Source: a virus (taxonomy: Duplodnaviria; Caudoviricetes). Taken from it: DNA of 32,606 nucleotides. The notes beneath the pieces were generated by a model. That model saw nothing but the letters and a program-made list of their open reading frames with translations. It ran no database searches and was not told the origin of the DNA. A program made the translations under genes and the position numbers. The stretch covers positions 1-32,606 of the IMG/VR virus record IMGVR_UViG_3300017914_001789; one strand, given 5' to 3'. This document shows positions 1 through 32,606 of the stretch, in pieces (position 1 is the stretch's first letter; each line of letters starts with the position of its first letter).

Positions 1-293
1 ATACCTCTCATGTATATACATGAATGCATGTTATCATCAAATGCAATACACTTTTCAGCACCGTAAAATTCTGCAAGGTGTAACAGACCACTGACACATG
101 TGCCTACTGCACAAACTGTTTTTCCAGCAACATTTTCTCTAAGATAGTCTTCGTATACACCATATCCCTCTATATTGAAAGCATTGGGGGTATGTCTTGT
201 CAAGTGTCCTAGTGATATCAACCAAAATGCCTCACCTCTATTTACACTAGGAATAGGAACTGTTTTATATTCTAAATTAATCTTCTCGAACAT
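1..293 (-). CDS. Partial CDS (runs off window): putative class I SAM-dependent methyltransferase-like protein
   Basis: Not in the ORF track. Manual translation from the ATG at 293 (overlapping the gp16 end) is open to base 1: MFEKINLEYK...ENVAGKTVCAVGTCVSGLLHLAEFYGAEKCIAFDDN. This resembles motif I and the following strand of PrmA/PRMT-type enzymes (GKTVLDVGxGxGxL...GAxKVxAxD), but is degenerate. Confidence 0.55.
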   Translation of the reverse strand, partial: MFEKINLEYKTVPIPSVNRGEAFWLISLGHLTRHTPNAFNIEGYGVYEDYLRENVAGKTVCAVGTCVSGLLHLAEFYGAEKCIAFDDNMHSCIYMRG

Positions 294-690
294 CTTTCTT
301 AGACTCCTTCTTTAAGAACTTTTGCAACTCACTTGTCGAACCTACATAAAGATGATTGTGCTGTGTTCTTACGGAACTATCTTCTTTTTCTAGGTCTTTC
401 AGTTTTTTCTGAATATCAATTAACTTCTCTGCAGTTTCAGATACAGTTTTGATAAGTTGACCAGCAACCTCGTATGCACGGGGATGTTCAGTTTCCTTTG
501 ATAGTTCTAGTATGCCGTCTATTGCATCTTGACCTCGTTCTACGAGATCATAGAGGTTCTCACGGGCATACCTGTAGTCTGTCTCGATGTTCTTTTCCCT
601 GTCGGGCATCTTGACCAATTTAGTTTCTTGTTTGATATCAGAATTGATATCAAGAAGATTGTTTAACTTGTCGTCTATTTCTTTTGCCAT
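277..690 (-). CDS. gp16: Terminase small subunit (T4 gp16-like)
   Basis: DYRYARENLY...EHPRAYEVAGQLIK...LYVGSTSELQKFLK is typical of T4-like marine phage gp16; follows gp15. Confidence 0.92.
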   Translation of the reverse strand: MAKEIDDKLNNLLDINSDIKQETKLVKMPDREKNIETDYRYARENLYDLVERGQDAIDGILELSKETEHPRAYEVAGQLIKTVSETAEKLIDIQKKLKDLEKEDSSVRTQHNHLYVGSTSELQKFLKKESKKDVRED

Positions 691-692
691 TA

Positions 693-1748
693 TTAACTAT
701 CATCACTTTCAAGGTCTTCCGAATACGTTGTATTACCACCCTCATCATAAAAACTCACAGTTTCAGCAACCACAAATGTATCTTCAGGGTCTACTGAACC
801 AACAAACTTTAGTTTAGTATTTGGTTCTAAGGTCACTGCATCACTCAATGTAATCGATAACCTATCACTTCCTATACTACTAACCGTAGGGTTAGGTGTT
901 AGGTTCGTTCCAAACACTTCATCACCAACACTTATCTTACTATTTATCGATGTGGTGAACGCCACTACTGGGGTACTAGAACTTGCGATAGATGAGGTTG
1001 CTTCAAATGCTGGTTCATAAGATTTGACTTCTTTGACCAGTCCTGAACTATTAATCTCAGTTGTTGTAAACCCAGCAGATACATTACTATTGATGTAATC
1101 TCTTTCGATAACGCTTTTGATAACCTCACCAGTGTAGACTGGGCCAAACATGTATAACTTCATTGTGAATTCTAATGTATATTCTATTACACGTCTTTCT
1201 TCGAATCCACCCGTATACATGTCTTCCATGGATACTGAGTTTAGAATGATAGGTACGTCTCTAACCTCAGACATACTATCAACCATTTTCATTGCAACGG
1301 TATACTCAGGTTGAAAATAAGGTAAAATTTGTTCTACAATTTGCAGTGCATCGATACCATTTTTTGCAAGAATCGAAAGTGTAAAATTGATGTTGTATGG
1401 TGCTGGTTGGTATTGATAACCTCTCTTACCTGAATCATCACTATCAAGACTTGCTTTATTTGTTCTTAGTAATTTGTTCTGTTGTCTTGATGGGTCATAC
1501 TCTAGACCTGTCATTTCAAATGCTAAACGAGGTAACGAGATAGAGGTAACACTACCGTCTCTCTTTTTCAAATCCTCATCTAATCTTGCAAGGAACTTTT
1601 GTTTTGGGCCATAGGATATGGGTACTTTCTGTTGAGTGAGTACAGTTCCGTCTGCTTTCGTTTTCTTGACATCAATGTTGTTAAACAGTGTACCGAAAAT
1701 CGAAATCGATCTCTTGATTGTTTCGTTATAAAAATATGTTCCAAACAT
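693..1748 (-). CDS. gp15: Tail sheath stabiliser / tail terminator (T4 gp15-like)
   Basis: YFYNETIKR..FGTLFNNI, VPISYGPKQKFLARL, LPRLAFE, QIVEQILPYFQP; gene order 13-14-15-16. Confidence 0.93.
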   Translation of the reverse strand: MFGTYFYNETIKRSISIFGTLFNNIDVKKTKADGTVLTQQKVPISYGPKQKFLARLDEDLKKRDGSVTSISLPRLAFEMTGLEYDPSRQQNKLLRTNKASLDSDDSGKRGYQYQPAPYNINFTLSILAKNGIDALQIVEQILPYFQPEYTVAMKMVDSMSEVRDVPIILNSVSMEDMYTGGFEERRVIEYTLEFTMKLYMFGPVYTGEVIKSVIERDYINSNVSAGFTTTEINSSGLVKEVKSYEPAFEATSSIASSSTPVVAFTTSINSKISVGDEVFGTNLTPNPTVSSIGSDRLSITLSDAVTLEPNTKLKFVGSVDPEDTFVVAETVSFYDEGGNTTYSEDLESDDS

Positions 1749-2608
1749 TATGGTTCACCAAATGGATTCACTTCACTAAAGTCAAGATATGAACTATCCT
1801 GATCTTCAAATTCTTTGTTCTGTGCTTTACCATCATTTTCGAATGTCAATACATCCGTAATACTTTCGATTGTTCTTGAAGTTTCAGATGACACACCTGT
1901 AAGCACATCCCCAACTTGTAGAGTTTTTGTGTTGTCTTTAATGGTAAGTCTTCTTGATTGTGGTTCCCAAAGTAAGACCTCACCAACTGTTGTTGCAACT
2001 CCATCTACTGGTAGAGTTACGTTCTCACCATTAGTGAAGTTACCTGAAGCATCTGTCATGACCATCTCAATTGTGTATGCATTGTCTGATTCCACCAAGT
2101 CTGCAGAAGTTCCAGTATCGAAATCTTCGTTTGAGTATTCGAACAATGAACAACGGAGTTTGAAAACAAACAGTTTTCCAAGTTGATAGAATGGGTCTTG
2201 GTCTTCTACAAATCTAATTTCAAACAGTGAACCTGAAAGAGGGAAGTAAATTAAATCACCCTCGTTAGGTCTTAATGATGTGGCAAGATTACCGTCTAGG
2301 GAAATAAATCTTTCCCATGTTCTTAATGATATTACAAATGTTGCTTCTTCTTGAATCTGTACACCAAACTTAGATACGAGATCGCCTTCACCCTCAAATC
2401 CTTCGGTGTTTTCTAAATACATCTCGACTTCATATGCATCACCAAATTTTGATTGTACATCGTCACCTAGGATAGTATCTTCTTCAACTACCTCTCTAGG
2501 TAAGTACAATACATCATGACCATAGAATCGTAATGATTCTACAACTAAGTCTTCGTATAAATGCTGTTCAGTTTTAACAGCATGATTAAAATAAACATTT
2601 GTAGGCAT
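1748..2608 (-). CDS. gp14: Neck / head-closure protein (T4 gp14-like)
   Basis: EQHLYEDLVVES, YLPR, SKFG, RPNEGDLIYFP, PFYQLGK, C-terminal DFSEVNPFG. Confidence 0.93.
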   Translation of the reverse strand: MPTNVYFNHAVKTEQHLYEDLVVESLRFYGHDVLYLPREVVEEDTILGDDVQSKFGDAYEVEMYLENTEGFEGEGDLVSKFGVQIQEEATFVISLRTWERFISLDGNLATSLRPNEGDLIYFPLSGSLFEIRFVEDQDPFYQLGKLFVFKLRCSLFEYSNEDFDTGTSADLVESDNAYTIEMVMTDASGNFTNGENVTLPVDGVATTVGEVLLWEPQSRRLTIKDNTKTLQVGDVLTGVSSETSRTIESITDVLTFENDGKAQNKEFEDQDSSYLDFSEVNPFGEP

Positions 2609-2612
2609 TCAA

Positions 2613-3428
2613 TTACCCCATTAAATCCATGACGGGAAGTTCGTAGTTCAATCTACTTTCTTCTTCGAGTTTTGTGATCTCCTCTTGTGCTTGTGATTTC
2701 ATCTCTGATGCATCCATCGTCACCCCGCCTGGCAATGCAATCCCATTAAACTTAGATAAGTTTTCACCCCACTGATATTTGACTAATGCAGTTGCATATC
2801 TCTTTAACCACATATCGTTGTAAATATCTGTAAAATCTGTAGGGTCAATCTTTCTATGACACTCGATTATGACATATTGATCTTTTGTTAGTGCTTTCAC
2901 ATCCATGTCTAAGTACAATCTGTTCATGTGCTGTTTATACCTAACAGGTGTTCTACCAACAAGAATGTTATCTAATAATGATAAGTGTTGTTGCACCATT
3001 TCATAGTGTAGAATATTTGTTGATGATAGATCGTAGAGATCATTCAATCTTAGTTGATACCTAAGATCGAACATGTTTAGATTGTGTTTATCATGGAAGG
3101 GAAAAATTCTATTTACAGCAAGAACAAAATCAGGTAAAACGATGTAGTTTTTCTGTTGTAAAACTTGTTCATCGTCATAGTCTTGGTTACCAGCAGATGA
3201 CTCAGTGAATGTTTCATTCTCTAACATACCATCTTTTTTGGTCTGAGTGATTAGGTGTTTAAGATAAACTCTTATTGAACCGTCATAATGATATTCTTGG
3301 AAGTATTGAATGGCCTCATCAATTCTATCATCGAATTGATCATCGTCTACGTTAATCTCTAAAACTGGAGCTCCCAGTTTTCTCTTAATGTATTCTTTTA
3401 GTGATGATTTACTGTTCGGTGTTGCCAT
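2613..3428 (-). CDS. gp13: Neck protein / head-tail adaptor (T4 gp13-like)
   Basis: LKEYIKRKLGAPVLEINVDDDQ, WLKRYATALVKYQWGENLSKF, LPGGVT. Confidence 0.93.
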   Translation of the reverse strand: MATPNSKSSLKEYIKRKLGAPVLEINVDDDQFDDRIDEAIQYFQEYHYDGSIRVYLKHLITQTKKDGMLENETFTESSAGNQDYDDEQVLQQKNYIVLPDFVLAVNRIFPFHDKHNLNMFDLRYQLRLNDLYDLSSTNILHYEMVQQHLSLLDNILVGRTPVRYKQHMNRLYLDMDVKALTKDQYVIIECHRKIDPTDFTDIYNDMWLKRYATALVKYQWGENLSKFNGIALPGGVTMDASEMKSQAQEEITKLEEESRLNYELPVMDLMG

Positions 3429-3463
3429 AATAGTAGTATTCCTGTCTTATACTACTATTTATG
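3429..3463 (-). promoter_or_regulatory. Late promoter variant (CATAAATA, 3456-3463) overlapping an 11-bp hairpin abutting the gp13 start codon
   Basis: The minus strand reads CATA-AATAGTAGTAT-AAGACAGGA-ATACTACTATT-ATG, a perfect inverted repeat at 3429-3439/3449-3459. Confidence 0.7.
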
Positions 3464-3469
3464 CGTTTT

Positions 3470-3730
3470 TTATTCTTGGAAATAAGTTTTTGCTTGGAAT
3501 CGATCTAACTTCTCATCGATCTTCTGAATAGAGGAAAGAACTCTTTCGAAATCTGCTTCGATTTGTTCTCTTGTTGCGTAGTCTCTTGCGATCTCTTCTC
3601 TTGTTTTATTTACAAGAATATCGAGTCTTTTCTGCTCAGATAAGACTGTACGGATTAAGAAACCTAAAGGTACAATGACTACAGTCATTACTAGGTTCCA
3701 TAAAAGATAAGGTGAGATGACTACTTCCAT
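3470..3730 (-). CDS. Small membrane protein (N-terminal hydrophobic helix plus predicted coiled coil)
   Basis: Hydrophobic segment YLLWNLVMTVVIVPLGFLI followed by a charged heptad-like region. Confidence 0.65.
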   Translation of the reverse strand: MEVVISPYLLWNLVMTVVIVPLGFLIRTVLSEQKRLDILVNKTREEIARDYATREQIEADFERVLSSIQKIDEKLDRFQAKTYFQE

Positions 3731-3735
3731 ACCAG

Positions 3736-3743
3736 TATTTATG
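3736..3743 (-). promoter_or_regulatory. T4-type late promoter variant CATAAATA
   Basis: Intergenic, 5 nt upstream of the ATG at 3730. Confidence 0.5.
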
Positions 3744-3755
3744 AAAATAGACTTG

Positions 3756-4427
3756 TTACTTTACTAAATGATCGTTGACAATTTCAAATTTGTTCCAATC
3801 TGCATCCTGTAGAGCAACAGTATTCATGGACATTCTGTGTGTTACAGCATTAAATGCAATACTGTATCGGTCTTTATCTGTTAGGTTAGGTTCCACCATA
3901 TGCATCATTGCACTAGGAAATAGTAGCAAGGTTCCTGTTTTTGGATAAATCACATGATTTTCTCTGTGTTTAAATCCTGCTGGATGATCTGCAACTACTT
4001 TGTCATCAGTATCAATTGCTACAAAGGCACCTTCATCACCGTCTGCATGTACATAAAAGGCACCACTATACCAACATCCATTGTGTTTGTGTGGAGAGTT
4101 CCATGCACCCTTGTCGTTTATATTAGCCCATACATTACCCAATGACATACTTGCTTCCATGGGATTACATCCTATGAATGGGATGACTTCTTGATTTAAT
4201 TTGTCTTTAATTATGCGATGAAGCTTCGTCCAAGCAGGTCTTCTTTCAAATCCATCATCTGATTGCCAACCAGTGTATTGATTTGAAACCTTTCTACCTA
4301 CGGGGTCTTTTCTTCGAGCTGCATCCATATCGTCCTTTAAAGAACGTAGATACTTCTTCGTCACTAATCCTTCCTCTAGTAAGTCATATTCAAACAAGAA
4401 GGTAGGAAACAATAATCTAACTGACAT
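3756..4427 (-). CDS. Putative 2OG-Fe(II) oxygenase (TIGR02466-like)
   Basis: LFPT start, WANIN..GAWNSPHKH...SGAFY, P..GTLLLFPS..MHMVEPN...RYSIAFN. Confidence 0.85.
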   Translation of the reverse strand: MSVRLLFPTFLFEYDLLEEGLVTKKYLRSLKDDMDAARRKDPVGRKVSNQYTGWQSDDGFERRPAWTKLHRIIKDKLNQEVIPFIGCNPMEASMSLGNVWANINDKGAWNSPHKHNGCWYSGAFYVHADGDEGAFVAIDTDDKVVADHPAGFKHRENHVIYPKTGTLLLFPSAMMHMVEPNLTDKDRYSIAFNAVTHRMSMNTVALQDADWNKFEIVNDHLVK

Positions 4428-4428
4428 A

Positions 4429-5340
4429 TTAATCTCTATCTATTTTTTTAGACTCCGACCCGTCCCAATTTAAGTCTGTTTGACTTCTCTGTACATCGTT
4501 GAAGTCTTTATGAGCTGGACACTCAGGGGGTGGAACTTCTTCGGGAGAACTAAAAAACTTATGTTTTGGTTCCCACATTTTACTCTTCCTATACCCACCT
4601 ATGTTAACCATTTCGGGATTGATCTCTTTATGTTCTGTGTTCACTAATCCTAAATCTCTCTGCCATTTTTGCATACTATCGGGATTGATAGCATGATTTT
4701 CGTGCCATTGTTCAGCATCTGCATAATAGTATGTAGATGCCCACTTTTCTCTCTTGAAGGGAAACACTTGACATATGGGTGTTCCAGCTGGTATAATAAA
4801 TGAATGATCACATTTAGGATAAAAAATTATCTGTGCATTATCTAAATTCACATTGAAAGAATCCGTGTCGATGACACCTTGCCAACATGCAAAGTATTTA
4901 TTCTGAAAAAGAAACGGGTCTAAGAAAAGTACAGAATAATCTTTTGGTGTAATCATATTCCATGGTGATGATATCTTAAATGCATCTTTCACTGGGCCAT
5001 CTGAACCCATATACTCGATTGAATCTAACATCTGAGAAGCAGGATGTGATTGAGAGAATAATTGTGAAGTCTTTTCTGTACTAAACTTCTCACTATTATC
5101 GGGGAAGTTCCAATCCAATCCGTTTCTTATGGGTATATCCTGTGTTGCAACTATGTAATATCCCATAGTTAACCAGTCTTGCATTGCTGGACAGGAACGA
5201 ATAGTTTGTGCAATTCTTCCTCTATGATCTACTTTAACTTTCTCTTTCTTCCACCACTCAGGTTGATAATCTTTAGCTGCCACAGGTCTAAAGAATTCAA
5301 ATGCATCTTTTTGAAAGGTTCTAAATTCAATAGTCGGCAT
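4429..5340 (-). CDS. Conserved phage protein often found in oxygenase clusters (DUF6065-like, dUTPase-like fold suspected)
   Basis: PEWWK, TIRSCPAMQDWLTMGY, PWNMITPKDYSVLF, GVIDTD, IPAGTPICQVFPFKRE. Confidence 0.6.
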   Translation of the reverse strand: MPTIEFRTFQKDAFEFFRPVAAKDYQPEWWKKEKVKVDHRGRIAQTIRSCPAMQDWLTMGYYIVATQDIPIRNGLDWNFPDNSEKFSTEKTSQLFSQSHPASQMLDSIEYMGSDGPVKDAFKISSPWNMITPKDYSVLFLDPFLFQNKYFACWQGVIDTDSFNVNLDNAQIIFYPKCDHSFIIPAGTPICQVFPFKREKWASTYYYADAEQWHENHAINPDSMQKWQRDLGLVNTEHKEINPEMVNIGGYRKSKMWEPKHKFFSSPEEVPPPECPAHKDFNDVQRSQTDLNWDGSESKKIDRD

Positions 5341-6034
5341 ACTTATCTCTCTTATCGTGTAGTTCTACTTCATCACCTCGAATAACAATAGACTTCCTAT
5401 CTATATATCTTGCTGATTCATGTGGTGCTTCTGCACCGTGATTGATTCTTCCGTCAAACATTAGCAATCGATTAGGCACAAAGTCAACACTTCCAATTTC
5501 TAAATGATTCATCTCTTCTAAGATACCACCATTAACCATGTCACTGTAAAATCTTAATTTACCACCCCAGTTAGGATTCCACCATGTGTTAGGATAATAC
5601 AAGAAAGACAAATTCCACTCATCATCCATAGAACAATCTGAATGACATGTTCCATACTGCCCATGGGTTTGAGAATTCCCTCCAGCATATTGGAATCGAA
5701 CCCATCTAAAACCAAAGTCTGTTTGTAGTCTTCGGTTTAACCACCTGATTAAATGATTTGGATGACCATTTTTTCCACTTAAATATCCATCATTCTGATT
5801 AACACCTTGTATGAATGAACACCCCCATAACTGATGATTAGGTAATCCACCTCTACCATCATTAGGGTCACCATTCACTTGGTTAGTTTTTTGCCATGCA
5901 CAATTATATAAAAAAGTATTCACTGCTCTATGCAGTGAAGCTTCTAGATAATTGTCTATAACATAGATATTGTTACCTAGAGGCATTTCCGATATACGGA
6001 AAGGCTCATCTAGATAATGGATGTTTAAGTCCAT
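5327..6034 (-). CDS. 2OG-Fe(II) oxygenase, prolyl-hydroxylase-like
   Basis: HxD (CHSD), LYYPN.WW...WGGKLRF, PNRLLMFDGRINH, distal R (RKSIV). Confidence 0.85.
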   Translation of the reverse strand: MDLNIHYLDEPFRISEMPLGNNIYVIDNYLEASLHRAVNTFLYNCAWQKTNQVNGDPNDGRGGLPNHQLWGCSFIQGVNQNDGYLSGKNGHPNHLIRWLNRRLQTDFGFRWVRFQYAGGNSQTHGQYGTCHSDCSMDDEWNLSFLYYPNTWWNPNWGGKLRFYSDMVNGGILEEMNHLEIGSVDFVPNRLLMFDGRINHGAEAPHESARYIDRKSIVIRGDEVELHDKRDKYADY

Positions 6035-6586
6035 TTAGTTTTGATGTGATGTTGAAGGTGGTGGTAATTGCATTAGATAATCTTCTAGAGGACGAAGAGT
6101 ATCTTCTCTTGTAACAGCTATTTCTTGATATATACCCTCGGCCACAGATGCAATTGCATCTGCATATTCTAATGCTCTTCTTGCATTCGATCTATGAGGA
6201 TGTGCTGAACCTTCTCTTGCAGCAATCAATACTTCCACCATATCATCAAATCCGTATCTTTCACATTGTTGAAAGGTGTTGTTTCTAACAACTTCAGTAA
6301 TTCTATTTACGAATTGCTGGTTTAGACTAACACCCATAGGTGGTTCTGCATTAAGGATGTATGCTTCAACAGCGTCTTTTTCTGTTTCAGAAAGAGGAAG
6401 TCTTTCCTGTTCTTCTAAAGTTAGATTAGAATCCCACTTTTCAATTTTGCACTCGATCTCATCATAGATGAGTACATCATATTCAAATCCCAACTCAGGG
6501 GCATCAACACTTTCGTGTCTCCATTCTAACCCGTTTTCTTTTCTAATAAACAGGTTTCCAAATTCACAATAAACAAATGCATTCAT
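6035..6586 (-). CDS. Hypothetical protein (possibly tail-fibre-assembly-like)
   Basis: Acidic 183-aa ORF in the operon, abutting the next gene; no motif recognised with confidence. Confidence 0.6.
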   Translation of the reverse strand: MNAFVYCEFGNLFIRKENGLEWRHESVDAPELGFEYDVLIYDEIECKIEKWDSNLTLEEQERLPLSETEKDAVEAYILNAEPPMGVSLNQQFVNRITEVVRNNTFQQCERYGFDDMVEVLIAAREGSAHPHRSNARRALEYADAIASVAEGIYQEIAVTREDTLRPLEDYLMQLPPPSTSHQN

Positions 6587-6626
6587 AGTATCTCCATTAT
6601 AACATAGTAAGTAAAATTAAGCAAGA

Positions 6627-8183
6627 CTATTTCATTCGTCTGTACTTATCATATGTGTCTAACATATTTATGTGGGAATAATTCATCCCTTCTATCCAAG
6701 GCCCACCCCTTGTATAGTGAACTGCATGATGTGTTTCTAATAGTTTTTCATCATACCCTTCAGTACAAATCTTATGGCCTGGAATCTCACTGATCTTGTC
6801 TGTCCATTCAAACTGATGTAGGTACTGACCACTAGCAGTATTTACAACTTCAGGTGTAAGTTTCCTACAGTCTTCATGACCGTTATTGAATATCATCATA
6901 CTTGACCATAATTTTTTCGGATATGCAACATTCTTTTGACCATCCATTTTAGTTTCTTCATGATTTTTAAAATCGTATTGTACACATGCTAAAGCATGAC
7001 TAGGGTCTAAAAAATAGAAGAGAGACATGGGATTTAGTTGCCACACATAGTCATCATCTATGAAGAAACTGAACCCCTCGTAATTTTCAAGGTAAGGTAT
7101 TAGAAATCTACTGTAGGTGAATTCAGTAGATTGATTTGCATATTCTCTATTATAATCCTTTAATTCAGCAATGTCAAGTTTTTTCACTTCCACTTTGTAG
7201 TCATTGAAGAATTCTGCACAAACCCCTCCCGACTTAGATTTTTCTATAGAATGATGAATAGATTTTTCTGCAGCTTCATATATACCTTTATGAGAAGAGT
7301 CGTAACCTAGATATATGTTTACAGGTTTCTTCTTACATAATTTAGTGACTCGTCTGTTGAATTCAAATACTTCCTCTCTAAAATCCATCCCAGCAACTGT
7401 CGATAATGACCACTCGAATTTTCCTTCTGAAACATAGATTGCAGATAGAGACCCTTCACCATTTCCTAGTTCTTTCCAATAATTTATCAACTCATCAAAT
7501 GTTAAAGCGGGAACATCTTTAAATGTATCTGCATAATCTGTCACTATAGTTTCAAAATCAGGATTGTCAATCGTCTCCATGACCTTACTTCTAATAGAGC
7601 CTGGGTGTATTGATAGAGAATATTCAAATCCAGTATTAGTATGTGTATGCCCTTGGATAGGATGTCTCATCCCTTCCTTTTGCATACTGTTCATTAACCA
7701 ATGACCTTTTGCAGCGTGATAGTAACAAGAAGATAACGAGTTCTCCTCTTGAGGATTCAACTGATTGCAATCTTCATGATCACTTACAGTGGATAACCAT
7801 TGATACTCTCCATCTGCATTCATGAAATCCATAGACCCACCACCGATAGGATGTCCTTCTCTTAACTTTTCTGTCCAACCATGATGAAGATATCTATGAT
7901 ATAGGATTGAATTGTGGTGCATTTGACCAAATGTGGTCAATCTCTTTTCATTTATAAGAGGTCGAATTTTACTCCATGGAACTAATTTTATATCAGGCAT
8001 TTCATTAAAGATATGTTCCCATATCTGTAATACAGTCTTTGCCTCATCTCTATCAAGAAATCTAAAATCCACTTGACCTAGATTGATTGCTGGTTCTCCC
8101 CTAGGTGGAGCTCCAGCAGTATCTAAGGACACTCTCCAAGTTCTACTGCGTGCTTGTTCTAAATTCTCAATCTTGTTTAACAT
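6627..8183 (-). CDS. Two-domain protein: unknown N-terminal domain plus C-terminal GT-A glycosyltransferase
   Basis: C-terminal half: IYLGYDS, QSTEFTYSRFLIPYL, FIDDD (DxD), KKLWSSMMIFN, YLHQFEW, HYTRGGPW. Confidence 0.8.
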   Translation of the reverse strand: MLNKIENLEQARSRTWRVSLDTAGAPPRGEPAINLGQVDFRFLDRDEAKTVLQIWEHIFNEMPDIKLVPWSKIRPLINEKRLTTFGQMHHNSILYHRYLHHGWTEKLREGHPIGGGSMDFMNADGEYQWLSTVSDHEDCNQLNPQEENSLSSCYYHAAKGHWLMNSMQKEGMRHPIQGHTHTNTGFEYSLSIHPGSIRSKVMETIDNPDFETIVTDYADTFKDVPALTFDELINYWKELGNGEGSLSAIYVSEGKFEWSLSTVAGMDFREEVFEFNRRVTKLCKKKPVNIYLGYDSSHKGIYEAAEKSIHHSIEKSKSGGVCAEFFNDYKVEVKKLDIAELKDYNREYANQSTEFTYSRFLIPYLENYEGFSFFIDDDYVWQLNPMSLFYFLDPSHALACVQYDFKNHEETKMDGQKNVAYPKKLWSSMMIFNNGHEDCRKLTPEVVNTASGQYLHQFEWTDKISEIPGHKICTEGYDEKLLETHHAVHYTRGGPWIEGMNYSHINMLDTYDKYRRMK

Positions 8184-8188
8184 GAGAA

Positions 8189-8196
8189 TATTTAGT
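8189..8196 (-). promoter_or_regulatory. Possible late promoter variant ACTAAATA
   Basis: Intergenic, 5 nt upstream of the glycosyltransferase ATG. Confidence 0.4.
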
Positions 8197-8204
8197 GGTT
8201 TATT

Positions 8205-9167
8205 TTATGAGGAAATCGGAGTTGCCGGCCACTGTTGGTTTACATCACCATCCCATCTTGCCTCAGGAGTTCTACCTTGTCTTGCATAAGTGAATGGAGA
8301 CCTATGTTGATAAGTAGATGGTTGTTGACCCTGTCTTGAGTATGTCGATGGACTTCTATACGAATAGGTATCAGGAGTTTGACCTTGTCGGGCATATGTA
8401 AACGGAGACCTATGATCGTATGTTACAGGTGTACCACCGATTGCTGGATATGTAAACGGAGACCTATGATCATAGGTAAACGGTGTCTGACTGTTCCTAA
8501 TATTAGGCTCTTGTTGATCTCTAATGTTAGGTTGCTGATTACTTCTGATATTAGGTTCTTGAGCAGACACAGGATTCTGATAGGTAAACGGTGATCTATG
8601 ATCATAAGTGAATGGTGTCTGATTGTTTCTGATATTAGGTTCTTGCTGATCTCTAATGTTAGGTTGCTGATTGTTTCTAATATTAGGTTCTTGTCCATTC
8701 ACAGGATTTCTATAGGTAAACGGTGACCTGTGATCATAGGTAAACGGTGTCTGACTGTTCCTAATGTTAGGTTGCTGATTGTTTCTAATATTAGGTTCTT
8801 GAGCACTTCTAATATTAGGTTCTTGAGCAGATACAGGGTTTCTATAGGTAAACGGAACCCTATGGTTATAGGTAAACGGTGATCTAAACGATGCTTGGTA
8901 AGTAAACGGTGACCTAAACGATACTTGGTAAGTAAACGGTGATCTAAACGCTACCTGATATGTAGACGGCTGTCTTGCATTCGCAGGATATGTAAACGGA
9001 TTCTGTGCATTATAGGTAAATGGACTCTGTCCATTTGCTGGATAAGTAAACGGATTCTGTGCGTTATAAGTAAACGGACTCTGACCGTTTGCTGGATAAG
9101 TAAACGGAGCCTGAAAAGTAAACGGAACAGGTTGTCTTGCTTGTCCGATGTAAGGTTGTTGTGCCAT
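8205..9167 (-). CDS. Pro/Gln/Tyr/Thr-rich repeat protein (zipper chain B), putative virion fibre
   Basis: Residues 5-300 are 36 Pro-initiated units of 6/8/10 aa (PFTYDHRS, PNIRxxQx, PVSAQE, PFTYARQGxx); GGAGG upstream. Confidence 0.8.
   Translation of the reverse strand: MAQQPYIGQARQPVPFTFQAPFTYPANGQSPFTYNAQNPFTYPANGQSPFTYNAQNPFTYPANARQPSTYQVAFRSPFTYQVSFRSPFTYQASFRSPFTYNHRVPFTYRNPVSAQEPNIRSAQEPNIRNNQQPNIRNSQTPFTYDHRSPFTYRNPVNGQEPNIRNNQQPNIRDQQEPNIRNNQTPFTYDHRSPFTYQNPVSAQEPNIRSNQQPNIRDQQEPNIRNSQTPFTYDHRSPFTYPAIGGTPVTYDHRSPFTYARQGQTPDTYSYRSPSTYSRQGQQPSTYQHRSPFTYARQGRTPEARWDGDVNQQWPATPISS
8268..9155 (-). repeat. Coding repeat tract, 888 nt (296 aa), including three 132-nt blocks
   Basis: Units parsed and counted manually from the translation. 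Confidence 0.85.
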
Positions 9168-9185
9168 CTTAAGTCATATCCTCCA

Positions 9186-10298
9186 TTATTTAGCTTGATA
9201 ACTCGGTGAACTGCCAGGCGGTGTGAACGGTGGCGGTATATAAACTGGAGTTCTTCCTTGATAAGTAAAAGGACTCTGATACGAAGCATTGTTAGGTTGT
9301 CTAGCAGGTGCTTGATATGTAAACGGTTGTCTTGCACTTGCAATAAACGGTTGTCTAGCAGGTGCTTGGTATGTAAATGGTTGCCTTGCACTTGCAATAA
9401 ACGGTTGTCTTGCTGGAGCCTGATATGTAAACGGTGTCTGAGCATTTGCTGGGTATGTCGCAGGTTGTTGTGCATTTGCTGGATATGTTGCAGGCTGTTG
9501 TGCGTTTGCTGGATATGTTGCAGGCTGTTGTCCATTCCTGATATTAGGTTGTTGTGCATTTACTGGATTTCTATAGGTAAACGGTGACCTATGATTATAG
9601 GTAAACGGTGATCTGTACTGATATGTTGACGGTGACCTAAACTGGTATGAAGCAGGCTGTCTTGCATCTCTAATGTTCGGTTCCTGTGCGCTTACTGGGT
9701 TCTGATAAGTAAACGGTGACCTATGTTGATACTCAGATGGTGATCTGTGATCATAAGTCAACGGTGATCTATGTTGATAAGTAGCAGGTTGCCTTGCATC
9801 TCTAATATTAGGTTCTTGAGCAGATACAGGGTTTCTATAGGTAAATGGAGACCTGTGTTGATACTCAGATGGTGATCTGTGATCGTAGGTTAACGGTGAC
9901 CTGTGTTGATACGTTGCAGGCTGTCTTGCATCTCTAATATTAGGTTCCTGAGCATTTGCAATATATGGATATGCATTTTGTTGATCTCTAATATTAGGTT
10001 CTTGAGCATTTGCAATGTAAGGATACGGGTTCTGTCTATCTCTAATATTAGGTTCTTGAGCATTTGCAATGTAAGGATACGGAGTCTGTGCATCTCTAAT
10101 ATTAGGTTGTTGTGCATCTGCAATATAAGGATAAGGTATTTGAGTTAATTCTTGACCTGATGCGTCATTCCACCCATCGGGTGTCTTGATGTAAATTTGA
10201 TCAACAGCTTTCCATGTTTGAGCTGCGGTCTTGACCCATGCACCCTGAGTTTTATTCCACCCATCAGGGGTTTTAACCTTCTGATTTCCTGACGCCAT
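9186..10298 (-). CDS. Pro/Gln/Tyr/Thr-rich repeat protein (zipper chain A) with an N-terminal Trp/Lys beta-repeat domain, putative virion fibre
   Basis: N-terminus KVKTPDGWNK..AWVKT...WKAVDQIYIKTPDGW; residues 55-350 are 36 repeat units; GAGGA upstream. Confidence 0.8.
   Translation of the reverse strand: MASGNQKVKTPDGWNKTQGAWVKTAAQTWKAVDQIYIKTPDGWNDASGQELTQIPYPYIADAQQPNIRDAQTPYPYIANAQEPNIRDRQNPYPYIANAQEPNIRDQQNAYPYIANAQEPNIRDARQPATYQHRSPLTYDHRSPSEYQHRSPFTYRNPVSAQEPNIRDARQPATYQHRSPLTYDHRSPSEYQHRSPFTYQNPVSAQEPNIRDARQPASYQFRSPSTYQYRSPFTYNHRSPFTYRNPVNAQQPNIRNGQQPATYPANAQQPATYPANAQQPATYPANAQTPFTYQAPARQPFIASARQPFTYQAPARQPFIASARQPFTYQAPARQPNNASYQSPFTYQGRTPVYIPPPFTPPGSSPSYQAK
9249..10136 (-). repeat. 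Coding repeat tract, 888 nt (296 aa), including three 132-nt blocks
   Basis: Units parsed and counted manually from the translation. Confidence 0.85.
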
Positions 10299-10318
10299 TT
10301 AATTCCTCACTTACTCAA

Positions 10319-11836
10319 TTAAGAGTACAATATCCATAAATCTCCAACTGCACCATCTGATGATGTCGGAGCAGATGTGGATTGATATACATTTCTTGCA
10401 ACACCACCACTGTTAGATGCATGTGATGTTGTAATTTCATCTGCTCTAAAGTTTGCCTCAGTCAATGTTAATCCACCAGTCGAAGAACCTGTTGCAGTTG
10501 TCGTTGCAACTACGAATCTATCTGCACTTTCGTCCCAACCTATGAATCCATTGTCACCTGTTGAGCCTCTTTCTAAGATAAGACCTAGATCATTTGAGTT
10601 TGCACCTGAGTTACCTGAACCCAATTCGATTAATGCGTCTTCGATTGTTGTGTTTGTTGCACTGTTGGTTACAGTTGCACCATTTACTGTTAAGTTTCCT
10701 GAAAGTGTTAGATTTCCAAAAGTAACATTACTTGATGTTGAAACTGCCTGTCCAATACTTACTTCACCTGAACTGATTGAAACACCAGTTCCAGCACTGA
10801 TATGAGCTCTTACTTCTGAAGCACTAGGCCCTGTGTATGTAATTACACCTGTTGAATTATCATATGAAAGTGAACCATCTCCACCTGAATCTGTAACTGA
10901 GATTGCCTCTCTGGCATCTGAATCACCATATTGAGCAGAACCTGAAATTGTTAGGGCATTACCAGCATCATCATATGATAATGTAATACCTGTTCCAGCA
11001 GTCAATAAAGAATTAACTCTGTCATCGACTCTTTCGTTTGTAAAATATAAGTTTGATGAACCTTCTGATAAAGCATCTGTATCTGCAAGTACAGTTCCAC
11101 CTAGAGCAGTCGATGCTCCAGCAATTGTAATTGAACTGTTAGTTAATTTTGCATTTGTAATCGAACCAGCCAACATGTCGTTGGTAATACCACCTGATTT
11201 GACTCTCAATGAATCTGTGTTTGTCTCAATAGATGAATCGTCTACATTAATTGATAAAACACCACTTGAATGTGCAAGTCCGTCACCTGCTACTGAACTA
11301 TCTAATGAAAGTGTAACTGTTCCTGATGTGCCTCCACCTGAGAGACCATCTCCAGCAGTAACTCCTGCTATGTCTCCTGACTCGTCTCCAAGATGAACAG
11401 TGTTACCCATACCACTATGGTTTGCACACTTGAAGTACATTGTAGTCGGTGCTTCTTGGTCGAATGCAACATCTACATAAGCACCTGACGAACCTGCTGT
11501 ACCCACGGTATTATAGATCGTGTACCCATCTGACATGTTAGTACCGTCTGACGATTCAGAAAATTGTAGTGGGTGTGATGCGTTACTGCTATCTGATTGA
11601 TCGAATCTGTATACGACAGAAGGCATAAGTCTCAATGCTTGAGATGATGTCTGTCCGTCAAATAAGAATTTACCACCCGATACAGTTACCACAATTTTGT
11701 GGTGCATCGGTGCAGTCGTATTGTTTAATTGTTGAAAATCACCTAAAGCAGCTGCCGTTAGGTCACCTGAACTGTCAATAACTTCGGTTGTTCCTACCGT
11801 AAGACCGTTTTTGATTTTAAAATTCTGAGCTGACAC
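10319..11836 (-). CDS. Tail-fibre-like virion protein with a cupredoxin-like N-terminal domain
   Basis: Gly/Ser/Thr-rich fibre repeats (VTAGDGLSGGG, EGSSNLYFT); SHPLQFS...YFKCANHSGMG; ends STSAPTSSDGAVGDLWILYS. Confidence 0.75.
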   Translation of the reverse strand: MSAQNFKIKNGLTVGTTEVIDSSGDLTAAALGDFQQLNNTTAPMHHKIVVTVSGGKFLFDGQTSSQALRLMPSVVYRFDQSDSSNASHPLQFSESSDGTNMSDGYTIYNTVGTAGSSGAYVDVAFDQEAPTTMYFKCANHSGMGNTVHLGDESGDIAGVTAGDGLSGGGTSGTVTLSLDSSVAGDGLAHSSGVLSINVDDSSIETNTDSLRVKSGGITNDMLAGSITNAKLTNSSITIAGASTALGGTVLADTDALSEGSSNLYFTNERVDDRVNSLLTAGTGITLSYDDAGNALTISGSAQYGDSDAREAISVTDSGGDGSLSYDNSTGVITYTGPSASEVRAHISAGTGVSISSGEVSIGQAVSTSSNVTFGNLTLSGNLTVNGATVTNSATNTTIEDALIELGSGNSGANSNDLGLILERGSTGDNGFIGWDESADRFVVATTTATGSSTGGLTLTEANFRADEITTSHASNSGGVARNVYQSTSAPTSSDGAVGDLWILYS

Positions 11837-12069
11837 TAGAATGTACCTCCATCAATCTGGGCATTGTTTATTGTTTTCTGTGAGCTAGAATCTGCTAGGT
11901 GGGTGTCTACTCTAGTGGTGGTAAAATAAGTGTTTGAACTGCCTTCTGCTAAATCATCTGTATCAAGTGTACTAACTGCACTTGCAACAACCTTACCACT
12001 CGAATTGATCACCTCGTTTGTAGTCACATTAATTCCATACTCTACTCTGAAATTTTTTGTATCTGCCAT
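11836..12069 (-). CDS. Small fibre-associated protein ending IDGGTF
   Basis: Shares NFxxxxG, EVIxSSG and DTDxLxEGSSNxYFT with the 505-aa protein; its stop overlaps the next ATG. Confidence 0.7.
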   Translation of the reverse strand: MADTKNFRVEYGINVTTNEVINSSGKVVASAVSTLDTDDLAEGSSNTYFTTTRVDTHLADSSSQKTINNAQIDGGTF

Positions 12070-12094
12070 ATTACTCCGAGTCCTAAATGAATGT

Positions 12095-12121
12095 TATTTA
12101 GAATGTATACGTTTATTTATG
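12095..12121 (-). promoter_or_regulatory. Late promoter variants CATAAATA (12114-12121) and CTAAATA (12095-12101)
   Basis: Intergenic, between the terminator and the GGAG ribosome-binding site of the 77-aa gene. Confidence 0.55.
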
Positions 12122-12140
12122 AGTTTGAGTTCTTTATGAG

Positions 12141-12174
12141 AAAGAAAAAAGGGGGAAGATTCCCCCCTTTTTCT
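12141..12174 (-). terminator. Rho-independent terminator (possibly bidirectional)
   Basis: Minus strand AGAAAAAGGGGGGAA-TC-TTCCCCC-TTTTTTCTTT, directly after the stop at 12179. Confidence 0.88.
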
Positions 12175-12178
12175 GATT

Positions 12179-12589
12179 TTAAGCTTCTACAACTGTTCGG
12201 TCAAACTTGATTACTGTCGAGCTTCCCGAAGTTGGTGTACACTTCAATCTAACATTTGTACCACTGATGTCTGCATCAAAGGTAGCAAGTGATTCATCTT
12301 GCAAAACTCCGTATTGAGTTAATTGCACTGAACTTCCATCATGAATCATCATGATTTCAGTAGAGTGAAAGGATGACCCTTTAGACATTGCAACAACATA
12401 TCTTGCTGCTCTGTAATCTGCTTTTGCAAAAGTGTCAAGATTGAATTCTGCAGTAGAGGTTTTAGTTTGTGAACCTCTCTTTTTATTCTTATCTTGAGTT
12501 GCCTTTTCAGTTTTGATTACATCGTCTGTAGCATCATACTCCATATGACGGATAAGTTCTGCAAGTTTAAAGGCTTTACTTCTTGACAT
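12179..12589 (-). CDS. Virion structural protein (single beta-rich domain, paralogous to the C-terminus of the 274-aa protein)
   Basis: YRAARYVV...FHSTEIMMIHDG....TQYG...FDADISGTNVRLKCTP. Confidence 0.7.
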   Translation of the reverse strand: MSRSKAFKLAELIRHMEYDATDDVIKTEKATQDKNKKRGSQTKTSTAEFNLDTFAKADYRAARYVVAMSKGSSFHSTEIMMIHDGSSVQLTQYGVLQDESLATFDADISGTNVRLKCTPTSGSSTVIKFDRTVVEA

Positions 12590-12600
12590 AATTTATCCCC

Positions 12601-13425
12601 CTATGATAACCTTATTTGGAATGTTTTCACTGTTGTATTCGTATTGGCAGGAGTTATGAGTAATCTCATATTACCTGAATCAATATCGGAATTCAATGTG
12701 AACAACGATGAAGCACTAAACACATCCCCGTACTGGACGAAGTATGAGTTAGTACCGTTGTTTTGCAATAATACCTCTGCAGAATGTACTCCCGCAGTGG
12801 CATGAGTTGCACTTATGACATATTTGATTGTCTTGTTTGCAACTGCGTTTGATGATAAAACTTGGTCTGCCGTTGTTGCTGTGAATGTGCTGTTGGTATA
12901 ATTACCTTGGACTAAGTCCGTAGATGTATAAGTTAATACCTGAACAACATCACCACTGATTGCATTTTCAGCCAATGTGATGGTTGATGAGTTGGTTGCA
13001 GTATAGTCTGTACCACCATCGATAAGTTTAACACCATTCAGATAAACTTGTTCCTTTCCTGCTGTGTAGGAAAGAGAGTTGTTATCGTCATCTGCACCTG
13101 TTATAGATGTTGTGTTACTTGTAATGGTATACTTGAATACATTCAATCCCGTTCCACCTACGGTAGAGAAACTTAAGTTTCCTGAACCGTCTGTAGTTAG
13201 GGCCTGACCATTTGAACCATCACTGGTAGGAAATGTGATTGCATCATTGATTGTTAATTGAGTAGGGTTTGTACCAATCTCATGTATTGCTGCTGTCCCA
13301 TCATTCTTCTCTGCATAGAGACGACCATGATAGGTATTAATAGCAATCTCACCTACGGCAAGATCACTTAAAACAGGTACATCAGAAGACCCTGAAGCTC
13401 TTTTTAATTTAATCTCTGTTGGCAT
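12601..13425 (-). CDS. Tail-fibre-like virion protein
   Basis: N-terminal IKLKR...P...LAVGEIAIN, FPTSDGSNGQALTTDGSGNLSF, VYLNGVKL...DYTATN domain; GGAGG upstream. Confidence 0.75.
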   Translation of the reverse strand: MPTEIKLKRASGSSDVPVLSDLAVGEIAINTYHGRLYAEKNDGTAAIHEIGTNPTQLTINDAITFPTSDGSNGQALTTDGSGNLSFSTVGGTGLNVFKYTITSNTTSITGADDDNNSLSYTAGKEQVYLNGVKLIDGGTDYTATNSSTITLAENAISGDVVQVLTYTSTDLVQGNYTNSTFTATTADQVLSSNAVANKTIKYVISATHATAGVHSAEVLLQNNGTNSYFVQYGDVFSASSLFTLNSDIDSGNMRLLITPANTNTTVKTFQIRLS

Positions 13426-13454
13426 CTGTATTTCCTCCTATGGATAATGGTTAA

Positions 13455-15110
13455 TTAAAATGTTCCACCATCTATAGCAGTGACAGTTACAGCTCCACTC
13501 GTTACAGTAAAGTTATCACTTGAGAAAGATGCAATACCTTTATTTGATGTAGTTGCATCCTCACCACTTACGGTTACTGTTCCACCTGAGTATGAAGCAT
13601 CCATACCTTCACCAGCAGCCACGATGACTACACCAAGGTTTGAATCTGTTCCAGTCTCAGCAGCGATTGTGATACTTCCGTCTGCATTAGTAACATCGAT
13701 ACCTTCACCAGCAGTCAAAGTTGCAAGTGCCATATCTCCGTCTGTACCGTTACCAATCAACAATTGACCTGCTGTTGGAGCAGCTCCATCGATATTAGTA
13801 ATTGAACCTGACAGTGAAAGACCTACACCTTCGATTGAACCGAAGACTGCATCCATTGCTGTTCCTGAGAATACTGATGATGAATCTGTTGCAGCTTTTA
13901 ATGCAACAAACTTAGTTGTGTTTTCATCGTATCCAAAGAAACCGATTTTTGCAGAACCGTCATTGTATTTAAATTTAATACCACGGTCTAGGTTATCGTC
14001 TGAAGCATCATCACCGATTTCAAATACTGGGTCAGCAACTGAAACTGTTGTTGAGTCTACAGTTGTTGTAGTACCTGAAACTGTGAGGTTTCCTGTAATC
14101 GTAGCGTTACCTGCGATACTAATGTTTGTCGATGTGATATCATCTGAAGTCAATGTACCGTCAACGTCTACGTTGTTAAATGTTACGTTGTCGGTTGTAC
14201 CAACTGACTGACCGATTGCTAATGTTACACCGTTACCTGAAGCAGTTGAAGTAACACCAGTTCCACCTAATACTGAAAGAACCTCTGAGTCAAGATCGAT
14301 AGCAATACTATTTGTACCGTCTGAGACATCTAAGTCTTGGGCAGTGATCTGTGTATCGACATAATCTTTAATTGCAGCTGATGTTGCAATAGTTGTGTCA
14401 TTATCATTTGAACCAATACCTTCTGATTCTGTTACCAACATTCCTGCTGACAATGAACCAATAACAACTGCACTTGCAGCAAGTTGATCTGCACCAACTG
14501 CGTCATCTGCAATCATTGCTTGTTCTACTGCGTCATTTGCAATAGTTACTGCACCAGTAGAATCCATTGTTACGTCACCTGAAAGTGCTACGTTGTCAAA
14601 TGAATCTGAACCATCATGAACAAGAATGTGTCCACCTGATGGAGATGAAATATTTGTATCAGAAGCACCAGCAACCGTTGAGGTTGAAGTTGCAAAAGAT
14701 AAATTTCCTGAACCGTCTGTTTGGATTACTTGGTTTGCACTACCATCACCGTCTGGCAACGTCCACGTTACGTTAGACGTTACAGCATTTGGAGCTTTCA
14801 ATGCAACATAGTTTGACCCGTTGTCTGAATCTTCTCTAAGTTGAATCGATGCACCAGCTGAATCTCCATTACCTACGATAAAGTTCGCAGGAGTAGGAGT
14901 ATCACCAGCAAGCATATCAGTATAATACTTACCACCGATTGCATGAATCAATGCAGTGGAGTTATCTGAATCTACTGACTCGATGTATAGTTTTGCCCCA
15001 GCACCCGAATTAGACCTATCCTGTACATAAGCTAATTCACCCTCTGCTAGATTACTAACAGTCGGTGCAGTAAGCCCTGTACTTCTTTTAATCTGAATTA
15101 CTGTTGACAT
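13455..15110 (-). CDS. Tail-fibre protein ending IDGGTF
   Basis: N-terminal IQIKRS...P...LAEGELAY, LPDGDGSANQVIQTDGSGNLSF, GNLTVSGTTTTV; acidic and G/S/T-rich. Confidence 0.78.
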   Translation of the reverse strand: MSTVIQIKRSTGLTAPTVSNLAEGELAYVQDRSNSGAGAKLYIESVDSDNSTALIHAIGGKYYTDMLAGDTPTPANFIVGNGDSAGASIQLREDSDNGSNYVALKAPNAVTSNVTWTLPDGDGSANQVIQTDGSGNLSFATSTSTVAGASDTNISSPSGGHILVHDGSDSFDNVALSGDVTMDSTGAVTIANDAVEQAMIADDAVGADQLAASAVVIGSLSAGMLVTESEGIGSNDNDTTIATSAAIKDYVDTQITAQDLDVSDGTNSIAIDLDSEVLSVLGGTGVTSTASGNGVTLAIGQSVGTTDNVTFNNVDVDGTLTSDDITSTNISIAGNATITGNLTVSGTTTTVDSTTVSVADPVFEIGDDASDDNLDRGIKFKYNDGSAKIGFFGYDENTTKFVALKAATDSSSVFSGTAMDAVFGSIEGVGLSLSGSITNIDGAAPTAGQLLIGNGTDGDMALATLTAGEGIDVTNADGSITIAAETGTDSNLGVVIVAAGEGMDASYSGGTVTVSGEDATTSNKGIASFSSDNFTVTSGAVTVTAIDGGTF

Positions 15111-15147
15111 TTTATTCCTCCTAGGAATTTTTGTTTAATTAGTTTAA

Positions 15148-15232
15148 CTTCTCTTCACTATCCGAGAAAGAACATTATAAATCAAATCCACTCACTATGT
15201 GGGTCGTGACTCACTGAATGTCACCTTGATTT
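15148..15232 (-). promoter_or_regulatory. Structured 5' leader with three hairpins carrying AGUGA in their loops
   Basis: GTGAC-ATTCAGTGA-GTCAC, CCAC-ATAGTGA-GTGG and TTCTC-GGATAGTGAA-GAGAA; the first two are enclosed by an AAATCAA/TTGATTT stem. Confidence 0.55.
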
Positions 15233-15240
15233 GTATAAGA

Positions 15241-15248
15241 TATTTATA
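15241..15248 (-). promoter_or_regulatory. T4 late promoter consensus TATAAATA
   Basis: Exact consensus in the intergenic region upstream of the fibre gene. Confidence 0.8.
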
Positions 15249-15250
15249 TA

Positions 15251-15808
15251 TTATGATTGGCCAATCCATGAATTCCACATTCTTAATCCGAATCTTGGTG
15301 TACTCAGTCGACCTATATCATGTGGGATATCTACTCTCAATCTATGCCAAGTATGTGTAGGTATCATTTCTTCATGTAGTTTTTTTGTTTGATCGTAGTA
15401 ATCACCCATGTGATAATCAAATTGACCTTCAATAAACTTGCCTTTAAAATCTTCAGGCATTTCCCACCATCGAGTATAAACTTCAGGGCCTCCTAAATCT
15501 ATATGATAATTTAAAACCCAATCGACACCTTTTGAGTCTGCATCTTGATGAATAGGTAATTGTTCAGTCATAACCTGATAACGTATCTGAAGACGATCTT
15601 CAACATACATTCTCAATTCTCTTTGTATTGATTCTTGCGTATGAACCCAATCGTAAAGTTCTTGAGGTGCAAGATATGTCTTATAGACATAGGCATCCCA
15701 TTTTACTTCACAATTTTCTCTGATTTCAGTAGGAGATTTAAAGAGTAGATTATCAGGAATTCTAGGTAAGTCTAGTTTATAATCTATAAAATTAGAAGGT
15801 TCCACCAT
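15251..15808 (-). CDS. Putative 2OG-Fe(II) oxygenase / cupin-fold protein
   Basis: LPIHQD (HxD), VLNYHIDLGG, WHRLRVDIPH (distal H), PRFGL (R). Confidence 0.6.
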   Translation of the reverse strand: MVEPSNFIDYKLDLPRIPDNLLFKSPTEIRENCEVKWDAYVYKTYLAPQELYDWVHTQESIQRELRMYVEDRLQIRYQVMTEQLPIHQDADSKGVDWVLNYHIDLGGPEVYTRWWEMPEDFKGKFIEGQFDYHMGDYYDQTKKLHEEMIPTHTWHRLRVDIPHDIGRLSTPRFGLRMWNSWIGQS

Positions 15809-16010
15809 CTATATTAGTAGCAGTTTTCCACTTATCTTCTGTTGCATTGTATTGTAAAAACCCGTTATCTGTTTCTGTTATTTCTACATCAGATAATTCG
15901 TTAATGGATTTTTGAGATATGTCTGCTTGTACTGTAGTCGAGTTTCCGATTGCAACCTGTTTTGCACGAATTGAATTACCTTGTAAAACTCTTGCTTTAA
16001 TATTTGCCAT
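15792..16010 (-). CDS. Small fibre-associated protein ending IDGGTF
   Basis: INELSDV....DNGFLQYN...KW fibre motif; the preceding stop lies 2 nt upstream. Confidence 0.7.
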   Translation of the reverse strand: MANIKARVLQGNSIRAKQVAIGNSTTVQADISQKSINELSDVEITETDNGFLQYNATEDKWKTATNIDGGTF

Positions 16011-16012
16011 TA

Positions 16013-16348
16013 TTACCTCGTCACGCCTGGGGTTATGATTGCCTGACCTTCAACGACTCTTGTAGTTACAGATGTTGAAGTCTTAGTTATATTTAGGTCA
16101 TAGACATATCTACCTGCGTCTAGATCATTGGTTTGTGTATCTGTTAAACTTAATGTAACCTGTCCTGATGCAGCTGCAATTGAAGTTGTAAAGGTTGCAG
16201 CTATAGTGGAAGAACTATATGTTTTTCTCATTTGGGCAGCTGCAGTGTATCCAGTCAAGTCCAAAATTTCACCAGCATTGTCCGTACAGTCTACCGTGAT
16301 TTCGAAGTCTGTTCCTTGATCAATGAATAAATTTGCTATGATTGCCAT
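16013..16348 (-). CDS. Small Ig-like virion/baseplate adaptor protein
   Basis: NLFIDQGTDF, DLTGYTAAAQMRK, GRYVYD, RVVEG...TPGVTR family pattern in T4-like marine phages. Confidence 0.75.
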   Translation of the reverse strand: MAIIANLFIDQGTDFEITVDCTDNAGEILDLTGYTAAAQMRKTYSSSTIAATFTTSIAAASGQVTLSLTDTQTNDLDAGRYVYDLNITKTSTSVTTRVVEGQAIITPGVTR

Positions 16349-16356
16349 AATACTAT

Positions 16357-17952
16357 TTATCCTTTTAAGAACTGTGCATTAGGCACTGACTGATGAATTT
16401 TTTCTACAGTTCCATCATCATTTGCATATATCTCTTGTGCTTTTCTCAAAGTTCCACCATCATTTACAAACACACCCTTGACCTTTGCAAGAGGGCCAAT
16501 CGGTCTAGTGGTAGAATAAGGTGTTTGATATACAAACGGTGATCTGTGATTGTAAGTAAACGGTGACCTATTCTGATATGTCTGAGGTTGTCTTGCATTT
16601 GCAATATAGGGTTGCTGTGCATTTACTGGATTACCATATGAGAACGGTGATCTATGTTGATAGATTATAGGTTGTCTTGCATTTGCAATGTATGGATACG
16701 GTTGTTGTGCATCACTTGGTTGTCTCGCATTTGCAATGTATGGGTACGGTTGCTGTGCGTTATACGGATTTGCTTCCTGAGCAGACACGGGATTCTGATA
16801 AGTAAATGGAGACTGATGATCATAAGTTCTTTGTGCAGTTCCTTGTCTTGCATAGGTAAACGGTGAAGGATGATCATAAGTTGTTTGTGCAGTCACCTGA
16901 ATAATCGTAGGTGTTCTTCCCTGTGCAGAACCCTGTGCAGTTGCAATTGCTTGTGCTGGAGTTCTTCCAGTTGCCTGAGTGGGTGTTCTTCCAGTTGCCT
17001 GAGTGGGTGTTCGTCCCTGTCTAGAATAATTTACCTGAGCCTGTGAAATAACGGGTTGTGTCACAGTAAACTGATAAGTTGTTACAGGTCTTTGTCCTGT
17101 TTTCTGAGTAGTATATGGGAAAGGACTTCTAAATGCACCAAGTGGGCCCAAATATGGTGAAATTACTGGTTGCTGACCTTGACTCTGACTAAAATATGGA
17201 TATGGTTGTTGACTAATAGACGTTACAAACTGTGCAACGGTCTGTTGATTCGAAGGTATAGGTGATCTATATGTACTTGGCCCATACTCATCAGAATCAT
17301 ATACAAGTTGCTGTCCTTGAGTAGTCGAAGGTATTCGGCCTGGATTCTGATACGGTTGTTGTCTCTGATACGGTTGCTGTGCTTGTGCAATAAACGGATA
17401 CGTTGTTTGTGTAATAAACGGATACGTTGTTTGTGTTATATACGGATACGGATTCTGATAACTTACCTGATATGCAAACGGATATGTAAACGGATACGGT
17501 TGTTGAGCATTAGTAGCAACTTGATAATTTATTTGCCCAATATTAGGTTCTTGAGCTTGTGCAATATACGGATAAGTATAAGGTTGCTGTCTGATAACAG
17601 GTTGTGAAGCATTTACAGGGTTTCTATATGTAAACGGACTCTGTTGTTGATAGGTAAACGGTGACCTACCCTGTCTTGCATAGGTAAAGGGATTCTGATA
17701 AGTGAACGGAGTTCTACCCTGTCTTGCATAGGTAAACGGAGACTGTTTACTTCTTATGTTTGGTTCTTGTGCGTTTACAATGTTTTGATATGTAAACGGT
17801 GACCTGTTCTGATAAGTAAATGGGGTCTGAGAGTTAGCAATATAAGGTTGCTGTATATCCCTTATGTTTGGTTCTTGACCATTTGCAGGCACTTGACCTT
17901 GGTACGGTTGTTGAAAAGTCGACCCTGTATTGATGTAGATTTCATCAGCCAT
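16357..17952 (-). CDS. Pro/Gln/Tyr/Thr-rich repeat protein with internal mirror architecture (hairpin zipper), putative virion fibre
   Basis: Same repeat vocabulary as the 370-aa and 320-aa proteins; C-terminal KVKGVFVNDGGTLRKAQEIYANDDG domain. Confidence 0.8.
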   Translation of the reverse strand: MADEIYINTGSTFQQPYQGQVPANGQEPNIRDIQQPYIANSQTPFTYQNRSPFTYQNIVNAQEPNIRSKQSPFTYARQGRTPFTYQNPFTYARQGRSPFTYQQQSPFTYRNPVNASQPVIRQQPYTYPYIAQAQEPNIGQINYQVATNAQQPYPFTYPFAYQVSYQNPYPYITQTTYPFITQTTYPFIAQAQQPYQRQQPYQNPGRIPSTTQGQQLVYDSDEYGPSTYRSPIPSNQQTVAQFVTSISQQPYPYFSQSQGQQPVISPYLGPLGAFRSPFPYTTQKTGQRPVTTYQFTVTQPVISQAQVNYSRQGRTPTQATGRTPTQATGRTPAQAIATAQGSAQGRTPTIIQVTAQTTYDHPSPFTYARQGTAQRTYDHQSPFTYQNPVSAQEANPYNAQQPYPYIANARQPSDAQQPYPYIANARQPIIYQHRSPFSYGNPVNAQQPYIANARQPQTYQNRSPFTYNHRSPFVYQTPYSTTRPIGPLAKVKGVFVNDGGTLRKAQEIYANDDGTVEKIHQSVPNAQFLKG

Positions 17953-17953
17953 A

Positions 17954-19204
17954 TCATACTACAAACCAAAGGTGACCAGTCGAAGTTGACCCAACACCAC
18001 TTGGTGCAGTAGATACAATCTCATAATCCAACTCGACATCATCACCATCGATTTTCACTCCATTTGAAGTATTTACACTAAACGAACCTGAACCACTCAA
18101 TGCTAAACCAGCACCACCACTCAAGTAACTCTGAACATCTGAGTCACCATATTGTGCAGCTGCAGAGAAAGCAAGTGTGTTCGTAGCATCATCATAAGTT
18201 ACTGTAATGTTACTATGTGTTGCAGACGTAATCATTACTGCAGCAGCGTCCTGTGCATCTTCATCTGTATAAGTTGCAGCTGCATTTTGGTTTTCCCAAT
18301 AATTACCTGTCCCATTCCATACTAAGACTTGTCCATTAGAAGGGGATGATGTCTGTACATCACTTAGTGAACTAAAATTGTGGTTAGTAATACTTGAAAC
18401 TGTACCTGTCAATGCACCAGTTGATGCATCCAATACTACTGAACCGTTATGTTTAACATCTCCTGTGACATCGCCAGTTATATCACCCGTGATATCACCA
18501 ACAAAATTTGTAGATGTTATAGATGAAAATCCTGTACCGACACCACCAGTAAATTGTGCAGTTCCATCTGAAATAATTGGGAACTGAACTTTCTTTCCAC
18601 TTGCAGTTGCAACGATATCATCTTCTGCAAAAGTTTTACCTGCTAGTTGTAATGTGTATCCTGACTCTAGTACGGTTGTTCTTGAGGAACTATCTCCATT
18701 TAGAATAACACCGTTAGAGTTAATGTTGTAAATTGTATTTGCAGCGGTCTCAGTAAATTGTCCTGTACTACTACCAGCACCACCACCGTCTCCTAATACG
18801 GAACCAGTAAATGTATAAATTGTGATGGTGTCACTTGCAGAAGCACCACTGTTAAGTGTGATACTACTTGCAACACCATTCGTTAATGTTCCAATAGTAA
18901 AGTCATCACCTTCAATTAAGTGATCTGCATTTTGGAAAACTTGGAATCGGCCTGGTCTGATTTTTACGGTCTTATTATCATTTTCATCAGTAGAATCAAA
19001 GACCGTTTGTGATGCAGTTGCAGTGAACGTAAATGAATCGAAATAGAAAGTTCTATTTTCCATTTCATTAATTGCATCGACTAAGTTATCATTGTTGTTG
19101 ATAGTCCCAGCAAGACCAGTAATAGTTCCAACGTCACCTGCTAGTGCGTTGTAATTATTTCTAAACTCTTCTAGTGTTTGATTTCTATTTACTGTTCTAG
19201 CCAT
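17954..19204 (-). CDS. Fibre/whisker-like virion protein
   Basis: N-terminal TLEEFR..YN...NLVDAINE, LSDV...PSNGQVLVWNG..W; ends STAPSGVGSTSTGHLWFVV. Confidence 0.7.
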   Translation of the reverse strand: MARTVNRNQTLEEFRNNYNALAGDVGTITGLAGTINNNDNLVDAINEMENRTFYFDSFTFTATASQTVFDSTDENDNKTVKIRPGRFQVFQNADHLIEGDDFTIGTLTNGVASSITLNSGASASDTITIYTFTGSVLGDGGGAGSSTGQFTETAANTIYNINSNGVILNGDSSSRTTVLESGYTLQLAGKTFAEDDIVATASGKKVQFPIISDGTAQFTGGVGTGFSSITSTNFVGDITGDITGDVTGDVKHNGSVVLDASTGALTGTVSSITNHNFSSLSDVQTSSPSNGQVLVWNGTGNYWENQNAAATYTDEDAQDAAAVMITSATHSNITVTYDDATNTLAFSAAAQYGDSDVQSYLSGGAGLALSGSGSFSVNTSNGVKIDGDDVELDYEIVSTAPSGVGSTSTGHLWFVV

Positions 19205-19400
19205 GGTTATTAATTAGTTCCTTTAATAGTCCTTTGATCTCTGTAACTTCTTGTCTTAAACTATTTATCTCTTCTCTCTGATTTCTTAATAATTGTCTTC
19301 TTCTCATAGTAAGACGATATTGCTCAACATCTGTATTGACGATTGCATGAGATTCTTCGTCTCTTATTAAATGTGCATGTCCTTCTACTTTGATACCCAT
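19197..19400 (-). CDS. Small conserved coiled-coil protein following the VrlC-like gene
   Basis: IKVEGHAHLIRD..SHAIVN..EINSLRQEVTEIKGLL. The start is more likely 19400 (TAATG overlap with the upstream stop) than 19418. Confidence 0.75.
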   Translation of the reverse strand: MGIKVEGHAHLIRDEESHAIVNTDVEQYRLTMRRRQLLRNQREEINSLRQEVTEIKGLLKELINNHG

Positions 19401-22400
19401 TATGCTAATGCCATACATCTAAGTGCAGACACCGCTGGTACTACACATGAGTTTTGTCCTTGTCCTACGATCTTAACCACAAATCCAGTGAATTCAGGGA
19501 GATCGTCTGCAGTATATTCATACTCTTTAAAGTTTCTCTGATCTGTTTCGATTGCTGTATCAGGTGAACCATCAGTATTGAAATATTCAAATCCGATATC
19601 ATCAAGTGGTGTGGTTTCATCTGCTTTAATTAGTTTGTACATAAACTTAAGATCAGTTGTAGGTGGTCTAAAGTTATCTGCAATAACTTTCAAACTTGTA
19701 GCAGGTGTTTTAAGGTTCACTTTTCTTGTAACATAAACCATTGCATTGTTGTCACCTTCAGGTTCAGTAGAAGCTGAATATGTAACTCCTGACGGCACAT
19801 CTCCACTACTGTTAATCTCATTGATTCTGTTTGCAATAGCAATACATCCTGTTGTACCCACATCAATAACAGGTGAAACTGTTACACTTGGTGTAAACAT
19901 TTGTAATAATAGTCTGAATGATTTTGTACTAGACATTTCATTCGTTTCATTGATACCTGAAGCAACGACGCCTGGGTTATCTAAGAATGAGTTATCATTC
20001 AAAGTGATGAAGTTATTCTGACTTCTTCTTTGATATGATGAATCACCTGTTGCAATATGTCCTTCAGGAGACTTCATTGCAGTAGATTCTGTACTTGCAA
20101 TAATTTTACCACCTGACCTTGCAATTGAAGGAATCATTGTATGCAATGTATCAAAATAATAGTTTCTAGACGATGTTACATCTTGGCCACCACCACTAGT
20201 TGTTTCTAATGCAGTGTAACCAGTCTTAAATTTATTGTTTCCAATATAACTTGATAAGTCAACAGTAACATCAAATGAGTCAATACCAATATTAGCTATT
20301 GCAGTGTAAGTTACTTCTGTGCTTCCACCAATTGCATCTACTGGAAGACCACCAAGAGTTTCACCGATTGATGCAATGGTAACTGTTAAATCATTTGAAC
20401 CACTTCCATCAGTTGCATTATCGAAATCTTCAAATGTAACTGTGTCGTTAGCTGCAAATCCTTGGCCTGGGTCTACTATTCTCACATCTGTAACTGCACC
20501 ACTTGCGATAGTTACATCAACTTTTAGACCAGTACCACTACCTGAAGTAGAGTCTTGAGTCCTTGATGTAAATGTACCATCTGTTGCAGCTGCAGACAAT
20601 GTAGGACTTGATAATGTGATTGCTGAACCAACTCTATCTCCAACGATACCTTTTATTTCTACATTCGAACTTGTATCGTACATACCATGCATGTAATTAG
20701 CAATCTTTACGTTTGCACTTGATGCTGTTGTTTGAATTGGATTTCTTGCAAGTTTAGGTTTATCGATTGCATCATTCTCAAAATATAGAGCTGCAGTTTT
20801 TGTTGTATCAAACTGTGCAATATTGAACTGGAACTTCAGATCATCCGTTTGTTCTGCAGTCCATGTTGATGCGTTTTGTGATAAGAATAAGGAACCTGCG
20901 TATGGTTGTCCTGAAATTGTTTCTCCAGTAATTAAATCTGCTTCACCCATTCTTGAAATAAAACACTCATAGTCGTTTGAGTTTGAATAAACTACAAAAC
21001 AGAACTCAGTATTTTCTTCTACAAAGACTGGTGAATCAAATGTAAAGGTTGTTTTTGCAGAAGCATCTTCTGAGATATTTACATCTTCAGGGTTTAATGT
21101 CTTCACTGAGAAAGGATATACAATTTGGCCTGGATATCCATTCACCATATTTCTAAGTTCTACTGAAACTGGCATGTGAGTTGACTTTGCTTGGAAGTAA
21201 AGATCGATACCTGTTACCATCATACCACCCTTAACTTCACACAAAATAGATTGTGCAAGTGGGTCACTCCAGTTAAAGTTTTCGGTGACATCCATAAATC
21301 CATCACCACCAATAAACATGTTAGGTATTCTAGGTGGTCTGAATGCATCTGTAGTGATTCTTAAATCAGGAACTTCAAACAAGAACATATTCCTTGGTTG
21401 TATATCAGGAATATCAGGAATCTCAAATATATCAGCTGCAATGTCAATTTCTTCAATAATTGCAACTTGCTCCTCTAGTAGTGGAGCATCTTCAAAGATT
21501 TCTTCAATTTCTACACTGACTTGAGTGGTAGGAATTATAGCTTCATTAGTAGTTCCAGCATCTGTTACTGTTTCAGTATCAGGGTTATCTACTGTAATTT
21601 CCTCTTCTTCAGGGGGTGGAGTTGTATCCACTGGAATTGGAGGTGCTTGTGTATCTATTTGACCGACATTGAGTCTTTCACCTCTTCTTGTATTTTGTCT
21701 AGTTGCAGTTGTTCTCTCTGTGATAACTCTACCATTTCGAGTAGACGTAATTTCTGTTTGACTAGACTGTAGCAAACCTTGTGCTTGGTAAATACCTCTT
21801 GCACCACTCGGAGGATTCGATAAATTATAGTATGAAGATGTAATCTTCAATTCTCTTTGACCTGTTGGGAATCTTTGTGTACTATCATTTGGTAACTCAA
21901 AGAAAGCTCTCAGTCTTCCGTTACCATCAGATTTTACATTATCAGACACAGTGAGACCACCACCAACTGAATAGTTAGTAGAGTGTGGTCTAATGTATTT
22001 GTCTACTCTAATTCCATCAAAGAAGAAGAAGTGGTTTGTGTTTGGTTTTAAATTAGTTGCATCAACCTCAATTGTCCTTGCTCTCATGAACGGAATAATT
22101 GATACTGATACTATTCTATCATTTCTTGTTTCTGTAAAGTCTTCTACTACAGAAGTTGTTACACCTGTTCTAGTTTGAATCTCAGGGGTCTCTGTAATAT
22201 CTCTAGTAATCTCTGTACCTGCTTGCCATGTACCCCCTTGAGTTGGGTCACCACTCCATGAACCACTAGAAGTAGATTGTACTTCTGTAGATACAACTGT
22301 TGGTGTGCCTGCCCAAGTTGTTTGCCAGTTATTCCAAACTGTACCTAATGAATTTCCAACTCCAGCAAGAACTGCATCAAAATTACCTTCTCTGTTTATT

Positions 22401-25400
22401 CTAACATCAGGTAATCTTTCTGAGTCATTCCAAATATCATTCTCAGGTGTTAATTTGACATTACCGATAAATGCAAAGACGTGATATGGGTTAACATTGA
22501 TATGTCTTGATGCTTTATTTTGGTCAACATATTTTGTTGTTGTGTATGGTAATGTAATTAGATCACCAGTTTTTTGATAGTTTTTTGATGTATTTGTATT
22601 CAATGATACATCAAAGAATTGTTGGAATGTCTGAGGTCTAAGCATACCCATTTCAGTATCGATAGAACACTTGTAATCAGGATGATTTACGTCACCAATT
22701 TTGTGACCTCTAAAGTTATCTACTAAGAATCCTGACTTGTATCTATCAAAACCATCTGCATCTAATATCTGAGCAGATTGGGTATCTTTCTCTAACAATG
22801 AGAGTGAAGTAATTCTTTCTAGATTGGTAACTCTGTTATTGATCTTACCAATATCCTTCATCGTATATCTACGATGGTCAAAACTTCTTACTCTTATTTT
22901 CTTTAAATCTTTAGTAAAAGCAGGGATGAACAATTCAAACATTTCAATTGCATCATCAATTGCTTTTGGTTTTGTAGGTGAGAGTGCTGGTGTACCAACT
23001 GCTACATCAAATCTACCATCACTTCTCAAGAAAATTTTATCAATTCTTGAAACGTAGAATCTGATATCACCTGTAGTTGAAATTGAAGGTACTGGAGTAT
23101 CTAATGCACTTGCTCCAGTTGATGCAAAGTCCTTACTATCATATGCAAACGGGTCATTACTTAAACCACTTGAAATATTTGCTGGATTAGTTGGGTCGGG
23201 TTGTGTTGTGGCAAAGTTTGCATCTGAATACAACTGACCTACACTTGGTCTAAAGTCTAGTGCATCTGATAATTCAAACTGACCATCAGGTTCTAGACCA
23301 CCAAGGTCTACTTTGTTTGGTGAGTATACAGGTATCTCATCATATTCGATACCACTATACGAATTTACATCATAGAATTGTCCACCACTTCCTGTGAAGT
23401 AATCGAACACTATGAGTATTGAATTGTTCGGTGAAGGTGCGCCAGGCTTCAATGTGATCTTAGAGTGATCATAGAAACCATCTCTCTGACCATCGTCAAA
23501 GAAATATCTATCAGTAATATTGTCACTACCTGTTGTTACTGTTCCTAATGTTGCAGTTGCATTTGACGTTTGACCAACTACTGATTCACCTTCATTGAAA
23601 GTGAAGTTATTAAGATAATAGAAATATGATGCAGCACCACCATTATACTTGATGATTCTTGCTCTTGCACCTGTAGTTTGTCCTACAATAATTTCATCGT
23701 TCTGAGGTGTGCCTGATGCAACGGTTAAAATTGCACTAGGAGGTAGAGGTGTAGAACCACCAATACCCTCATAAATTCCTCTAACTTTAAATACGTCTGC
23801 GACACCTAAAGAGATATCTTTATTATCGTAACATGTTCCATAATCCGATGCACCTGCTGAGTAAGCAGTATCAACGATTGCACATCTTGATCTTCTAAGT
23901 GTCTTGTCTCTGTTTACTGGAGAATCTAATTGTACTGCATATGATACAATAAAGTCTACTCCATCGGACACACTACCAACACTGAATGTATATCTTTCAG
24001 TTGTTGCAGTAGGTGAAGTTTTATTTGCACTTGAATTTGTTGGGTCAATCTCTGCACCCAATACATCACTACCACCTGAATTACCGTTTAAGTCAAAGAT
24101 GGAGATTTGGAAATTATCTCTAGATAGTTGTAGGAATTGTTCGTTGTTATCTGTATCAACAACAAGGTTACCACCTGAACAACTAATAATCTTTTGTTTT
24201 TTAACTGTTACTGTGTCGGGGGCATGTGAAACAACGTAGTCTCTTGGCCATGCATAGATAGCAGCTGCTTGTTCTTGATTGTAAATCTTTGTTCTTCTTC
24301 TAAAACAGTTAGCATTACTTAATGCACCAACACCACTTGTTGCAACTGTTTGAGCTGCAATATTACTTGTTATTGATGAGATAACTTGTTCGTTACCACT
24401 ACCATCAATAATGATGTCACCTTTCTTAAGTTCTGAAGTAAATCTTGTTCCAAAACCTGAAATCACACCAGCAGCTGTAATCGATACTGAGCCTGATAAT
24501 ACAAAGTCATCATCTGCAATCACATCTGCAGTAAAATCTGCGTGATCAGCATTTGATCTTTCTTGACCTATACCTCTAACTCTGTCGATGTTAAATGTTC
24601 TAACTTGGTTTGCAATACCTCTGAAATTTTCACCTACGATTGTACATGAGAAGTCACCATCACCTTCGGATGATACTGTCTCACCGTGAGCAAACTGTCC
24701 TACGACATCGTGAACATATATTGCATCTGAATCATTGTCGTATGCAACAATACCATGAGCTCCTGAAGTACCACCAACTAATCTATCTCCAGCATTTGCA
24801 GTCCCAGTGTGAGAACTGTAACCAATCTTTGTGAACATCTTGACATCAAAGAGATATAGGTTGATTCCATCTTCAGTGTCACCTGAAACATCATGTGCAT
24901 CTACATAACGAATTCTTGCAAAACCAATGTGATCATTTGAACCTAAACTTCCACCTGTTAGAGTGTCTTCAAATAATTGACATCTTGCATAAGGTACAAT
25001 TGATTGACTTCCTGATTCATTTCCGAAATCAGGGAAACCAAATAAGTTTTCTGCTTTAACATAGTTACCAAGTCTTGTCGGAGTTTTTGCACCTCTGATA
25101 GTTGATGTCGATCTGGCTTTTGCCATCGTAATATTGGTAGTTCCAATCTTATCGATCTCATAACCTTTAACGTATGCTTTACCTGGCGAGATGGAGAATA
25201 CAAATTTTTCTTTTTTACCACCCCTTGCCTTTGTATAGAAACCTGCGTTTGTTGTATCATCTAAATGTTCTCTCATACTATGAGTGAATTGTTGAACAAC
25301 AAAGTCACCTGATTGGTCAAATGTTCTTCTTGCAAGAGTGTGTTCTATCTCTGAATAGATAGGTCTAGTTACTTTATTTTCAATGACACCACCATTGACT

Positions 25401-26245
25401 CTTAATAGTTCAATAAAGTTTGCATCATCTGTATCTGATAATTCTATTTTTTTGAATACGAGATTATACTTGAATCTGTCAGCACCAGCTGCATTCTCGT
25501 TTGAAGTTCCCTGTGCATTATCGTAAAGAGATGTATCTTCAGCAGTCGAGATGATCTCTTCGTTAATTTGTAAACCAATTCTGTAAGATGGTTTTGGATT
25601 ATACTTTTCAAGAATTAAATCTTGAGCATCTACCTTTACAAAGAAACCTCTGACAAAGACTACACCTTCATTGATGTTTGCATAAGATGAACGACCAATT
25701 GGAACTTCTGATGCATCCTCTACTGTGAAATCGTTATTACTTGAAGAGTCTTCTGAAACAGTACCATTTTGATCAATACTACAAAGAACTAATGTCTCTC
25801 CAGCTTTGAATGAGAATGAATGTTTTGTGTCTGTGCCTTGTCTTTCGAATCTAACAAATAAAGTTAGTTTATCTGTTGATGTCTCTGCAGTGGAAGTGAT
25901 GACTTGACCAACAACACCTGTTGTTTGACCAACAATCATTTTTCCATGATAGGAAGTTCTGTAGTCTTCTACATTTGAATCACCTGAACTATTTGGATTT
26001 TCTGCTTTTACTTTTACGAAGTATAAATCAAAGTCGACATCAGATTGAGCTCCACTAACAATAGAACCCTCTTCAAAGAAGTGAGACCCTAATCTATCTA
26101 CCTGATTTTGTAAGATAGATTGTGTTTGTGTTAACTCTCTTGCCTGAAGTGGTCTTCCAGCTCTATAAAGAACTTTATGAAATTTCTTAGACTCCGAGTA
26201 GTCATCGTAATAGGGTGATATATTTAAATCAGTCTTCTCTGCCAT
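19400..26245 (-). CDS. Giant virion structural protein, VrlC / DUF4815-like
   Basis: DLNISPYYDDY, LQARELTQTQSILQNQ, LARRTFDQSGDF, RRYTMKDIG, RYKSGFLVDNF, DPLAQS, GSLFLSQNASTWTAEQTDDLKF. Confidence 0.88.
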   Translation of the reverse strand: MAEKTDLNISPYYDDYSESKKFHKVLYRAGRPLQARELTQTQSILQNQVDRLGSHFFEEGSIVSGAQSDVDFDLYFVKVKAENPNSSGDSNVEDYRTSYHGKMIVGQTTGVVGQVITSTAETSTDKLTLFVRFERQGTDTKHSFSFKAGETLVLCSIDQNGTVSEDSSSNNDFTVEDASEVPIGRSSYANINEGVVFVRGFFVKVDAQDLILEKYNPKPSYRIGLQINEEIISTAEDTSLYDNAQGTSNENAAGADRFKYNLVFKKIELSDTDDANFIELLRVNGGVIENKVTRPIYSEIEHTLARRTFDQSGDFVVQQFTHSMREHLDDTTNAGFYTKARGGKKEKFVFSISPGKAYVKGYEIDKIGTTNITMAKARSTSTIRGAKTPTRLGNYVKAENLFGFPDFGNESGSQSIVPYARCQLFEDTLTGGSLGSNDHIGFARIRYVDAHDVSGDTEDGINLYLFDVKMFTKIGYSSHTGTANAGDRLVGGTSGAHGIVAYDNDSDAIYVHDVVGQFAHGETVSSEGDGDFSCTIVGENFRGIANQVRTFNIDRVRGIGQERSNADHADFTADVIADDDFVLSGSVSITAAGVISGFGTRFTSELKKGDIIIDGSGNEQVISSITSNIAAQTVATSGVGALSNANCFRRRTKIYNQEQAAAIYAWPRDYVVSHAPDTVTVKKQKIISCSGGNLVVDTDNNEQFLQLSRDNFQISIFDLNGNSGGSDVLGAEIDPTNSSANKTSPTATTERYTFSVGSVSDGVDFIVSYAVQLDSPVNRDKTLRRSRCAIVDTAYSAGASDYGTCYDNKDISLGVADVFKVRGIYEGIGGSTPLPPSAILTVASGTPQNDEIIVGQTTGARARIIKYNGGAASYFYYLNNFTFNEGESVVGQTSNATATLGTVTTGSDNITDRYFFDDGQRDGFYDHSKITLKPGAPSPNNSILIVFDYFTGSGGQFYDVNSYSGIEYDEIPVYSPNKVDLGGLEPDGQFELSDALDFRPSVGQLYSDANFATTQPDPTNPANISSGLSNDPFAYDSKDFASTGASALDTPVPSISTTGDIRFYVSRIDKIFLRSDGRFDVAVGTPALSPTKPKAIDDAIEMFELFIPAFTKDLKKIRVRSFDHRRYTMKDIGKINNRVTNLERITSLSLLEKDTQSAQILDADGFDRYKSGFLVDNFRGHKIGDVNHPDYKCSIDTEMGMLRPQTFQQFFDVSLNTNTSKNYQKTGDLITLPYTTTKYVDQNKASRHINVNPYHVFAFIGNVKLTPENDIWNDSERLPDVRINREGNFDAVLAGVGNSLGTVWNNWQTTWAGTPTVVSTEVQSTSSGSWSGDPTQGGTWQAGTEITRDITETPEIQTRTGVTTSVVEDFTETRNDRIVSVSIIPFMRARTIEVDATNLKPNTNHFFFFDGIRVDKYIRPHSTNYSVGGGLTVSDNVKSDGNGRLRAFFELPNDSTQRFPTGQRELKITSSYYNLSNPPSGARGIYQAQGLLQSSQTEITSTRNGRVITERTTATRQNTRRGERLNVGQIDTQAPPIPVDTTPPPEEEEITVDNPDTETVTDAGTTNEAIIPTTQVSVEIEEIFEDAPLLEEQVAIIEEIDIAADIFEIPDIPDIQPRNMFLFEVPDLRITTDAFRPPRIPNMFIGGDGFMDVTENFNWSDPLAQSILCEVKGGMMVTGIDLYFQAKSTHMPVSVELRNMVNGYPGQIVYPFSVKTLNPEDVNISEDASAKTTFTFDSPVFVEENTEFCFVVYSNSNDYECFISRMGEADLITGETISGQPYAGSLFLSQNASTWTAEQTDDLKFQFNIAQFDTTKTAALYFENDAIDKPKLARNPIQTTASSANVKIANYMHGMYDTSSNVEIKGIVGDRVGSAITLSSPTLSAAATDGTFTSRTQDSTSGSGTGLKVDVTIASGAVTDVRIVDPGQGFAANDTVTFEDFDNATDGSGSNDLTVTIASIGETLGGLPVDAIGGSTEVTYTAIANIGIDSFDVTVDLSSYIGNNKFKTGYTALETTSGGGQDVTSSRNYYFDTLHTMIPSIARSGGKIIASTESTAMKSPEGHIATGDSSYQRRSQNNFITLNDNSFLDNPGVVASGINETNEMSSTKSFRLLLQMFTPSVTVSPVIDVGTTGCIAIANRINEINSSGDVPSGVTYSASTEPEGDNNAMVYVTRKVNLKTPATSLKVIADNFRPPTTDLKFMYKLIKADETTPLDDIGFEYFNTDGSPDTAIETDQRNFKEYEYTADDLPEFTGFVVKIVGQGQNSCVVPAVSALRCMALA

Positions 26246-26280
26246 AGTTTACTCTTTTGTAAGTTAAAGATGTAAATCAA

Positions 26281-27720
26281 TTACATCTGAATGATCAGTT
26301 TGATATCCTCAATCTGATCTGCAGCCCTAGTGACTGCTCCCCTGTTCTCAATGTACATGATGTTACCTGAGTATTTAACAATTTCGGGGAAAGTGCTATC
26401 TACACTGGATACAGTTCCAATTGAACTTGCACCCTTATAAACTGTGTCTGAAGATGCAAAATCAGCATACCCACCAGCACTATTTGCTTGAGGGATGTGA
26501 GAGATTACATTTCCTGTAATAGAAACAATTCTTGATACTGCAACACCTGAACCGTCTGAAGATGCATCCATGATTGTATCGTCTACCGATAAACCTGTTA
26601 CTGATGATAATGTCATCTTATGATATGCACCATAGTTAGTACCTGTTGCAACTGTTGTACCTGAAGAGAATGGGTCTTGAATCAAACCAATTCTTCTAAA
26701 GTCGTTATCTGTTGGGAAATCACCTGAACCTTCAGCAAACTCTAATCTAGAGTTTACCATGACAAAGTTACCACCTAGTTCTTCAACTGGGTTTGCACCA
26801 TGTCCATACAAAGGTGAGATGATAGGAACTACTACTGCACTTGTTGTAGGAGTTCCGATACCTGAGATACCATCAATATCGATTGATGCTCTTTTGTATC
26901 CTGTTCCATTTGTGGTTACTGTAATGTGGGAGATTGCTCCAGCAGATGTAGTGTGAACAGTTACTTCTCCTGAAGAACCGTCACCATTAATTGCAACACC
27001 TGTATAACCACTTGCATTGTGAGTATATCCAGCACCACCGTTTGTTACTTTAACGTGGAAGATACCACCATCGACAGCATTGTTTTCTACGTCCCACTGT
27101 GCAGAACCATCATCTGCAGTTCCACCTAATTCAGTTTGGGCACCAATTGTTTTAACGGGGATGAAATCTGTAGTAACAAATTTAATAGTATCGGCAGCTG
27201 ATACTGTATACATGTACTTCCAAATATATCCTCTTCCACCAGCAGCGTCTGTGTCTGATGTTTCGACTAATGCAGTTGCACTAGTTCCTGTTGGTTTAAC
27301 GGTTGATGCAACGGTATCTCCGTTTGAGTCTCTACCAGTTCTTAAACATTTGTAAACATGAAACTCATCTGTGATTACATAATAGTTTGAATCGTATAGG
27401 TTAGTTGCACTTGAACCTGAAGACGTTGTGCTGGTACTAATTGTATGATCGTACTCGTCATAAGTTGTACCTGTTGTCCAGTTCTTTCTTGAAATTGCAT
27501 GGGTGACATCTGCAGAAGAAACTTTCTTCAATGCAATCATGTCTGAGTATGCATCGTACTCTTCACCTGTTGAGTTTGCTGGTGAAGGGGGTGAGGTATC
27601 ATCAGTCCAAGGATAAGACCTACCTATAAACATATACGTTGAGGATGCTGATTCCCCAAAGTCTTCGATGAATTGTTTAGCACTATGTGTCCTAAACTTT
27701 TCCGTGATAATTGCTGCCAT
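26281..27720 (-). CDS. gp8: Baseplate wedge subunit (T4 gp8-like)
   Basis: MAAIITEKFR, YMFIGR...W, VYKCL, GYIWKYMY, FRRIGLI.DP, YIENR....R..DQIEDIKLI. Confidence 0.9.
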   Translation of the reverse strand: MAAIITEKFRTHSAKQFIEDFGESASSTYMFIGRSYPWTDDTSPPSPANSTGEEYDAYSDMIALKKVSSADVTHAISRKNWTTGTTYDEYDHTISTSTTSSGSSATNLYDSNYYVITDEFHVYKCLRTGRDSNGDTVASTVKPTGTSATALVETSDTDAAGGRGYIWKYMYTVSAADTIKFVTTDFIPVKTIGAQTELGGTADDGSAQWDVENNAVDGGIFHVKVTNGGAGYTHNASGYTGVAINGDGSSGEVTVHTTSAGAISHITVTTNGTGYKRASIDIDGISGIGTPTTSAVVVPIISPLYGHGANPVEELGGNFVMVNSRLEFAEGSGDFPTDNDFRRIGLIQDPFSSGTTVATGTNYGAYHKMTLSSVTGLSVDDTIMDASSDGSGVAVSRIVSITGNVISHIPQANSAGGYADFASSDTVYKGASSIGTVSSVDSTFPEIVKYSGNIMYIENRGAVTRAADQIEDIKLIIQM

Positions 27721-27746
27721 TTTTAATCTCCGTTAATCTATTAGAT

Positions 27747-27765
27747 TATTTATATACTATTTATA
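27747..27765 (-). promoter_or_regulatory. Two tandem T4 late promoters TATAAATA (27747-27754 and 27758-27765)
   Basis: Exact consensus twice, upstream of the gp8 GGAG ribosome-binding site. Confidence 0.78.
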
Positions 27766-30700
27766 ACAAATCTAACTCAGTTTGCCTAATATTCGATGAA
27801 GTTACATATGCATTCCAAGTGATGTTTGTTCTCTTAAAGAATTTCTCATCGAAACTCTTCAATCTTATGTTTGGTAGTTGTGAATCGTAATCCTCAAAAG
27901 TCATACCACTCTCTTTTGAGGTCTCTAACAAGAGTGAACCATACCCATCTTCAAGCACGATTCTATCCTCTTCTGCATCGGTTGAAACATCATCGTCTAA
28001 GAGGTAATATGAAATTTCATATACTTGTTGAGTGTACATTTTATTTAGGTCACCAATTGTAACCCCTACAGGAGCAAAGCTTGTTAATGAATGACCCTGT
28101 GTTCTTTCATCAAGAATCACTCCACCATCTTCAAGAATAAATTGGTTACCGTTCTCATCGGTATGATAGAAGTTGGCAAAGTTTTGAACTCTTTCTGTCG
28201 ACATGTATACAGTATCTTGCACTGTATATGACCCATCTTCTAACTTCATAGGTTCACCATCTTCTGTGATAAACCTTGCACCCAAACCTTCACCTAGATC
28301 AGATTCTTCTCTGAGGTGATGTGTTTCTTCTTCAACGATGATCTTACTAAACCCATCTTCCAACACGATTGATTCTTGATCAAAAGGTATGTAGGATGGC
28401 ATAATAATACCCCTAGTAGAATCTCTATAAAGGGTTCCTCTTCTCTCATATGGACTATGAGATGGGTTATCAACATTGTCAAGACTTAAAGACGTTGCTC
28501 TATTGTTTGTTCCAATGTGAATTGTTCCACCCATTCCTGAGTGATGATTACAATAATAATACAGTGTTCTAGGTGTACTAGATGTAGGTGTAAATACTAG
28601 AAGATATTGACCTTCTGATGTATCTGTGGTATACTCTGAACCACCATTATGTACACCGTCTTCCGTTGTTGAGATTTTGAATGGATGACTGTTGTTGTTC
28701 TGTGAGAAGTAATATGTAAATCCTTCTTCTAATTTAAGTGTCTTGTTTTCAAAGTCGTTTATCTTATAAACATTTTGCGAACCATTGTTAACCACTGCAA
28801 CATCTATACTTTGAGCTCTCTCATATGTCTCCAATCTCATTGGAGTATTAACTTTTGCTTCTGCAAAAGATTTGATCTGTCTAATGTTAACATGACCTTC
28901 CTGAGCAGGTAATGTTGTATCAAAGTTTACTGGTAAGTATGGATAAGATTCACCTAACTCTGTAGGTTCGTAAATGAGTAATGAATCATTTGCAAGTCTA
29001 TCGGCAAGTGAGAAGTAACCTGTACCATCTTCGTTTTCAATCAAGTCACCATCTTCTGTTCTAAATAAATGATCTTGAGTAGAATACACTTCCAGTTCTT
29101 TGAGGTATTCTGTAATTGCTTTACCAAAGTCGGGTGCTGATTCTAATATCATCTCTGAACCATTCTCTAAGAGAATGTGAGACTGATCATCCCTCTCTGC
29201 AGTTGTTAAGTAATTATCCCTTGAGGCATTTTCCATCTCAAGATAATAAGTCGGTACACCCTTAATAATAATTGTAGGATTGAAATTAAATCTACTTTCT
29301 GACTCTACATCTATAACATTATTAATCGGGTCAAACGGGTTGATGAAGTTTTTAACAGCAACCTCACCAAAGAAAATGTGACCTGATGGGTGGACTAAAT
29401 CTTTTACGATTGCTCTATACTTGTTAATACTCTCACCCACTTTAATGATGTAAGAGTGTGTCTGATAGAATAGACCATCGTGTAAGTTTGACGTATCCTC
29501 AGAAACAGTAGACTCATTTGTTACTAACTGTCTTTGAATGATACCTTCTGCACCTAACTTACCTCTTGCTTGATATGGATTAAACTTTAGACATTTAAAT
29601 GTATCTGTATTATTGTATAATACCTCTTCGTCATCAAGAAAATGACCATTTAAATCTGTAAAGGTTAATATACCTCTGTCAGCATCATGGTTTACAACTT
29701 TACCAGTTGCACCAGTAATCCTACCAGTAAATGTTAGGTTCTGTGTTAAAGTTGCAGTTGGTGTTGATACCAACATTTTGAAATGAGATGTCGAATCAAC
29801 TGTTTGATCTTCTTTAAAATTATAACCTTGTTCTTGAATATTAACTGAACCAACACCACCAATAGTATCTGAGTATGCAAGAAGTTTTGCACCAGTTCCA
29901 CTTGATACCTTAATTTGCTTTGCAGTTTTAACTGTACCTGAAGTTCCACCAGTTATGACTTCACCAGCAGATACAAATTGATTCACATCAGTATGTGTTC
30001 TCTTAACTACTAATCTACTTCTACCATCCTTTTCTTCTTTTCTAATAATAGATGCAGTTGCATTTGAAGTGCTACCTGTAACAACTTCACCAACCTGATA
30101 ATCTGAGATATCTGCTGGGTCAAGATAAATGTAACCGCCAGGGAATGCTCTAGGTAGTTTGGTATAACCTGTTCCCTTTGCAGTTATTGTTACACTTCTG
30201 ATATGGGATTCTGTTGTTGATAGTTGTATTCTATCCCCATCTTCTAATAACAGTTGGTTGAATTGTGTGTATACTTCAACTTTCTCACCACCTGACATGG
30301 CAGAGGTAAATGTTACACGATCATTTTTAAAAGTGTAATCATCGTATTCGTCTTGTTTTACACCATCGACAAATACCTGTACCATGTTGTCATTGAATAC
30401 AACAAGTCTATTGTTCTCATCAGTTCCATTGAATAAGGTTTGACCTGCTGTTGCAGTAAACTCGAATTGACCCCACTCACTTCTGTTCTCTAAAATAACT
30501 GTGTCTTCTACTGCACCAATGACTGCTTCAGCTGCAGAACCATCTGCCTCTGAGTTATCAAATACAACAATATCTCCACCGTTGTATCCTGTACCACCAT
30601 CTTCGATGTATACTTTATCGATACCACCTCGTCTTAGACCATCGATAACCCCTTTTGCTTTTACAACATCTCTATCTGCTTTACCACCATCAAAAATCAA

Positions 30701-32047
30701 TGGGTCATTTAGAGAATACATCGAACCAAAGCTTTGGTGTTCGTTCAATACACCTCCACTGATATTCTCGTTGAAGTAATCTGCATCTTCTACAGTTACC
30801 GTTGCTGCAGTTTCAAGTTCTAGTGTTGTATCATTTGTTATTTCTTTGACTGTGATAGTATAGGTTGTACTTCCTGACTTAAACTTAAGTACATCACCTG
30901 CTTTAACTTCTCTTAAAAACTTTGAACTTGCACCCGTTACTTCTACACTACCATTTGTAGTAGAAATTGTACCTGTGAGTTGTGGTGATTCAAGTAATAT
31001 AGAATCATTATCATCTTGGGCAATATAAATAGATGACTGAGTGGTGTCGATATCTGACAAGATACCTTTCAATCGACCTGTGACTTTTGTCACTCCATCA
31101 CGATCTACAAATGTGACTGGATACTCTTCTACGAACTCACCAAAATGATTATCAGTGACTTCTAGAGAATACTCTGCTCTCGGAGTATTGATGATATAAA
31201 CATTTTCAACTATAGACTCTGCTACAATTGTTTTACCATCTGCTTCATATTGTACTATTTTGTCTGTTGAAGAAGGTTTTGTATTAACATCATCCATGAC
31301 CACTGCGACTCTTCTATGATGATTATGTCCTGATTCAGAAACCTTGATAGTTTCATCGATCAGATACCGAACTTCAGCATCCTGACCATACAATAATCTC
31401 ATCAAGAATATTACAGATTCTTTTGTACCCTTCTTCTGATAAAGGTCATGAATATTTTTGAGTGTTAATCTAGCATCTTTAGTATCATCTAAGTCTAAAG
31501 ATGGAATGAAATCTTTTTGGAAATAGTCTAAGAACTCTTCTGTTGTTAAATCAACATCTGAATAGTTTAGTAGACTGTTACTTGCAAGGACTGTATTGTG
31601 TTTGAATGTCTTAACAATACCAGTTTGTCCACCTTGCCTGCTTGTAATTTTTTCACCTGAATCAAATCCTGTACCACTGATAGTTTCTGTGTATAATGTA
31701 TTACCATTAATCGTGATAATCTTTGCTACAGTTTTGGTTTTTTCACCAACAATATATTCATCAACTGCAAAAGGACTGTTGGTTTGTTCAAAGACTAATC
31801 GAGAAGAATCTTGATCGGGTGATGGACTGACAGTTTTAGTTTCAACTAAGAGAGACCCACTGTCATCTTCTAATGTGACACCGTCAATGTCTCCTTGAGA
31901 CGAAAGGGTTAAGACTTCCGCCTCAAGGAACTCATAGTATGCTTTTAGGAATTGCTCAAAGACAGGTGCCTCGTCCTGAATAAAATCAGGAACAAGGGAA
32001 GTTATTCTATCGGATAACTTATCAATCTTTTGAACATTCTTAGGCAT
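27761..32047 (-). CDS. gp7: Baseplate wedge initiator (T4 gp7-like), elongated
   Basis: VPDFIQ...FEQFLKAYYEFLE, IHDLYQKKGTKES..FLMRLLYG, YQTHSYIIK...VKDLVHPSG; lies directly upstream of gp8. Confidence 0.78.
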   Translation of the reverse strand: MPKNVQKIDKLSDRITSLVPDFIQDEAPVFEQFLKAYYEFLEAEVLTLSSQGDIDGVTLEDDSGSLLVETKTVSPSPDQDSSRLVFEQTNSPFAVDEYIVGEKTKTVAKIITINGNTLYTETISGTGFDSGEKITSRQGGQTGIVKTFKHNTVLASNSLLNYSDVDLTTEEFLDYFQKDFIPSLDLDDTKDARLTLKNIHDLYQKKGTKESVIFLMRLLYGQDAEVRYLIDETIKVSESGHNHHRRVAVVMDDVNTKPSSTDKIVQYEADGKTIVAESIVENVYIINTPRAEYSLEVTDNHFGEFVEEYPVTFVDRDGVTKVTGRLKGILSDIDTTQSSIYIAQDDNDSILLESPQLTGTISTTNGSVEVTGASSKFLREVKAGDVLKFKSGSTTYTITVKEITNDTTLELETAATVTVEDADYFNENISGGVLNEHQSFGSMYSLNDPLIFDGGKADRDVVKAKGVIDGLRRGGIDKVYIEDGGTGYNGGDIVVFDNSEADGSAAEAVIGAVEDTVILENRSEWGQFEFTATAGQTLFNGTDENNRLVVFNDNMVQVFVDGVKQDEYDDYTFKNDRVTFTSAMSGGEKVEVYTQFNQLLLEDGDRIQLSTTESHIRSVTITAKGTGYTKLPRAFPGGYIYLDPADISDYQVGEVVTGSTSNATASIIRKEEKDGRSRLVVKRTHTDVNQFVSAGEVITGGTSGTVKTAKQIKVSSGTGAKLLAYSDTIGGVGSVNIQEQGYNFKEDQTVDSTSHFKMLVSTPTATLTQNLTFTGRITGATGKVVNHDADRGILTFTDLNGHFLDDEEVLYNNTDTFKCLKFNPYQARGKLGAEGIIQRQLVTNESTVSEDTSNLHDGLFYQTHSYIIKVGESINKYRAIVKDLVHPSGHIFFGEVAVKNFINPFDPINNVIDVESESRFNFNPTIIIKGVPTYYLEMENASRDNYLTTAERDDQSHILLENGSEMILESAPDFGKAITEYLKELEVYSTQDHLFRTEDGDLIENEDGTGYFSLADRLANDSLLIYEPTELGESYPYLPVNFDTTLPAQEGHVNIRQIKSFAEAKVNTPMRLETYERAQSIDVAVVNNGSQNVYKINDFENKTLKLEEGFTYYFSQNNNSHPFKISTTEDGVHNGGSEYTTDTSEGQYLLVFTPTSSTPRTLYYYCNHHSGMGGTIHIGTNNRATSLSLDNVDNPSHSPYERRGTLYRDSTRGIIMPSYIPFDQESIVLEDGFSKIIVEEETHHLREESDLGEGLGARFITEDGEPMKLEDGSYTVQDTVYMSTERVQNFANFYHTDENGNQFILEDGGVILDERTQGHSLTSFAPVGVTIGDLNKMYTQQVYEISYYLLDDDVSTDAEEDRIVLEDGYGSLLLETSKESGMTFEDYDSQLPNIRLKSFDEKFFKRTNITWNAYVTSSNIRQTELDLL

Positions 32048-32049
32048 GA

Positions 32050-32517
32050 TTAGGCGATTGTACCACCAATGTTAGAGATCACATTCCAACCACCATTTGC
32101 AGAACCTAACCAAATCAAGACACAAGCATCACCTTGGTCTGAGAATGTGATTGTTGTTCCGTTGTTGAAAGTTGAAGGTGTCAACACAACATCATAAGTT
32201 GATGCTGGGTCTGTTGCGATCACAACGATTTTAATTTCACCGACATCACTTGAATCAGAAAGTGTTAATGCCATGTTTGCACTGATTGAATCAGCATCAA
32301 CGACAACAACACCACCGTCATTAATAGAACCTGAAGCACTAACTGCGTTCAAGTCATTAATTGCCAAGTGAGTTGGGATGTTTTCAAAAAGGTTAGCAAT
32401 TGTTAACCTTTTGTTTACTGGAGTTCCGCCTGGGTCATCTACAACGTGTAGAATATCTGAACCCGATACCTCGGAACCTGCCATTACGGTCAAAGCCGTT
32501 ATTTTCTTATCTGCCAT
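32050..32517 (-). CDS. Small virion structural protein
   Basis: MADKKITALT...DILHVVD...NKRLTIANLF fibre-type N-terminus; beta-rich C-terminus; GGAGG upstream. Confidence 0.7.
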   Translation of the reverse strand: MADKKITALTVMAGSEVSGSDILHVVDDPGGTPVNKRLTIANLFENIPTHLAINDLNAVSASGSINDGGVVVVDADSISANMALTLSDSSDVGEIKIVVIATDPASTYDVVLTPSTFNNGTTITFSDQGDACVLIWLGSANGGWNVISNIGGTIA

Positions 32518-32588
32518 TCTCTTTTCCTCCTATAATCCAATTGAATGGGAAACTACTCGGGGGACTCCCGACCACTTTATACATTTAG

Positions 32589-32606
32589 TTAATAACTACT
32601 GGTTGA
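32589..32606 (-). CDS. Possible last codons of the upstream gene (...STSSY-stop), by synteny the gp6 wedge
   Basis: Only five codons are visible; the call rests on synteny and a recalled similar C-terminus in marine phage gp6. Confidence 0.25.
   Translation of the reverse strand, partial: STSSY

Follow-up and report, generated by a model that had tools for sequence, protein, structure and literature searches.

Two adjacent genes of an uncultured marine T4-like myovirus, here called A and B, encode repeat tracts that mirror each other unit by unit when one protein is read from its N-terminus and the other from its C-terminus. This mirror code is real and is under joint constraint in both genes. 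Judging from sequence comparisons, we consider it probable (about 0.7) that A and B form a head-to-tail, two-chain antiparallel beta-ribbon fibre in which residue i of A would lie against residue 354−i of B. With somewhat less confidence, but as more likely than not, we regard the pair as a natural protein duplex. A modular code of complements (4–10-residue units with defined partners) would keep two separate chains in register over as many as 540 residues, giving a length-programmable fibre that caps a trimeric fibre, undergoes compensatory insertions like an RNA helix and also occurs as a one-chain hairpin.

The mirror match and its genomic setting

The window, that is the whole 32,606-nt stretch analysed, covers the tail and neck region of the phage. 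Its genes all lie on the (−) strand, in a run of baseplate wedge, a 2281-aa DUF4815 protein, fibre-like genes, gp13, gp14, gp15 and the small terminase (Table 1). The window gp15 shares no more than about 40% identity with the best phage records listed, mostly marine cyanophages, and the sequencing runs closest to the window are seawater metagenomes; no RNA dataset was found among the listed holders of the window sequence. Contigs from two independent seawater runs of different studies (X1 and X2) match the window with 0–1 differences per piece. The X1 piece 8823–9830 crosses the A/B junction, and the whole stretch is not covered by any single piece.

Table 1. Features of the window discussed in the text
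Feature	Position	Strand	Remarks
Gene A, 370 aa	9186..10298	(−)	Head, putative outgoing zipper strand and short Pro/Gly tail; GAGG (Shine-Dalgarno-like) upstream
A head, residues 1–54	10137..10298	(−)	Three predicted VKTPxGW-like hairpins; putative pseudo-threefold anchor
A repeat tract, residues 55–350, 36 units	9249..10136	(−)	Prolines all on one parity
Gene B, 320 aa	8205..9167	(−)	Putative returning zipper strand and conserved C-terminal WDG...WP motif; GGAGG upstream
B repeat tract, residues 5–300	8268..9155	(−)	Mirror complement of A tract
B C-terminal motif, residues 301–320	8208..8267	(−)	At head end of register
Tail-fibre-like gene directly upstream of A	10319..11836	(−)	PHROG tail fibre and structural matches; ends in STSAPxxxxGxxGDLWILYS tip motif; putative docking site
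Gene C, 531 aa, single-chain paralogue	16357..17952	(−)	Residues 18–172 complement 326–480; C-terminal double-hairpin anchor
Second fibre-like gene directly upstream of C	17954..19204	(−)	Ends in related STAPSGVGSTSTGHLWFVV motif
DUF4815 gene, presumably VrlC-like	19400-26245	(−)	Borders host recognition cluster

Neither A nor B has a Pfam or PHROG match. The same holds for the gene directly upstream of C, so that its fibre label rests on position and motif. After the A/B pair comes a gene of 518 aa whose C-terminal half is glycosyltransferase-like (6627–8183, (−) strand), a type of gene found downstream of the pair in 14/14 A/B loci listed; beyond it (3756–6586, (−) strand) lie an unknown gene and 2OG-Fe(II) oxygenase genes. 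The oxygenases and the glycosyltransferase-like protein could hydroxylate or glycosylate the Pro/Tyr/Thr-rich ribbon. Open frames in other frames overlap A and B (8423–8698, 8951–9559 and 9890–10123, all (−) strand) and are likely a by-product of repeat codon usage. The sequence TATAAATA, which we take to be a T4-type late promoter motif, occurs on the minus strand at window positions 15248, 27754 and 27765, the copy at 15248 lying upstream of the run of genes leading down to A and B.

The first-pass annotation had described the two tracts as equally long and mirrored in their order of units. Both are indeed 296 aa long, and the 36 unit lengths of A agree 36/36 with those of B taken in reverse, in a parse where the first two B units were split by hand (8+8), one A unit begins with Ala and the B unit PFTYPAIGGT is atypical. 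All the unit pairings claimed are present: PNIRxxQx with PxxYx(H/Y/F)RS, PYPYIANAQE with PFTYARQGxx-type units, PFTYxN with PVxAQE, PATYPANAQx with PxTYQxxFRS, PFTYQAPARQ with PFTYPANxxx, and PFIASARQ with PFTYNAQN. The same parse recovers the 44-aa block HHH-F-V-N of A opposite NNN-V-F-H of B. The tract DNA is not reverse-complementary, as had also been stated: identity at the mirror register is 36.7%, and the longest minus-strand BLAST piece among the top A/B-tract matches is 16 nt.

When the order of units was shuffled, the best of 200,000 shuffles reached 27/36 matched lengths, against the 36/36 observed. Parallel unit order matches 28/36 lengths, so that unit lengths alone overstate the mirror case. 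Residue-level mutual information is a stronger test: it amounts to 1.92 bits at i+j=354, whereas antiparallel registers average 0.93 (SD 0.15) and the best parallel register reaches 1.21 bits.

Homologous pairs: register, specificity and indels

Homologous loci were gathered through their similarity to one side only, either A (77 viral loci) or a B alignment (79 loci from metagenomes and 4 from genomes); complementarity was never a criterion for fetching them. A residue-pair score was trained on the window pair only and then applied to the homologous pairs. The viral set comprises 34 distinct pairs in 15 clusters, training pair included (33 held out). The cognate partner scored above all other-cluster partners in both directions in 34/34 cases, cognate scores ranging from 225 to 862 versus 10–20 for parallel controls, and 30/34 pairs lie in one ungapped antiparallel register. 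The register is head-anchored, its sum K being the length of B plus 34 or 35. Homomeric assembly, which the first-pass annotation had named as a contrary outcome, is not favoured by the score, A–A and B–B falling below A–B in 34/34 pairs.

Another 83 loci gave 52 complete pairs, 3 C-type loci and 28 that were incomplete or missed by the search pattern. They contributed 39 new distinct rows, reduced to 38 by removal of L115 (one ORF counted twice). Here the cognate partner was best in 38/38 and the full register was kept in 36/38; six more pairs were recovered by hand, five of them in register. In total, 71 of the 78 distinct pairs keep one ungapped antiparallel register spanning 161–537 residues, with the reservation that the pairs are related (32 clusters) and the counts overstate independence. 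By a measure free of any trained matrix, a proline mirror of at least 0.75 was obtained for 74/78 cognate, 298/11,328 non-cognate and 12/15,600 shuffled pairs. This measure ranks the cognate strictly best in only 60/78; related clusters and short B chains produce ties. Tract lengths of A and B correlate at only rho 0.72 over 32 cluster representatives, a value lowered by members in which the pattern used to locate tract ends failed. The window-trained code is weak on divergent members (L071 and L072 score 50–59, L077 29). At the level of sequence, the antiparallel in-register reading of the first-pass annotation appears to hold: the mirror register is kept as length changes, and shuffled, parallel and non-cognate controls are far lower.

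Variation among the loci extends to gene order and vocabulary. The order is B then A in L041, L043, L060, L063, L064, L067 and L158, with the same register where both genes are complete. Other unit vocabularies with the same anchors, of Gly/Thr-rich QGSTQ/GNTR types or RRRPV/YHNR types, occur in L159:496-4392, P0247, P0248, P0251, P0258 and P0278, which suggests further pairing codes; L159 scores best with its own cognate (153 vs 55). A and B are separated by about 300–530 nt in L011, L021, L030, L037 and L062, in most cases with a non-Hint domain at the end of A, and this gap may hold a small gene. Four matches in bacterial MAG contigs (L157–L160) have the same phage-like neighbourhood; they are likely mis-binned phage DNA and thus no evidence of a host.

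The first-pass annotation had also supposed that gains and losses of units would co-vary between the genes. Among 16 sister comparisons (3 of them without indels and 5 involving mismatched alleles), all 8 diverged ones with tract indels are balanced in the sense that net size is equal in A and B. L001 and L034, for example, differ by +62, +14 and −16 in both genes, and the window and L016 by +18 and +20 in both. To this extent the supposition stands; it fails in 6/78 pairs (L006, L008, L010, L052, L084 and L146), which carry one-sided indels of 18–88 aa in alleles that otherwise differ by at most about 1% from the matched sibling gene. Five of the six one-sided junctions sit in perfect repeats of 43–131 nt and could reflect either misassembly or genuine slippage. 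The sixth, L146:951-2495, in which A lacks 46 aa relative to L143, has a junction repeat of only 2 nt that does not explain it, and is a candidate for a real out-of-register allele. In L149, A stops early at 285 aa and is in register until the stop.

Mosaic ORFs, in which the start of one repeat gene type (A, B or C) is fused to the end of another, were seen at L115:777-2165, L117:2333-3790, L128:404-1405, L138:771-1592 and P0103. They are either assembly chimeras or true recombinants, were left out of all counts, and show by their existence that the repeats undergo scrambling, whether during assembly or naturally. L115 was considered as a natural A–B fusion and rejected, its middle not being self-complementary and its ends being 97% and 99.6% identical to known A/B genes.

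Proposed pairing geometry, putative anchor and rival explanations

In the 30 in-register pairs, the prolines of each A protein share a single parity (1213/1213), and 1081 of them face a B proline at K+2. The common pairs at K are Pro-Gln, Pro-Arg, Asn-Thr and Ile-Gln on the proline parity, and Ala-Phe, Arg-Tyr, Ala-Tyr, Glu-Ser, His-Asn and Val-Tyr on the other. Regression over register-aligned windows of 66 pairs, which are redundant so that only the ranking of offsets is meaningful, gave cross-chain couplings of 0.18 bits at K−2 and 0.14 at K for proline-parity sites, and of 0.44 bits at K and 0.24 at K+2 for the other sites. Odd offsets stayed at or below 0.09 bits, and no strong couplings were found beyond K±2 in these 66 pairs. 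Proline has no amide NH and must occupy non-hydrogen-bonded sites. In twisted hairpins, non-hydrogen-bonded sites show the diagonal two below the lateral sum, as in Tyr2-Lys9 beside Glu4-Lys9 (excerpts of PMC10096425). Parity, coupling pattern and proline chemistry thus fit a two-stranded antiparallel ribbon with K as direct register: there is a two-residue periodicity with Pro in one site class, and lateral and diagonal couplings fall at even offsets. The direct register is likely i+j=354 (Ala-Phe, Arg-Tyr, Ala-Tyr, Pro-Gln/Arg). A direct register with Pro opposite Pro (i+j=356) was rejected, that offset being almost without coupling at proline-parity sites. The length of roughly 100 nm given at first pass agrees with 296 residues at about 3.3 Å each, which would yield at most about 98 nm and less if the ribbon coils. 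AlphaFold2 did not fold the arms, either in C (mean pLDDT 38.8) or in L115 with an alignment of the A N-terminus (38.4).

The A head is nearly invariant in alignments, contains three internal repeats and is modelled as three Trp-tipped hairpins (low-confidence AlphaFold2 of a homologous head, pLDDT 40–68). A gene ending in the tip motif S/T-x-A-P...G-D/H-L-W lies upstream in 111/112 A loci with upstream DNA. The same pattern is found upstream in 14/20 C loci, two of the misses having the motif with a longer spacer. From its PHROG tail-fibre matches, the gene upstream of A likely encodes a trimer. The conserved Trp motif at the C-terminus of B sits at the head end, and a 1:1 stoichiometry (one A and one B) on the trimeric tip appears likely rather than 3:3. 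At the other end, 71 A C-termini sorted by rough patterns comprise 15 with a Hint-like domain, 19 with another domain of more than 90 aa and 37 with a short tail, the window included. The Hint domain was seen only in relatives (precomputed Pfam, L014 just below the cut-off), with no Pfam match to it in A, B or C of the window.

Gene C uses the same units as A and B within a single chain and is self-complementary at K=498. Its centre (about 176–320) is repeat-like but unmatched by the code, and may be a differently folded distal tip or follow other pairing rules. In relatives C is split into two adjacent complementary genes, with scores of 253–384 at eight loci and 50–78 at three. Among 28 single-chain or near-complete C proteins, 18 have a proline mirror at p<0.05 and 10 have no significant mirror; in distant members the two arms are separated by a large insert of globular appearance. 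A profile search of 1.84 billion representatives returned 185 proteins at E<=0.001, the lowest ones compositional. AlphaFold2 placed only the arm strands 23–26 and 472–475 of C, which sum to 498 (pLDDT about 45), and gave its C-terminal anchor a pLDDT of 70–77. C would run out and back, and may supply one N-terminal and two C-terminal hairpins as its anchor. Homology between the A and C heads is weak (HHalign probabilities 18% and 3%), and fold searches with the C anchor gave matches of about 32 columns to uncharacterised phage proteins, which are leads only.

On the reading we prefer, a twisted two-stranded ribbon of up to about 100 nm would hang from the trimeric fibre tip as a thin spacer. 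The prolines would take the non-hydrogen-bonded sites and so block sheet growth and odd-step sliding. The remaining sites would carry large-against-small pairs (Phe/Tyr with Ala, Gly or Val; Tyr-Arg; His-Asn; Glu/Gln-Ser), such that each unit would fit only its own complement and the register would be fixed. The three-hairpin A head and the C-terminal motif of B would cap the threefold tip in a 3:1:1 ratio. Fibre length would be tuned as both genes gain or lose matching blocks; after a change on one side only, a bulge would persist until the partner had compensated. In many relatives the ribbon would project a distal adhesin-like or self-cleaving domain; the distal end of the window pair is only a short tail, so that there the ribbon itself would be the contact surface.

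The same antiparallel code could also be used in a bundle of three A–B ribbons forming a six-stranded needle (3:3), as in the T4 gp37 tip. Such a needle needs the identical mirror register, its exposed aromatics and Arg could pack between ribbons, and the upstream gene likely makes a trimer. We nevertheless find it unlikely: the three internal hairpin repeats of the head suit one copy per trimer, gp38 offers the precedent of three Trp in three gp37 pockets (excerpts of PMC6851490), Pro at about a quarter of alternate sites disfavours barrel closure, and A and B have neither an HxH metal motif nor strong couplings beyond the neighbouring even offsets. Less probable still is an antiparallel arrangement in which B is a transient chaperone or ruler for A, or in which the geometry is not beta (intertwined polyproline-like strands), even though chaperones are often encoded beside phage fibres (excerpts of PMC12032242), the tracts contain about 15% Pro and the modelled arms have no beta structure. 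C holds both arms in one chain with its anchor at the C-terminus, so that the returning arm is structural there; the conserved Trp motif likewise ends B at the head end, and the three-residue period of polyproline II does not fit the strict two-residue parity.

Strongly disfavoured is the view that the chains do not physically pair and that the mirror arose incidentally, through DNA inversion, gene conversion, assembly or a limited vocabulary of repeats. The A and B repeat DNA is alike in direct orientation (70% over 383 nt), unit lengths also match well in parallel and the mosaic ORFs testify to scrambling. However, the tracts are not reverse-complementary and matched units differ in sequence; direct-repeat processes would make the tracts similar in parallel rather than in mirror order; diverged pairs show both cognate specificity and balanced indels; and independent runs give the window sequence, in pieces.

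Significance and comparison with known systems

The two-chain ribbon, if true, would give widespread marine T4-like phages a fibre architecture that is new, and would be a naturally occurring example of protein–protein complementarity that can be read over hundreds of residues. The unit dictionary leads to direct predictions for short synthetic peptides, so that the specificity of beta-strand pairing and the control of register, which are usually difficult to predict, become testable. Protein duplexes that are orthogonal and tunable in length would also become available for design, and natural populations would allow compensatory indels in a pair of genes to be traced. The first-pass annotation knew of no described phage fibre of this kind, and the mostly non-subscription full texts searched yielded no description of such a pair and no precedent for such a residue pairing code. 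Sequence searches gave no PDB match for A or C and no cultured-phage record for A, C or the A head (BLAST low-complexity filter on). Fold searches of BFVD, PDB and VIA-wide with low-confidence models gave none at E<=0.001 or Z>=2, and the tip motif and the C anchor, compared by sequence with PDB, gave unrelated matches only. A partial Cementoin label in the ESM Atlas was rejected as compositional, the other matches being unnamed viral clusters.

In pelagimyophages and cyanomyophages, the variable host recognition cluster extends from a VrlC-like gene to the neck genes, beside a glycosyltransferase (excerpts of PMC7029224). A, B and C likewise lie between the presumed VrlC-like gene and gp13/gp14, beside a glycosyltransferase-like gene, but those excerpts mention no mirror-repeat pair. 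The proposed ribbon resembles the fibres of flagellotropic phages (7-7-1 capsid, Chi/YSD1 tail) in being thin, flexible and of similar length, with no sequence link or sign of flagellum binding here; 7-7-1 capsid fibres measure 88–114 nm, and their structure is stated as unknown (excerpts of PMC12796354). In T4, a gp37 homotrimer makes up the long tail fibre's tip (excerpts of PMC6851490 and PMC12032242), and in phage S16 the gp38 adhesin (PDB 6F45) caps the trimeric gp37 tip as a single unit by means of three Trp-bearing elements (PMC6851490, in part). Gene A, as in gp38, lies directly downstream of a fibre gene in 111/112 loci. No homology between A and gp38 was detected, and gp38 has three helices and a compact beta-helix/polyglycine body, whereas A has three predicted hairpins and would carry a very long two-chain stalk.

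The gp37 needle is six-stranded and iron-bound, about 15 nm long, with HxH metal-binding motifs along its shaft. It shares with the proposed ribbon long antiparallel out-and-back strands that carry a tip, in a topology like that proposed for the single-chain C. Unlike gp37, the ribbon would be made of two gene products with 161–537 residues per strand and proline-punctuated units that obey a complement code; A and B have a single His in their HRS units instead of HxH, share no sequence match with gp37 and gave empty fold searches with low-confidence models. In tandem beta-zippers, bacterial fibronectin-binding repeats line up on fibronectin modules in antiparallel fashion, unit by unit. There, one partner consists of folded domains, whereas in A and B both partners would be extended strands that share one vocabulary and in which the order of units can vary on both sides.
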